DNA from: a virus
Lineage: Duplodnaviria; Heunggongvirae; Uroviricota; Caudoviricetes
Length of the DNA: 12,971 bases
Direction: 5' to 3' (one strand)
IMG/VR virus record: IMGVR_UViG_2718218128_000005
In this document: piece after piece, positions 1 through 12,971 of the stretch
Layout of the letters: each line of letters starts with the position of its first letter
How positions within the stretch are numbered: the first letter of the stretch is position 1
The notes under the pieces: model-generated
Seen by the model: only the letters and a program-made list of their open reading frames with translations
The model's database searches: none
What the model was told of the DNA's origin: nothing
Program-made: the position numbers and the translations under genes

Positions 1-153
1 AAACTGATGCGCATTTACAATCAGAAAGGCATCTTTTCAAACACAAAAGATTCCGAAGAAGGCTTAACACATATACTCTCAGAGCATTTCGAGAATGTTA
101 AAACCAAGGTTCAAGGTACTGTAGTAATTTTTTCCGCTTCAGGGAAAAAATAG
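1..153 (+). CDS. 3' end of an unidentified ORF running in from the left edge (partial)
   Basis: Frame 1 is open from base 1 to TAG at 151-153 (KLMRIYNQKGIFSNTKDSEEGLTHILSEHFENVKTKVQGTVVIFSASGKK*). No family recognised; it converges on tfa. Confidence 0.25.
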   Translation, partial: KLMRIYNQKGIFSNTKDSEEGLTHILSEHFENVKTKVQGTVVIFSASGKK

Positions 154-160
154 CATCCAA

Positions 161-193
161 CCGCAGCACGTTCTTGCTTAAGACGTGCTGCGG
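161..193 (-). terminator. Hairpin between convergent genes; possible tfa terminator
   Basis: 11-bp perfect stem CCGCAGCACGT(161-171)/ACGTGCTGCGG(183-193) with an 11-nt loop. On the minus strand a T6 run follows about 10 nt downstream, so it is not a canonical intrinsic terminator. Confidence 0.3.
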
Positions 194-207
194 CATAATC
201 CCAATGA

Positions 208-792
208 TTACTCCCTGACAGGGTTCGTAGGCCACTCAATATCAGGTGCAGTTGATGTATCAACACGGTTCAGCAACACCCGATACTTTTTCCAGGCTTC
301 CAGCAATGAGGTTTCTTCCTCCGTTGCGATTTCCAGATCTACAGCATCCTGAAGTGGCGCAATATGCTCACTGGCTACCTGCATCAGGCTGTTTTTTATT
401 TCTTCCGCCTCTCGGATCCGGAACAGTTTTTCTGCTTCTGCATCTTTCACCCAGGCTGTGCCGTTCCACTTCTGAAACTCCCCTTCCGGCGATAACCAGG
501 TAACATTTTCCGGTAACGGACCGAGTTCAGAAATAAATAACTCGTCCCCTGACGCTACGTCATAAACCGTTTTACCCCGATGGTCTTCAACGAGATGCCA
601 CGATGCCTCATCACTGTTGAAAACAGCCACAAAGCCAGCAGGAATATCTGGTGGTGCAATATCGGTACTGTTTGCTGGCAGACCTGTATGAGGCGGAATA
701 TATGCATCACCTTCACCAATAAATTCATTAGTTCCGGCCAGCAGATTATAAATTTTTATGGTCCGTGCTTGTTCACTCATTCTGAATGCCAT
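208..792 (-). CDS. tfa: Tail fibre assembly protein (lambda Tfa family), apparently intact, 194 aa
   Basis: The translation looks like lambda/lambdoid Tfa proteins from memory. ATG at 792-790; its start overlaps the stop of the upstream tail-fibre frame (TAATG). Confidence 0.88.
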
Positions 793-1067
793 TATGCAAG
801 CCTCACAATATAGTTAAATGCGATGTTTTTGACGGTGTTTTCCGCGTTACCAGCAGCGTTAACGGTGATGGTGTGTCCATGTGACCCTATCGCAACGGAG
901 TGCGTATGAGCACCAATATCCGAATAGAACGATATTGTAAATTCACCTAAATACGAGGCATTGCTGTAGTTGAATTGCAGTACTGTATTAGCCTGACAGT
1001 GACAGAATACGATATTGACTCTGTCACTTGTGAAATGGTCAGAATGGTTAGCAGTTATGGTGATCAG
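792..1067 (-). pseudogene. Side tail fibre (Stf-like) C-terminal remnant, about 91 codons with no start codon
   Basis: My translation of the minus frame 1067..795 is open and ends ...[30 protein letters not shown], which resembles lambdoid side-tail-fibre C-termini. The frame is closed by a stop at 1068-1070 and contains no Met, so the gene is 5'-truncated next to ybcW. Confidence 0.7.
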
Positions 1068-1270
1068 TCAACCAACAGGGAATAATCCTTCGTATTCTTA
1101 TCGTGCTTTACTAACGCGGCCTCAATTGCCCTGAATGCTTCCAGAGATACTTGATGTTCTATACATGCAATTACAACATCAGGGTAACTCATAGAAATGG
1201 TGCTATTAAGCATATTTTTTACACGAATCAGATCCACGGAGGGATCATCAGCAGATTGTTCTTTATTCAT
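1064..1270 (-). CDS. ybcW: Small prophage protein of unknown function, 68 aa (YbcW-like)
   Basis: 68-aa ORF with ATG at 1270-1268. Size, position and divergent orientation relative to ybcV match DLP12 ybcW as I recall it. Confidence 0.6.
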
Positions 1271-1555
1271 TTTGTCGCTCCATGCGCTTGCTCTTCATCT
1301 AGCGGTTAAAATATTACTTCAAATCTTTCTGTATGAAGATTTGAGCACGTTGGCCTTACATACATCTGTCGGTTGTATTTCCCTCCAGAATGCCAGCAGG
1401 ACCGCACTTTGTTACGCAACCAATACTATTAAGTGAAAACATTCCTAATATTTGACATAAATCATCAACAAAACACAAAGAGGTCAGACCAGATTGAAAC
1501 GATAAAAACGATAATGCAAACTACGCGCCCTCGTATCACATGGAAGGTTTTACCA

Positions 1556-1966
1556 ATGGCTCAGGTTGCCATTTTTAAAGAAATATTCGATCAAGTGCGA
1601 AAAGATTTAAACTGTGAATTGTTTTATTCTGAACTAAAACGTCACAACGTCTCACATTATATTTACTATCTAGCCACAGATAATATTCACATCGTGTTAG
1701 AAAACGATAACACTGTGTTAATAAAAGGACTTAAAAAGGTTGTAAATGTTAAATTCTCAAGAAACACGCATCTTATAGAAACGTCCTATGATAGGTTGAA
1801 ATCAAGAGAAATCACATTTCAGCAATACAGGGAAAATCTTGCTAAAGCAGGAGTTTTCCGATGGGTTACAAATATCCATGAACATAAAAGATATTACTAT
1901 ACCTTTGATAATTCATTACTATTTACTGAGAGCATTCAGAACACTACACAAATCTTTCCACGCTAA
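1556..1966 (+). CDS. ybcV: DUF1398-family prophage protein, 136 aa (YbcV/YdfO-like)
   Basis: The track ORF 1433..1966 contains an internal ATG at 1556 preceded by GGAAGG, which gives 136 aa ([13 protein letters not shown]...). Size and position match YbcV. The upstream ATG at 1526 and the track start at 1433 lack a Shine-Dalgarno sequence. Confidence 0.75.
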
Positions 1967-2256
1967 ATCATAACGTCCGGTTTCTTCCGTGTCAGCACCG
2001 GGGCGTTGGCATAATGCAATACGTGTACGCGCTAAACCCTGTGTGCATCGTTTTTAATTATTCCCGGACACTCCCGCAGAGAAGTTCCCCGTCAGGGCTG
2101 TGGACATAGTTAATCCGGGAATACAATGACGATTCATCGCACCTGACATACATTAATAAATATTAACAATATGAAATTTCAACTCATTGTTTAGGGTTTG
2201 TTTAATTTTCTACACATACGATTCTGCGAACTTCAAAAAGCATCGGGAATAACACC

Positions 2257-2550
2257 ATGAAAAAAATGCTACTCGCTACTGCGCTGGCCCTGCTTATTAC
2301 AGGATGTGCTCAACAGACGTTTACTGTTCAAAACAAACCGGCAGCAGTAGCACCAAAGGAAACCATCACTCATCATTTCTTCGTTTCTGGAATTGGGCAG
2401 AAGAAAACTGTCGATGCAGCCAAAATTTGTGGCGGCGCAGAAAATGTTGTTAAAACAGAAACCCAGCAAACATTCGTAAATGGATTGCTCGGTTTTATTA
2501 CTTTAGGCATTTATACTCCGCTGGAAGCGCGTGTGTATTGCTCACAATAA
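2257..2550 (+). CDS. borD: Bor outer-membrane lipoprotein (serum-resistance moron), 97 aa
   Basis: The translation matches lambda Bor as I remember it, with a lipoprotein signal peptide and lipobox LITGC. It sits opposite and convergent to Rz, as in lambda. Confidence 0.95.
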   Translation: MKKMLLATALALLITGCAQQTFTVQNKPAAVAPKETITHHFFVSGIGQKKTVDAAKICGGAENVVKTETQQTFVNGLLGFITLGIYTPLEARVYCSQ

Positions 2551-2556
2551 TTGCAT

Positions 2557-2582
2557 GAGTTGCCCATCGATATGGGCAACTC
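2557..2582. terminator. Palindromic hairpin between convergent bor and Rz
   Basis: GAGTTGCCCAT-CGAT-ATGGGCAACTC: 11-bp perfect stem with a 4-nt loop, overlapping the Rz stop codon. There is no strong U-tract on either strand, so terminator function is uncertain. Confidence 0.3.
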
Positions 2583-3043
2583 TATCTGCACTGCTCATTA
2601 ATATACTTCTGGGTTCCTTCCAGTTGTTTTTGCATAGTGATCAGCCTCTCTCTGAGGGTGAAATAATCCCGTTCAGCGGTGTCTGCCAGTCGGGGGGAGG
2701 CTGCATTATCCACGCCGGAGGCGGTGGTGGCTTCACGCACTGACTGACAGACTGCTTTGATGTGCAACCGACGACGACCAGCGGCAACATCATCACGCAG
2801 AGCATCATTTTCAGCTTTCGCATCAGCTAACTCCTTCGTGTATTTTGCATCGAGCGCAGCAACATCACGCTGACGCATCTGCATGTCAGTAATTGCCGCG
2901 TTCGCCAGCTTCAGTTCTCTGGCATTTTTGTCGCGCTGGGCTTTGTAGGTAATGGCGTTATCACGGTAATGATTAACAGCCCATGACAGGCCGACGATGA
3001 TGCAGATAACCAGAGCGGAGATAATCGCGGTTACTCTGTTCAT
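2582..3043 (-). CDS. rzpD: Rz i-spanin (inner-membrane spanin subunit), 153 aa
   Basis: The translation matches lambda Rz as I remember it. The true ATG is at 3043-3041, overlapping the R stop (ATGA); the track ORF begins 4 codons earlier at a GTG. Confidence 0.93.
2641..2823 (-). CDS. rzoD: Rz1 o-spanin lipoprotein, 60 aa, embedded in the +1 frame of Rz
   Basis: [24 protein letters not shown]... has lipobox VVGC and a proline-rich segment; it matches lambda Rz1 as I remember it. It lies entirely inside Rz. Confidence 0.9.
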
Positions 3044-3537
3044 TGCTGACCCCACAAACAGATTTCACGCTCAATCTCACGACGAGTCATGAGACCTTTC
3101 CATTGCTTACCGCCAGCATATGTCCAGCGACGTAGCTGATCACATGCGCCTTTGATATCGCCCTGGTTTATTTTGCGAAGAAGCGTCGATGTTCTGAAAT
3201 TGCCAGCACCCACGTTGTAAACGAATGAGTAAAGAGCGCCGCGCGTTGTTTCCGGTATATCGACTTTGATGTACGGGTTAATTTGTCTGGCGACAGTGGC
3301 AAGGTCTTTATTCAAGAGTGCTTTGCATTCTGCTTTGGTATACGTTTTACCGAGCATGATGTCTTTTCCTGTATGCCCGTGACATACAGTCCATACACCA
3401 ACAATATCTTTATATGGTATGTAGCTGACACCTTCCAGACCATCGTCACCACTCGGACCAGTGATGAGCACAGACGCTATGGCAACAGCCCCACCACCAA
3501 TAGCAGCTGCTACAGCCTTGCGTAATGATGGCGACAT
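3040..3537 (-). CDS. rrrD: Phage-21-type endolysin with N-terminal SAR domain (T4-lysozyme-like, GH24), 165 aa
   Basis: Gly/Ala-rich weakly hydrophobic N-terminus ([20 protein letters not shown]) followed by an E...D...T catalytic arrangement ([18 protein letters not shown]). Its ATG overlaps the S stop (TAATG). Confidence 0.93.
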
Positions 3538-3752
3538 TATTCACCTCTCGCAGCCTTACGCTTATCTTCTTTAATCTTGAAATAAAGGTTTGTCAGGTAC
3601 GTCAGCAGGCCAAATACCAGGCTACCCAGCACTCCAATTGCCGCCCACTGTGAGGGCGTGACTTTATCTAGCAGCTGTAAAAACCAGTACCCGGCACTAC
3701 CTGCTGAGGTGCCATAGGCGACACCCGTTGTTAACTTATCCATGGATTTCAT
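3537..3752 (-). CDS. essD: Pinholin S21-type holin with dual-start motif (MKSM), 71 aa
   Basis: 71 aa with two predicted transmembrane segments and Met1-Lys2-Ser3-Met4, the classic antiholin/holin dual start of phage 21 S. GAGGTGG Shine-Dalgarno sequence upstream. Confidence 0.93.
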
Positions 3753-3861
3753 AACCCCACCTCGCAGACAAAGCGGGTGTAAATTGAGGGAATACTACGA
3801 AACGTAACAGACTCGGAGTCAGTGAATAACTCAGGTATTGGGTTATCAGCTAATATCGAGA

Positions 3862-3897
3862 CTCAAAAAATGGAAAAACCCGCTCGACGGCGGGTTT
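3862..3897 (-). terminator. Intrinsic terminator on the minus strand about 110 nt upstream of S; candidate late-operon tR'-like terminator
   Basis: Stem AAACCCGC(3876-3883)/GCGGGTTT(3890-3897) with a 6-nt loop. On the minus strand it is followed directly by TTTTTCCATTTTTTG. Confidence 0.5.
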
Positions 3898-4325
3898 AAG
3901 CTGTGTGACGAAGTAACCACTCTTAACAGCATAACCAATTTTTTACGTACGTAAACCACTAAATGATATTTGCGAGAATGCTACCGAGTATTGAAAACAC
4001 CACTACAAATACATAAGCAAATCTCAACAAATAACCAACAAATAATTTCCAGTGTTATTTTTAGCCGATTTAAATTGAACCTTCAAATTATAGAGCACTT
4101 ATAAATAACAGCCGTTAATATAAATTGGCTAATAGATTTATTTTTATTCAGCCAAGAGCTATAAATAGGATTCGATAGAAAAAAGTTCAGATAAAAATAG
4201 AGATCTACTTCACAAATCAAACGAGAAACCAAAACTTACATCTTGAAATAATCACATTGATTAGATGAATATTTATCGCGCAGTGACATCATTTTTTAAT
4301 AATAGTTCAAAAAAAAGGGCTCACG

Positions 4326-5423
4326 ATGAAAAAATTAACAGTGGCAATTTCTGCTGTAGCTGCATCAGTACTGATGGCGATGTCTGCTCAGGCAGCTGAA
4401 ATTTATAATAAAGACAGTAACAAGCTGGATCTGTACGGGAAAGTTAATGCCAAGCACTACTTCTCCTCTAATGATGCAGATGATGGTGATACTACTTATG
4501 CCCGTCTTGGCTTCAAAGGTGAAACCCAAATCAACGATCAACTGACTGGTTTCGGTCAGTGGGAATATGAATTCAAAGGCAACCGCGCTGAATCTCAAGG
4601 TTCCTCCAAAGACAAAACCCGTCTTGCATTTGCAGGCCTGAAATTCGGTGACTACGGCTCAATCGATTACGGCCGTAACTACGGTGTAGCATACGACATC
4701 GGTGCGTGGACTGACGTTCTGCCAGAATTCGGTGGCGATACCTGGACCCAAACAGATGTGTTCATGACTGGTCGCACCACTGGTGTTGCAACCTATCGTA
4801 ACAACGACTTCTTTGGTCTGGTTGATGGTCTGAACTTTGCTGCTCAGTACCAAGGCAAAAACGATCGTAGCGATTTCGATAACTACACTGAAGGTAACGG
4901 TGATGGCTTCGGTTTCTCTGCTACCTATGAATACGAAGGATTCGGTATCGGTGCAACTTATGCGAAATCTGATCGTACCGACACTCAAGTTAATGCAGGG
5001 AAAGTTCTTCCTGAAGTATTTGCTTCCGGTAAAAATGCAGAAGTTTGGGCCGCAGGTCTGAAATATGACGCTAACAACATTTACCTGGCCACTACCTATT
5101 CTGAAACCCAGAATATGACTGTATTTGCTGATCACTTCGTTGCTAATAAAGCCCAAAACTTCGAAGCTGTTGCACAATATCAGTTCGATTTCGGTCTGCG
5201 TCCGTCCGTTGCTTACCTGCAATCTAAAGGTAAAGATCTTGGAGTATGGGGCGATCAGGACTTAGTCAAATATGTTGATGTAGGTGCAACCTATTACTTC
5301 AACAAAAATATGTCTACTTTCGTTGATTACAAAATCAACCTGCTTGACAAAAATGACTTCACTAAAGCACTCGGTGTAAGCACTGATGACATCGTTGCTG
5401 TAGGTCTGGTTTACCAGTTCTAA
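4326..5423 (+). CDS. nmpC: Outer-membrane general porin, NmpC/Lc (OmpC/OmpF family), apparently intact, 365 aa
   Basis: Signal peptide ending [10 protein letters not shown], general-porin-like sequence and the terminal ...VGLVYQF. It lies between Q and the lysis genes on the opposite strand, as nmpC does in DLP12. Confidence 0.93.
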
Positions 5424-5596
5424 TCTGATTACGAAAAAGATATGTTGCGGGAGGCGTTGCCTCCCCAACATATAAGTGGCTCCCTCAAGCCACTTCCTTT
5501 AGAAGCACAACCTTGCTTCTAACTATATAAACCTTCTGTTATATATTACCCTTTATTTTTGGGGGCGTCTCAACGCCCCATTTTTAATAATTTTTA
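5424..5596 (+). ncRNA. ipeX: Candidate IpeX-like small RNA / structured 3' region downstream of the porin gene
   Basis: Three successive hairpins (5449-5465 GGGAGGC/GCCTCCC; about 5471-5492 AAGTGGCT/AGCCACTT; about 5500-5517 GAAGCA/TGCTTC) plus the terminator at 5562-5596. I recall a porin-inhibitory sRNA (IpeX) mapped just 3' of nmpC in DLP12; the boundaries here are guesses. Confidence 0.25.
5562..5596 (+). terminator. Intrinsic terminator on the plus strand (porin / 3' RNA terminator)
   Basis: Stem GGGGCGT(5562-5568)/ACGCCCC(5573-5579) with a 4-nt loop, followed by ATTTTTAATAATTTTT. It would also shield Q from antisense read-through. Confidence 0.5.
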
Positions 5597-5612
5597 GTAA
5601 ACAATTGGCATA

Positions 5613-5996
5613 TTAATTAGAGTTATTAACAACGATATCCATCTCTAACCGGATATCTAATGCCATTAACATCCCTTCAATTATGCCCTCAGCCTTCTGT
5701 AACCTTTTCCCGATATAACCATCAGAGCAGCAATGCTTACCTGCCAGTGACATGAATGTCATACCGACTACATAATAATCTACTAATAAATCGTGCAAAT
5801 CGCTGTTGTTCTTTTTCAGACGGGCCATGCACCCGCAAATAATCATCGCGTCATCGTCACAACATTGCGGGCGAGATTTTACTTTTGAAGTAATTAATCC
5901 CTTAAAACCGGCGGCAATGGACGACCAGGTCACATCTTCATGATTATTAGCCGCCCACGCTCCCCAACGCTCAAGAACCATCTGAATATCACGCAT
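5613..5996 (-). CDS. quuD: Late-gene antiterminator Q, 127 aa
   Basis: ATG at 5996-5994 with GGAG upstream gives 127 aa ([18 protein letters not shown]...), the size of DLP12 QuuD. The track ORF starts 5 codons earlier at TTG. Confidence 0.9.
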
Positions 5997-6081
5997 CAAC
6001 TTACTCCACAAAAATCAGACCAGAACGCCAATTACAAGCAAAAATCAACAAAACAGTATTAGTTGATTGTTATCTCTGACT

Positions 6082-6219
6082 TCATACTCCTGCTCCTGTC
6101 AGGGTTTTGGCGTAATTCTTCAGTATTCGGTAATCGGTCAAAACAGAACCGGGGAAACGATATAAGCGCAGATGCCCCCAGCGGTGGCGAAGAAGTTCTG
6201 CCATATAAAACTCAAACAT
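6082..6219 (-). CDS. ylcG: Small nin-region ORF, 45 aa (YlcG-like)
   Basis: My translation from ATG 6219-6217 to stop 6084-6082 is [45 protein letters not shown]. Its start overlaps the rusA stop (TGATG), and its position between rusA and Q matches ylcG. Confidence 0.45.
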   Translation of the reverse strand: MFEFYMAELLRHRWGHLRLYRFPGSVLTDYRILKNYAKTLTGAGV

Positions 6220-6581
6220 CATTCATTCCCCATTTCGGTGATGGTCAGTTCCAGCCTCCCACCTTTGGTAACAGGCATCTTCACAACGCGGTAATCAACG
6301 ACCTGAGCATCATCCAGCCAGAAACCTGCTTTGGTGAGTGCGTCAAAAGCGGCTTTTTGCAGATTATCCAGGTCACGGCGACGGCGATCCGGCATGTGGC
6401 ACTCAATACGGATTTTCACTGGCATAGCCAGGCCGATATCCAGCATTGCGTTTTTAATGATTCGGGTGACGTTATCGCGGTATGCCTGCCCTTCTGCGCT
6501 GATGTGCGTGCGCCCGCGATTATGGCGGTAATAGCGATTATTGCTCGGAGGCCAGGGTAATGTGATGCTGTAGGTATTCAC
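6219..6581 (-). CDS. rusA: RusA Holliday-junction resolvase, 120 aa
   Basis: [18 protein letters not shown]... matches RusA as I remember it. GTG start at 6581-6579 overlaps the ybcO stop. Confidence 0.93.
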
Positions 6582-6868
6582 GCCTTAATAACCCCCTCTT
6601 TCAGCCAGATAACCTGTGTTCTCGCCATACCTTCCAGCGCGCATTCTTTTGCATATGCAGCATCGACAAAATGTGTGCGGCGGTCGATTTCGTCGTGGCA
6701 GGCAGAACATGCAATGGTGGCAATCAGGTCTGGCGGTTTGATACCGGTACCGCACAATCCAGCCAGCCGGATATGTGCCAGTACAGACGTTTCAGAATTG
6801 CCATTACATACGCCAGGGATTCTTACCTGGCATTCCCGACCACGCGCTGCTTTTCTCAAATCAGCCAT
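6578..6868 (-). CDS. ybcO: YbcO-like nin-region protein (DUF1364, putative nuclease), 96 aa
   Basis: ATG at 6868-6866 preceded by AGGAGG gives 96 aa ([23 protein letters not shown]...). The track ORF starts 13 codons upstream. Confidence 0.85.
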
Positions 6869-7031
6869 GATTCCTCCTTGCTGCCAGTCGCAACCATTTT
6901 TTATCAACCAGGCTAGCGGTATATCCGAGCAGTGTTGGTATTTCGGATGGCTTCGGCTCAGGCTTACGCTTACGACGATTTGATACTCTGTAGATGTGTC
7001 CGTTCATGACACGAATAAGCGGTGTAGCCAT
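6861..7031 (-). CDS. ninE: NinE, 56 aa
   Basis: My translation (ATG 7031-7029 to stop 6863-6861) is [56 protein letters not shown]. It is below the track's size cut-off; its start overlaps the ybcN stop (TAATG) and its end overlaps the ybcO start. Confidence 0.8.
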   Translation of the reverse strand: MATPLIRVMNGHIYRVSNRRKRKPEPKPSEIPTLLGYTASLVDKKWLRLAARRNHG

Positions 7032-7486
7032 TACGCCTCCTGCTTGTCACGGAGCAGCTGGAACTCGCAGCTCTGCGGAATAGTCAGGTGGCAGCCAATA
7101 TTCACCGCCCAGGCTTCAACCTTACACAGGAAGACATACATCTCTCCGGTATCAAGATCGGAGGTATGGCGTAACGACTGGATAGTGGTGATATCACCGG
7201 TTACGACATCAACCAGGTCTTTGGTTTCATAACCGAGATATGTGTGTTTGAGAGCATCTTTTACCCAAGCTGGAGTGGCGAACGTTTTACCCCTGTTGAT
7301 GAGGTATTCACTGATTTCGCTGTACCACATGTGGCTGAGTGCATTCTGGGAAAGACTGCGTTTCTCACGCCACGGTTTAAGCACCATGCGAAAGCATTTG
7401 CCCTCCTCCAGATAAGGCTGGATCTGCCGACCGATAGCGGTGAAGTTACCGCGATGTAATTTGATGCCATCTTGTGGGAGATTCAC
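7031..7486 (-). CDS. ybcN: YbcN-like nin-region protein, 151 aa
   Basis: 151 aa with a GTG start at 7486-7484 preceded by GGAGGTG. Size and position match DLP12 ybcN. Confidence 0.85.
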
Positions 7487-7682
7487 GCTTCACCTCCGCA
7501 GAGGTCAAACGCTGGATGCAAAAAATCGCAGGTGCATCTCTGCATCTGTGAAGGGAGAAGAGAGTTTGGATTGTATGTGCGCATAAACGTCCCCGTTTAG
7601 CGCAGAAGTCACCGGAGTTGTTCAGGCTCCGATGACATGATTATGGCAAAATGATTATGTAAAATCAAAAGCCAAAAAACAA

Positions 7683-8612
7683 TTATGGTTTATTTTCTAG
7701 CTCTGATTTTTTGAAAGCTTCTATCAGACGATTAGCATCTTCTGTACCACCAGGAAGCACGTTTGATTTTTTAAGAATATACGGTGGGAACTTTGTGGTT
7801 AAATATTCATGCTTAAACCATCTACGAAACTCTGACAATGCAGAATCAGGATAGGCATTAATGATCTGAGGATTGGAACTTGCCTGAAGAAAATCTTCAG
7901 GGTAATAATGCTCACAGTCTACTCTTTCTCCAAATTCTGTTGCTAACCCCTTTGCTTTCCAGTGACGCGCCCAGCAAGAACCAACACTGCCATCAGGTAC
8001 GGTATGCTGATTAATCGCTAATCCAGCATTGATGAGATCTACCATCATACCTGCAATTTCATTAAATATAATGAAATACCCATCAGGTATGGTTCCCTTA
8101 TCTTTTAATAAAGATACTCTGTCATGGTAATGCCTCCACGGGTCCTCCGGTTGATATTTTAGCGCCTCGTATATAAATGTCTTGAGGCCTTTTTTAGCAA
8201 GCTCTCTGTAAGATCTAATTGCAGTCTCACTTTCTGCTTGTTTTGCTTCAAAGGCATAGTATTCAAGTATAGCCATGCATACAACATCTGGATAAGCATG
8301 GTACTCAACACCATTTCGAATTATTGGTATATAAAGTTTTTCATCTGTAAAACCTTCATTAAGAAGATATGTACCAATAAAAGTCATTCTTCCTTTTTTG
8401 AAAATACCGTTCTCAACGGATTGAGCCCACTCATCGGTAATTTCCTTGATTCGCAAACGCTGAACACCACAAACATTTGCCAACCCATTCTGAGTAAGGT
8501 ACGGAATTCCGTTATCGAGTACCCCCATTTCTATACCGTTAATGACAGCCTCTTGCTTAACATCTAAGTCTAAAGGTATGGATCTGAGGGAGGTAGTTCT
8601 CTGTTGTGCCAT
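7683..8612 (-). CDS. AT-rich cargo gene of unknown function, 309 aa; candidate anti-phage/abortive-infection protein with a possible KilA-N/APSES-like N-terminal domain (BstA-like architecture is a hypothesis)
   Basis: Long ORF with ATG at 8612-8610 preceded by AGGA at 6-nt spacing (the track ORF starts 5 codons earlier at TTG). The N-terminal stretch VINGIEMGVLDNGIPYLTQNGLANVCGV resembles the DG-x-x-W-V-N-A-T-x-I-L-K-A-A-G core of KilA-N/APSES domains. The gene looks markedly more AT-rich than the flanking phage genes. The confidence given is for a real CDS, not for the functional call. Confidence 0.7.
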   Translation of the reverse strand: MAQQRTTSLRSIPLDLDVKQEAVINGIEMGVLDNGIPYLTQNGLANVCGVQRLRIKEITDEWAQSVENGIFKKGRMTFIGTYLLNEGFTDEKLYIPIIRNGVEYHAYPDVVCMAILEYYAFEAKQAESETAIRSYRELAKKGLKTFIYEALKYQPEDPWRHYHDRVSLLKDKGTIPDGYFIIFNEIAGMMVDLINAGLAINQHTVPDGSVGSCWARHWKAKGLATEFGERVDCEHYYPEDFLQASSNPQIINAYPDSALSEFRRWFKHEYLTTKFPPYILKKSNVLPGGTEDANRLIEAFKKSELENKP

Positions 8613-8718
8613 TTTTGATCCTATCAATTTGAATTCATTGAAAAAATTAGGTGTTCCCTATGCATTAGAACACTCATCATAGTAACCCCACTCGTTTGTG
8701 AAAAAAACTAATTTCACA

Positions 8719-8744
8719 ATCAGTTAACTCTCAAAATAACTGAT
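8719..8744. promoter_or_regulatory. Perfect 8-bp inverted repeat with a 10-bp spacer in the AT-rich leader of the 309-aa gene; candidate operator
   Basis: ATCAGTTA(8719-8726)-N10-TAACTGAT(8737-8744), about 110 bp upstream of the start codon. Confidence 0.3.
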
Positions 8745-8816
8745 ATTCATACTCTCGCTATCCCATATATAGACATCCTTGTTTTAATACAACACTCATG
8801 GCTGGCGGCTATACTC

Positions 8817-9134
8817 CTAACAGATTTGACGCAAATACGGCAATACTCGACTCCACTTATCATCCTGCCACGGCTGAAGTTTTACATGTGCCGTTTCTCG
8901 GACGAGGATTGCTCGCGCTCTGTTGAGTATCTGGGGATATTCTTGCTCGATGGAAGTGAAGTGACCAGCTTCACCATGCTCCGCATCCTGAAGAAGATGA
9001 GTAACGTTCTGGTAGGCAATTAACATCACATTCCCTGCTCGCCATAACCAGGCGAGTGTGCAAAGTTCGTTATCAGTGAATTGTTTTGTGATTGGGGATT
9101 GTTGAACTGCTAGAACGAGAACGCCAGCATCCAT
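8817..9134 (-). CDS. Hypothetical protein, 105 aa, upstream of the 309-aa cargo gene
   Basis: ORF bounded by a stop 3 codons upstream of its ATG, with a weak AGGGA Shine-Dalgarno sequence. No family recognised. It looks more GC-rich than its AT-rich flanks, so it could be a remnant or a real small gene. Confidence 0.4.
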   Translation of the reverse strand: MDAGVLVLAVQQSPITKQFTDNELCTLAWLWRAGNVMLIAYQNVTHLLQDAEHGEAGHFTSIEQEYPQILNRARAILVRETAHVKLQPWQDDKWSRVLPYLRQIC

Positions 9135-9245
9135 TGGCAGTCCCTATAGTAAAACCATAGCTCAGGACGCTTCGTTCAGGATAGATAATTTTATTGTACT
9201 TACCTAACTTTCTTACTATAGCACGGTTGAAAAAGTGATTATTAC

Positions 9246-10772
9246 TCAAAAATAAACCTCACCATCAACCATATATTTGAGAGTACTTATCGCCTGCTGG
9301 GCGGATATTGTTTTCATTAAAGGATAGTGTTTAAAAACAATGCCATTCATAAAATAGATATCACAGGTTTTATTATCTGTATTGATTATGATTTTTTCGA
9401 ATGTTTTATAGGCAAGTGTACGACATAGCTCTCGCCCATTTTTACTGGTTAAGTCAATAGCATGAAAATCACCAAGTGAGCTCACCGCTTTACTCTTCAA
9501 AGTTTTTAATGATACAGAAGCCCTTCGTAATTCCTTATCTAATACTCTGATTTTTTCTGCTATAGCGGTAACTTCAGGCGCAACAGATAATGCAGCAATT
9601 AAATTATTAATTTTCATCTGGAGCTCAATAATTTTCAACTCTAAAGTTTCATTAGCATCTTTCTTGTTTTCAACTGGTTGGATTTTACTACAATTAAAAA
9701 GCAACTCATTAATGATATTATAATCAACCAAATCTCTCTTTATTGATGGCCTGTCACATCGATGCAGTCTTCTCATCGGACAAACATAATAGCCATGCAA
9801 ACTTCCAGATACCGCATGAACAATCATGGTATTACCACAAGCCTCGCACTTCATAACTGTTCGAAGTAGATTTATCAACATAGGGTTTTTGCTACTATTG
9901 CTAATACCAAAAGGTGCCAACCGAATTTCCTGCACAGCGTAAAACAAATCATCTGATATGACTCTGGGATAATAGCCAGCGATTTCACTTATTCCTTTAC
10001 CTCTTGCACGATATGAAGGTACGCATATACCTATCAGAGCTTTATTCGCTAATAATTTTTCAATTACAGAAGGTCCCCATGCACTTTCTTTTCCTGAGAA
10101 ATTCTTTACAGCATGATCATTTAAATACTTGGCTATTGCATTCAATGAGCGCCTTTCCATCCTGAGTTTAAAAATTAGCTCAATAGTTTTCACCCTGTCG
10201 GGGTCTGGAACAAAAGCCGTTCTTTTGTCATCTAAGGAGAGCCATCTCGGACAAGACGCCGTCATAATCGTGCCTGACTCCAGTGCATCCTGCCGTTTTT
10301 TCTTCCATGATAATTTAACCCGACTTGACTTTATCTCGCTTTCTTCATTTGCCCTTTGTGCTATAAGTATGGCTTTTATTAATGAATATGGATCATTCAA
10401 AGAGTCAATATTATAGACTGTATTATCGCAAAGAGTTATAACATCAATACCGTGATTCAAAATCAATTTCAGACGCTCAATCGCTTCACCGACTTTTTCT
10501 CTTGAAAGTCTGTCCAGACTTTCAACTAACAATGTAGTTCCTGGCAATATATAACCATGCTCTATAGCATCTAAAAATTCCGAAAAAGCTCCTGATTGTG
10601 CATGCTTTCCTTTGAATGCACTTAATCCTAAATCTTCATATGTTATGGTATCAAGATAATAATCACTATTTACCTTTAACCATTCAGCAATAAGTCTTCT
10701 CTGTCGGTTTAATGAGTCGCCAGACATCTGACCTGGTGATGAAAATCGCATATATGCTATGGCTTTTTTCAT
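9246..10772 (-). CDS. ybcK: Large serine recombinase (resolvase/invertase N-terminal catalytic domain plus recombinase and zinc-ribbon regions), 508 aa (YbcK-like)
   Basis: N-terminus AIAYMRFSSPGQ... carries the serine-recombinase catalytic Ser motif, and there is a Cys cluster (CEACGN...YYVCP...HRC). AGGTG Shine-Dalgarno sequence; 508 aa equals the DLP12 YbcK length. Confidence 0.9.
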   Translation of the reverse strand: MKKAIAYMRFSSPGQMSGDSLNRQRRLIAEWLKVNSDYYLDTITYEDLGLSAFKGKHAQSGAFSEFLDAIEHGYILPGTTLLVESLDRLSREKVGEAIERLKLILNHGIDVITLCDNTVYNIDSLNDPYSLIKAILIAQRANEESEIKSSRVKLSWKKKRQDALESGTIMTASCPRWLSLDDKRTAFVPDPDRVKTIELIFKLRMERRSLNAIAKYLNDHAVKNFSGKESAWGPSVIEKLLANKALIGICVPSYRARGKGISEIAGYYPRVISDDLFYAVQEIRLAPFGISNSSKNPMLINLLRTVMKCEACGNTMIVHAVSGSLHGYYVCPMRRLHRCDRPSIKRDLVDYNIINELLFNCSKIQPVENKKDANETLELKIIELQMKINNLIAALSVAPEVTAIAEKIRVLDKELRRASVSLKTLKSKAVSSLGDFHAIDLTSKNGRELCRTLAYKTFEKIIINTDNKTCDIYFMNGIVFKHYPLMKTISAQQAISTLKYMVDGEVYF

Positions 10773-10954
10773 GGTGACACCTGCTAACGTATGCTTCTAT
10801 AAACCTTAGTGGTGAGATATAATTTTTGTTTAATTTTTATTTAAAAAGACAATTAAGGTCACATTATCTTGAATATACAACAATAATCGTATTGCAATTT
10901 TCTTACGCCATAATCTTGAAAGCACAAAAGAATACATAAAAAAATAAAGACATT

Positions 10955-10997
10955 AACAAAAAGCATAAAACGAGGCTCATATAAATATAAGAGCCTC
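10955..10997 (-). terminator. Intrinsic terminator downstream of emrE (minus strand)
   Basis: Stem GAGGCTC(10972-10978)/GAGCCTC(10991-10997) with a 12-nt AT loop. On the minus strand it is followed by GTTTTATGCTTTTTG. Confidence 0.4.
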
Positions 10998-11028
10998 CAT
11001 ATTTTAGTCGTTTAGAAACAAATTATTT

Positions 11029-11361
11029 TTAATGTGGTGTGCTTCGTGACAATAAATTAATAACCAACACACCGGCACAAATCAACATCATGCCTATAAT
11101 GGCTGGCAGGTCCAGCCGTTGGCCGAAAAATCCCCATGACAGTAAGCTAATCAGGACAATACCGACTCCTGACCAGATAGCATAAGCAATCCCTGTAGGA
11201 ATATAAGCCAGCGTCTGAGCTAATAACCAGAATGATGCACAATAACAAATAATTGTACCAACAGATGGCCATAACCGTGTAAAACCTTCTGAAAACTTCA
11301 TTAAGGTTGTACCAATGACCTCTGCAAGTATTGCACCACCAAGATAAATATAAGGGTTCAT
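11029..11361 (-). CDS. emrE: EmrE small multidrug resistance (SMR) efflux transporter, 110 aa
   Basis: From ATG 11361-11359 the translation MNPYIYLGGAILAEVIGTTLMKFSEGF...LLSRSTPH matches EmrE as I remember it, with four transmembrane segments. The track ORF starts 18 codons upstream. Confidence 0.95.
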   Translation of the reverse strand: MNPYIYLGGAILAEVIGTTLMKFSEGFTRLWPSVGTIICYCASFWLLAQTLAYIPTGIAYAIWSGVGIVLISLLSWGFFGQRLDLPAIIGMMLICAGVLVINLLSRSTPH

Positions 11362-11428
11362 AGCATATTCTTTCCTGTTCAAACTGGAGAGAATTGTACT
11401 ACAGTTTGAAATCAACTCACCTGTTTCA

Positions 11429-11731
11429 TCATTGTGTACCCATTGATGTTCTTTTATATACCCTCAATACGCGTTTCATCGCGGCACTCTGGCGACACTC
11501 CTTAAAAATCAGATTCGTGCTCACCTTTCCTTCCCGTTCTTCTCTGGTAGCGAACCGGTAATACACCGTTCGCCAGACCTTACCATCAACGACCAGGATT
11601 CCTGCCCGCGCCATTTTAGCCGCAGCCTGATTTATGCTGGTTACGGTTGCGCCTGTTACCGCGGCAACGTCCTGTGCACAGAAGCTCTTATGCGTCCCCA
11701 GGTAATGAATAATTGCCTCTTTGCCCGTCAT
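11429..11731 (-). CDS. ren: Ren (lambda Ren-like), 100 aa
   Basis: MTGKEAIIHYLGTH...KVWRTVYYRFATREEREGK... is near-identical to lambda Ren as I remember it. Its ATG overlaps the P stop (ATGA). Confidence 0.9.
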   Translation of the reverse strand: MTGKEAIIHYLGTHKSFCAQDVAAVTGATVTSINQAAAKMARAGILVVDGKVWRTVYYRFATREEREGKVSTNLIFKECRQSAAMKRVLRVYKRTSMGTQ

Positions 11732-12339
11732 ACACTTGCTCCTTTCAGTCCGAACTTAGCTTTAATTTCTGCGATCTTCGCCAGAGCCTGTGCACGATTT
11801 AGAGGTCTACCGCCCATAACAGGAAGTTGTTTTACTGGTTCAGGGATCGCCTCACCACGGTTAATTCTCGCAGTCATATGGACAAGCTCATCTGCGGCCT
11901 TACGGCGTAATTCCGCATCAGTAAGCGCATTGGCCCGCATGTTCTGATACAGGTTGGTAACCAGCCAGTAGTGCGCGTTTGATTTCCACGGATAAGACTC
12001 CGCATCCGGATACAGGCCTCGCTTCCGGCAATACTCGTAAACCATATCAACCAGCTCGCTGACGTTTGGCAGTCCGGCGATAACGGATGCTTCTTCCCGG
12101 CACCATGCAACAAACTGCCCGGGTGATGGCAGAAATGGTCGATTCTGCCGACGGGCTACGCGCATTCCAGCGTTAACCTGTTCCATTGTGGTGATCCCGT
12201 TTTCCCGGAAAGCCAGAACCCACTGGCGGCGGATTTCGTTCAGTTCATTCTGGTCACGGTTAGCCAGGCTCGCCGGGAAAGTTGCCAGTAACTGGCTGAA
12301 CACACCATTGATGATCTGCGCTACCTGCTGTACCAGCGG
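11728..12339 (-). pseudogene. P: Replication protein P (lambda P, DnaB helicase loader), N-terminally truncated
   Basis: The track protein ...FSQLLATFPASLANRDQNE...KAKFGLKGASV matches the C-terminal roughly 190 aa of lambda P as I remember it. The frame stays open upstream only to a stop at 12340-12342 and has no in-frame ATG; the track start at 12303 is a GTG encoding an internal Val. The first ~45 residues of P, and the gene O upstream, are absent. Confidence 0.85.
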
Positions 12340-12971
12340 TCAGAAACAAGCGAGTCAGATGGCTGGAAAAGGAGGAAGCAAAACGCCTTATTGATGAGTG
12401 CCCCGAACCACTGAAATCTGTCGTCAAGTTTGCGCTGGCAACTGGTCTGAGAAAGTCGAACATCATAAATCTGGAATGGCAACAAATCGACATGCAGCGA
12501 CGAGTTGCCTGGGTGAATCCAGAAGAGAGCAAATCAAACCGCGCCATTGGTGTGGCGCTAAACGATACCGCCTGTAAAGTGTTGCGTGATCAAATAGGCA
12601 AGCATCACAAATGGGTGTTTGTACATACCAAGGCGGCTAAGCGAGCAGATGGAACATCAACGCCTGCGGTCAGGAAGATGCGCATCGACAGCAAGACATC
12701 ATGGCTATCAGCTTGTCGTCGTGCAGGAATTGAAGATTTCCGTTTCCATGACCTCAGACACACCTGGGCAAGCTGGCTGATTCAGTCAGGCGTCCCATTA
12801 TCAGTGCTTCAGGAAATGGGCGGATGGGAGTCCATAGAAATGGTTCGTAGGTATGCTCACCTTGCGCCTAATCATTTGACAGAGCATGCGAGGAAAATAG
12901 ACGACATTTTTGGTGATAATGTCCCAAATATGTCCCACTCTGGAATTATGGAGGATATAAAGAAGGCGTAA
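12340..12971 (+). pseudogene. int: Tyrosine recombinase (phage integrase) C-terminal catalytic domain, truncated N-terminally at the junction with P'
   Basis: The frame is open from 12315. It carries ATGLR (catalytic Arg), HDLRHTWAS (H-x-x-R) and MVRRYAHL (catalytic Tyr). Only about 210 codons are present, so the arm-binding and core-binding N-terminal domains are missing. The stop falls at 12969-12971, the window edge. Confidence 0.8.

Follow-up and report, generated by a model that had tools for sequence, protein, structure and literature searches.

In the Escherichia coli K-12 prophage Qin (nohA-'stfQ-tfaQ-pinQ) a large internal deletion has removed the head and tail genes, so that the late region now passes from its packaging-gene end straight into a 3' part of stf, the side-tail-fibre gene, with a full-length tfa, the tail-fibre assembly (chaperone) gene, directly downstream. 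Its left breakpoint lies in nohA, about 320 Stf codons are kept as an annotated ORF and pin follows tfaQ. K-12 DLP12 (ybcW-ylcI-nohD-aaaD'-'tfaD-ybcY) has lost its morphogenetic genes through a separate deletion running from a terminase-A fragment into tfaD (aaaD'-'tfaD), which keeps ylcI, cos, nohD and the terminase-A fragment and cuts into tfa. Prophages of the DLP12 type are integrated beside the argU tRNA-Arg gene. In strain WL164 a DLP12 variant (nohD'-'stf-tfa-pin), with intD next to a tRNA-Arg gene, has a 5' fragment of nohD joined to a stf pseudogene of 230 codons, followed by an intact tfa and a pin cassette. In phage lambda the fibre gene (orf-401/orf-314) and tfa (orf-194) share one base between stop and start codon, and lambda has, or Ur-lambda had, a complete fibre gene.

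The locus described here lies in a stretch of 12,971 nucleotides, referred to below as the window (IMG/VR record IMGVR_UViG_2718218128_000005), and resembles each of these systems in part. It shares with Qin the loss of head and tail genes, the fusion to a stf 3' part and the whole tfa behind it, but differs from Qin in having its left breakpoint within the ybcW-ylcI spacer, in keeping no more than 41 start-less stf codons and in being followed, after tfa, by a methyltransferase gene. It is of the same prophage type as K-12 DLP12 and has likewise lost its morphogenetic genes; in contrast to K-12 DLP12, however, ylcI, cos and nohD are gone, the 41 stf codons survive and tfa is whole, the match of the window Tfa to K-12 DLP12 by tblastn starting only at residue 50. 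The two deletions are independent events. With WL164 it probably has the insertion site in common, and in both a shortened stf pseudogene immediately precedes a whole tfa, whereas both breakpoints, the number of stf codons, the retention of nohD sequence, the tfa allele and the presence of pin differ. The one-base stop/start overlap and the length of Tfa are those of lambda, although the window lacks 96% of stf, all receptor-binding sequence included.

Gene order and prophage type

The window was characterised by ORF listing and Pfam scans. From its right edge it contains a C-terminal integrase fragment, a lambda-P fragment with a ren-like ORF (11429-11731) beside it, emrE, the large serine recombinase gene ybcK, a P22AR_C fragment, a NinB-like ybcN, homologues of ybcO and rusA, the Q-family antiterminator gene quuD, an intact nmpC-type porin gene, essD, rrrD, rzpD with an embedded Rz1-type ORF, bor and the DUF1398 gene ybcV, and it ends on the left with ybcW, tfa and the 3' end of a class I methyltransferase gene. 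The succession quuD, nmpC, essD-rrrD-rzpD, bor, ybcV, ybcW...tfa and ybcY is that of DLP12, as is the order emrE, ybcK and intD at the other end, and the window is collinear with the K-12 DLP12, EH41 and WL164 prophages. By this gene order it is a DLP12-type lambdoid cryptic prophage of E. coli, seen in reverse orientation. It stops at the intD stop codon, and in WL164 the tRNA-Arg gene sits 16 nt past that point.

The nmpC-type porin gene (4326-5423, plus strand; 365 aa) is whole, and the K-12 DLP12 copy is split by IS5. Between ybcN and ybcK the window (7683-9134, minus strand) differs from K-12, which has ybcL and ybcM there, and holds a 314-aa ORF without a Pfam match (7683-8627, minus strand) and a 105-aa fragment with the C-terminal domain of the P22 antirepressor (8817-9134, minus strand), an arrangement shared by WL164.

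The methyltransferase gene, of the ybcY type and class I SAM-dependent, reaches into the window with its 3' end (1..153, plus strand); it is cargo of the prophage right end, convergent with tfa, and matches a CDS annotated as methyltransferase at 32175-32843 of the EH41 locus. Between the two convergent genes lies a hairpin (160..194) with an RNA fold of -28.5 kcal/mol (z -4.56), as stable as which none of 200 shuffles proved to be. It has no T-run on either side and was not called by the consensus terminator scan, and it may be a bidirectional transcript-end structure.

At the opposite edge intD (12315-12971, plus strand) is truncated at its 5' end, leaving residues 175-387 of a 387-aa integrase that are 99% identical to WL164 IntD, and abuts the C-terminal fragment of a lambda-P-type replication protein (11728-12303, minus strand; Pfam Phage_lambda_P, E 1.2e-60). 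This junction marks a second large deletion, which took away xis, O, the beginning of P and the regions for recombination and immunity. The element can neither excise nor replicate, and its being further crippled in this way fits stepwise decay.

The deletion junction

As a reference we used the intact prophage of E. coli EH41 (NZ_CP045213.1), which has the same position relative to the methyltransferase gene and the same gene order; it is a stand-in for the ancestor and not the ancestor itself, the left flank differing from it by 1.26%. By blastn the window resolves into two gap-free blocks collinear with EH41, one spanning 917-7671 (98.7% over 6,755 nt) and the other 1-923 (EH41 locus 32327-31406, 99.9%), with nothing between the two. 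Base-by-base extension from both anchors ends the left homology at 917 and the right homology at 918, with an exact overlap of 2 nt. The deletion junction at 917..918 is thus represented by a TA on the minus strand that is common to both parental flanks, and 23,398 bp are missing relative to EH41. The match around the breakpoint is imperfect (TCGG[A]TA versus TCGGTA), and dense mismatches begin just beyond the overlap on both sides.

The left breakpoint falls in non-coding spacer 147 nt downstream of ybcW, and the right one in codon 1091 of a stf gene of 1131 codons. Removed with the interval were 22 complete genes (ylcI, nohD, the large terminase subunit gene, W, the portal and protease genes, D, E, FI, FII, Z, U, V, G, T, H, M, L, K, I, J and lom) and the first 1090 of the 1131 stf codons, amounting to 96% of stf. 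Among the window ORFs there is no terminase, head or tail gene, and the view taken in the initial annotation, that these genes are deleted and that the stub is a deletion remnant of a lambdoid prophage, is borne out by the comparison with EH41. Also lost is the 12-mer GGGCGGCGACCT, which we take to be the lambda cohesive-end (cos) sequence; in EH41 it falls within the missing interval, and the window does not contain it. With cos deleted, the element would not be packageable, even by a helper phage.

Neither the breakpoint comparison nor the ORF listing revealed an IS, a long repeat or a transposase ORF in the junction flanks. Two shared nucleotides and no IS or repeat are the features of an illegitimate (microhomology) deletion. 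Homologous and transpositional recombination were also considered as the cause of the deletion and were rejected, the flanks having just TA or TCGG(A)TA in common. In all probability a single deletion accounts for the whole scar, with its dead 41-codon stf tail and its passenger tfa, and the event would have been an illegitimate one of ~23.4 kb inside a DLP12-type lambdoid prophage. Scars of this form are an ordinary and well-known product of prophage decay, to which the present one adds one more independent deletion allele.

Occurrence of the junction and of sibling deletions

The junction is known from this one sequence alone. The 36-mer GCGTATGAGCACCAATATCCGAATAGAACGATATTG and a 22-mer across 917/918 had no match in GTDB, taken as one representative genome per species, and none in JGI metagenome contigs, and when window 150-1500 was compared by megablast with 5,426 complete E. 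coli genomes, none of the records had the junction. In four of them at least 80% of the query was covered, but these proved to be other deletion variants that align in two pieces at 92-94% identity. Each side of the junction is found in complete E. coli genomes: window 923-150 is 99.6-99.9% identical to the region of the stf end, tfa and methyltransferase gene in other complete E. coli genomes, and window 1110-917 is 100% identical to ybcW-downstream DNA in 17 genomes among the complete E. coli megablast matches listed.

Further deletions of the same kind were encountered. In strain H2 the start of nohD is joined to DNA just upstream of tfa (nohD'-tfa), and in the Qin variants of GDSC2227PM and Combat13F7 a ybcW-like gene is followed by a 'phage tail protein, missing N-terminus' and then by tfaQ; such stubs are already marked as pseudogenes by the NCBI annotation pipeline. 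We counted at least four different breakpoints among DLP12-type prophages and several more in Qin. In every DLP12 and Qin case seen the morphogenetic block is missing and the deletion stops within stf or tfa or a little ahead of them; as these right-hand ends are examples from a few strains rather than a systematic survey, a non-random retention of tfa would be conceivable at most. Taken together, DLP12- and Qin-type prophages have lost the morphogenetic block repeatedly but have kept bor, the genes for lysis and for the porin, and the right-end cargo.

The open frame between ybcW and tfa

The last intact gene before the deletion is ybcW (1064..1270, minus strand), a late-region gene of 68 codons whose product is 94% identical to K-12 YbcW and which is annotated as ybcW in strain H2 and K-12. 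Behind it, on the minus strand, 91 sense codons (1067-795) stand open between an in-frame TGA (1070-1068), 4 nt from the ybcW stop (TGA, 1066-1064), and a TAA (794-792). A start-codon scan of this frame for ATG, GTG and TTG returned a single GTG (806-804), four codons ahead of the stop. The frame had been described as start-less and as closed by a stop adjacent to that of ybcW, and on both points the description is accurate. It had also been described as the last ~91 codons of stf joined directly to ybcW, which is not what we find. From the breakpoint it follows that 145 nt of native, non-coding ybcW-ylcI intergenic spacer (919..1063, minus strand) separate ybcW from the stf sequence and supply codons 1-50 (1067-918), and only the last 41 codons match Stf; the supposed 91-codon tail-fibre stub is accordingly a chimera of spacer (codons 1-50) and stf (codons 51-91).

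The genuine stf remnant (792..917, minus strand) is a pseudogene fragment that consists of the last 41 codons and the TAA and lacks a start codon. Its residues, 51-91 of the frame, are 100% identical to the C-terminus of EH41 Stf (residues 1091-1131; window 917-795) and carry the homology of the C-terminal His-box tip of Stf. By BLASTP they are 93% identical to residues 274-314 of lambda orf-314 Stf and are the sole aligned part of the frame, so that the alignment of the stub to lambdoid stf genes proposed in the initial annotation stands for residues 51-91 and fails for residues 1-50, where no fibre homology exists. In a tblastn search of 50,697 phage records the translation falls into two parts: residues 51-91 find the C-termini of side-tail fibres, with 100% identity in many lambdoid phages, and residues 1-52 or 1-63 match unannotated DNA just behind ybcW in lambdoid phages. 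The 41 retained residues are the invariant C-terminal tip of Stf. The gene is far from complete, with 1090 of 1131 codons absent relative to EH41 and the start, the N-terminal attachment domain and the shaft missing, and since a start codon is lacking we infer that the stub is not translated.

The spacer (919..1063) is 100% identical to that of EH41 (up to 8013 in the EH41 locus) and of phage PhiR30_1, and when the ybcW-ylcI spacers are placed in a multiple alignment, the window, EH41 and PhiR30_1 agree until ...TTCGGATA, after which the window diverges. The corresponding frame of intact EH41 stays open over 79 codons and has no start. In K-12 and strain H2 three 1-nt indels fall inside the 50-codon stretch and break the frame, which is therefore not conserved. 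Shuffles of the 150-nt spacer sequence were open in the given frame over 50 codons in 4.8% of cases, so that the openness of codons 1-50 is unremarkable. The possibility that these codons form a real small gene was considered and rejected, the region being unannotated in the phage records, disrupted by the indels in K-12 and H2 and without a Pfam match for either the 91-residue translation or its first 50 residues. The 41-codon stf tail, which chance has placed in the reading frame of a piece of spacer left open by accident, would thus be dead sequence.

Three other readings of the junction have to be weighed against a single deletion. The frame is open throughout, between the TGA (1070-1068) and the TAA (794-792), and has a bona fide Stf C-terminus at its end, as it would if the whole of it were the 3' end of stf joined directly at the ybcW stop; yet codons 1-50 agree at 100% identity with the spacer that follows ybcW in intact prophages and phages, in which stf is >20 kb away, tblastn and BLASTP align just residues 51-91 to tail-fibre proteins, and Pfam matches neither the full translation nor its first 50 residues. 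Refuted as it is by the EH41 extension, the spacer alignment and both protein searches, this reading retains practically no likelihood. The same open frame, whose first codons are 1-9 nt from the ybcW stop, could instead be a new expressed gene, initiated at a near-cognate CTG (1067), ATC (1064) or ATA (1058) or by reinitiation after ybcW, with a small product bearing the conserved Stf tip that could bind Tfa or interfere with the fibre assembly of incoming phages. Cryptic-prophage tail-fibre chimeras can indeed be anti-phage, as with StfE2, which blocks T2 adsorption (PMC12529663), but the analogy is a loose one and StfE2 arises otherwise, by site-specific inversion with proper starts (PMC12529663). 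The frame here has no ATG, GTG or TTG before codon 88, and its spacer part is start-less in intact EH41 and frame-shifted in K-12 and H2 and is not a conserved coding frame. As the junction is unique to this sequence, there is moreover no sign of selection on the chimeric frame, and with little more than its openness to speak for it we consider a new gene very improbable.

That the junction is found nowhere else, whether in the 5,426 complete E. coli genomes, the GTDB species representatives or the JGI metagenomes, is what would be expected if it were an artefact of assembly or a chimeric contig from a genome with an intact prophage. The flanks share exactly 2 nt, however, and with no repeat at the junction to collapse an assembly an artefact is unlikely; finished genomes commonly show this interval deleted between other breakpoints, and the second deletion at intD/P fits a genuinely decayed element, so that we allow an artefact only a slight chance. 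The reading as a single illegitimate deletion is the one that we adopt. For annotation its value is that the stf remnant becomes a pseudogene fragment of 41 codons, not 91, with its breakpoint at 917/918, and the significance beyond this is small.

The retained tfa gene

tfa (208..792, minus strand) was said to be intact and to overlap the stub by TAATG, and so it is. The ORF of 194 aa matches Pfam PF02413 (Caudo_TAP) with 151.6 bits against a cut-off of 22.1 (E 1.6e-44). Its product equals EH41 Tfa at 100% identity, and with lambda Tfa, likewise of 194 aa, it shares 93% identity over the whole length and no gaps. The stf TAA shares its last A with the tfa ATG (TAATG, 794-790), as in lambda orf-314/orf-194 and in EH41. 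A GAGG resembling a Shine-Dalgarno sequence (801..804, minus strand), for which a function in tfa translation would be conceivable, lies 8 nt upstream of the ATG, within the stf remnant.

The gene is ~270 nt downstream of ybcW. A consensus promoter and terminator scan of 100-2300 gave nothing between ybcW and tfa on the minus strand, its overall match rate being not above that of shuffles. We infer that tfa is probably co-transcribed, by read-through via ybcW, if a QuuD-dependent late transcript is made. It would then be an untouched passenger that brings its own Shine-Dalgarno-like motif and has no cognate fibre in the element. Window 1-918, comprising tfa and its flank, shows zero differences from EH41, and a tfa without differences gives no signal, either way, of selection after the deletion.

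The tfa coding sequence wholly contains (251-449, minus strand) a full-length match on the sense strand to Rfam IS009 (RF02111), with 227.8 bits against a gathering score of 117. It was the only match in the Rfam scan and is irrelevant to the junction; what the IS009 'sRNA' family models may simply be conserved sequence of tfa or of tfa pseudogenes. Apart from this tfa, one tfa-like sequence was seen, a tfaX-type fragment in EH41, outside the window.

Recombination with incoming phages and activity in trans

Lambda picks up markers from the stf-tfa regions of Rac and Qin at ~2e-6; of the two substrates, one measured 703 bp, was 88% identical and had 49 bp as its longest identical run, and for the other the values were 657 bp, 96% and 115 bp (PMC3945230). 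Between the window and lambda the homology begins exactly at the junction and extends over 763 nt, of which 91.7% are identical, the longest uninterrupted run being 71 nt. It is comparable to the Rac and Qin substrates, and by analogy with these a role of the stf'-tfa patch as a recombination donor to lambdoid phages would be mechanistically plausible, the donor mechanism itself being already known. Because the 41 Stf residues are the invariant tip, however, the locus could donate only its tfa allele and no receptor specificity. The 13 substitutions between the window Tfa and lambda Tfa are the only transferable differences, and a patch without receptor-binding information would by itself be unable to change the host range of a phage.

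Lambda Tfa can replace gp38 of T4 (Montag et al. 1989, as cited in PMC9659904), which suggests that the window Tfa, if expressed, could act in trans on incoming phages. The sole plausible activity of tfa would be of this kind, either the supply of chaperone in trans or the exchange of its allele by recombination with incoming lambdoid or T-even phages. We put very little weight on an active orphan stf-tip/tfa module, that is a defence or interference function born from the deletion scar, even with its two versions taken together: in one, Tfa from late-operon read-through would be kept for helping or poisoning the fibre assembly of superinfecting lambdoid or T-even phages, and in the other the 91-codon chimera, read from a non-canonical start, would act as a decoy bearing the conserved Stf tip.

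The matches of the 41-residue Stf tip also include T4-like phages, with 14 Tequatrovirus records among them and 100% identity in the myovirus vB_EcoM_G2285. A module of fibre tip and chaperone is common to lambdoid and T-even phages, and the Tequatrovirus matches fit this.

Follow-up and report, generated by a model that had tools for sequence, protein, structure and literature searches.

Recent truncation of a DLP12-family prophage probably accounts for its intact lysis cassette

A lysis cassette with all reading frames open, located in a prophage that has lost its virion genes, raises the question of why it is still intact: is it kept by the host, or is the copy too young to have decayed? 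The stretch of DNA analysed here (12,971 nt, denoted below as the window) holds such an element, a ~13-kb remnant of a DLP12-family prophage. The original prediction read the pattern as selection to keep controlled lysis. In our assessment, with a probability of roughly 0.7, the cassette is the standard late lysis module of a lambdoid phage of the DLP12 family, in a copy that was cut to ~13 kb by two recent deletions, and it is intact for want of time to decay.

The cassette is complete and lies on the minus strand, where a reading-frame check finds S, R, Rz, and the embedded Rz1 all open (Table 1), as anticipated in the original prediction. The overlapping junctions it described are read directly from the sequence. 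The S stop codon (TAA, 3539-3537) overlaps the R start codon (ATG, 3537-3535) in TAATG, and the Rz start codon (ATG, 3043-3041) overlaps the R stop codon (TGA, 3042-3040) in ATGA. The gene identities given in the original prediction stand; their Pfam matches are far beyond chance.

S encodes a protein of 71 aa, of which residues 5-67 align with positions 1-63 of the 64 in the PF04971 profile. The protein begins with MKSMDK and hence displays the expected MKSM dual start: M1 would yield a 71-aa antiholin and M4 a 68-aa holin, and within M1-K2-S3-M4 the positively charged residue is present in the longer (antiholin) form only. In phage 434B, whose S protein is identical, S71 and S68 are each annotated with a ribosome-binding site of their own. 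According to Kyte-Doolittle averages, applied here in place of a dedicated topology predictor, the second hydrophobic segment (~33-60) alone exceeds a mean of 1.0; the first one (~8-27) is Gly/Ala/Ser-rich and weakly hydrophobic. This would fit a pinholin layout in which the first segment can leave the membrane and the second is strongly hydrophobic. The protein belongs to the Pfam family built on S of phage 21 (S21) and resembles it in the dual start and probably in the two-segment layout, and the two presumably differ at roughly ten residues.

The endolysin R (165 aa) aligns over residues 1-165 with RrrD (PDB 4ZPU; E = 5e-110, 368 bits) and, likewise end to end, with the lysozyme of phage 21 (R21, PDB 3HDE; E = 2e-109, 366 bits). 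The catalytic Glu-Asp-Thr triad is in place (E35, D44, and T50). Its N-terminus carries a Gly/Ala-rich hydrophobic stretch (~4-31; hydrophobic windows begin at residues 4-17), which fits an uncleaved signal-anchor-release (SAR) segment with predicted release from the membrane. Triad and SAR segment are alike in R21.

The spanin subunits are of the lambda type. Rz comprises 153 aa from its ATG (the ORF listing carries the frame on to an upstream GTG at 3055) and shows an N-terminal hydrophobic segment (windows begin at residues 1-13) as well as Cys14, Cys99, and Cys152. Rz1 (60 aa) is wholly contained in Rz in another frame, with both frames open, and harbors a lipobox (LVVVGC) with Cys20, in addition to Cys29 and 11 prolines. 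This embedded architecture is that of phage lambda, from whose proteins Rz differs at 2 residues and Rz1 at 1. At the DNA level, 97.7% identity to lambda over 2127 nt sets in precisely at the start codon of Rz and extends from there through bor and the homologues of ybcV and ybcW (window 919-3043). Homology stops exactly at the R/Rz boundary; S and R of lambda, a class I holin and a transglycosylase, are unrelated to those of the window. The label "phage-21-type", originally given to the whole cassette, is appropriate for S and R but not for Rz/Rz1, and Q is related to Q21 only distantly (PDB 6JNX/6P18; E = 7.6e-7 over 80 residues).

Q (127 aa) is intact, as had been claimed, with 0 amino acid differences from QuuD of K-12. 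An NmpC-type porin gene stands between Q and S; it is whole in the window, whereas the K-12 copy is broken by IS5, and the order Q-porin-S is also found in phage PhiR30_1. A consensus scan together with reading of the sequence yielded a hairpin with a T-run upstream of S, which may act as a late terminator subject to read-through by Q-modified polymerase.

If the characterised proteins of phage 21 and lambda are taken as a guide to the lysis mechanism, Q would carry RNA polymerase past the terminator that precedes S, and S would be produced both as an antiholin of 71 aa and as a pinholin of 68 aa. R would be exported in an inactive state, tethered to the inner membrane by its N-terminal SAR segment. 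Triggering of the pinholin would create small holes and collapse the membrane potential; R would then be freed and cut the cell wall, and the Rz/Rz1 spanin pair would subsequently disrupt the outer membrane.

Table 1. Features of the truncated DLP12-family prophage in window coordinates.
Feature	Coordinates	Strand	Evidence
Tail-fibre assembly gene (tfa), intact, 194 aa	208..792	-	PF02413, E = 1.6e-44
Tail-fibre C-terminal stub, ~42 codons	793..923	-	Translation; matches partial tail protein of WL164
Left deletion junction, just past ybcW	917..923		Sequence-comparison (BLAST) boundaries
Rz, inner-membrane spanin subunit, lambda type	2582..3043	-	PF03245, E = 2.6e-54
Rz1, outer-membrane lipoprotein spanin subunit	2641..2823	-	PF06085, E = 2.9e-20
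R, SAR endolysin, GH24 lysozyme, RrrD/R21 type	3040..3537	-	PF00959, E = 1.3e-45
S, class II pinholin/antiholin with dual start	3537..3752	-	PF04971 (P21 holin), E = 2e-35
Terminator-like hairpin and T-run, ~124 nt upstream of S (candidate late terminator)	3876..3897	-	Consensus scan and sequence reading
Mosaic crossover interval	4310..4450		PhiR30_1/A12-like to the left, A16-like to the right
NmpC-type porin gene, intact, between Q and S	4326..5423	+	PF00267, E = 1e-156
Q, late antiterminator, QuuD type	5613..5996	-	PF06530, E = 4e-53
P, replication gene without its first ~32 codons	11728..12332	-	PF06992, E = 1.2e-60; compared with intact P of A16
Right deletion junction, P (from nt 98) / int (from nt ~523)	12331..12334		4-nt overlap GGTA
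intD integrase, 3' 641 nt of 1164 only	12331..12971	+	100% identity to the last 641 nt of A12 intD

The prophage is defective, in line with the original prediction: it lacks cos, terminase, the repressor region, and O along with every head and tail gene, and P is without its start and int without its first 523 nt. At the left junction, homology to A12, A16, and K-12 sets in at 917-919 and that to the WL164 tail fibre breaks off at 923. Lost in this deletion are ylcI, cos, terminase, and all the structural (head and tail) genes up to the last ~42 tail-fibre codons, i.e. the stub to which the structural region had been said to be reduced. In the sequence collection, 5934 blocks are indexed with the exact tail-fibre assembly protein; among the eight contexts listed, its gene follows a run of tail genes in six, and most structural genes are absent in the other two. 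A second deletion, which the original prediction did not contain, removed the early region from P codon ~33 to int nt 523, and the PF00589 match on the remaining intD covers the C-terminal part of the profile only. Neither the left junction (917-923) nor the right one (12331-12334) was found in 5,426 complete E. coli genomes and the GTDB species representatives; both deletion alleles are rare.

A look-up of the shortened P product revealed further truncated relatives and a hot spot within the gene: six different deletions end at one identical point in P.

The genes spared by the two deletions are in the same condition as the cassette. Among the uncut genes, bor, ybcV, ybcW, tfa, ren, ninE, ybcO, rusA, ylcG, ybcN, Q, and nmpC are all intact, and the sole small lesion is a frameshift in ylcJ, which is common to the window and A16. 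We know of no host role for tfa, ren, and ninE.

In E. coli K-12, DLP12 (qsr') carries essD-rrrD-rzpD/rzoD and quuD at the same site beside intD and shares with the window the order emrE-ybcK-...-Q-porin-S-R-Rz/Rz1-bor-ybcV-ybcW. The site is assigned by the 3' 641 nt of intD, in which the window ends, and by the fitting gene order; argU itself lies outside the window. The S and Q proteins are identical in both elements, R differs at 5 residues, and the cassette DNA is 95.7% identical. In contrast, the deletion endpoints differ on both sides, the porin gene of the window is free of IS5 and its ren free of IS3, bstA and a P22_AR_C gene occupy the place of ybcL/ybcM, nohD and ylcI are gone, int is truncated, and tfa is intact. 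The deletion junctions and IS insertions of K-12 were not found in the window, which is an independently truncated DLP12 relative and not part of the K-12 defective lineage. Work on qsr' is reportedly the source of the long-standing knowledge that the DLP12 lysis module is intact and functional.

Much closer relatives are prophages and a phage with far more of their genes. The cassette is identical at 1171/1171 positions to that of the strain A12 prophage, a near-complete element at the argU site (int through J, with one pseudogene, the tape measure), and a homopolymer indel is its only difference from phage PhiR30_1 (PV340558). No publication on PhiR30_1 was found, and its plaque formation rests on the GenBank record (host E. 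coli C), in which a 1-nt deletion breaks the Rz and Rz1 frames. Over the block 917-4450, which includes the whole cassette, the window shows 0 substitutions and a 1-nt indel in a G6 run relative to PhiR30_1, and 1 substitution relative to the A12 prophage. The likeness covers the late block ybcW-ybcV-bor-Rz-R-S and the intergenic region upstream of it. Both relatives have their own full early region, terminase, and head genes, A12 also the tail genes to J, and at 61/1874 positions of the nin region and Q-proximal genes they depart from the window. There, the window follows the A16 prophage, from which it differs at ~2 positions across 4310-12334 and whose early region is complete and head genes are present as far as its sequence was retrieved. 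The crossover between the two kinds of sequence was placed by the positions of the differences and a per-gene difference table.

Members of the phage family continue to circulate. Index hits to the exact protein number 42,121 blocks for Q and 24,286 for EmrE, and most of the contexts listed for them contain complete early regions and terminase genes.

The sharp mosaic edge at 4310-4450 is also what would be expected if the remnant had already been defective when the block from ybcW to S (917-4450) was replaced from an infecting or co-resident active phage, an event that would reset decay. In the laboratory, lambdoid phages often recombine with DLP12 in this way, and lambda recombinants with R and Rz from DLP12 are active (PMC3945230). 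Modules are swapped among the relatives as well, e.g. in locus L015, where lambda-type S and R are combined with the same Rz. However, the mosaic could predate the deletions in a full-length ancestor, as a single sequence gives no order of events, and the PhiR30_1-like block reaches the left junction at 917, so that a later exchange needs a crossover within the ~150 nt of homology beyond ybcW. Replacement after truncation is considered unlikely.

The reading preferred here, that of a recently cut copy, follows from the distances themselves. Because the cassette is nucleotide-identical to copies in full-length relatives, too little time has passed for decay, and its intactness is for this reason silent on selection for lysis in this host. 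From 0 substitutions in 3534 nt, a 95% upper bound of ~0.5 mutations would result for the 1171-nt cassette on the window lineage, with a disruptive share of < 0.1, so that under neutral evolution the cassette is expected to be intact with a probability > 0.9. Recency would account for the pattern without need of selection. The step from an intact cassette next to a deleted structural region to selection for lysis is not supported, given that the cassette is identical to the A12 copy and the other uncut genes are equally intact. Intactness beyond the neutral decay time, by which domestication would be recognised, is not observed, with 0 substitutions over 3.5 kb and uncut neighbours intact except ylcJ.

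Domestication would mean that the host keeps S-R-Rz/Rz1 by purifying selection, that low expression aids wall turnover, biofilm formation, or vesicle control, and that deletions spare the cassette. That the DLP12 cassette of K-12 is retained and functional and has host phenotypes has been published before. Biofilm, peptidoglycan-release, and vesicle phenotypes of K-12 cassette mutants and regulation by Q, RpoE, and Hha are described and domestication is argued, which bears out the envelope and biofilm link mentioned in the original prediction; in Shigella, by contrast, the locus has reportedly been lost (PMC7918800). The K-12 cassette is intact and functional despite IS5, IS3, and other deletions, and this counts against recency as an explanation; its nearest non-truncated relative is 15 nt away (14 synonymous differences and 1 non-synonymous, in a small sample). 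The S-R-Rz segment of phage 434B is identical to that of K-12 DLP12.

Truncation of such prophages is recurrent, as seen from differing deletion endpoints, and at least 8 independently truncated relatives retain the cassette. It is kept in the window, WL164, K-12/L025, L028, L032, L037, L038, and EC06 and lost only in L020, where a deletion begins 31 nt into S; this loss argues against host need, and the ~10 truncated relatives were ascertained via Q, EmrE, or P, neighbours of the cassette, which biases the sample toward retention. In 4/5 independent truncated copies, the S+R segment is 0-1 nt from a non-truncated copy (sample n = 16). Across 23 copies, the S protein does not vary (12 segregating nucleotide sites, 12/12 synonymous). 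Against other alleles, pN/pS is 0 for S and 0.06-0.08 for R, values that mix phage and host history. Such constraint is equally expected from selection during phage life, as the same alleles occur in full-length prophages and phages. Moreover, the window copy has no substitutions since its ancestor common with such copies, and genes without a known host role are just as intact. Domestication of the cassette is considered distinctly unlikely for the window.

Two measures were dropped as arguments for host selection: low pN/pS, given that the alleles compared also live in full-length phages, and cassette retention in most truncated relatives as a decisive point, given ~10 loci found via neighbour genes.

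Open frames could, finally, belong to an inert relic, silenced by a missense change or by lost regulatory input. Loss of the early region took away N, the early promoters, and the repressor region and left Q without its normal source of transcription, and a consensus scan for a late promoter between Q and S gave no convincing sigma-70 site on the minus strand; sites picked visually were set aside as unreliable. In the K-12 DLP12 literature, the mapped start lies several hundred nt upstream of S, and the reporter fragment spans -121 to +650 (PMC7918800). Against an inert cassette, its coding sequence agrees base for base with that of a near-complete prophage and is one indel apart from that of a deposited phage, the upstream intergenic region is identical to PhiR30_1, and the equivalent operon of K-12 is reported as transcribed (PMC7918800). 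A crippled cassette is thus highly improbable.

As a discovery, the case is ordinary and small, since an intact and functional DLP12 lysis module with its literature on biofilm, peptidoglycan release, and vesicles was already known. It carries a caution: an open frame within a defective prophage speaks for selection only where the copy has existed long enough to decay, and by comparison with full-length relatives the window copy has not. Clades defined by shared deletion junctions may offer a cleaner test of domestication. For the family as a whole, we tentatively propose, at somewhat short of even odds, that "DLP12" is not one ancient domesticated relic but a group of copies, recent and each truncated independently, of a phage family still circulating at the argU site; their cassettes would be intact through youth and exchange with active phages and not through host need. 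If this is true, the published reading of cassette retention as domestication would be weaker.

The window, 12,971 nt long, is a remnant of a lambdoid prophage of the family of DLP12, the classical qsr' prophage, and lies in reversed orientation relative to the copy in E. coli K-12. Two large deletions have removed most of its former content. On the left, homology to full-length relatives ends at 917-923 and resumes in the 3' end of the tail-fibre gene; ylcI and the genes from cos through the tail are therefore all gone, which bears out the view that this prophage is unable to make virions. On the right, the segment from about codon 33 of P to nucleotide 523 of int was removed (junction 12331-12334). 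The losses here include O and the beginning of int, together with the immunity region and recombination genes.

Gene order and coordinates of the prophage remnant, from left to right
Feature	Position	Strand	Remarks
Methyltransferase gene	leftmost in window		end only
Tail-fibre assembly gene	208-792	minus	intact
Tail-fibre gene	793-923		last ~42 codons
ybcW, ybcV, bor	between tail-fibre stub and lysis cassette		
Lysis cassette Rz/Rz1, R, S	2582-3752	minus	Rz 2582-3043; Rz1 2641-2823; R 3040-3537; S 3537-3752
Spacer, S to porin gene	3753-4325		573 nt; terminator-like hairpin 3876-3897
NmpC-type porin gene	4326-5423	plus	intact, 365 aa
Q	5613-5996		
ylcG, rusA, ybcO, ninE, ybcN	right of Q		in left-to-right order
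bstA and P22_AR_C gene	7683-8627 and 8817-9134 (pair), right of ybcN	minus	bstA a defence gene
ybcK, emrE, then ren	right of bstA/P22_AR_C genes		
P	right of ren		without first ~32 codons
intD	right end of window		last 641 nt

The frame of ybcV (1433-1966, plus strand) can be read from a GTG at 1433, which gives 177 aa, as annotated in the deposited Escherichia phage genome PhiR30_1 (PV340558); RefSeq gives 136 aa from an ATG at 1556. The frame of ylcJ (10830-10980, minus strand) is broken by one extra nucleotide in a T-run (T7 vs. T6 in K-12), a defect also annotated in the prophage of strain A16 and in the WL164 prophage and therefore older than the truncation. The gene for the abortive-infection defence protein BstA is intact (PADLOC E = 3.8e-121) and located behind the P22_AR_C-domain ORF, at the ybcL/ybcM position of K-12 DLP12. 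Since relatives harbor various other genes there, e.g. for an esterase or a NACHT protein, the stretch from ybcK to ybcN is a variable cargo position.

The frames of S, R, Rz, and Rz1 are all open without disruption, the overlapping junctions TAATG and ATGA are both seen in the sequence, and Pfam E-values for the cassette genes and Q range from 3e-20 to 3e-54. S encodes 71 aa with the N-terminus MKSMDK, R 165 aa, Rz 153 aa if the ATG at 3043 is taken as its start (the ORF listing extends to a GTG at 3055), and Rz1, located inside Rz in another frame, 60 aa. Over its full length, R aligns with the lysozymes of known structure from K-12 (RrrD) and phage 21, and it retains E35/D44/T50 and a Gly/Ala-rich N-terminal segment. 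Cysteines are present at positions 20 (in the lipobox) and 29 of Rz1 and at positions 99 and 152 of Rz. Q is likewise intact, with 0 amino-acid differences from K-12 QuuD. The designation of this region as phage-21-type applies to S and R, but not to Rz/Rz1, which are of lambda type, nor to Q, a distant relative of Q21 within the same Pfam family. DNA homology to lambda starts exactly at the Rz start codon and extends, with 97.7% identity, across bor and the homologues of ybcV and ybcW, with two residues differing in Rz and one in Rz1. The cassette is a mosaic in its own right. A related locus (L015) shows lambda-type S and R before the same Rz as the window; S-R and Rz/Rz1 are therefore pairs that can be exchanged as units. 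In PhiR30_1, at the equivalent of window 2691-2697, one G is missing from the G6 run where Rz and Rz1 overlap. Both spanin frames are thereby disrupted; the deposited sequence is in error here, or else the phage grows without spanins.

Everything described in the original prediction is present in the window at the coordinates given, and its gene identities and the defective state stand. Its further step, from an intact cassette beside a deleted structural region to selection for controlled lysis, does not, since the cassette is identical to that of a full-length prophage: it matches the copy in E. coli A12 at 1171 of 1171 positions, and the A12 prophage, at the argU site, extends from int to J with a single pseudogene. 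Window 917-4450 shows 0 substitutions relative to PhiR30_1, apart from the one-base difference in the G6 run, and 4310-12334 shows about two differences from the A16 prophage. The latter shares the emrE-ybcK-bstA cargo with the window and has its early region complete, with terminase and head genes in the portion examined. A sharp mosaic boundary is located at 4310-4450 (the 5' end of the porin gene, with the crossover in its first 125 nt), left of which the window corresponds to PhiR30_1/A12 and right of which to A16. These block-wise matches identify the window as a recombinant of two phage backgrounds, each block being, at the level of sequence, essentially identical to a full-length phage. 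Given 0 substitutions in 3.5 kb, fewer than 0.1 disruptive mutations would be expected in the 1.17-kb cassette under neutrality, so that an intact cassette is the neutral prediction. The contrast originally drawn is one between genes lost to two large deletions and genes still untouched, not one of decay against protection. The remaining genes uncut by the deletions, including tfa, ren, and ninE, are also intact, and the sole small lesion, the ylcJ frameshift, is shared by A16. Both junctions are absent from the 5,426 complete E. coli genomes and the GTDB representatives searched, which fits a young, rare deletion allele.

The DLP12 phage family is circulating. In a public collection, the exact Q protein is indexed in 42,121 blocks and the exact EmrE in 24,286, and most of the contexts listed contain complete early regions and terminase genes. 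Truncation is recurrent, with differing endpoints (the window, K-12, WL164, L028, L032, L037, L038, and EC06), and most truncated copies retain the cassette. Of five independent truncated copies, four have an S+R segment that lies 0-1 nt from a non-truncated one (sample size only 16); the exception, K-12, is 15 nt from the nearest non-truncated copy, with 14 of the changes synonymous. S-R-Rz is retained both in E. coli EC06, a truncated relative in which IS2 separates emrE from ybcK and a deletion reaches from a terminase-small fragment into envY, and in L037, a truncated relative with a PAAR/Rhs-type gene directly after bor. The lysis cassette can be lost in nature, as follows from L020 (CP098183.1, GCA_023657935.1): S is reduced to its first 31 nt (17886-17916), beyond which a deletion extends to a Macro-domain gene and a gene for tail-fibre assembly. 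The early region of this relative is complete, and the emrE-ybcK-ybcL-ybcM-Q-porin genes are present. In 23 copies the S protein shows no variation, and pN/pS of R is 0.06-0.08, which amounts to strong purifying selection; because the same S and R alleles live in phages, this selection cannot be credited to the host.

The right deletion shares its endpoint with other loci. P is retained from one exact nucleotide, (GG)|TACAGCAGG (P nt 98), in six different deletion junctions (the window, EC06, L032, L037, L038, and L039), in a comparison that took in these loci plus L036 and L040 and in which the ascertainment of some loci limits endpoints to ~60 nt, not to one base. The kept end, (GG)|TACAGCAGGTAGCG, is joined to six differing partners: int (twice), bet (twice), the O/ori iterons, and a DUF1317 gene. 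All six crossovers lie at TA, and the partner sequence is TACCCG in three and TAACCG in a fourth. A nonsense mutation and a 1-nt deletion are located ≤8 nt from the site in two otherwise full-length phages. The P site resembles a hot spot at which deletions are site-specific or driven by structure; one hypothetical idea is that a site-specific enzyme, e.g. the nearby serine recombinase YbcK, acts on secondary sites.

Judged from characterised homologues, lysis would begin with Q-modified polymerase passing through the hairpin upstream of S. S68 would then build up, restrained by S71, while R is held inactive, tethered in the inner membrane; triggering of the pinholin would depolarise the membrane and release R, and the spanins would complete lysis at the outer membrane. 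A consensus scan between Q and S placed no late promoter. The K-12 reporter spans -121 to +650 around the mapped start (PMC7918800), and the start is therefore located several hundred nt upstream of S. The S-porin spacer should contain late regulatory signals. It occurs in two forms with ~55-65 differing positions, including a 14-17-nt indel at 3796-3799, one in the window, K-12, A12, and PhiR30_1, the other in A16 and WL164. The porin gene lies antisense between Q and S, as in PhiR30_1, and is intact, whereas the K-12 copy is interrupted by IS5. If the late promoter is located beside Q, late transcription would meet the porin gene head-on. As the early promoters and N are missing, read-through or minor promoters would be the sole sources of Q expression.

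The S-R-Rz segment of phage 434B is identical to the K-12 copy. Lambda recombinants with DLP12 R and Rz in place of their own were active (PMC3945230). The DLP12 lysis module, termed 'integrally conserved', is reported to be transcribed and controlled by Q, RpoE, and Hha; it has been linked to biofilm, peptidoglycan release, and vesicle production, domestication has been proposed, and Shigella is said to have lost the locus (PMC7918800). The present case repeats what is published on DLP12, with another allele and in a copy whose truncation was independent. Host-level selection on DLP12 cassettes in general is compatible with the data; the window itself gives no evidence for it. BstA, if a working defence gene, could alone favor retention of the remnant.

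Follow-up and report, generated by a model that had tools for sequence, protein, structure and literature searches.

A probable Q-dependent late switch split by a porin cassette in a DLP12/PA-2-type lambdoid prophage

Introduction

In phage lambda, a constitutive late promoter, pR', directly follows the Q gene and gives rise to a short transcript that is terminated until the Q protein modifies the polymerase, the lysis genes being the first to be transcribed thereafter. The leader RNA of lambda is 194 nt long. In phage 21, the Q protein (structures 6P18 and 6JNX, family PF06530) works with a binding site between the -35 and -10 elements, a -10-like pause element early in the transcribed region and a terminator further downstream. 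Q21 binds a direct repeat of TGAGCA (PMC6606751), and the bubble of the Q21 complex spans +3..+15. In the Shiga toxin phages 933W and VT2-Sakai (Sp5), the pR'-tR' region is the source of the small RNA StxS: RNase E cuts a 258-nt pR'-tR' transcript to leave a 3' fragment of 74 nt that binds Hfq. The Sakai start site has been mapped by dRNA-seq at 258 nt upstream of the 3' end found by Term-seq, with RNase E cleavage at +173 (Sy et al.; PMC7547250).

The DLP12 prophage of Escherichia coli K-12 (quuD-nmpC-essD) and phage PA-2 (lc) carry essentially the same locus as the one described here. Rueggeberg et al. (2013, 2015) reportedly ascribed the Q-responsive expression of the DLP12 lysis genes to an RpoE-type promoter, and the published DLP12 model is said to place the Q-responsive promoter at this RpoE-type site, about 355 nt upstream of a block of the 933W type. 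The locus analysed here lies in a stretch of 12,971 nt from a virus of the Caudoviricetes (IMG/VR record IMGVR_UViG_2718218128_000005), referred to below as the window. It very probably carries a Q-dependent late switch of the 933W/Shiga-toxin-phage type, whose two parts, Q and pR', have been split by an inserted porin cassette.

Gene order and phage type

The window is a segment of a lambdoid prophage with the DLP12/PA-2-type arrangement, its early-right and late genes lying on the minus strand, where gene calls and profile matches also identify NinB-like, YbcO and RusA genes (Table 1). Positions 3400..6100 are 90-99.5% identical to 36 sequenced phages, 434B among them, and positions 3700..4400 are present at 80% or more in 2353 of 5426 complete E. 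coli genomes (about 43%). In K-12 DLP12, the porin is disrupted by IS5, and of the 101 positions at which the PA-2 block aligns with that of the window two differ, one lying in the hairpin and the other upstream of the -35 element. The Q product belongs to the 933W/QuuD subtype of the Q21 family, lambda Q being a member of an unrelated protein family. It is 77% identical to the homologous Q of VT2-Sakai and 84% identical to that of PhiR40_1, and it is a distant relative of Q21 itself, the phmmer match to the solved structures (E 7e-7) aligning only the N-terminal 80 residues.

Table 1. Features of the late control region and its neighbours in the window; positions with a sign are relative to the pR' start site
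Feature	Position	Strand	Basis and remarks
Q antiterminator gene	5613..5996	-	127 aa, N-terminus MRDIQ, upstream GGAG ribosome-binding site; PF06530, E 4e-53
3' flank of porin cassette, structured	5424..5612	+	carries plus-strand intrinsic terminator 5562..5579 (terminator scan)
Porin gene, nmpC/lc type	4326..5423	+	convergent with Q; PF00267, E 1e-156
Upstream late-strand promoter in porin cassette	-10 TATTAT 4304..4299; start 4292	-	K-12 U00096.2 576,081 (+), score 90.2
pR' -35 TTTACG	3955..3950	-	aligns with 'putative late promoter' of VT2-Sakai
14-bp perfect palindrome TTTACGTACGTAAA, candidate Q-binding element (-34..-21)	3942..3955	-	contains the -35
pR' -10 TATGCT	3928..3933	-	16 bp from the -35; same register as Sakai TATCAT; about 30 nt upstream of the hairpin
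pR' start site (A)	3921	-	homologous to dRNA-seq-mapped Sakai start; K-12 Cappable-seq site on the same base
Conserved initial transcribed region TAAGAGTGGTTACTTCGTCAC (-4..+17)	3905..3925	-	alignment of four phages
Candidate sigma-dependent pause element TACTTC	+7..+12	-	overlaps qut as annotated in Sakai; final T of -10-like hexamer missing; Sakai has TACATT
Hairpin, stem AAACCCGC/GCGGGTTT, loop CGTCGA	3897..3876	-	terminator scan; centroid fold -12 kcal/mol
U-tract TTCCATTTTTT after hairpin	down to 3865	-	113 nt separate the end of the tail from the S start codon
Holin gene S, S21 type, first late gene	3537..3752	-	PF04971, E 2e-35; 169 nt 3' of the pR' start site

The preliminary description of this DNA had reported a convergent porin gene with plus-strand terminators of its own between Q and S, and the gene calls and the terminator at 5562..5579 bear this out. 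The annotations of its counterparts in 434B and related phages read porin, NmpC or OmpD, and its promoter lies within 199 bp of the start codon, which corresponds to window 4127..4325 (PMC11677980). With its own promoter and terminator, its insertion between phage modules and the existence of relatives without it, the porin has the attributes of a moron; in relatives of the locus, Q and pR' are adjacent or other cargo occupies the same junction. The structured 3' flank of the cassette is the counterpart of the ipeX sRNA region of DLP12. A search against Rfam at gathering thresholds returned no family for this flank, for the leader or for StxS, and one of 3700..5700 at permissive E-values added only matches at chance level. 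On the other side of the porin, the region 3753..4325 is AT-rich as previously noted (34% G+C, as compared with 43% for the whole window) and leads into S, which is followed on the minus strand by R (lysozyme) and then Rz.

Placement of the late promoter

The position of pR' follows from homology to VT2-Sakai. A sensitive DNA search with 3753..4325 as the query matched 356 phage records, 36 of which covered at least 80% of the query. In those of the remaining records that were sampled, the match was confined to query positions 370..452, equivalent to window 3956..3874 on the minus strand, and fell at the 3' end of the Q gene or just past it. This stretch matches the Q-downstream region of hundreds of Stx phages (E 1e-8; 9e-18 for PhiR40_1), and its 83 nt are about 77% identical to the block of VT2-Sakai that comprises late promoter, qut site and first hairpin directly 3' of Q, for which the Sakai annotation gives 'putative late promoter', 'putative Q-utilization' and 'possible rho-independent terminator'. 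The alignment preserves the -35 TTTACG, the 16-bp spacer, the -10 element, the start base, the leader with its invariant TAAGAGTGGTTAC, and the hairpin with its T-tract; the 'putative Q-utilization' stretch corresponds to window 3914..3907, and the palindrome overlapping the -35 is nearly the same in both, TTTACGATCGTAAA in Sakai and TTTACGTACGTAAA in the window. The sequence TAAGAGTGGTTAC is invariant in four phages that were aligned before any pattern was chosen, and it occurs in a single copy within the window.

When Sakai and the window are compared directly, they share exactly two collinear blocks, Q and the promoter block, which are separated by 88 nt in Sakai and by 1707 nt in the window. 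The Sakai promoter overlaps the 3' end of Q, whereas that of the window lies 1.69 kb off, beyond the porin cassette, which is what moves the promoter block 1.7 kb away from Q: the gap between the Q stop (5613) and the -35 (3955), about 1.66-1.69 kb, is filled by the cassette. The canonical layout with pR' immediately 3' of Q is absent here, a difference of layout and not of mechanism. Since pR' matches only 8 of 12 consensus positions, it is missed by a consensus promoter scan, and both it and the terminator features rise above chance by homology and conservation, not by consensus matching.

Mapped transcription starts point to the same base. In the Sakai sequence, the distances from the A located seven bases after TATCAT are 258 nt to the U-tract of the second terminator and 173 nt to the GU/AUU junction; as both fit this A, the mapped Sakai start is the base homologous to A3921. 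In K-12 DLP12, the block of promoter, leader and terminator is identical to that of the window, and the start predicted from it, the essD ATG minus 169, is NC_000913.3 577,229 or U00096.2 576,452, the offset of 777 between the two assemblies agreeing with the essD-relative positions. A plus-strand start exactly at U00096.2 576,452 is among those in the Cappable-seq table of Ettwiller et al., albeit a weak one with a score of 1.7. The only other plus-strand start listed in U00096.2 575,453-576,907 is at 576,081 (score 90.2), the equivalent of window 4292, and none is listed between 576,081 and 576,452. Sakai homology and the K-12 start site thus establish a real promoter with a start site upstream of the lysis genes: a sigma-70 promoter 169 nt upstream of S, with a hairpin and U-tract 25 nt after the start. 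The proposal that the Q-dependent late promoter lies beyond the porin, instead of beside Q, is upheld by this evidence and by 105 related loci among the matches listed, discussed below.

Two suggestions about the same region fared less well. The minus-strand TATAAT at 4092..4087, which had been singled out as a tentative -10 element of pR', is present in the sequence but was rejected in that role, having neither homology nor a K-12 start at the equivalent position; the -10 is TATGCT at 3933..3928. A divergent control region shared with the porin promoter had also been envisaged, and in a loose sense the two promoters do share this stretch; with the pR' start at 3921 and the porin promoter within 4127..4325, however, the core promoters are at least 200 bp apart, and no sign of shared control was seen. 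A label in the 1986 PA-2 record that marks window 3901..3921 (+1..+21 of pR') as a CRP site was likewise set aside, as the consensus fit is poor by eye and the label coincides with the conserved pR' leader.

The hairpin downstream of the start site

The hairpin begins 25 nt downstream of the pR' start site, and together with its U-tract (3897..3865) it is the sole terminator-like site between pR' and S that the scan detects. Taken by itself, the site is not above chance, as 4 terminator-like sites occur in 4 kb where shuffled sequence leads one to expect 3.5, and the folding energy of the leader is ordinary (z = -1.1). Conservation among related leaders is more telling: among the matches listed, all 53 distinct leaders retain a hairpin followed by a U-tract, the stems being of at least six different sequences, and the U's after these hairpins fall at +43..+62. 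RNAalifold, applied to 28 leaders, recovered only a small invariant 5' stem (+2..+17) without compensatory changes and missed the terminator, because insertions and deletions shift the stems out of register; the leaders were therefore folded one by one. A putative terminator thus stands between the promoter and the late genes. The tR'-like terminator first reported at 3897..3862 and about 110 nt upstream of S is confirmed in substance by the hairpin and its tail, by the homology and by the 53 leaders among the matches listed, the distance to S now being measured as 113 nt.

The predicted leader RNA of about 50 nt is shorter than that of lambda, and the part of the Sakai transcript that lies beyond it has no counterpart here. 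Only the first 45 nt or so of the Sakai transcript have a homologue, Sakai +46..+265 giving no significant match to the window, and as the 74-nt 3' part is missing, the locus is not an StxS locus. In Sakai, a second terminator follows at +258 and the 74-nt StxS is derived from the longer RNA, while in the window nothing follows the first hairpin before S, 113 nt on, and neither the terminator scan nor the comparison with Sakai revealed a second terminator. The homologous hairpin in Sakai is read through to the second terminator at +258 (PMC7547250), which makes the termination efficiency of the window hairpin uncertain; given the abundance of the 258-nt RNA in Sakai, it may be a weak terminator. 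With read-through in Sakai and no second terminator in the window, there are two possibilities: the window hairpin terminates more efficiently than would be expected from the Sakai data and its short RNA escapes detection, or S tolerates some basal read-through. In the Term-seq supplements of PMC7815308, neither essD nor coordinates 57722x-57728x have an entry, and so short an RNA may have been missed by these libraries.

Alternative explanations

Two other positions of the late promoter have to be weighed. Adjacency of pR' to Q is the canonical lambda arrangement, and a promoter at 5612..5424, directly 3' of Q, would send Q-modified polymerase antisense across the porin to S; a weak minus-strand pair resembling -35 and -10 elements (TTGAGA, 19 bp, TAATAT) can be discerned by eye around 5570..5540. 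This possibility, which the preliminary description had itself raised, was pursued by motif, by the Sakai block and among the K-12 starts, and no pR' or qut site was found. The stretch holds no copy of the conserved leader with up to three mismatches allowed, shows no similarity to the Sakai pR' block and yields no promoter-like site in the promoter scan, and no K-12 start is listed just downstream of quuD. It carries the plus-strand terminator of the porin, and 5424..5612 is found in 36 phage records, the same number as the whole Q-porin-S stretch. A promoter directly 3' of Q was rejected for want of a leader copy, of Sakai pR' similarity and of a K-12 start, and very little credence can be given to it. 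Another reading holds that the functional Q-responsive promoter is the start at 4292 or the RpoE-type promoter with its +1 near 4276, the block at 3955..3921 being weak or vestigial. The K-12 signal at the equivalent of 4292, which is 371 nt upstream of the pR' start, is about 50-fold stronger in the Cappable-seq data than that at 3921. PMC7918800, which cites the Q dependence of the DLP12 lysis genes, describes control of the lysis operon by Q and RpoE, citing Rueggeberg 2013 and 2015, and its 'regulatory region' of -121..+650 puts the +1 near window 4276, 3' of the RpoE-like GAACT-N17-TCACT (a position inferred from the primer coordinates in that paper, which are numbered after Rueggeberg 2015). 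A transcript from 4292 would meet the hairpin at 3897..3865 too, after about 420 nt. This upstream promoter belongs to the porin cassette, however, and loci with other cargo or none do without it, whereas the 933W-type block with the matching Q type is found in all 105 loci among the matches listed; nor is the upstream promoter similar to any mapped pR'. Proteins of the Q family load at a binding site and a pause element near the start site (10.1101/651190, PMC6606751), and the conserved candidates for both sit at 3955..3905. In a genomic SELEX survey, the peak upstream of essD (interval listed as insH-essD) is that of the RpoS and not the RpoE holoenzyme, and reporter fragments of -121..+650, which hold both promoters, do not tell one from the other. 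On the comparative data, the 933W-type promoter is a better candidate for the target of Q than the RpoE-type site, and the upstream reading appears improbable.

The role of the hairpin at 3897..3865 can also be seen differently, as mainly a conserved structure of the leader that lets most transcription pass and belongs, for instance, to the Q-loading or pausing signal or to a regulatory RNA, with S-R-Rz held off by other means such as Rho or H-NS. The homologous hairpin of Sakai (seven U, +24..+45) does lie inside a 258-nt primary transcript that is abundant in Q-less lysogens, and several natural variants that weaken the stem exist, such as the GCTGG form in PA-2 and at least 16 viral loci. 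What speaks for termination is that the U-tract directly follows the stem in all 53 variants among the matches listed, despite their differing stem sequence and position, which is the signature of an intrinsic terminator; that this hairpin is the only terminator-like site from pR' to the holin gene in this phage type; and that the RNA of about 50 nt may have escaped RNA-seq as well as Term-seq libraries. A structure that serves mainly for something other than termination is on balance unlikely, and the hairpin is treated below as the tR'-type terminator.

Proposed operation of the switch

In a lysogen, pR' would fire at a low constitutive level and, without Q, most transcripts would stop at 3875..3865 as an RNA of about 50 nt. 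Upon induction, Q expressed from 5996..5613 on the early-right transcript would act in trans. It would bind the -35/spacer region, where the palindrome TTTACGTACGTAAA is the candidate site, while sigma-70 holds the polymerase at a -10-like element in the conserved leader, for which TAC(A/T)T(T/C) at +7..+12 is the candidate, and it would then travel with the polymerase past the hairpin, so that S-R-Rz and the other late genes are transcribed. Binding site, pause and read-through are proposed by analogy with the Q21 system (10.1101/651190, PMC6606751), whose logic is expected to apply here too, with two differences of detail: the candidate site is a 14-bp palindrome that overlaps the -35 instead of a direct repeat, and the candidate pause element is set farther downstream. 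The porin cassette points away from the late genes and has a promoter and terminators of its own; it would thus be expressed in the lysogen and not be crossed by late transcription.

The pR' and tR' elements belong to the known Q/pR'/tR' kind and are closest to those of 933W and Sakai; the layout is common and involves no new mechanism, departing from the canonical one in a single feature, namely the separation of pR' from Q. This placement of pR' leaves the known mechanism of Q antitermination as it is. What the placement does is fix the late promoter, its start and its terminator, left unmarked by annotation, for a prophage type found in about 43% of complete E. coli genomes, including K-12, where the locus has so far been interpreted through a different, RpoE-type promoter.

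The Q/pR' junction in related loci

A pattern derived from the leader retrieved at least 120 viral contigs, and 105 loci with an upstream Q homologue, among the matches listed, were compiled from viral contigs, phage and genome records and the window. Among these listed matches, Q ends 6-41 nt from the leader motif in 26 of the 105 loci and 627-2886 nt from it in 79, proportions that are only descriptive since the leader served as bait, for which reason its invariance is also partly by construction. The gaps between Q and leader contain, among the matches listed, about 24 unrelated cassettes, with the long ORFs on the reverse strand in 22, and their cargo comprises porin, small lipoproteins, Kiwa KwaB, NA37-like proteins and a hydrolase as well as the PADLOC candidates PDC-S20 (KAP NTPase) and PDC-M68A (HNH). 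Cargo has been inserted repeatedly at the junction of about 90 bp that extends from the 3' end of Q to about -50 of pR'.

Across the 105 loci among the matches listed, several types of the promoter segment -34..-21 can be told apart, most of them a short palindrome with an A-tract after it: TTTACGNNCGTAAA, GCGGTCCGC, ACGCG(T/C)ACGC, TGTTATAACA, TGGAATTCCA and ATTCGTTACGAAT. Each type pairs with one Q group, without exception among the matches listed and whether Q lies 6 or 2886 nt away, while the leader and hairpin 3' of the start site are common to all types among the same matches. The same pairing could also have arisen through the exchange of cassettes by recombination within flanks that are shared.

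From these observations a wider reading can be put forward, tentatively and as a conjunction of three parts that is somewhat less likely than not to hold as a whole: that the junction is a general hotspot in phages with a 933W/QuuD-type Q, that Q recognises a palindromic site overlapping the -35, and that the sigma-70 pR' is the Q target in K-12 DLP12. Reverse-oriented cargo may be swapped in and out at this hotspot, with the Q/promoter pair staying matched, and the cargo may include porins, lipoproteins, the Kiwa defence system and the candidate defence genes encoding a KAP NTPase (PDC-S20) and an HNH protein (PDC-M68A). As a corollary, the Q target of K-12 DLP12 may be the sigma-70 pR' and not the RpoE-type promoter of the literature. 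No publication was found that places pR' in DLP12-type phages or describes the Q/pR' junction as a cargo hotspot, which is weak evidence of novelty as few subscription journals were covered. Apart from this reading, the split layout shows that a Q gene and its target promoter tolerate kilobases of separation, and it points to the junction as a site where porin, defence and other genes expressed in lysogens gather, uncrossed by late transcription. The viable hybrid phage 434B carries the DLP12 Q-nmpC::IS5-S segment, in which Q lies 2886 nt from the promoter.

Cargo at the junction of Q and the late promoter

The stretch from Q to the leader of the Q-dependent late promoter pR' was compared among loci L003-L124, which had been retrieved using the leader pattern as bait, and among the loci listed around 24 distinct cassettes, each 0.6-2.9 kb long, make up the cargo at this junction. 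Long open reading frames on the reverse strand occur in 22 of these approximately 24 cassettes (among the loci listed; for example L014, L023, L051, L112 and L122). The cargo of the listed loci includes Kiwa KwaB, the PDC-S20 KAP NTPase and the PDC-M68A HNH protein as well as NA37-like proteins, a hydrolase and lipoproteins, and the Q/pR' junction looks like a hotspot for defence genes and morons.

Features of the late control region and elsewhere in the window
Feature	Position	Strand	Basis or remark
Short motif overlapping -35	Window 3942..3955; -34..-21 in 105 loci	-	Comparison of loci
Start site and -10 TATTAT	Window 4292..4304	-	K-12 Cappable-seq at equivalent base
Hairpin ATATGTTG-CGGGAGGCGTTGCCTCCC-CAACATAT	Within window 5424..5612	+	
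Terminator	Window 5562..5579	+	Within porin-Q intergenic region
First hairpin and seven U's	L125 (E. coli Sakai Sp5) 669..692		+24..+45 from pR'
RF02111 (IS009), full-length Rfam match	Window 251..449	-	227.8 bits vs gathering score 117

The late promoter, its leader and terminator

Across the 105 loci listed, the type of the -34..-21 motif switches together with the type of Q protein, and the motif, which is palindromic in most types, is followed by an A-tract. It is a candidate Q-binding element, unlike that of phage 21, where a direct repeat serves as the Q site. Downstream, the 1986 GenBank record of PA-2 labels a CRP-binding site (J02580.1 1067..1087, window 3901..3921); this label was set aside, as the stretch constitutes +1..+21 of the conserved pR' leader, within which lies an inverted repeat, GTGG...TCAC. 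The stem of the terminator tR' shows frequent natural variation at window 3883, where GCTGG replaces GCGGG in PA-2 and at least 16 viral loci; the change introduces a mismatch and lowers the predicted stability from -10.9 to -6.5 kcal/mol. The first Sakai Sp5 hairpin resembles a terminator in sequence, yet lies inside the 258-nt StxS precursor described in PMC7547250, the consulted portions of which contain no mention of it.

Transcription around the porin gene

The porin start codon lies 33 nt from a strong late-strand start site (window 4292, minus strand), whose equivalent base in K-12 has a Cappable-seq score of 90.2, with the -10 element upstream. In the literature on DLP12, this site may go under the name 'essDp', and RNA begun there would extend about 420 nt before reaching the tR' hairpin. 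Plus-strand hairpins crowd the porin-Q intergenic region (window 5424..5612), to which the small RNA ipeX of DLP12 maps; an Rfam search of this region returned no matching family. Elsewhere in the window, the RF02111 match lies inside or overlaps a 194-aa ORF (208..792, minus strand).

Follow-up and report, generated by a model that had tools for sequence, protein, structure and literature searches.

The window analyzed here, the whole 12,971-nucleotide stretch of phage DNA, carries on its plus strand a porin gene followed by a structured 3' region that reaches to the convergent gene quuD. This arrangement raises the question of what the 3' region encodes and how it might act on the porins of the host. 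Taken as a whole, the locus is very probably the intact form of the Lc/NmpC cassette of a DLP12/PA-2-type lambdoid prophage, with an IpeX tail for which we propose a pairing with porin mRNA (Table 1). The module of porin and IpeX has already been described, and only its complementarity to the ompC ribosome-binding site appears to be new. The element itself is known and of modest interest, and it offers a mechanistic lead that can be tested.

Table 1. Features of the porin cassette and its flanks (positions in the window; strand; description and basis).
Feature	Positions	Strand	Description and basis
essD, rrrD, rzpD	3752..2582	-	Flank the porin gene on the side away from quuD
PR', qut-like site and first terminator tR'	3876..3955	-	Left-hand cassette border; homologous by eye to 933W pR'/qut/terminator
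Upstream regulatory region of the porin cassette	3956..4325	+	97% identical to the K-12 and PA-2 upstream regions
Porin ORF, lc/nmpC-type general porin	4326..5423	+	ATG start, 365 codons plus stop; ORF list and translation
Signal peptide of the porin	4326..4394	+	From the PA-2 record annotation (1492-1560)
CTAA, IS5 target site in K-12 and phage 434B	5362..5365	+	Uninterrupted in the window; K-12 alignment and annotation
IpeX, 167-nt small RNA derived from the 3' UTR of the porin transcript	5421..5587	+	K-12 coordinates mapped via alignment
Hairpin 1	5440..5473	+	8+7 bp, bulged C, loop GUU
Hairpin 2	5474..5495	+	8 bp, 6-nt loop
Hairpin 3	5499..5522	+	9 bp, variable 6-nt loop
Hairpin 4	5524..5545	+	Weak stem of 7 A-U pairs, invariant 8-nt loop ACCUUCUG (IpeX nt 111-118)
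Proposed seed, IpeX nt 109-138	5529..5558	+	Complementarity to ompC and ompF mRNA
Intrinsic terminator common to porin mRNA and IpeX	5562..5585	+	GGGGCGU-CUCA-ACGCCCC, then AUUUUU; terminator scan
quuD, Q-type late antiterminator	5613..6011	-	Pfam Phage_antitermQ, E=4e-53; RefSeq annotation in near-identical genomes

Judged from its translation, the gene product is a full-length OmpC-family porin of the Lc/NmpC subgroup. The preliminary description had read it as a complete protein of 365 residues with a C-terminal Phe, and both the ORF translation, which ends in ...VYQF*, and the Pfam match agree with this: residues 29-365 cover positions 1-337 of the 337-position Porin_1 profile (PF00267, E=1e-156). 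Its best matches among solved structures were OmpC/OmpK36 chains (E ~1e-135 over residues 24-365), and in 99.7%-identical E. coli genomes the gene is annotated as 'porin'. The mature protein begins AEIYNK after a signal peptide whose sequence is the same as that annotated in the PA-2 record, and the terminal Phe is the aromatic residue that assembly into the outer membrane requires. The closest described counterpart, Lc of phage PA-2 or NmpC of DLP12 (Blasband et al. 1986; GenBank J02580), likewise has 365 residues and the same signal peptide, and in PA-2 it is flanked by lysis and Q genes as in the window. The porin is identical to PA-2 Lc at 363 of the 365 residues, the two differences being R99H and V154F in the 1986 record, and the upstream region shows a few base differences, among them GAGCTATAAATAGG in place of GAGCCATGAATAGG.

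In K-12 MG1655 the annotation gives nmpC as a pseudogene whose two fragments surround IS5B, in agreement with the earlier statement that IS5 disrupts it; the insertion lies at the CTAA site, and from there through position 5640 the K-12 sequence and the window are identical apart from IS5. The record of phage 434 carries the remark 'IS5 insertion after codon 346'. The porin was also correctly described as intact here, but intactness is not exceptional, since 113 of the 118 copies with a readable ORF are intact. The IpeX element accompanies two porin alleles of 365 and 360 residues (~91% identical), and almost every copy of the element examined adjoins an intact porin gene. In the DLP12 prophage of K-12, most of nmpC is cut off from ipeX by IS5, whereas in the window the porin gene upstream of IpeX is intact, as in PA-2, and its promoter should therefore drive IpeX. 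The consensus sigma-70 scan of the plus strand from 3700 to 5746 returned no promoter-like site, either for the porin or separately for IpeX, and such scans miss weak promoters. The CRP site annotated in the PA-2 record falls at ~4197..4217 of the window.

The Q antiterminator gene stands on one side of the cassette and the late promoter PR' on the other, and the cassette is read against late transcription; this layout marks it as a putative lysogen-expressed moron. Its right-hand border is quuD, convergent with the porin gene, and on the left a terminator scan found a minus-strand terminator at 3897..3876. Position 5612, at which the preliminary description ended the locus, is the last base before the quuD stop codon.

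We compared the 3' region with the published ipeX sequence, a comparison suggested in the preliminary description, which placed IpeX at this point of DLP12. The MG1655 coordinates (574365-574531, reverse strand, 167 nt; PMC8313858 supplementary table) fell on 5421..5587, in agreement with that placement, and all 167 of 167 nucleotides were identical. The mapped segment begins at the T of the porin stop codon (5421..5423) and ends just beyond the T-run of the terminator. The PA-2 lc record (J02580.1, 2571-2791) was also 100% identical to window positions 5405..5625, and in DLP12 and PA-2 IpeX occupies the same position, convergent with quuD and bounded by the nmpC/lc stop codon and the Rho-independent terminator. 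By this identity, the 167 nt between the porin stop codon and the intrinsic terminator are the IpeX RNA. IpeX of DLP12 and PA-2 is the subject of Castillo-Keller, Vuong and Misra (2006, J Bacteriol 188:576).

The IpeX element was present in 2509 of 5426 complete E. coli genomes, and a scan of genome contigs with a 22-mer from it recovered three contigs, all E. coli, and no more divergent homologues. In RefSeq, no feature was annotated under the element in any match listed. Rfam 15 holds no IpeX family; its sole gathering-level match in the window was IS009 at 251..449, and the best weak match within 5350..5680 was to an unrelated family (E=1.1).

The segment 5421..5600 folded at -63.5 kcal/mol, compared with -32.2 ± 3.9 kcal/mol for 200 dinucleotide shuffles (z=-8.0), none of which folded as well (0/200). 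Three hairpins and a clean plus-strand terminator had been described earlier; the terminator was recovered by the scan, whereas we counted four hairpins. The terminator stem (5562..5579) has 7 pairs, 6 of them G-C, is directly preceded by a U-rich tract and is followed by a T5 run at 5581..5585; among copies the stem is kept and the loop varies. The stem of hairpin 1 is nearly invariant, and in seven variants a C->G change on its 3' arm (column 46 of alignment A4) shifts the bulge and leaves the stem unbroken. Hairpin 2 lacks its two innermost pairs in CFT073-type variants, and in hairpin 3 an A->G change opposite U gives a G.U pair in 10 of 37 variants. Hairpin 4 is unpaired in the RNAalifold consensus structure and costs just 3.4 kcal/mol to open.

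Variable columns were less frequent in stems (17/92) than in unpaired positions (25/76; p=0.048). Over five helices and 37 distinct variants, the covariation analysis found 0 compensatory pairs and shuffles indistinguishable from the observed alignment, a result that gives no support either way because the copies, ~96% alike, are too similar. In a strand test based on G.U versus C.A changes, one-sided transitions that keep pairing on the plus strand only numbered 6, compared with 4 on the minus strand only, and thus did not favor the plus strand. The longest invariant run of IpeX, 27 nt at 5529..5555, was seen across 13 BLAST-derived copies, and the 22-mer at 5530..5551 occurred in all 118 of the 118 IMG/VR copies anchored on hairpin 1.

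The literature describes the function of IpeX (PMC12197685, PMC5069750, PMC8065619, PMC3333887): it lowers host OmpC and OmpF synthesis after transcription, either as the processed 167-nt RNA or as part of the full transcript. Its expression in K-12 has been reported by transcriptome studies (PMC12266141, PMC8313858 supplement). On the involvement of Hfq the sources differ, PMC8313858 listing IpeX as Hfq-independent and PMC5069750 stating that Hfq is needed for at least some targets.

Duplex energies were calculated over windows together with opening energies, and cofold ddG values were obtained in addition. IpeX nt 110-124 can form 15 contiguous base pairs (14 Watson-Crick and 1 G.U) with ompC mRNA at -21..-7, spanning the Shine-Dalgarno sequence, and nt 130-138 can form 9 further pairs at -31..-23; runs of at least 15 pairs arose in 2 of 400 random 141-nt segments. 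Complementarity to ompF mRNA involves IpeX nt 113-140 and lies around the Shine-Dalgarno sequence and AUG. The accessibility-corrected energies were -13.0 kcal/mol for ompC, -8.6 for ompF, -3.6 for ompA and -2.8 for lc. The first background, 209 random segments, had a mean of -2.95 (sd 2.15, minimum -8.6), and the second, 170 start regions containing a Shine-Dalgarno sequence, a mean of -3.4 (sd 2.45, minimum -11.5), so that the ompC pairing exceeded all 379 background sequences. By cofold, the ompC ddG was -18.4 against a background mean of -5.4 (sd 3.0, minimum -14.4). The ompF result was marginal, within the top 1-2% by one measure and at 8% by cofold, and ompA was similar to ompF by cofold, though away from its ribosome-binding site. 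When raw RNAduplex was run on whole sequences, the duplexes spanned the full length and were meaningless, and energies computed without accessibility did not separate the targets from the background.

These predictions indicate that IpeX has a conserved segment strongly complementary to the ompC ribosome-binding site, which appears to be a new observation. The segment predicted to pair falls on the longest invariant block of the RNA, and 5364 of 5426 genomes carry an ompC leader of at least 99% identity; the invariance of the seed could have another cause, the copies being ~4% diverged overall. The 2006 IpeX study is said to have found OmpC and OmpF inhibited and OmpA not, with an effect on ompC that was independent of Hfq and an effect on ompF that was not. 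The predicted order, ompC > ompF > ompA and lc, is consistent with this reported phenotype.

On these grounds we tentatively favor, at slightly less than an even chance, the reading that IpeX is a conventional antisense regulator whose nt 110-138 pair with ompC -31..-7 and less perfectly with the ompF start, forming with the porin a two-part porin-swap device. As the literature describes it, the porin mRNA would carry IpeX at its 3' end, and IpeX would lower OmpC and OmpF post-transcriptionally; the lysogen would therefore replace OmpC and OmpF with the phage porin. In our proposal for ompC, a direct antisense segment (5530..5558), made up of the hairpin 4 loop, the 3' arm of its weak A-U stem and the single-stranded tract that follows, would cover the Shine-Dalgarno sequence. 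A more interrupted duplex would cover the Shine-Dalgarno sequence and start codon of ompF, and the porin's own translation start, being non-complementary, would probably escape. The long perfect duplex would explain the Hfq independence of the ompC effect, and the interrupted one the need for Hfq at ompF.

To our knowledge, the mechanism of IpeX has been reported since 2006 as one without base pairing, and an indirect mode of action is quite possible, although we would not call it probable. The region would then still be IpeX, acting by titration of a protein (Hfq, ProQ, an RNase or another) or through envelope-stress signaling, and its complementarity to ompC would be fortuitous. Two later papers deny base pairing with, or complementarity to, ompC and ompF (PMC3617542, PMC10690425), and a review states that regulation is not solely by complementarity and that IpeX is processed from a longer precursor (PMC12197685). 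The high degree of structure in IpeX, the U-rich sequence flanking its terminator, a typical trait of Hfq binders, and the weak ompF prediction point the same way. Such an account has to accommodate, however, a duplex of 15 contiguous and 9 further base pairs placed exactly over the Shine-Dalgarno sequence of the single best-documented target, scoring past every background sequence and lying in the most conserved block of the RNA.

That the 3' region is merely a structured 3' UTR with a terminator, which stabilizes the porin mRNA, insulates the transcription units of quuD and the porin from each other where they converge and has no meaningful trans effect in single copy, we consider unlikely. 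IpeX was isolated as a multicopy suppressor (PMC3617542), so its single-copy effect may be small, and ipeX levels did not follow OmpC in 20 clinical isolates (PMC7177473). On the minus strand, CUUUUUCG follows hairpin 1, so that this hairpin could stop read-through from quuD. According to reviews, however, the lc transcript is itself able to lower OmpC in PA-2 lysogens, and a role in termination or stabilization leaves unexplained why the 27-nt block is invariant when variation is seen in the loops of hairpins 1 and 3 and in that of the terminator. The hairpins might instead belong to a phage late leader (PR', qut, 6S-like RNA and tR') on the minus strand downstream of Q rather than to the porin transcript, since PR' directly follows Q in lambda and 933W and 5424..5612 lies directly downstream of quuD on that strand. 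This candidate is highly improbable and was rejected, because the homologue of the 933W pR'-qut-terminator sits beyond the porin gene (Table 1); moreover, the scan found no promoter-like site on the minus strand of 5424..5612. In Lambda_2E9, which has a related Q gene, the homology ends at window position 5637, and the convergent moron beyond it is a different one.

OmpC and OmpF are major routes of antibiotic entry and receptors for many phages, and the porin/IpeX module alters what the lysogen displays on its surface. The receptor of PA-2 is OmpC, and the exchange of OmpC for Lc would therefore amount to superinfection exclusion. Because the element is common in E. coli, unannotated in the RefSeq matches listed and without an Rfam family, strain differences in porin profile and permeability may go missed. 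If the antisense reading is true, the prophage carries a replacement porin whose mRNA tail silences the resident porins, a device in two parts; the ompC complementarity turns the mechanism of IpeX into a matter open to simple mutagenesis.

Among known regulators, the chromosomal RNAs MicC and MicF block the translation starts of ompC and ompF, and IpeX would resemble them, if the pairing is real, in forming an imperfect duplex of ~20-25 bp over the leader or Shine-Dalgarno sequence of a porin mRNA; all have a terminator with a U-tail. IpeX differs in that it has no sequence similarity to them, is a phage-borne mRNA 3' UTR rather than a free-standing gene, and reportedly acts on ompC independently of Hfq, its pairing being predicted. 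The 3'-UTR-derived small RNAs MicL, CpxQ, DapZ and SroC share a terminator with their parent mRNA, as IpeX does; in the case of IpeX, regulator and parent product belong together in function, one as repressor of the resident porins and the other as their replacement. InvR of Salmonella SPI-1 is, like IpeX, a horizontally acquired RNA that represses a major porin of the core genome, OmpD (PMC5069750), but it is unrelated in sequence, has its own promoter under HilD and is Hfq-dependent.

The porin gene proved full length, as the preliminary description had held. It encodes 365 aa with a C-terminal Phe, covers the whole Pfam Porin_1 model (E = 1e-156), matches OmpC/OmpK36 chains best among solved structures (E about 1e-135) and is identical at 363 of 365 residues to Lc of the 1986 PA-2 record, in which a 23-residue signal peptide is annotated. 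The disruption of the K-12 copy by IS5 was also borne out: K-12 nmpC is a pseudogene in two fragments flanking IS5B, the insertion point in the alignment is CTAA (window 5362..5365), and from there through 5640 K-12 is otherwise identical. Most copies are intact: of those with a readable ORF, 39 have 365 aa, 74 carry a 360-aa allele (~91% identical), and only five are broken or truncated. The IpeX tail is common to both alleles (loci L005-L016 and IMG/VR loci from L022 on), namely the Lc/NmpC type of 365 aa, which shares 99.4% identity or more with the window porin, and the 360-aa type, labelled 'porin OmpC' in RefSeq. Upstream of the porin, 4156..4169 (+) reads GAGCTATAAATAGG in the window versus GAGCCATGAATAGG in K-12 and PA-2; the window variant creates a TATAAA hexamer and occurred in 4 of 64 copies examined.

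The MG1655 ipeX gene lies at 574365-574531 on the reverse strand (167 nt; PMC8313858 supplementary table). Through the alignment these coordinates fall on the 3' region of the porin gene with 167/167 positions identical, and 5405..5625 is 100% identical to PA-2; the earlier interpretation of this region as IpeX therefore stands. The element is the already known module of an Lc/NmpC porin with IpeX; its porin gene is intact as in PA-2, not disrupted by IS5 as in K-12. The 5421..5600 region folded at -63.5 kcal/mol, compared to -32.2 ± 3.9 for shuffles (z = -8.0). The plus-strand terminator proposed beforehand was recovered (5562..5585), and the proposed three hairpins had to be corrected to four. 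On the minus strand, CUUUUUCG comes after the reverse complement of hairpin 1, and together they might, from their sequence, form an intrinsic terminator of quuD read-through, a candidate missed by the scan because its stem is bulged. A 69-aa ORF (5262..5471, (-)) corresponds to 'ORF1' in the PA-2 record of 1986; it overlaps both the 3' end of the porin gene and hairpin 1, and is unlikely to be a gene.

Positions of the porin-IpeX module and neighbouring features in the window
Feature	Position	Strand	Basis
Porin ORF	4326..5423	+	Porin_1 match
IpeX	5421..5587	+	K-12 coordinates by alignment
Hairpins 1 to 4 (local)	5440..5473, 5474..5495, 5499..5522, 5524..5545	+	folding
Intrinsic terminator	stem 5562..5579, T5 run 5581..5585	+	terminator scan
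Late-promoter module pR'/qut/first terminator	3876..3955	-	evidently homologous, by eye, to annotated phage 933W counterparts
Gene order: tail-fibre assembly, DUF1398/ybcV, bor, rzpD, rrrD, essD, porin, quuD, ylcG, rusA, onwards			

The window belongs to the DLP12 type of E. coli lambdoid prophages. Its gene order matches K-12 DLP12 in inverted orientation, with Pfam assignments in agreement, and 4000..6100 showed 99.7% identity to a number of complete E. coli chromosomes that have porin, quuD and ylcG annotated there; the complete-genome search returned no match to the full window at 99% or more. The late-promoter module (GGTTTACGTACGTAAAAAATTGGTTATGCTGTTAAGAGTGGTTACTTCGTCACACAGCTTAAACCCGCCGTCGAGCGGGTTTTT) is located between the porin start and essD, and its terminator was also found by the terminator scan. 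The position of this 933W-like module therefore places the porin cassette (~3956..5612) between Q and PR'. The cassette is not downstream of PR', and its transcription runs against the late direction. Because quuD, read on the minus strand, is directly followed by 5424..5612, this stretch was also considered as a late leader on that strand; this reading was rejected, as the 933W-like elements occupy the module near essD instead. In Lambda_2E9 (LR595860.1, locus L017, 1802..2860), a quuD-like Q gene has 87.5% nucleotide identity, homology ends at window 5637, and a convergent lipocalin (Blc) gene follows Q where the window has the porin. It seems that the Q-PR' gap repeatedly serves as a site for morons in reverse orientation.

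The interest of the element lies partly in its being common and under-annotated. Of 5426 complete E. coli genomes, 2509 contain the 189-bp intergenic region, mostly with 90-100% identity, and it is also present in 36 phage records and more than 120 IMG/VR contigs; when one genome per species was scanned with a 22-mer, all matching contigs were titled E. coli. A 2025 paper includes ipeX in its E. coli sRNA table, which covers the EcoCyc-annotated set. Rfam holds no IpeX family, no feature underlies 5424..5612 among the full-length complete-E. coli-genome matches listed, and the NC_000913.3 copy used lists micF and no ipeX, with no feature at 574340..574528.

For variation analysis, 135 copies were gathered and reduced to 37 distinct sequences, across which 97% of cells in the five helices were paired. 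Helix pairs showed no two-sided (compensatory) changes in this set, shuffles equalled the observed result, and covariation was silent because the copies are ~96% identical. Paired columns varied somewhat less (17/92) than unpaired columns (25/76; p = 0.048). Hairpins 1 and 3 and the terminator had variable loops but kept their stems, and in seven variants a C->G substitution in hairpin 1 moves the bulge, leaving the helix unbroken. One-sided transitions kept pairing only on the plus strand in six cases and only on the minus strand in four, and do not indicate the RNA strand.

The other part of the interest is complementarity to the ompC ribosome-binding site. Later papers state that IpeX does not base-pair or share complementarity with porin targets (PMC3617542, PMC10690425). 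We compared IpeX with the start regions of K-12 ompC, ompF and ompA and of the porin itself (lc), using 22-nt duplexes with opening energies from unpaired probabilities and, separately, whole-molecule cofolding. The best predicted ompC site was IpeX nt 110-124 (AACCUUCUGUUAUAU, window 5530..5544) with ompC -21..-7 (AUAUAACAGAGGGUU), forming 15 contiguous pairs (14 Watson-Crick, one G.U) that cover the Shine-Dalgarno GAGGG, with a hybridisation energy of -20.2 and a net energy of -13.0 kcal/mol. Cofolding opened hairpin 4 and added a second helix between nt 130-138 (CCUUUAUUU) and ompC -31..-23 (ddG -18.4). Net energies averaged -2.95 (sd 2.15, minimum -8.6) for 209 random 141-nt segments of unrelated DNA and -3.4 (sd 2.45, minimum -11.5) for 170 long-ORF start regions with an SD motif, whose cofold ddG averaged -5.4 (sd 3.0, minimum -14.4); of 400 random segments, 2 had a complementary run of at least 15. 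In this in silico analysis with limited background, ompC thus lay beyond every control. For ompF, predicted pairing of nt 117-134 with -15..+3 (10 bp, a 1x1 internal loop, 5 bp; net -8.6 to -9.7) ranked among the best 1-2% on one measure but no higher than the top 8% by cofold, and is not independent of the ompC result because the SDs are similar. Both ompA (-3.6) and lc (-2.8) were at background level; the ompA cofold score was similar to that of ompF, but away from the ompA RBS. The modelling thus predicts IpeX to be complementary to the ompC ribosome-binding site, in conflict with the later papers.

In 13 BLAST copies retrieved independently of the seed, the longest stretch of IpeX without variation (alignment columns 131-157, window 5529..5555) coincides with the pairing segment. 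The exact 22-mer 5530..5551 was present in 118/118 copies anchored on hairpin 1; copies fetched with this 22-mer are not evidence for its conservation because it was the query. The segment lies inside the weakest hairpin (seven A-U pairs), which is unpaired in RNAalifold, and 5364 of 5426 genomes carry an ompC leader with 99% identity or more. A 2006 abstract reportedly described the IpeX effect on ompC, but not that on ompF, as Hfq-independent. A long perfect ompC duplex would act without Hfq and an interrupted ompF duplex would need it, which would explain this pattern. Elsewhere, IpeX is termed Hfq-independent (PMC8313858) or said to require Hfq for some targets (PMC5069750). Seed invariance, the weak hairpin, ompC leader conservation and the Hfq pattern are compatible with the pairing model; the original ipeX paper may already exclude this segment, and no IpeX interaction data were found in RIL-seq supplements.

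Elsewhere in the window, a strong full-length Rfam match to IS009 (RF02111; 251..449, (-); 227.8 bits) falls within the ORF for tail-fibre assembly at 208..792 (Caudo_TAP). The DUF1398 (ybcV-like) ORF 1433..1966 (+) has 177 aa with a GTG start as listed; because K-12 ybcV (579184..579594) has ~136 aa, its true start is probably internal.

Follow-up and report, generated by a model that had tools for sequence, protein, structure and literature searches.

The gene at positions 7683-8612 of the window, as we call the whole 12,971-nucleotide stretch of DNA analysed here, very probably encodes a single-protein abortive-infection defence of the BstA family; it forms a self-contained insert within the nin region of a cryptic lambdoid prophage of E. 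coli that resembles DLP12. As judged by comparison with its relatives, the product is a full-length, two-domain BstA. This identification is already known, the same protein being listed in the founding paper of the family, in which Table S1 gives 72 BstA homologs including one in E. coli NCTC8623 (LR134234, 4557005-4557922; Owen et al. 2021, PMC8585504). What we add is modest, namely the relocation of the clade to the nin region and a family-wide pattern of direct repeats across the start codon, which may be new.

The bstA coding sequence lies on the minus strand and runs intact from an ATG at 8612 down to 7683 (309 aa, stop codon included in the coordinates; WP_000068668.1). The open reading frame list and the RefSeq CDS give the same coordinates. 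An alternative TTG at 8627 would give a product of 314 aa, but the RefSeq annotation and the homolog alignments favour the ATG.

The PADLOC BstA model matched residues 10-304 of the protein over profile positions 5-291 of 292 (E=3.6e-121), and PHROG 6287, named 'BstA abortive infection system, replication inhibitor', matched residues 5-308 (E=1.8e-136). BLASTP against the BstA of Salmonella phage BTP1 (STMMW_03531; PMC8585504) gave 40% identity over 306 residues (residues 3-308, E=5e-77); both are prophage-borne two-domain proteins of about 307-309 aa, similar from end to end. These matches bear out the sequence-only reading, which had put forward BstA as its candidate and had named DefenseFinder or PADLOC models as a check. 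A search of 5.8 billion proteins yielded 1,250 relatives. The Pfam domain PF26567 (BstA_C) is among the precomputed annotations of the 100%-identical cluster representative (P0001) and of almost all the listed homologs, so that the earlier statement that the C-terminus matches nothing recognisable is outdated. Our own Pfam search of the window protein, with a set of models that lacks PF26567, returned only crAss_CARG1 at E=0.16, well below cut-off, and the NCBIfam search gave no match. In RefSeq, WP_000068668.1 is called hypothetical in older records and 'BstA C-terminal domain-containing protein' in the newest.

In order to place the gene in its prophage, the window was compared by BLASTN with positions 563000-582000 of E. 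coli K-12. Five main blocks aligned at 94-99.7% identity, namely 919-5365 (ylcI through the lysis genes into nmpC), 5357-7670 (the end of nmpC through ylcH), 9207-11642 (ybcK, emrE and ren), 11641-12039 (the P remnant) and 12331-12971 (intD), and a short sixth match (305-646) fell in K-12 tfaD. The window is hence a DLP12-like cryptic lambdoid prophage in the orientation opposite to that of K-12; its integrase end is 99.7% identical to K-12 intD, and DLP12 is located at argU. The genes around bstA (ybcK, ybcN, ninE, rusA, quuD, the lysis genes and the integrase) show that it is prophage-borne.

Similarity to K-12 stops at 7670 and restarts at 9207. The 1,536-bp cassette between these breakpoints (7671-9206) takes the place of a 1,812-bp stretch of K-12 (570470-572281) in which ybcL and ybcM lie, which confirms the statement of the sequence-only reading that the slot of these K-12 genes has a different occupant in the window. 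The cassette was also described as single-gene cargo, and this was incorrect. It holds in addition a 105-aa open reading frame on the minus strand at 8817-9134 (WP_001567061.1) with the C-terminal domain of the P22 antirepressor (Pfam P22_AR_C, E=7.7e-14; PHROG 7640, full length, E=1.7e-69). We considered this frame as a functional partner of bstA and rejected it, since it is absent beside bstA in two relatives of the window locus (L021 and L027) and is a pseudogene, with an internal stop, in NCTC8623. The GC content of the bstA coding sequence is 0.39 and that of the leader (8613-8816) 0.34, compared with 0.51 for the ybcN-rusA backbone, in agreement with the first description of an AT-rich gene with an AT-rich leader. 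The low GC content extends beyond bstA, into ybcK (0.36) and emrE (0.41).

According to Owen et al. 2021 (PMC8585504), bstA usually lies directly downstream of the prophage repressor, with which it presumably shares a promoter. In the window bstA is a nin-region gene, flanked by ybcK and ylcH/ybcN and not beside cI. The idea of a variable moron slot holds. No prophage repressor was found within the window, and bstA is thus not directly downstream of one; cI, cro and O are missing and P is present as a remnant, like in K-12. The same allele is also found in prophages that retain cI, cro, O and P. One of these is the prophage of NCTC8623, which carries the same WP_000068668.1 between the same flanks (ybcK and ylcH-ybcN), whereas the window prophage has lost the immunity and replication-origin region. 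Relatives with 89-92% identity, on viral contigs of 22-57 kb, are likewise not in the repressor-downstream slot. In the two such loci that we checked (L021 and L027, at 90-91% in the locus table), bstA is flanked by DUF551 or Ead/Ea22-type genes on one side and by DUF1367 and RusA on the other, which places it in a nin region. More distant relatives in Lonsdalea (74% identity) and Morganella (69%) directly follow an HTH_3 and Peptidase_S24 repressor. The window clade has therefore left the slot downstream of cI for one in the nin region.

The start codon of bstA is straddled by a direct repeat. The upstream copy, AGGGAACACCT, is at 8649-8659 (minus strand; -47 to -37 relative to the ATG) and the downstream copy, AGAGAACTACCT, at 8591-8602 (minus strand; +11 to +22, within codons 4-8), and the starts of the two copies are 57 bp apart. 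In BTP1 a direct repeat also straddles the start codon, with its CCCGCC copies starting 56 bp apart, and there it marks the ends of the mapped aba element, a 63-bp stretch from -29 to +34 in which a single-base change in either repeat abolishes function (PMC8585504). The repeat itself differs, being CCCGCC in BTP1 and GRGAAC.ACCT in the window, but the position of the downstream copy fits that of the second CCCGCC repeat of the BTP1 aba. We propose that the 69-bp stretch 8659-8591, straddling the start codon, is the cognate aba of the window allele, with the upstream copy as its left end, placed by the clade leader alignment and the family repeat, and the downstream copy as its right end. The two copies in the window differ by one mismatch and one 1-nt indel, which leaves 7 of 10 matches at offset 57. 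The indel is also seen in two further loci (L016 and L028). The imperfect repeat could reflect decay of the aba in a prophage that has ceased to replicate.

We then looked at the same region across the family. Eighty loci were fetched from viral contigs and combined with the window and the reference loci, giving 81 usable loci with 66 unique leaders. Each locus was anchored at the codon that aligns with residue D15 in the window protein, and the 135 bases ending there were scanned for ungapped self-matches at offsets of 20-100. Offset 57 was the best in 30.3 of the 66 unique leaders and in 26.1 of the 49 leaders whose pairwise identity is below 80%, compared with at most 4.4 on any one offset for shuffled sequences and at most 3.4 for a stretch inside the gene. 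Of these 49 leaders, 33 have 8 or more of 10 positions matching in the homologous place at offsets 56-58. The two copies within a locus agree at 8.08 of 12 positions compared with 4.73 between loci (permutation p<=1e-4), although the loci are related and their shared ancestry inflates all of these statistics and overstates their independence.

The sequence of the repeat is specific to the lineage. It reads GRGAWC.ACCY in the clade of the window and GGCCACC or GGCCGCC, CCCGCACCC, AGCCC, CCTAC or GAGATCACCCT in others; in Klebsiella phage RCIP0114, the copies at offset 57 are GTGGTCATCA and CTGGTCACCA. The downstream copy always falls within the codons for the disordered N-terminal tail of the protein. 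Whether this 57-bp-spaced, lineage-specific repeat is the determinant of aba specificity throughout the BstA family is, in our estimate, evenly poised. The nin-region clade kept the repeat after its move, and this suggests that what the gene cannot do without is the repeat and not the cI context.

The repeats could also be the operator of BstA itself, rather than the aba determinant or in addition to it. We consider it possible, though somewhat unlikely, that they are not a self-immunity element at all and serve as an autoregulatory operator, or are a by-product of a conserved leader and a conserved N-terminal peptide. The upstream copy lies just 3' of a candidate -10 element, which is a typical place for a repressor site, and the constant spacing may simply have been inherited among related loci. 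Against these readings, the repeat changes from lineage to lineage while both copies in a locus change together. The downstream copy is located in a tail predicted with low confidence (residues 1-11, pLDDT below 50), in which protein constraint is weak. A mapped aba is available from BTP1 only, and we found no mapping outside BTP1 and no later mechanistic work on BstA in the literature searched; in BTP1, however, both repeats are needed for aba function at the level of single bases. The operator and aba roles are moreover compatible, given that an amplified operator would titrate BstA.

Since bstA is not downstream of cI in the window, it would need a promoter of its own. A candidate sigma-70 promoter lies at 8676-8704 on the minus strand (TTTTCA, 17-nt spacer, TATGAT; 9 of 12 positions in a consensus scan). 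Taken alone, this consensus match is no better than chance, with scan counts equal to the shuffled expectation. In the clade alignment the -10 block is kept, and the candidate -10 TATGAT aligns with TATCAT or TATTAT in the relatives. The order of elements is kept as well, with the -10-like sequence followed by the repeat block and then by the ribosome-binding site, which in the window is a Shine-Dalgarno AGGA at 8619-8622 (minus strand), six bases 5' of the ATG, in line with the good RBS noted in the sequence-only reading.

The leader also holds two adjacent perfect 8-bp inverted repeats, found by a repeat search, which span 8696-8744. The first, TTGTGAAA-N8-TTTCACAA at 8696-8719, overlaps the candidate -35, and the second, ATCAGTTA-N10-TAACTGAT, is at 8719-8744; in the clade alignment they are not kept in the relatives with 89-92% identity. 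A TGTGA...TCACA palindrome in the leader was considered as a CRP site and rejected, its half-sites being 12 bp apart and not 6. The terminator scan found no terminator-like hairpin after the bstA stop codon.

The distribution of the gene was studied by blastn with the gene and its leader against 5,426 complete E. coli genomes. A match was found in 139 genomes, in 110 of them at 99% identity or more, and all of these matches are chromosomal. At least 80% of the query is held in one piece in 104 genomes, and the ORF is intact in about 104 of the 110 carriers. The whole 1,759 bp including the flanks are present in 109 genomes, so that essentially every carrier shares one context, and about 2% of complete E. 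coli genomes have the allele in this slot. IS elements lie within or next to bstA in a few carriers and a truncated form of 187 aa exists, hence the gene is dispensable. In comparison with the relatives of 89-92% identity, pN is about 0.06 and pS about 0.8; as synonymous sites are saturated, dN/dS is not computable and we give pN and pS instead. These values indicate, at the level of sequence, long-term strong purifying selection on the lineage.

An unlikely explanation of these observations is that the gene is a silent or decaying passenger, a true BstA by descent that is inactive or not expressed and gives no defence. It has been separated from the cI promoter, to which the expression of most bstA genes is attributed, the prediction of its own promoter is at chance level, and the signs of loss are of several kinds, including the IS insertions and truncated copies, the imperfect copies of the repeat and the pseudogene state of the adjoining P22AR_C frame in NCTC8623. 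Decay of this sort is countered by the intact reading frame in nearly all carriers and by the presence in the window protein of every residue that is invariant across a 55-sequence homolog alignment (A1). Furthermore, the upstream repeat block, together with the -10 and ribosome-binding blocks, is conserved in the leaders of the nin-region relatives despite saturated synonymous sites in the gene, which speaks for regarding the nin-region arrangement as a functional unit of expression.

We built an AlphaFold2 model on alignment A1, of which the window protein is the first row. The model (mean pLDDT 85) shows two confident domains, preceded by the disordered residues 1-11. The N-terminal domain spans residues ~15-125 (8238-8570, minus strand), and is thus larger than the ~60 aa first assigned to it. 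It comprises three strands followed by two or three helices, a hairpin of two strands and a final helix. The C-terminal BstA_C domain, delimited by the precomputed PF26567 and alignment A1, spans residues ~150-305 (7698-8165, minus strand) and holds most of the invariant residues (T204, P206, D207, S209, V210, G211, W214, H235 and S246-N247-P248-Q249). No analogue of the C-terminal domain among solved structures was found by a profile search of PDB sequences, which gave only 4ham, a GntR-type HTH protein (E=1.1), or by Foldseek against the PDB, where nothing was better than E=0.29.

For the N-terminal domain, Foldseek against viral models gave weak matches to antirepressors, Bro and KilA-N proteins, and fold comparison showed a resemblance to DNA-binding folds including the APSES domain of Mbp1, with modest support. 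Weak HTH matches were also obtained (PADLOC 'HTH', E=2e-8; HTH_Crp_2 in 12 of the 55 homologs; Phage_CII). The Pfam KilA-N model (PF04383) gave no match by hmmscan with the window protein (E<=1) or with the 55 homologs (E<=10). In BstA-BTP1 a KilA-N(-like) domain had been found by HHpred at residues 32-147 (Owen et al. 2021, PMC8585504). The KilA-N-like N-terminus of the sequence-only reading has weak to modest backing from fold comparison and none from the Pfam model. As predicted by the model, the domain appears to be of a helix-turn-helix-containing DNA-binding type, putatively KilA-N/APSES-like, and in our reading it would belong to the broad KilA-N/APSES/antirepressor class. That the protein is mainly a DNA-binding regulator of prophage or host genes, of the antirepressor, Bro or KilA-N kind, is highly improbable: the weak fold and HTH matches and the antirepressor-domain frame next door point in that direction, but the full-length homology takes in BstA_C, which antirepressors lack, the neighbouring frame is unlinked to bstA in other loci, and the three homologs tested by Owen et al. 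(those of BTP1, Klebsiella Kp52.145 and E. coli NCTC10963), at about 40% identity, all gave abortive infection (PMC8585504).

As an abortive-infection defence, the window gene would be expected to act in the way of the BTP1, Klebsiella and NCTC10963 proteins. By this analogy, BstA would be made constitutively in the lysogen and in uninfected cells. When a sensitive phage infects, it would gather at the replicating phage DNA and block replication, and the infected cell would die without release of progeny, so protecting the population. In an inducible prophage, the amplified aba would silence the cognate BstA and the prophage itself would escape. As the window prophage has lost its immunity region and the gene of its replication origin, self-immunity has no obvious use and is probably irrelevant there, and the gene may act as a domesticated host defence.

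Several known systems can be set beside this one. BTP1 is inducible and its defence has been shown experimentally, whereas the window prophage is cryptic and its allele is known here from sequence; bstA directly follows cI in BTP1, whereas the window has it in the nin region, with ybcK and ybcN on either side. For the BstA-Ec of E. coli NCTC10963 (E4V89_RS07420), defence and a cognate aba within the locus have been shown experimentally (PMC8585504). We considered whether the window gene is identical with it and rejected this, as BstA-Ec is a different allele, of 897 bp and beside cI. Its listed match of 897 bp corresponds to 298 aa. We read this type in strain 2012C-4431, where the CDS is 906 bp and lies between cI (LexA family) and N; it was taken as the same type from the identical 897-bp match length in Table S1 and the cI-downstream setting. 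The 2012C-4431 locus resembles the window in having the repeat at offset 57 (AGCAGATCCCTACA / AGCGAATCCCTGCA). No locus of the BstA-Ec type was among the blastn matches to the window gene in the 5,426 complete E. coli genomes.

In a pan-genome study of E. coli, bstA was confined to lambda-like prophages at the tRNA-Arg hotspot #32 (Hochhauser et al. 2023, PMC10121019). Those prophages are like that of the window in being lambdoid, in lying at a tRNA-Arg gene and in carrying bstA, which fits DLP12 at argU; the paper gives counts only, and its ten bstA instances are not assignable to the window allele. Lambda RexAB is the positional analogue of bstA beside cI (Owen et al. 2021, PMC8585504). Like BstA it is a prophage-encoded abortive-infection system expressed in the lysogen; unlike BstA it consists of unrelated proteins that act by membrane depolarisation, and the window gene is not in the RexAB position.

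In terms of annotation, the 'hypothetical protein' of the older RefSeq records for WP_000068668.1 can be replaced by a BstA-family abortive-infection protein. In about 2% of complete E. coli genomes, the allele is found in a DLP12-like prophage instead of ybcL-ybcM. Phages blocked by other BstA proteins include lambda, phi80, P1, T7 and P22, and carriage may alter the host range of phages of the lambdoid, P1-like and T7-like kinds, and with it phage therapy and the typing of such strains. By itself the gene adds little to the work of Owen et al. 2021, and the useful extra is the comparative repeat pattern. If the repeat does determine aba specificity across the family, the cognate aba of any BstA could be read from sequence, including that of the window allele at 8659-8591. 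The mechanism by which a short DNA element silences specifically the cognate BstA is a question left open by Owen et al. 2021 (PMC8585504). Should the repeats be the aba determinants, this silencing would become testable with a few dozen natural protein-repeat pairs, and the pairing of repeats with N-domain sequences would give a recognition code for the switching-off of BstA by its own prophage DNA.

The start codon of bstA, the 309-aa BstA-family gene of the window (7683-8612, minus strand), is straddled by a direct repeat that recurs with a constant 57-bp spacing in the BstA loci of many bacteria (compared loci L005-L092; window 8591-8659). The sequence of the repeat changes from lineage to lineage, yet the two copies within a locus match. 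The layout is the same as that of aba, the self-immunity DNA element mapped at the bstA 5' end in the Salmonella prophage BTP1, and in the literature searched we found no family-wide account of this 57-bp-spaced repeat.

The leader upstream of the bstA ATG also contains two adjoining perfect 8-bp inverted repeats (window 8696-8744), the first being TTGTGAAA-N8-TTTCACAA, which overlaps the candidate -35, and the second ATCAGTTA-N10-TAACTGAT. Neither showed conservation in the related loci.

The cassette that carries bstA brought in with it a stand-alone 105-aa ORF (8817-9134, minus strand) corresponding to the P22 antirepressor C-terminal domain, with a full-length match to PHROG 7640. The copy in E. 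coli NCTC8623, which has an identical BstA, contains an internal stop, and in other loci the ORF does not adjoin bstA.

The window was compared with the K-12 prophage region by BLASTN. The porin gene nmpC, broken by IS5 in K-12, is whole in the window (4326-5423, plus strand; 365 aa), and the IS5 insertion site is the exact meeting point of two K-12 alignment blocks (window junction near 5357-5365). The IS3 insertion by which K-12 renD is split is absent from the window ren, the alignment blocks joining at 11641-11642, at the K-12 IS3C position. The P-like ORF (11728-12303, minus strand) encodes 191 aa and is longer than the K-12 peaD pseudogene. The segment of about 290 bp that separates the P remnant from the integrase (12040-12330) has no equivalent in the K-12 region used for comparison, and at the left end positions 1-304 and 647-918 gave no alignment to that region; an ORF located here (208-792, minus strand) has a product that looks like a tail-fibre assembly protein.

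The E. coli GE3 locus (L001) is a fuller version of the window's prophage. Just past its XRE-type repressor gene, on the opposite side from cro, lies a SIR2-family gene (L001 15670-17271), possibly a further defence gene alongside bstA in this prophage.

What the first reader, a model, noticed from the sequence alone, without database searches (positions are those of the whole stretch)
8628..9245. Upstream 105-aa ORF and an operator-like inverted repeat may form a regulatory unit with the cargo gene
A 105-aa ORF (8817..9134) of different composition lies immediately upstream on the same strand. A perfect 8-bp inverted repeat (8719..8744) sits in the 189-bp AT-rich leader between the two genes. 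The ORF could be a regulator or partner of the cargo gene, or a decayed phage remnant. I could not assign a family and there is no obvious helix-turn-helix motif.
Basis: seen in the sequence. Interest (0 to 1): 0.45.

Follow-up and report, generated by a model that had tools for sequence, protein, structure and literature searches.

The report
Truncated phage gene beside BstA cassette
The 105-aa ORF is the leftover C-terminal half of a lambdoid-phage Bro/antirepressor-like gene that borders a swap-in cargo slot, here filled by a self-contained BstA anti-phage gene; the ORF is not BstA's partner and the inverted repeat is not a conserved part of BstA's control region, so the proposed regulatory unit is not supported.

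Summary
A 105-aa ORF lies at 8817-9134 on the minus strand, and a perfect 8-bp inverted repeat at 8719-8744 abuts a second one at 8696-8719. The cargo gene (7683-8612) is BstA, a known prophage abortive-infection protein. The ORF is a 5'-truncated copy of a 200-202-aa Bro-N + P22AR_C gene and keeps only the C-terminal domain. Its DNA is in 838 E. coli genomes, against about 109-120 with this bstA. It precedes at least five other cargoes. It carries a stop codon in one locus with identical BstA, and is full-length ahead of the same bstA in another. None of 78 species-representative BstA loci, none of the roughly 20 viral contigs with 89-92% identical BstA and none of the phage records inspected has a P22AR_C neighbour. 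The inverted repeats occur only in this clonal cassette. In 13 related leaders they are at background identity (0.38), whereas a -10-like box and two direct repeats 57 bp apart around the start codon are conserved (0.81-0.87). Those direct repeats match the geometry of the mapped aba self-immunity element of BTP1. The same 56/57-bp spacing is enriched in 44 of 85 BstA loci, apparently unreported. The finding itself is ordinary and of low interest.

The parts
8817..9134 (-). 105-aa ORF: a 5'-truncated Bro-N/P22AR_C (Ant/Rha-like) lambdoid nin-region gene. Only the P22_AR_C domain is left, and the first ~10 codons (MDAGVLVLAV) are new, frame-shifted sequence.
   Evidence: Pfam P22_AR_C E=7.7e-14, residues 15-85. 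PHROG 7640 E=1.7e-69. 78% identical to residues 101-198 of the 202-aa Bro-N+P22_AR_C protein of L003. In the DNA alignment, homology to the full-length gene starts at the ATG, with a 1-nt indel.
9135..9245 (-). Spacer between the ybcK stop and the ORF's ATG. It is the 3' flank of the emrE-ylcJ-ybcK module and replaces the Bro-N-coding half of the ancestral gene.
   Evidence: It is shared with ybcK-bearing loci (L002, L004) but has no homology to the Bro-N half in L003. No promoter-like site was found on the minus strand here.
8826..8835 (.). Left boundary of the variable cargo slot, inside the last 4-5 codons of the ORF.
   Evidence: Window, L002 and L003 are homologous up to about 12-15 nt before the stop and then diverge, giving the tails ..LRQIC..LRSDRLQ and ..LRSERL.
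8719..8744 (.). It lies -107 to -132 from the bstA ATG.
   Evidence: Perfect arms. Hairpin -6.8 kcal/mol with no U-tract. Found only in loci with this exact cassette. Identity to 13 related leaders is 0.38.
8696..8719 (.). Inverted repeat I1: TTGTGAAA-N8-TTTCACAA, abutting I2. Its promoter-proximal arm overlaps the candidate -35.
   Evidence: The left arm plus loop scores 0.39 and the right arm 0.50 identity to relatives. SA31-1 has a 1-nt insertion in the loop.
8676..8704 (-). Candidate sigma-70 promoter of bstA: TTTTCA-N17-TATGAT, with the neighbouring TACTAT as an alternative -10.
   Evidence: It is the only promoter-like match on this strand in the leader, although the count of such matches is not above chance. 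A -10-like TATCATA/TATTATA is conserved at the aligned position in most of the 13 relatives.
8591..8659 (-). Predicted aba (anti-BstA) self-immunity element. It consists of direct repeats AGGGAAC-ACCT (8659-8649) and AGAGAACTACCT (8602-8591), about 57 bp apart and flanking the start codon.
   Evidence: The geometry matches the mapped BTP1 aba (63 bp, from -29 to +34, terminal CCCGCC repeats; PMC8585504). The match is 8/12 gapless, or 11 of 12 alignment columns with one indel. Copy 1 scores 0.81 and the 10-nt block 8602-8593 within copy 2 scores 0.87 identity across 13 relatives. Orthologous repeats are seen in Xenorhabdus and Lonsdalea.
7683..8612 (-). bstA, a 309-aa abortive-infection protein (the 'cargo gene').
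   Evidence: PHROG 6287 BstA E=1.9e-136. PADLOC BstA E=3.6e-121, positions 5-291 of a 292-position profile. 40% identical to BstA of BTP1 and 61% to a second E. coli allele. RefSeq product 'BstA C-terminal domain-containing protein'.
7640..7670 (-). Right boundary of the cargo slot. A conserved promoter-like TTGATT-N17-CATAAT starts about 14 bp after the bstA stop, ahead of the ylcH-like ORF (7483-7584) and ybcN.
   Evidence: All six loci with different cargo regain homology here. Promoter-like site with a TG extension.
9246..10772 (-). ybcK-type large serine recombinase (508 aa), part of the emrE-ylcJ-ybcK module that abuts the truncation point.
   Evidence: Resolvase, Recombinase and Zn_ribbon_recom domains. 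Annotated ybcK.

Best explanation
The window is a DLP12-like lambdoid prophage. Between the replication genes (P, ren) and ybcN/ninE lies a cargo slot. Its left flank is the 3' end of a Bro-N + P22AR_C ('Rha/Ant-like') gene, and its right flank is a conserved promoter-like box ahead of ylcH-ybcN. In this lineage the emrE-ylcJ-ybcK module has replaced the Bro-N-coding half of that gene. What remains is a 105-aa ORF that starts at a fortuitous ATG and encodes only the C-terminal domain. The slot (about 8830 to 7670) is filled by a self-contained bstA cassette. That cassette has its own AT-rich leader with a conserved -10-like box, a Shine-Dalgarno sequence, and two direct repeats 57 bp apart around the start codon, which I predict to be its cognate aba self-immunity DNA.

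By homology with the BstA proteins tested by Owen et al. 2021, the lysogen would express BstA and abort replication of infecting phages. The aba DNA would spare the prophage itself. The ORF belongs to the phage backbone and serves mainly as a homology arm for cassette exchange. It is not a regulator or partner of bstA. The two inverted repeats are lineage-specific DNA between the slot boundary and the conserved bstA control region. At most they are a local, dispensable operator overlapping the -35.

Shown here: domain content, truncation, boundaries, distribution and conservation. Inferred: promoter use, aba function, the Abi phenotype and the role as a recombination arm.
For: BstA identity is supported.

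Truncation:
- The ORF matches residues 101-198 of 200-202-aa Bro-N+P22_AR_C proteins.
- DNA homology starts at its ATG.

The ORF is a backbone gene, not a partner:
- ORF DNA is in 838 of 5,426 E. coli genomes, against 109-120 with this bstA.
- After the ORF come BstA, a 118-aa, a 260-aa and a 169-aa protein, or a HEPN pair.
- The 169-aa cargo follows both truncated (L012) and full-length (L013, PhiR26_1) versions.
- The same bstA cassette follows a full-length 200-aa version in strain H14.
- The ORF has W29* in SA31-1, whose BstA is identical.
- In L004-type loci it has lost its ATG, has a 5-bp deletion and is cut after about 170 bp; about 170 genomes retain only a ~100-bp match to its 5' end.
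- dN/dS is 0.05 between full-length copies but 0.15-0.31 among truncated ones (0.82 for the closest pair, on four changes).
- Homologues form a ladder of 61-121 aa, and every one that carries a source name is from E. coli.

BstA occurs without the ORF:
- The three phage BstA loci inspected (BTP1, Klebsiella RCIP0114, Pseudomonas PseuP_222) lie downstream of cI-like repressors, and no phage record is shared between the BstA hit list and the ORF hit list.
- 0 of 78 species-representative loci has P22_AR_C in the upstream ORF.
- None of about 20 viral contigs at 89-92% BstA identity has it.

Inverted repeats:
- They are present only in the clonal cassette.
- Identity to 13 related leaders is 0.38-0.39, against 0.81-0.87 for the direct repeats.

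Against: The truncated ORF is intact in nearly all of the ~109 bstA loci, and its dN/dS is below 1. Some function as a stand-alone C-terminal domain therefore cannot be excluded, although recombination with full-length copies could also explain both facts.

Two abutting perfect 8-bp inverted repeats in a 204-bp leader are unlikely by chance (P about 0.009). One overlaps the best -35 candidate, which is where an operator would sit.

The window's own direct-repeat pair is weak without a gap (8/12).

The promoter scan as a whole is not above chance (6 found, 6.2 expected).

No expression data were available. This BstA allele (309 aa) is not the one tested experimentally; BstA-Ec is 897 bp and its cloning primer is absent from the window.
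Confidence: 0.85

Rival explanations
1. One reading: the 105-aa protein is a dedicated regulator or partner of bstA and acts through the inverted repeat as its operator.
For: Same strand and adjacent position. The repeat pair sits at or upstream of the best -35 candidate. The ORF is intact in most bstA-bearing genomes.
Against: No DNA-binding domain is left, because Bro-N is lost. The families do not co-occur outside one clonal cassette. The ORF precedes at least five other cargoes whose leaders lack these repeats. SA31-1 has W29* with identical BstA. The repeats are absent from leaders of 89-92% identical bstA genes.
Confidence: 0.04
2. The truncated ORF still makes a functional stand-alone P22AR_C-domain protein, for example a modulator of a repressor or antirepressor, that serves the prophage independently of bstA.
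For: The same truncation junction persists across sub-lineages and in a viable phage, Turner. dN/dS is 0.15-0.31, below 1. An AGGGA motif lies 7 nt before the ATG. PHROG 7640 is a family of about 107 aa.
Against: Constraint is relaxed 3- to 6-fold relative to full-length copies. Premature stops and fragments are common: L012 has 99 aa, SA31-1 has W29*, the L004 type has lost its ATG, and homologues range from 61 to 121 aa. No stand-alone family was seen outside E. coli. No promoter-like site lies upstream. The low dN/dS may be inherited through recombination with full-length alleles.
Confidence: 0.15
3. The repeat pair is a lineage-specific operator of the bstA promoter. It would be bound by a host factor or a prophage repressor, not by the ORF product, and would tune BstA levels in this prophage only.
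For: Two perfect abutting palindromes have shuffle P(>=2)=0.009. The I1 arm overlaps the candidate -35 and I2 lies at -50 to -75 of the inferred transcription start. The arms are unchanged in the three variant leaders seen, while one indel falls in a loop.
Against: The repeats are not conserved in any related bstA leader. I could recall no known operator consensus that matches them, and the TGTGA..TCACA spacing of 12 is wrong for CRP (both points rest on my own knowledge of consensus sites). The variation available is far too small to show constraint. The promoter itself is only predicted.
Confidence: 0.2
4. The repeats are the aba self-immunity element of this BstA, or alternatively RNA hairpins that terminate or insulate transcription coming from the ORF.
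For: They lie in the bstA leader, and the paper's bstA 'locus' includes upstream sequence (PMC8585504). Both hairpins appear in the centroid fold of the leader RNA. Other cassettes have hairpins in the same position, one of them terminator-like.
Against: The mapped aba overlaps the start codon and depends on direct, not inverted, repeats. The conserved 57-bp direct-repeat pair lies elsewhere, at 8591-8659. The hairpins are weak (-6.8 and -7.5 kcal/mol), AT-rich and lack a U-tract, and the terminator scan did not report them. The leader fold has z=-0.16. There is no Rfam match in the leader; the only match in 7400-9400 is a sub-threshold snoRNA hit inside bstA.
Confidence: 0.06

Closest known systems
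BstA/aba abortive-infection system of Salmonella prophage BTP1 and its E. coli and Klebsiella homologues (Owen et al. 2021, PMC8585504)
   Same: The cargo gene is a full-length BstA family member. It is prophage-borne and has a candidate direct-repeat pair about 57 bp apart straddling the start codon, like the 63-bp aba with terminal CCCGCC repeats.
   Different: It is only 40% identical to BstA-BTP1 and is not the tested BstA-Ec allele. It sits in the nin-region slot of a DLP12-like prophage rather than downstream of the cI repressor. The aba here is predicted, not mapped, and the repeat words differ.
Bro-N + P22AR_C ('Rha'/Ant-like) proteins of lambdoid phages, e.g. the 202-aa gene in E. coli 2014C-3051 and phage PhiR26_1
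   Same: The ORF's residues 11-102 are the C-terminal domain of these proteins, at 78-82% identity. The position between ren and ybcN is the same.
   Different: The Bro-N half is missing. The N-terminus is novel out-of-frame sequence. Selective constraint is relaxed.
Variable cargo or defence hotspots of temperate phages (P2/P4 hotspots; PD-lambda systems in lambdoid prophages; BstA-carrying lambda-like prophages at the tRNA-Arg hotspot, PMC10121019)
   Same: Conserved flanks enclose interchangeable cargo: BstA, a HEPN pair, unknown proteins, and PD-lambda-1 nearby in PhiR26_1. Hochhauser et al. found bstA only in lambda-like prophages at tRNA-Arg.
   Different: I did not find the exact slot described in the papers searched. 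That slot runs from the last codons of the P22AR_C gene to the TTGATT-N17-CATAAT box before ylcH-ybcN. Most alternative cargoes have no defence annotation.
E. coli K-12 DLP12 ybcK-ybcL-ybcM-ylcH-ybcN region
   Same: Same backbone and gene order: emrE, ybcK, ylcH-like ORF, ybcN, ninE, ybcO, rusA, quuD, porin.
   Different: From my own knowledge, K-12 carries ybcL/ybcM in the slot. This was not re-checked here. The window instead has the ORF remnant plus bstA.

Membership tests
BstA abortive-infection proteins (cargo gene) | Full-length sequence match to BstA family profiles | tested here: met
   PHROG 6287 E=1.9e-136, positions 2-303 of 304. PADLOC BstA E=3.6e-121, positions 5-291 of 292. Aligns end to end with BstA-BTP1.
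BstA abortive-infection proteins (cargo gene) | N-terminal KilA-N-like DNA-binding domain plus a distinct C-terminal domain | tested here: inconclusive
   Pfam gives no hit. A PADLOC HTH model hits residues 25-150 at E=2e-8. RefSeq names a BstA C-terminal domain. No structure was predicted.
BstA abortive-infection proteins (cargo gene) | Cognate aba DNA element overlapping the start codon, with terminal direct repeats | tested here: inconclusive
   A candidate pair lies at 8659-8649 and 8602-8591, about 57 bp apart. The match is 8/12 gapless, or 11 of 12 alignment columns with one indel. It is conserved in relatives at 0.81 and 0.87. Function was not tested.
BstA abortive-infection proteins (cargo gene) | Abortive-infection phenotype and inhibition of phage DNA replication | not testable with these tools
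   Known only for BstA-BTP1, BstA-Ec and BstA-Kp (PMC8585504).
P22 Ant / Bro-type antirepressor-like proteins (105-aa ORF) | P22_AR_C C-terminal domain | tested here: met
   PF10548 E=7.7e-14, 52 bits against a cut-off of 22.4.
P22 Ant / Bro-type antirepressor-like proteins (105-aa ORF) | N-terminal Bro-N, AntA or KilA-N type domain | tested here: not met
   Absent from the window ORF. Present in the full-length relatives, Bro-N E=1e-13. DNA homology to that half is missing.
   0 of 78 upstream ORFs of BstA homologues carry P22_AR_C. tblastn finds one weak hit, 2.7 kb away, in 80 loci. None is found in about 20 contigs at 89-92% identity. The ORF occurs with at least five other cargoes.
   The repeats occur only in the clonal cassette. 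Identity to 13 related leaders is 0.38. Other cassettes behind the same gene have different hairpins or none.
   Only P22_AR_C was detected. There is no PADLOC or NCBIfam hit.
Intrinsic (Rho-independent) terminator (for the repeats) | GC-rich stem followed by a U-tract | tested here: not met
   The terminator scan did not report them. Stems have 2 GC pairs, energies are -6.8 and -7.5 kcal/mol, and there is no U-tract.
Prophage cargo or defence hotspot | Conserved flanks with interchangeable, unrelated cargo between them | tested here: met
   The left boundary is about 8830 and the right about 7670. Cargo includes BstA, 118-aa, 260-aa and 169-aa proteins, a HEPN pair and an alpha/beta hydrolase.

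The most novel reading that the evidence does not exclude
The leader holds the cognate aba self-immunity element of this BstA variant, at about 8591-8659. aba elements would then follow a family-wide rule: two locus-specific 10-12-nt direct repeats spaced 56-57 bp apart, one just upstream of the start codon and one within the first ~10 codons. This would allow aba to be predicted in any BstA locus and suggests that BstA reads two sites about 5.4 helical turns apart. The inverted repeats would then be an unrelated, lineage-specific add-on, possibly a local operator.
Probability: 0.55. Interest if true: 0.55.

Novelty: already known. Interest (0 to 1): 0.25.

Why it matters
For the finding as posed, it matters little. 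It resolves an unassigned ORF as a truncated backbone gene and the 'cargo' as a known defence gene, so nobody needs to pursue a regulator-operator model here.

Two by-products may be useful:
- A precisely bounded cargo slot in DLP12-like and other lambdoid prophages. Several recurrent cargo genes of unknown function (118, 169 and 260 aa) occupy the same position as BstA and a HEPN pair, which makes them reasonable candidates for new anti-phage genes.
- A sequence rule for the aba element, namely direct repeats 56-57 bp apart around the start codon in about half of BstA loci. This turns the open question of how aba DNA silences BstA, and where aba lies in untested homologues, into something directly testable.

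Tried and rejected
- CRP or another known operator for I1: the TGTGA..TCACA spacing is 12, not 6, and no other consensus that I could recall fits. This rests on my own knowledge and was not searched formally.
- RNA element in the leader: the fold z-score is -0.16, and Rfam gives nothing in the leader; the only match in 7400-9400 is a sub-threshold snoRNA hit inside bstA.
- Terminator: rejected.
- Is this the experimentally tested BstA-Ec? No. That gene is 897 bp and its cloning primer is absent from the window.
- DNA search of the cassette against phage genomes: no match, so the origin of the unique 125 bp (8704-8830) that carries the repeats remains unknown.
- NCBIfam gave nothing for any protein.
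- PDB sequence search with the full-length Bro-N/P22AR_C protein: no hit.
- Using E. coli copies for covariation: the cassette is clonal (at least 99% identical in 109 genomes), and only three leader variants were seen, so the test has no power.
- Extra copies of the repeat motifs elsewhere in the window: none, even with up to 3 mismatches.
- Structure prediction was not run, because it would not bear on the co-occurrence question.
Full report
**1. Observation**

The window is a DLP12-like lambdoid prophage read mostly on the minus strand. In order it holds P, ren, emrE, ybcK, the 105-aa ORF, a 309-aa gene, a ylcH-like ORF, ybcN, ninE, ybcO, rusA, Q, a porin and lysis genes.

- The 105-aa ORF is real, at 8817-9134 on the minus strand.
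- The perfect 8-bp inverted repeat at 8719-8744 (I2) is real.
- A second perfect repeat (I1) lies at 8696-8719 and shares its boundary base with I2.
- The downstream gene most likely starts at ATG 8612, which has an AGGA Shine-Dalgarno and is the RefSeq start. The leader is therefore 204 bp at 33.8% GC.
- Shuffles give P(>=1)=0.035 and P(>=2)=0.009 for such repeats in the leader. The 13-kb window contains about ten comparable repeats, so the pair is moderately, not dramatically, non-random.

**2. What the genes are**

The 'cargo gene' is BstA, the prophage abortive-infection protein described by Owen et al. 2021.

- PHROG 6287 gives E=1.9e-136 and the PADLOC BstA model gives E=3.6e-121, both near full length.
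- It is 40% identical to BstA of BTP1 and 61% to a second E. coli allele.
- It is not the tested BstA-Ec of NCTC10963, which is 897 bp and whose cloning primer is absent here.
- Hochhauser et al. 2023 already recorded bstA in lambda-like prophages at the tRNA-Arg hotspot. From my own knowledge, that is the DLP12 attachment site.

The 105-aa ORF carries only a P22_AR_C domain (PF10548, E=7.7e-14).

**3. The ORF is a truncated backbone gene**

- In E. coli 2014C-3051, LR1 and H14, and in phage PhiR26_1, the same position holds a 200-202-aa protein with Bro-N plus P22_AR_C.
- The window ORF matches residues 101-198 of that protein at 78% identity.
- In DNA, homology to the full-length gene begins at the ORF's ATG, with a 1-nt indel. 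The first ten codons are therefore out-of-frame novelty.
- Upstream of the ATG is the 3' flank of the emrE-ylcJ-ybcK module.
- The same truncation junction is present in other E. coli prophages and in the viable phage Turner.

**4. The ORF borders a cargo slot and bstA is one of many fillers**

Homology among loci with different cargo ends 12-15 nt before the ORF's stop, at about 8830. It resumes about 14 bp after the bstA stop, at about 7670, at a conserved TTGATT-N17-CATAAT box.

The slot holds different cargo in different loci:

| Cargo | Loci |
|---|---|
| BstA | window, L001 |
| 118-aa protein | L002, L011, phage Turner |
| 260-aa protein | L010 |
| 169-aa protein | L012 (truncated ORF); L013 and PhiR26_1 (full-length gene) |
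| HEPN pair | L003 |
| alpha/beta hydrolase | L004 |

PhiR26_1 also has PD-lambda-1 nearby.

ORF DNA is in 838 of 5,426 complete E. coli genomes. This bstA allele is in 109-120 of them, at 99% identity or more and always at the same place, which points to one ancestral insertion.

**5.

(a) Disruption in otherwise identical loci. Strain SA31-1 has a single G-to-A change that gives W29* in the ORF, while its BstA is identical. In L004-type loci the remnant has lost its ATG, carries a 5-bp deletion and stops after about 170 bp. About 170 genomes retain only a ~100-bp match to the ORF's 5' end. L012 has a 99-aa version.

(b) Co-occurrence.
- The same bstA cassette, including the '...LPYLRQIC' tail, follows a full-length 200-aa gene in strain H14, whose prophage lacks emrE-ybcK.
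- BstA in BTP1, Klebsiella RCIP0114 and Pseudomonas PseuP_222 lies downstream of cI-like repressors.
- A second E. coli allele sits alone in an unrelated prophage.
- Of 78 species-representative BstA loci, none has P22_AR_C in the nearest upstream ORF. tblastn finds one weak hit, 2.7 kb away, in 80 loci.
- About 20 viral contigs with 89-92% identical BstA lie in other nin-like contexts and have no P22AR_C. Upstream they have P63C, Lar/DUF551 or dATP/dGTP pyrophosphohydrolase genes, and downstream NinG or DUF1367.

**6. Is the remnant still functional?**

dN/dS over the shared 87 codons is 0.05 between full-length copies. Among truncated ones it is 0.15-0.31, and 0.82 for the closest pair, which differs by only four changes. 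Homologues form a ladder of 61-121 aa, and every one that carries a source name is from E. coli.

This shows relaxed constraint but not proven neutrality. Recombination with full-length alleles, which the cassette swapping implies, could keep the ORF looking healthy. I give a residual 0.15 to an independent function.

**7. The inverted repeats**

- They occur only in loci carrying this exact cassette: 5 fetched E. coli loci and 6 viral contigs that are 100% identical in BstA.
- They are absent from the leaders of the other cassettes behind the same gene.
- They are absent from the leaders of the closest BstA relatives: Lonsdalea 74%, Xenorhabdus 75%, CwR94 60% and E. coli allele 2.
- They are absent from 13 distinct leaders of the 89-92% group.
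- Column identity to those 13 leaders is 0.38 for I2, 0.39 for the I1 left arm plus loop, and 0.50 for the I1 right arm.
- As RNA, the hairpins are weak (-6.8 and -7.5 kcal/mol) with no U-tract. The leader as a whole folds no better than shuffles, and no Rfam family matches in the leader; the only match in 7400-9400 is a sub-threshold snoRNA hit inside bstA.
- The only sigma-70-like match on the gene's strand (TTTTCA-N17-TATGAT, 8704-8676) has its -35 inside the I1 right arm. A -10-like TATCATA/TATTATA is conserved at the aligned position in most of the 13 relatives.

The repeats therefore sit at or upstream of a plausible promoter, in DNA that is not part of the conserved, portable bstA unit. 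A local operator role remains possible (0.2) but is not needed for bstA in general and is unconnected to the ORF.

**8. What is conserved in the leader**

The best-conserved non-coding stretch is AGGGAACACCT at 8659-8649, with identity 0.81. A near-copy, AGAGAACTACCT, lies at 8602-8591 inside codons 4-7; the 10-nt block 8602-8593 within it scores 0.87. The two are about 57 bp apart. Orthologous pairs with 57-bp spacing occur in Xenorhabdus (-51/+7) and Lonsdalea, and a different word pair with the same spacing occurs in Klebsiella phage RCIP0114.

This is the geometry of the experimentally mapped aba of BTP1. That element is 63 bp, runs from -29 to +34, and has essential terminal CCCGCC direct repeats 56 bp apart (PMC8585504).

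Across 85 BstA loci:
- The best direct-repeat spacing around the start codon peaks sharply at 56-57 bp, in about 35 loci, against a background of about 1 per spacing.
- 44 loci have at least 9/12 identity at 56/57 bp. Control spacings away from the peak give 1-13 loci (the overlapping spacing pairs give 23 and 28), and shuffles give a mean of 5.8 and a maximum of 13.
- The first copy lies at a median of -38 from the start codon.
- There are 32 distinct repeat words, and the signal does not depend on the upstream neighbour.

The paper's text does not describe this for homologues, and I found no follow-up in the library. I therefore predict the aba of this cassette at about 8591-8659, not at the inverted repeats. 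The window's own pair is weak when scored alone (8/12 gapless), so this remains a prediction.

**9. Mechanism**

Shown here: domain content, the truncation, the slot boundaries, the distribution and the conservation pattern.

Inferred from Owen et al. 2021 by homology: the lysogen expresses BstA from its own promoter, BstA blocks DNA replication of infecting phages that lack the cognate aba (abortive infection), and the aba DNA spares the resident prophage on induction.

Inferred from mosaic patterns: cassettes are exchanged by homologous recombination, using the P22AR_C gene and the ylcH-ybcN flank as arms.

**10. Verdict**

The features are real, but the proposed regulatory unit is not supported. 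The ORF is a decayed, truncated phage backbone gene and the cargo is a known defence gene, so the finding is ordinary. The by-products, a defined cargo slot with unknown recurrent cargoes and a family-wide aba geometry, are worth a note.

Noticed in passing
window 8591-8659; loci L007, L008, L016-L095, L111-L127: Direct repeats spaced 56-57 bp apart flank the start codon in about half of 85 BstA loci. 44 loci have at least 9/12 identity, against 1-13 at control spacings away from the peak. There are 32 distinct repeat words. This matches the geometry of the mapped BTP1 aba element. The 2021 paper does not describe it for homologues.
   Followed up: partly
L019, L020, L023, L028, L029, L032, L035, L045, L057, L059, L072, L074 and others: 17 of 78 species-representative BstA loci have an IS1595/ISXO2-type transposase (PF12762) as the nearest upstream ORF. 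In the loci inspected it is a 305-323-aa ORF on the same strand, with a gap of -7 to about 130 bp. This suggests that BstA travels as an IS passenger gene in Alpha- and Betaproteobacteria.
   Followed up: no
slot equivalent to window 7670-8830; L002 3775-4131, L010 1637-2419, L012 1850-2359, L003 3809-4605: The same slot holds recurrent cargo genes of unknown function (118, 260 and 169 aa) and a HEPN plus 133-aa pair. None hits PADLOC except for a weak HEPN match. They are candidate novel anti-phage genes.
   Followed up: partly
window 7640-7668 (minus strand): A conserved promoter-like TTGATT-N17-CATAAT box with a TG extension lies at the right edge of the cargo slot. It is shared by all six loci compared, whatever their cargo, and lies ahead of the 33-aa ylcH-like ORF and ybcN.
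   Followed up: no
L005 (Escherichia phage Turner, PP925837.1) 774-3324: An isolated, apparently viable lambdoid phage carries the 'DLP12' emrE(qacE)-ylcJ-ybcK module together with the same truncated P22AR_C ORF. The module and the truncation are therefore not confined to cryptic prophages.
   Followed up: no
phage records H93-H100 (e.g. Escherichia phage 4A7, about 41.45-41.61 kb): Lambda-like phages have an unannotated stretch that matches residues 1-54 of the ORF at 54% identity. It may be another remnant of the same gene in the nin region.
   Followed up: no
L098 (E. coli H14) 1123-2351; hit H1 (strain 118C_1_fosA3): IS elements are inserted in or next to the bstA cassette in some strains. 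H14 has an IS3 immediately downstream of bstA, and H1 has IS3 and IS1A within the 7400-9300 equivalent.
   Followed up: no
window 9122-9139 (minus strand): A weak terminator-like hairpin (5 bp stem, 8-nt loop, T-rich tail) overlaps the ORF's ATG. If it is real, it would limit read-through from ybcK into the ORF.
   Followed up: no

Follow-up and report, generated by a model that had tools for sequence, protein, structure and literature searches.

The emrE-ybcK locus

The window, that is the whole stretch of 12,971 nucleotides analysed here, belongs to a prophage of the DLP12 type, a lambda-like, defective prophage of Escherichia coli adjoining the tRNA-Arg gene argU. The DNA of ybcK and emrE is a 100% match to annotated ybcK and emrE on E. 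coli chromosomes, and the locus as such is already annotated (E. coli b0543/b0544 in prophage DLP12). Both genes are situated in an AT-rich insert of approximately 2.3 kb (window ~9165-11455), which is placed between ren and the nin genes (Table 1). The GC content is 35.6% for the insert overall, 36.2% for ybcK, 41.4% for emrE and 27.0% for the spacer between them, as compared to about 50% in the flanking genes (P' 53.1%, ren 50.5%, ybcN 50.2%). For 2.3 kb this gap is far beyond sampling noise. A preceding sequence-only reading had described an AT-rich cargo block inside a prophage, in which the gene of a 508-aa large serine recombinase (LSR) adjoins that of the SMR pump EmrE, and this description holds for composition, setting and both gene identities. 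P' of the upstream flank is labelled 'replication protein P, incomplete' in the annotation of an identical genome.

Table 1. Features of the ren-ninB region in window coordinates
Feature	Position	Strand	Description	Evidence or remark
ylcH-ybcN	7031..7670	-	ninB-like module	upstream edge 7669/7670
bstA	7683..8612	-	BstA-family abortive-infection defence gene	PADLOC PDLC02356 3.6e-121, profile 5-291/292
rha'	8817..9134	-	C-terminal remnant of a Rha/antirepressor-like gene	P22AR_C domain, Pfam 8e-14
ybcK tail	9165..9245	-	~80-bp tail 3' of ybcK	common to all alleles, identity falling
ybcK	9246..10772	-	large serine recombinase, 508 aa	Pfam domains and motifs
spacer / ybcK leader	10773..11028	-	256 bp, 27% GC	sequence comparison
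ylcJ	10830..10980	-	small ORF	frameshifted in the window by one extra T
hairpin + U-tract	10972..10998	-	read as emrE intrinsic terminator	RNA fold -14 kcal/mol, z = -3.1
emrE	11029..11361	-	SMR multidrug/quaternary-cation efflux pump, 110 aa	Pfam Multi_Drug_Res
ren	11429..11731	-		left insert edge lies in its last codons
P'	11728..12303	-	5'-truncated replication gene P; backbone, upstream flank	Pfam Phage_lambda_P 1e-60

Compared to DLP12 of E. coli K-12, ybcK shows 96.8% nucleotide identity, a single aa is changed in EmrE, and the neighbours are the same, with ren upstream and ylcH-ybcN downstream. In K-12, ybcL-ybcM follow ybcK, whereas the window has rha'-bstA at this place. Moreover, ren is split by IS3 in K-12, and the frameshift in ylcJ sets the window apart.

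To delimit the insert, we compared the window to K-12, O157, the phages Perceval, Turner, PhiR5_1 and IdasGreatGrand, and Nissle 1917. Phages lacking emrE/ybcK cease to be homologous at 11456 (the breaks are at 11456/11486 in PhiR5_1 and IdasGreatGrand), and the insert has its left edge there; neither of these two phages has the insert at this position. The ren/emrE edge is identical in all alleles. Beyond the ybcK tail the alleles are unrelated, K-12 from near 9165 and O157 from 9180. The full-length Rha of phage PhiR5_1 aligns from 9121, and rha' lies outside the ybcK unit. We rejected the possibility that the insert had split rha, since no 5' piece of rha is found between ren and emrE; this indicates a replacement and not a simple insertion.

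The slot downstream of ybcK, bounded by the 3' end of rha' and the ylcH/ninB module, is hypervariable, and bstA is one of its 12 alleles. The sequence-only reading had listed an unknown gene at the position of bstA. The gene exists, but it is a recognizable defence gene, as judged by a full-length, prophage-encoded family match with PADLOC. BstA is typically encoded downstream of cI (PMC8585504); in the window it lies in the nin region instead. The right edge of the slot is fixed at 7669/7670 in every comparison, and the left breakpoints are scattered (9180, 8961-8968, 8920 and 8819-8829). The slot varies likewise in phages without ybcK. Slot variation, and with it bstA, is independent of ybcK.

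emrE is a moron with its own predicted terminator

SMR pumps are proteins of about 110 aa with four transmembrane helices, a membrane-embedded Glu14 and the PF00893 domain. EmrE of the window has the expected length, matches Multi_Drug_Res (PF00893, 3e-35) with residues 21-112 of a 128-aa ORF (corresponding to EmrE 3-94), and Glu14 is present, as read directly from the sequence. The gene was found in 3,692 of 5,426 E. coli genomes; besides the genomes with ybcK, 2,285 carry an emrE allele of 90-95% identity. Sampled loci of the latter allele break off 8 bp past the emrE stop (11021/11020) and are devoid of ybcK, as is Nissle 1917.

The hairpin with U-tract downstream of emrE is predicted to place emrE and ybcK in separate transcription units. 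It was found by separate folding and was missed by consensus scans for promoters and terminators, which did not exceed shuffled background. An insert between phage modules, deviant GC content, a terminator on emrE and absence from related phages are features of an accessory cassette, and emrE is best read as a classic moron, expressed in the lysogen from the prophage. The locus shares the AT-rich insertion between conserved modules and the own terminator, here on emrE, with the lambdoid morons bor, lom, sitABCD and EmrE of the temperate coliphages 4C10/4A7 and Perceval. ybcK differs from these, because it is Rho-silenced and encodes a DNA recombinase, and hence is no typical lysogen-expressed fitness gene. 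That lambda-like phages can carry emrE is already published: EmrE was noted as a rare resistance-type gene of lambda-like phages (PMC6969025) and as an inducible moron of Perceval, an active prophage (PMC9928086). Perceval carries ren-emrE-ybcK together with its own tyrosine Int and Xis.

YbcK is a large serine recombinase

Three Pfam domains of LSRs are found in YbcK: Resolvase (PF00239, 5e-19), Recombinase (PF07508, 2e-14) and Zn_ribbon_recom (PF13408, 8e-8). A catalytic domain is followed by a recombinase domain, a Cys4 zinc ribbon, a coiled coil and a small C-terminal domain, so that the catalytic as well as the C-terminal features of LSRs are present. The catalytic motifs are YMRFSS (R9, S11) and SLDRLSRE (D87, R88, R91), and the zinc-ribbon cysteines are C309, C312, C331 and C339. 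None of these residues varies among 17 homologues (41-62% identity) and 86 E. coli loci. A mutated active-site serine had been proposed earlier as the sign of a dead enzyme; S11 and its partners are intact, as is the catalytic apparatus as a whole, judged from its residues.

The AlphaFold model of YbcK (pLDDT 78.8) contains long helices at 346-430, and in Foldseek it matches the full-length serine integrases 9dxd, 9y66, PhiC31 and Bxb1 with E-values of 1e-18 to 1e-14. The fold search was needed, as a sequence search of the PDB with the single YbcK protein or with a profile yielded no LSR match. In NCBIfam, the single match of YbcK is XisF, and it is weak (48 bits versus a cut-off of 375).

Concerning the known systems, YbcK has the same domain order as the phage serine integrases (PhiC31 Int, Bxb1 gp35, Listeria A118/LI Int, TP901-1 Int), including the long alpha-E helix, and the nucleophilic serine and the Arg/Asp residues are conserved. 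However, identity to these is only 13-19%, the phages with ybcK carry a separate tyrosine Int/Xis, and ybcK is prophage-internal and away from the attachment junction, flanked left and right by phage genes in 80 of 80 loci, and thus lacks the position at an element boundary. The LSR architecture is also shared with the excision LSRs (XisF, SpoIVCA, SprA and the transposon LSRs TnpX/TndX). YbcK differs from them by its score far under the XisF family cut-off, and neither an interrupted host gene nor an excisable element is delimited at ybcK. With the small serine invertases (PinE, PinQ, PinR; Hin/Gin/Cin), YbcK has the serine-recombinase catalytic domain and the location in cryptic prophages in common. 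Those proteins, however, comprise approximately 190 aa with a C-terminal HTH, whereas YbcK has 508 aa and LSR domains, and it is not a member of the small-invertase group.

ybcK is conserved at a fixed position

ybcK was found in 1,423 genomes, with the emrE-ylcJ-ybcK junction intact in 1,401 of them, and never apart from emrE. Presence and absence of ybcK, relative to emrE-ybcL, correspond to a clean indel of 2,083 bp with the microhomology AATAAT at both junctions, which is compatible with insertion as well as with deletion; an emrE-ybcL-ybcM locus without ybcK occurs in other E. coli. In K-12, a Rho/NusG-dependent terminator is located in the untranslated region upstream of ybcK (PMC4150792). 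The gene is co-oriented with the early-right operon. Solvent tolerance upon overexpression is the only phenotype on record for YbcK (PMC7181518), and our literature search retrieved neither a recombinase function nor an experimental report of integration or excision for it.

Constant linkage to emrE, Rho silencing in K-12 and a phenotype record without recombinase activity would all fit a functionless hitch-hiker or decaying pseudogene, held by its linkage to emrE only. We consider this very unlikely. With dS reaching up to 0.18, ybcK alleles show a dN/dS of 0.06-0.09, diverged allele pairs differ by 36-52 synonymous versus 11-13.5 nonsynonymous changes, the full ORF is kept in 86 of 87 sampled E. 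coli loci, and the motifs are intact in all of the 33 YbcK protein variants; this is the pattern of a gene under purifying selection. Moreover, emrE thrives without ybcK in 2,285 genomes, so that linkage alone does not account for the retention of ybcK. A mere passenger would hardly be expected to combine strong purifying selection with an unchanging position, which hints at a function at the level of the phage.

Recombination sites and rearrangements

Attachment sites of LSRs comprise about 40-50 bp with an imperfect dyad and a 2-bp crossover and usually lie next to the gene; Hin/Gin/Pin-type invertases act on inverted crossover sites flanking a tail-fibre segment. Between 6800 and 12400, the search for direct and inverted repeats revealed only short pairs of low identity inside genes, none at the insert edges and none above chance. 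Nor was a conserved dyad-symmetric site found next to ybcK, where the conserved tail is present but no dyad or repeat exceeds chance. Among the members of the YbcK family, no motif is shared in the 110 bp downstream or the 150 bp upstream of the gene. The inverted pair CTATAGTAA...TTACTATAG downstream of ybcK was dismissed as a possible att site, as about 60 bp separate its arms and the second of them is reached only after the K-12 and O157 alleles have diverged.

All of 80 IMG/VR loci, and all classes sampled from 5,426 genomes, have the order ren-emrE-ybcK-[slot]-ninB with unchanged gene orientation. In neither set was an inverted arrangement found, nor a prophage permuted at ybcK with adjoining host DNA; the genome survey covers sampled classes of 1,528 genomic ybcK copies, from which rare rearrangements would escape.

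These results bear on the proposal of the sequence-only reading that the recombinase could flip or mobilise adjacent cargo as an invertase or excisionase, here emrE, rha' and bstA. Serine recombinases do include invertases, Pin enzymes of cryptic prophages do invert DNA in E. coli (PMC12529663), and the cargo next to ybcK differs among strains. The structural variation which that reading had named as a test exists. It is not of the kind expected from YbcK, as its breakpoints are scattered and it occurs in phages without ybcK as well. Cognate sites, its other test, were not found around the block, where no repeat pair exceeds chance. Given these results, the constant gene order and the size class of the protein, we regard the proposal as highly improbable and infer that emrE, rha' and bstA are neither inverted nor mobilised by YbcK.

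Relatives of YbcK and the origin of the insert

Relatives of YbcK are found at the ends of prophages or islands, the usual position of an integrase, in Atlantibacter (next to ssrA), Ewingella (L094), Yersinia (L007) and Pantoea dispersa (L021). In two further lambdoid lineages, in Atlantibacter and Pantoea, genes of the YbcK clade follow shortly after P, which argues against a one-off accidental capture. In Pantoea alvi, an LSR of 48% identity is flanked by an intact P-orf112 on one side and a decayed P' fragment on the other, and the same LSR (97% aa identity) lies in P. dispersa at the edge of an AAA_25 island by host genes. The DNA common to both loci stops 56 bp past the stop codon, and the gene, together with upstream and downstream stretches of about 221 bp and 56 bp, constitutes a discrete unit that moves between Pantoea contexts. 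In Atlantibacter, the LSRs from a prophage end (L005) and from a nin region (L016) are 83% identical and have only the gene plus 68 bp in common. No DNA is common to the flanks of ybcK and those of its Atlantibacter and Yersinia homologues, and tBLASTn with a panel of phage proteins left the majority of the distant family loci unclassified. We dropped the idea of gene P as a target of YbcK-type elements, as it applies to one Pantoea locus only and P-ren is continuous in DLP12-type phages.

Two further explanations draw on these relatives. ybcK with an adjacent attP, in the tail or in the 256-bp leader, might constitute a second integration module of DLP12/Perceval-type phages, expressed as a delayed-early gene and providing an alternative integrase and attachment site. 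The integrase positions of the clade relatives, the intact and selected YbcK, its orientation along the early-right operon and the Pantoea unit, which resembles an int-attP cassette, are in line with this. Nevertheless we consider it unlikely, because no prophage permuted at ybcK beside host DNA was encountered in the 80 loci or the sampled genome classes, neither a conserved dyad by ybcK nor a downstream motif common to the family was found, and these phages already possess tyrosine Int/Xis. Alternatively, an LSR-borne element, possibly with emrE, may have entered a lambdoid phage after the replication genes and then decayed to its integrase end, in which case the homology break approximately 80 bp past the ybcK stop would be an old attR. 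The Pantoea loci with their 56-bp shared end, the Atlantibacter pair and the clean 2,083-bp indel are what such a relic would leave. Decay is to be expected of it, though, whereas ybcK has a dN/dS of ~0.07 and is intact in nearly all loci; furthermore, the unit ends carry no terminal inverted half-sites, and the ren/emrE edge is the same in all alleles. A nested relic is thus improbable, too.

Proposed role of the locus

The explanation which we favour, and hold to be probable, is that the ren-ninB region is a hot spot for accessory genes which took up an AT-rich insert with two separately transcribed passengers, the moron emrE and ybcK, a supernumerary integrase-type recombinase that is Rho-silenced and kept by selection. 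The phage would integrate at argU or elsewhere by its own tyrosine integrase, and ybcK would be an additional, internal recombinase. In the lysogen, the Rho-dependent terminator in the leader would keep ybcK off, so that YbcK would be produced chiefly upon antitermination of early-right transcription. Its conservation suggests that YbcK still recombines DNA. It would do so by conservative site-specific recombination, with attack by Ser11, 2-bp staggered cuts and subunit rotation, and its substrates would presumably be att-type sites of about 40-50 bp and not a repeated pair flanking the block. Most likely, the insert originated by capture, next to emrE, of the integrase end of some other phage or element.

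More tentatively, YbcK-clade LSRs might be a phage-selected accessory of a lambdoid subgroup (the DLP12/Perceval type of E. coli, Atlantibacter and Pantoea), situated right after the replication genes and moving as a self-contained unit of gene plus flanks of about 1.8-2 kb. They might serve as a portable second integration module, or, upon early antitermination, recombine further DNA, for instance that of competing phages or satellites, or at secondary sites of the host. We offer this as a speculation.

The locus shows that viable temperate coliphages carry a real efflux gene, and that a full-length serine integrase gene has long been kept intact by selection inside phages with their own tyrosine integrase. 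If the sites of YbcK were found, they would provide an E. coli-native LSR/att pair for the genome-engineering toolbox and could expose a second recombination function in the biology of lambdoid phages.

Locus structure and insert edges

The window represents a defective E. coli lambdoid prophage of the DLP12 type in reverse orientation, ending at the stop of an integrase remnant that adjoins the tRNA-Arg gene argU. The ends of the block at 9246-11361 coincide with the ybcK stop and the emrE start. Pfam bears out the sequence-only reading, which had identified ybcK as a large serine recombinase (LSR) gene and emrE as encoding an SMR efflux pump. The block is also AT-rich as claimed, with a GC content of 41.4% in emrE, 27.0% in the spacer, 36.2% in ybcK and 35.6% in the whole insert, versus 50-53% in P', ren and ybcN.

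Features of the locus (window coordinates)
Feature	Position	Strand	Remarks
P'	11728-12303	minus	
ren	11429-11731	minus	
emrE	11029-11361	minus	Pfam SMR family match
ylcJ	about 10830-10980	minus	frameshift from a single additional T within a T-run vs K-12
ybcK	9246-10772	minus	all three Pfam large serine recombinase domains
rha'	8817-9134	minus	105-aa ORF, P22AR C-terminal domain (P22AR_C) only
bstA ("unknown" gene)	7683-8612	minus	309 aa; PADLOC BstA
ylcH and ybcN/ninB	7031-7486	minus	
ninE-ybcO-rusA-ylcG-quuD	after ybcN/ninB	minus	

A stretch of about 2.4 kb, comprising bet', exo/YqaJ, several small genes and a portion of int, is missing at 12331/12332 but retained in the otherwise near-identical strain E400634 (L001 13934-16330). 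The P fragment thereby abuts an integrase C-terminal fragment, and the window prophage is thus more deleted than its close relatives. An NmpC/OmpC-like porin gene (4326-5423, plus strand; 365 aa) is intact, the K-12 DLP12 copy being split by IS5.

Phage PhiR5_1, ordered ren-(small ORFs)-full-length rha-hyp-ninB, lacks emrE and ybcK. It is homologous to the window as far as 11456, within the last ren codons, and then anew from two further points, 9121 (in rha) and 7669. K-12 matches ren-emrE-ybcK until about 9165-9207 and continues with ybcL-ybcM. Homology to the window breaks at 9180 in O157, at 8961 in phage Perceval and at 8829 in phage Turner; these three and K-12 all rejoin at 7669/7670. 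The break positions place the AT-rich insert at about 9165-11455, including a tail of about 80 bp beyond the ybcK stop common to all alleles. A Rha/antirepressor-type gene, full length (249 aa; L009 4562-5311) at this position in PhiR5_1, survives in the window as the 3' remnant rha'; the O157 allele retains just a 37-bp piece of it.

Folding predicts a hairpin with U-tract 3' of emrE (-14 kcal/mol, z = -3.1); in K-12, a Rho/NusG-dependent terminator within the ybcK leader holds the level of ybcK mRNA down (PMC4150792). emrE and ybcK thus form separate, differently regulated transcription units. In the terminator hairpin of emrE, the 3' arm contains the ylcJ start codon.

Gene order and the variable slot

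It had been proposed that YbcK inverts or mobilises adjacent cargo. The order (O) P ren emrE ybcK slot ybcN rusA quuD is constant and co-oriented in 80/80 IMG/VR prophage loci and recurs in the classes sampled from 5,426 genomes. In a search for recombination sites flanking the cargo, the repeat pairs around the block did not exceed chance expectation, and no such pair lay at the insert edges. Structural variation does exist in the slot between the ybcK/rha' side and ylcH/ninB, with at least 12 alleles across 82 loci, including BstA (window), ybcL-ybcM, an alpha/beta hydrolase, several small ORFs, IS insertions and a nearly empty form (O157). However, the left breakpoints are dispersed (9180, 8961-8968, 8920, 8819-8829), and the rha-ninB interval varies also in phages without ybcK. 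In most alleles rha' is present and the differences are confined to the interval from its stop to 7669. Judged from these sequence comparisons, slot turnover is ordinary lambdoid mosaicism, not YbcK site-specific recombination. Constant order and lack of repeats disfavour an invertase or mobiliser role, which we regard as highly improbable.

The "unknown" gene at 7683-8612, suggested as possible mobilised cargo, has no match in Pfam or NCBIfam; it encodes a full-length BstA abortive-infection protein (PADLOC 3.6e-121), a published prophage defence family (PMC8585504), and is one of the slot alleles. Described BstA genes lie downstream of cI (PMC8585504), whereas this one lies in the nin region. 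IS insertions (an IS3-family-like ORF pair) occur downstream of ybcK in two IMG/VR E. coli loci, about 50 bp beyond the ybcK stop (L119; equivalent to window 9195-9197) and inside a K-12-type slot (L175).

YbcK integrity and selection

The YbcK N-terminus, MKKAIAYMRFSS, contains the Arg-x-Ser nucleophile motif, and SLDRLSRE occupies residues 85-92. In an alignment with 16 homologues (41-62% identity) R9, S11, D87, R88, R91, the QRAxEESE helix and four cysteines (C309, C312, C331, C339) are invariant. Structural comparison of the AlphaFold model (mean pLDDT 78.8) recovers full-length serine integrases, with about 530-600 columns aligned (E 1e-18 to 1e-14); integrase-att complexes, PhiC31 and Bxb1 are among the matched structures. 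Sequence alone gave no PDB match, which marks YbcK as a divergent LSR clade. Past the coiled coil, residues ~440-508 are modelled as a confident small alpha/beta domain (pLDDT 83-94); C470, G477 and P484 within it do not vary across the clade.

Among five ybcK alleles (window, K-12, O157, Perceval, Turner) dN/dS is 0.06-0.09, diverged pairs showing 36-52 synonymous and 11-13.5 nonsynonymous changes. The 508-aa ORF is intact in 86/87 E. coli IMG/VR loci, and catalytic motifs are unchanged in all 33 protein variants. A catalytically dead recombinase, which would have spoken against the sequence-only reading, is thus not what these data reveal. By its substitution pattern, ybcK is maintained by selection; that it is a functionless hitch-hiker is contradicted by dN/dS and appears quite improbable. 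In L140, an IMG/VR E. coli locus, ybcK is truncated (231 aa) and the slot holds an IS66-like transposase.

Compared with K-12, the 5' 700 bp of ybcK and its leader are 98-100% identical and the last ~400 bp (window 9246-9700) 88-96%. Whereas the two emrE copies are almost the same (0 synonymous changes), ybcK has a dS of 0.127. Such uneven divergence suggests mosaic recombination within the cassette.

Distribution in E. coli

ybcK was found in 1,423 and emrE in 3,692 of 5,426 complete E. coli genomes. An emrE-ylcJ-ybcK junction probe was fully covered in 1,401; in sampled remaining genomes the match ends 8 bp past the emrE stop. A second emrE class (2,285 genomes) carries an allele of 90-95% nucleotide identity, the diverged lineage being commoner than the ybcK-linked form. 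In Nissle 1917 emrE shows 92.5% nucleotide identity (dS about 0.38), and the locus (L012 6925-10782) is a prophage remnant without ybcK, emrE-ybcL-ybcM-porin lying between fliE and yedK. K-12 has 2,083 additional bp relative to Nissle 1917, namely ylcJ, ybcK and 309 bp, with AATAAT microhomology common to both junctions. ybcK essentially never occurs away from emrE, and independent ybcK mobility within E. coli left no sign.

Relatives in other Enterobacterales

Full-length YbcK homologues (37-61% identity) occur across Enterobacterales, in several cases as the last phage or island gene ahead of host DNA. In Atlantibacter, tail-fibre assembly, two small ORFs and the LSR precede ssrA/smpB; the same layout in Ewingella precedes host metabolic genes. 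In Yersinia the LSR lies at the end of a lambdoid prophage, with the 3' fragment of a tRNA and a P2-like remnant as neighbours, and in Pantoea dispersa it stands beside host genes where a small island encoding an AAA_25 protein ends. These positions fit a putative integrase role. Perceval, which has the same ren-emrE-ybcK block as the window, encodes its own tyrosine Int/Xis and is an active prophage excising at its own att sites (PMC9928086). That ybcK is a functional second integration module seems unlikely to us.

The clade also occurs inside lambdoid prophages, just 3' of replication gene P, as in Atlantibacter RC6 (O-P-...-methylase-LSR-DUF1367-NinG-Q) and Pantoea alvi (P-orf112-antisense LSR-P' pseudogene fragment-...-Q-lysis). 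Viral contigs related to this locus either have no methylase or are themselves more diverged. A 687-aa C5-cytosine methylase gene lies directly upstream of the LSR in the Atlantibacter locus L016 (7985-9658) and not in the 93%-identical contig L179, another indel in the same hot spot. In Candidatus Pantoea alvi (L031 9238-12859) the antisense LSR lies between intact P-orf112 and a decayed second P copy (aa 76-229, 64% amino acid identity, aligned part interrupted by four in-frame stops). An LSR-mediated or illegitimate join within a phage replication gene may have left this footprint.

Although the LSRs of P. alvi and P. dispersa have 97% identity, the sequence common to the two loci is limited to the gene with 221 bp upstream and 56 bp downstream; the two Atlantibacter LSRs (83% identical) have only the gene and 68 bp in common. 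The LSR gene thus moves between contexts as a compact unit. Neither terminal inverted half-sites nor shared flank motifs were found among the relatives, and we hold it similarly unlikely that ybcK is the relic of an element once integrated into the phage.

Interpretation

The locus itself is already known: the genes are annotated in K-12 (b0543, emrE; b0544, ybcK), and EmrE was reported on lambda-like coliphages in 2020 (PMC6969025) and again for Perceval, where ybcK served as qPCR target (PMC9928086). The sole published ybcK phenotype is solvent (sabinene) tolerance upon overexpression (PMC7181518), and the literature records no YbcK recombinase activity. We consider it probable that emrE is a moron expressed in the lysogen and that ybcK is an additional LSR of the integrase type which was captured next to emrE, within an accessory hot spot after the replication genes. 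ybcK would be transcriptionally silenced in the lysogen yet kept by selection, and YbcK would neither invert nor mobilise emrE, rha' or bstA.

Follow-up and report, generated by a model that had tools for sequence, protein, structure and literature searches.

What happened at the place where two genes that normally lie far apart in a lambdoid genome now touch, and why did it happen there? The question is raised by a 12,971-nucleotide stretch of tailed-phage DNA (IMG/VR record IMGVR_UViG_2718218128_000005; "the window" hereafter means this whole stretch), in which an integrase gene and the replication gene P run into each other close to the right end. The initial annotation, made from the letters alone, read this place as a deletion junction. 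Here we define its exact ends, follow the same breakpoint through other E. coli prophages and weigh what may have caused it.

Identity of the prophage

Judged by alignment and gene content, the window appears to be the argU-proximal portion of a decayed DLP12-type lambdoid prophage. Our reference is the prophage of E. coli A16 (NZ_CP028758, locus L005), which is apparently complete and intact for this type and in whose numbering the junctions of other strains are given. Window 919-12334 corresponds to A16 12001-23435 in a single alignment with 98.6% identity, and window 12331-12971 to A16 30818-31458 (99.8%), the final 641 bp of intD with one base different. The gene order is that of the DLP12 relatives (ybcW, bor, lysis genes, porin, quuD, rusA, ninE, ybcN, ybcK, emrE, ren, P, intD), and Pfam matches were obtained for RusA, the large serine recombinase YbcK, the SMR transporter EmrE and the porin. 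The last base of the window, 12971, is that of the int stop codon, and in all relatives argU follows 15 bp further on. Two of the intact genes bear on the explanations considered below:

6219-6581, minus strand: rusA, intact, 120 aa; Pfam RusA, E = 1.6e-22
9246-10772, minus strand: ybcK, large serine recombinase, intact, 508 aa; Pfam Resolvase, Recombinase and Zn_ribbon_recom

A second deletion junction, with the microhomology TCCGA and of non-TA type, lies at window 919-923, where the tail-fibre region (window 230-923, matching tail-fibre assembly and tail protein fragments of strain WL164) is fused to DNA upstream of ybcW (A16 12001). Compared with A16, the window has lost ylcI, nohD and every head and tail gene at this junction. 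The tail-fibre assembly gene at the far edge of the remnant is intact (208-792, minus strand, 194 aa; Pfam Caudo_TAP, E = 1.6e-44), and window 1-193 matches the methyltransferase region of WL164. In A16 the tRNA beside int (L005 31474-31551), annotated as a 78-nt tRNA-Gly, has an extra G in the anticodon loop, TTAGGAAG against TTAGAAG in K-12 argU; A16 is the strain with the intact prophage.

Exact ends of the deletion

Three features describe the junction:

12331-12334: junction; TACC, present in both parental sequences and retained once (three-way alignments)
11728-12339, minus strand: remnant of replication gene P, residues 33-233 of a 233-aa protein; stop codon at 11728-11730
12333-12971, plus strand: remnant of intD, residues 176-387 of 387 and the stop codon

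The P homology on the minus strand stops at 12334 and the intD homology on the plus strand begins at 12331. The two genes had been described as meeting within about 30 bp; they do meet, and in fact overlap by the four bases TACC. With a slash marking the join, the P parent reads CTGCTGTACC/TGAGG and the int parent CAAGATACC/AGCGG. Alignment, named in the initial annotation as the way to find the breakpoint and any microhomology, thus gives TACC. Relative to A16, positions 23436-30817 are absent, a loss of 7,382 bp. A chance resemblance is ruled out because the 526 bp of P at the junction are identical to A16 and the 641 bp of int differ at one base. The flanks are colinear with the reference, the short repeat is retained once, and neither an attachment site nor, in alignments to relatives, any IS homology lies at the join, as is characteristic of a microhomology deletion.

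The deletion and its exact ends can be read directly from these alignments. Very probably, one illegitimate break-and-join event in a DLP12-type lambdoid prophage at argU took out the 7,382 bp, and the junction is its scar. With similar confidence we place the cuts at CTGCTGTA/CCTGAGG in P and at CAAGATA/CCAGCGG in intD. The initial annotation was therefore right: a genuine deletion has joined an integrase gene and a P gene that both lack their N-terminal part, and the two are oriented as one expects in a lambdoid prophage; no full-length integrase reading frame is present and no intact phage aligns colinearly across the join. It had not foreseen the TACC microhomology, the strain-specificity of the junction or the recurrent hotspot at its P-side end.

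According to the annotation of A16, the missing segment contained the first 95 bp of P, an O-type replication gene (Phage_rep_O) containing the origin, a YdaT-domain gene at the cII position, a cro-like regulator, a cI-like S24-peptidase repressor, a kil-like division inhibitor, gam, bet and exo, five small ORFs, a xis-like fragment and the first 523 bp of intD (codons 1-175). The proposed loss of xis, the recombination genes, cI/cro, cII and O is borne out by this list, with xis as a xis-like fragment and the YdaT-domain gene standing at the cII position; for N, the list does not show the loss directly, because A16 carries no annotated N. In all likelihood, the deletion removed the immunity, replication-origin, recombination and excision functions together, so the A16 annotation agrees with the earlier view that this one junction accounts for the lost immunity, replication initiation and excision. 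Because of the junction the prophage can neither excise, replicate nor confer immunity, which taken alone is routine.

Both gene remnants retain complete domains. The minus-strand frame 12339-11731 covers the entire Pfam Phage_lambda_P profile (1-162 of 162, E = 3.8e-62) and is identical to the A16 P allele across 526 bp. The P-derived DNA ends at 12334, so that the start codon, the first 31 codons and most of codon 32 are gone; an in-frame stop lies upstream at 12340-12342, and the first in-frame start is a GTG at 12303, which opens a 191-aa ORF. P is thus not intact, with 95 bp of its 5' end and the whole O gene missing. On the other side, the plus-strand frame is open from 12315, as stated initially, with no stop codon interrupting 12315-12971. 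Window 12336-12968 spans the full catalytic domain of Pfam Phage_integrase (profile 1-171 of 172, E = 4e-47), its translation contains conserved motifs including RYAHL, and it is 99.7-99.8% identical to intD of A16, K-12, EC06 and FDN-24. The arm-binding and core-binding N-terminal part (residues 1-175) is absent along with the start and promoter of a functional integrase, and there is no in-frame start before the ATG at 12492, downstream of the first catalytic Arg motif (ATGLRKSN). We are confident that the P and intD remnants are two pseudogenes without promoter or start.

Distribution of the junction

The junction was not found as a one-piece match in 5,426 complete E. coli genomes, and a 30-mer across it was absent from GTDB species representatives and metagenome contigs. 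A look-up of the 191-aa P remnant returned other junction types and not that of the window. Comparison with other DLP12-like prophages, as the initial annotation had recommended, hence shows a junction that is strain-specific or lineage-specific and not common to the relatives compared. DLP12 was present in 74% of strains in one survey (PMC6379469), and the window's junction is a further member of the well-known class of DLP12 decay. The junctions of the other strains, in A16 coordinates, are:

K-12: P 23140/exo 28539 and exo 28844/30200, with IS3 in ren
FDN-24: 23233/30216
EC06: 23438/30455
SCZE5 and six others: 23434/30159
WL164: IS3-internal/30159

Two observations were made in passing. A 159-aa C-terminal IntD ORF is recorded in 410 blocks of the assembly collection, and in the ten loci read (L253-L262) intD is interrupted by IS629-like, IS3-family or IS1 ends at A16 30751-30931; truncation of the integrase therefore arose many times by another route. 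In addition, lambda P sequence occurs on contigs of about 48.4-48.5 kb with about 1x coverage in Shewanella, Pseudomonas, Neobacillus and other assemblies (L231, L238, L242, L245, L250 and others), which look like contamination with phage lambda control DNA.

A recurrent breakpoint in P

In EC06, SCZE5 and the window, P is broken within 4 bp while the int-side ends differ. The P allele of EC06 and SCZE5 has 30-31 differences from that of the window in 526 bp, the last one 27 bp from the junction, so these are separate events on different phage lineages. We refer to the shared breakpoint as the P-site:

12325-12334, plus strand: retained part of the P-site hotspot; the intact site reads CTGTACCTGA, a 9.8-bit half-site match in a position-weight-matrix scan

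Metagenome, IMG/VR and genome contigs were scanned with a 26-mer ending at the P-site TAC. At about 240 of the loci found, P continued normally, and two further junctions at the P-site emerged, one to exo 28163 (L066) and one to tail-like DNA (L048). We also looked up the exact 191-aa P remnant, the product expected for truncation anywhere in about 130 bp. All seven truncated loci returned break at the same P-site TA, with partners at 24007 (origin iteron 1), bet 27853, 28842 (twice), 29004, int 30572 and a foreign sequence. Altogether the P-site TA has 11 different partners (24007, 27853, 28163, 28842, 29004, 30159, 30455, 30572, 30818 and two foreign sequences) on five P alleles up to 6% divergent, a count of use that is inflated because the P-site was specifically searched for. 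The identical junction between the P-site and 28842 was also present in the FORC 064 prophage, which is 5% divergent and not located at argU.

The P-side end is thus a deletion hotspot that recurs with base-pair precision. At least ten other, apparently independent deletions in E. coli prophages used the same TA, although those sharing an allele might instead have arisen in successive steps, one nested in the other. Taken as an event, the window's deletion is ordinary prophage decay; the position of its breakpoint is not ordinary. We found no description of such a deletion hotspot in the literature searched. Other sites were reused as well:

28843 (A16): five partners, and the left end of a K-12 junction
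28164 (A16): two partners
27239 (A16): two partners
24008 (A16): two partners
30159 (A16): two partners

Nesting also provides the most serious alternative to a single event. An older P-site junction, such as P joined to int 30572 (L271) or to 30455 (EC06), would have been extended by another, smaller deletion that took away 246-660 bp more of int and so gave the junction of the window. Over 500 bp the P flank of the window does not differ from those of L267-L272, which bear six other P-site junctions; the partners are all nested, from 24007 to 30818, and a deletion with TAC or TACC as microhomology could turn an EC06-type or SCZE5-type junction into the window sequence. Such a route requires each later deletion to begin exactly at the old junction and still needs a hotspot determined on the P side. 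EC06 and SCZE5 themselves are not ancestors of the window, given their divergent P allele, and EC06 matches intact P for 6-7 bases beyond its join, as expected only of a direct event. We consider a two-step origin unlikely, and a single deletion remains our reading of the window's junction.

Two smaller observations concern the site. Locus L264 carries a 1-bp deletion, TACCTGTGG to TACCGTGG, exactly at the P-site, which frameshifts P in an otherwise intact O-P region. Window 12318-12323 reads CTACCT, the complement of AGGTAG, and lies 8 bp from the junction TA; a survivor of replicative killing is reported in which an IS2 inserted in lambda P had duplicated AGGTAG as its 6-bp target (39685-39690; PMC4926192).

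A motif that resembles the origin repeats

Nearly all large early-region deletions cross at TA, with at least one end in TACC or its complement GGTA, and the crossing TA typically lies within [G/T]TACCNG. Inside the A16 O-type gene we found five palindromic repeats of 19-21 bp (L005 23992-24107) with the consensus TTTACCTGA-T-TCAGGTAAA, adjoined by an AT-rich stretch (L005 23958-23991). They differ from the origin repeats of lambda and presumably form the replication origin of the A16-type prophage. A scoring matrix was built from the ten half-sites of this origin only (TTTACC[T/C]GA) and used to scan 8.6 kb. The P-side end scored 9.8 bits, the fifth best non-origin site in the 8.6 kb, a resemblance in sequence. 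The int-side end of the window's junction, AGATACCAGC, reached about -5 bits and agrees only in TACC and the sixth-position G. Five ends of deletions rank among the best non-origin matches:

30455 (A16): ATTTACCTGA, right end in EC06
30200 (A16): CCTTACCTCA, right end in K-12
23432 (A16): CTGTACCTGA, the P-site
27239 (A16): CATTACCCGT, left end of two junctions (L218, L152)
28539 (A16): GTTTACCTCC, right end in K-12

One more junction ends within origin repeat 1. The emrE-ylcJ-ybcK block acts like a cassette, and many prophages with ren-P-O match A16 only from about 22557; a half-site-like sequence, CTTACCTAA (10.3 bits), stands at the other cassette edge near A16 (L005) 20301.

The association tests are post hoc, because TACC was noticed before the origin repeats were found: TACC or GGTA accounts for 11 of the 18 distinct TA ends used, against 19% of TA dinucleotides in the region (p = 9e-5); TACCNG occurs in 10 of 13 used TACC sites and in 12 of 47 unused ones (p = 0.0012); and of the 25 distinct ends, five coincide with one of the 11 non-origin sites of at least 8 bits, where the null mean is 0.12 and the maximum 3 in 20,000 permutations (P < 5e-5). 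Under a pure microhomology model 1.4-3.5% of candidate pairs lie on such sites, compared with 8 of 15 junctions observed. By this sequence comparison, the ends of large early-region deletions cluster at TA in [G/T]TACCNG, which resembles the initiator's putative half-site TTTACC[T/C]GA. An all-against-all survey of junctions in prophages with lambda-type O yielded only small, uninformative indels.

These figures bear on the simplest account, random microhomology-mediated deletion with a common endpoint that is a coincidence or a search effect. A 4-bp microhomology is typical of illegitimate recombination, and the first relatives, EC06 and SCZE5, were found through their resemblance to the window near the junction. 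Randomness is hard to reconcile with 11 partners on one TA, with seven out of seven detectable truncations in a 130-bp stretch at that TA, with an identical junction between the P-site and 28842 in prophages about 5% apart, or with the permutation and microhomology-model tests, and we regard it as very improbable.

Possible causes of the breakage

Our tentative interpretation, which we rate at somewhat below an even chance, is that early-region loss in E. coli lambdoid prophages is non-random and would reflect sequence-specific breakage at [G/T]TA/CCNG, with a dominant site about 95 bp into P and with the initiator as a fork barrier and RusA as the likely agents. A chain of events can be drawn up by analogy. 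In a derepressed prophage that fails to excise, O/P-driven replication would fire in place, and forks might stall at origin-like half-sites bound by the initiator. The prophage's own RusA, acting in trans, could then cut the reversed forks 5' of CC, and the ends ...TA and CC... would be joined through 2-7 bases of terminal homology, TA(CC). Survivors would be cells whose deletion takes out ori, O and the start of P, an escape from replicative killing.

Several published observations touch on these steps. RusA cuts 5' of CC and originates from DLP12 (PMC1636454). Non-excised lambda kills the cell by O/P replication unless replication functions are lost (PMC4926192), and in a model for phage SPP1 the origin-binding protein G38P at oriR stalls a fork and the RusA-like G44P cuts the reversed fork (PMC3485210). 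Both parents of the window carry TA/CC, so a blunt join would be possible. Counting against the RusA step, rusA is reported to be quiescent in K-12 (PMC1636454). A strict RusA geometry also misfits some junctions, for instance K-12 28844/30200, where the TA must derive from one partner. At two P-site junctions (L266, L273) the P allele has its nearest relatives in phages with lambda-type O, whose origin repeats are different, so the present O type may not be required for the hotspot. The full chain, from stalling at initiator-bound sites through RusA cutting and joining to the selection of survivors, is in our view possible but doubtful.

A serine recombinase acting on pseudo-sites, either YbcK or a Pin-type invertase, could make a 2-bp staggered cut at a TA core. 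One TA is retained in about 24 junctions regardless of the orientation of the motif, as a palindromic 2-bp core would give; ybcK is intact 1.5 kb from the junction, and related prophages contain a Pin-like gene. Yet neither the P-site nor 28843 has the dyad-symmetric extended site around TA that such an enzyme would call for, and partner sites have in common only 2-7 bases, the TA core and the one-sided KTACCNG motif. Microhomology varies from 2 to 7 bases as in end joining, the FORC 064 prophage has the same junction with no ybcK nearby, and the edges of the emrE-ybcK cassette are located elsewhere. This makes a serine recombinase improbable. Whatever likelihood is left by it and by stalling with RusA cutting falls to some other sequence-specific cause.

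Least credible is an integrase-promoted deletion between secondary attachment sites, suggested by nine bases (ACCTGCGGC) that the P-site of the L004 allele has in common with argU and rejected once the attachment identity block had been shown to span 47 bases, from the anticodon loop to the 3' end of argU (PMC6379469): no TACC lies inside the block, the nine-base match is outside the anticodon stem-loop and just 8/9 in the window's allele, TA-centred microhomologies of 2-7 bases misfit a 7-bp overlap, and no junction ends at the attachment site.

Further candidates were tried and set aside. As to a hairpin or cruciform at the hotspot, 81-nt DNA folds at the P-site and at 28843 are no better than those of shuffled sequences (z = 0.1 to 2.6). 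Restriction-type cutting at GTAC or GGTACC would meet partner sites with ATAC, TTAC, GTAG and GTAA, which have no common recognition site. For TTAC cleavage of the IS200/IS605 type and TA excision of the IS630/mariner type, and likewise for primase CTG sites and the C(-4) preference of topoisomerase I, either the deleted segments lack conserved ends or the motif misfits some sites. A splice-site-like GG/TA reading is at odds with the K-12 acceptor.

Significance and comparison with known systems

The junction matters more as one case of a reproducible pattern than for itself. If breakage is indeed sequence-specific, with the initiator and RusA as its agents, it would strike the same few base pairs repeatedly in unrelated lineages, and the prophage would itself encode what grounds it. 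If grounding occurs at fixed sites by a defined mechanism, one could predict how fast prophages are domesticated and with what outcome, and the mechanism would be open to genetic testing in O, rusA, ybcK and recB backgrounds. Shared junctions among prophage remnants used as phylogenetic markers would then no longer prove common descent.

The closest known system is DLP12 of K-12, which is integrated at argU, carries the same integrase gene, 99.7% identical over the 641 bp left in the window, and shares the backbone of ybcK, emrE, ren, rusA, porin and lysis genes. It too is without the immunity and replication region and retains a fragment of P. As the initial annotation stated, the arrangement differs. 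K-12 has kept full intD and a 306-bp exo fragment, whereas the window has a truncated integrase; its P fragment is shorter (to A16 23140) than that of the window; and it has two other junctions, TCGTA/CCTCCC and GGGTA/CCTCAC, in addition to the IS3 in ren, against a single junction in the window. In other E. coli, truncation of intD by an IS likewise leaves a C-terminal integrase ORF of 159 aa and costs the prophage its excision, but there an IS629, IS3 or IS1 end abuts int, while the window's junction has no IS.

The RK- survivors of non-excisable lambda fragments resemble the window in outcome. There, killing by the O/P-driven replication of a trapped prophage selects mutants that have lost O, P or ori function, including deletions between origin repeats, and the window's deletion likewise removes ori, O and the start of P, although selection by that route is here our suggestion. 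The lambda mutants arose in the laboratory and for the most part carry point mutations, IS2 insertions or small deletions, and the text covered of that study reports no fixed endpoint of large deletions in P (PMC4926192). In SPP1, the break feeds productive sigma replication and is not known to give deletions. What G38P and G44P of SPP1 may have in common with the process proposed here is the order of steps, an initiator-bound barrier followed by a RusA-family break; on the side of the window the likeness consists of half-site-like ends, a cut 5' of CC and a rusA gene in the prophage, all of it evidence from sequence.
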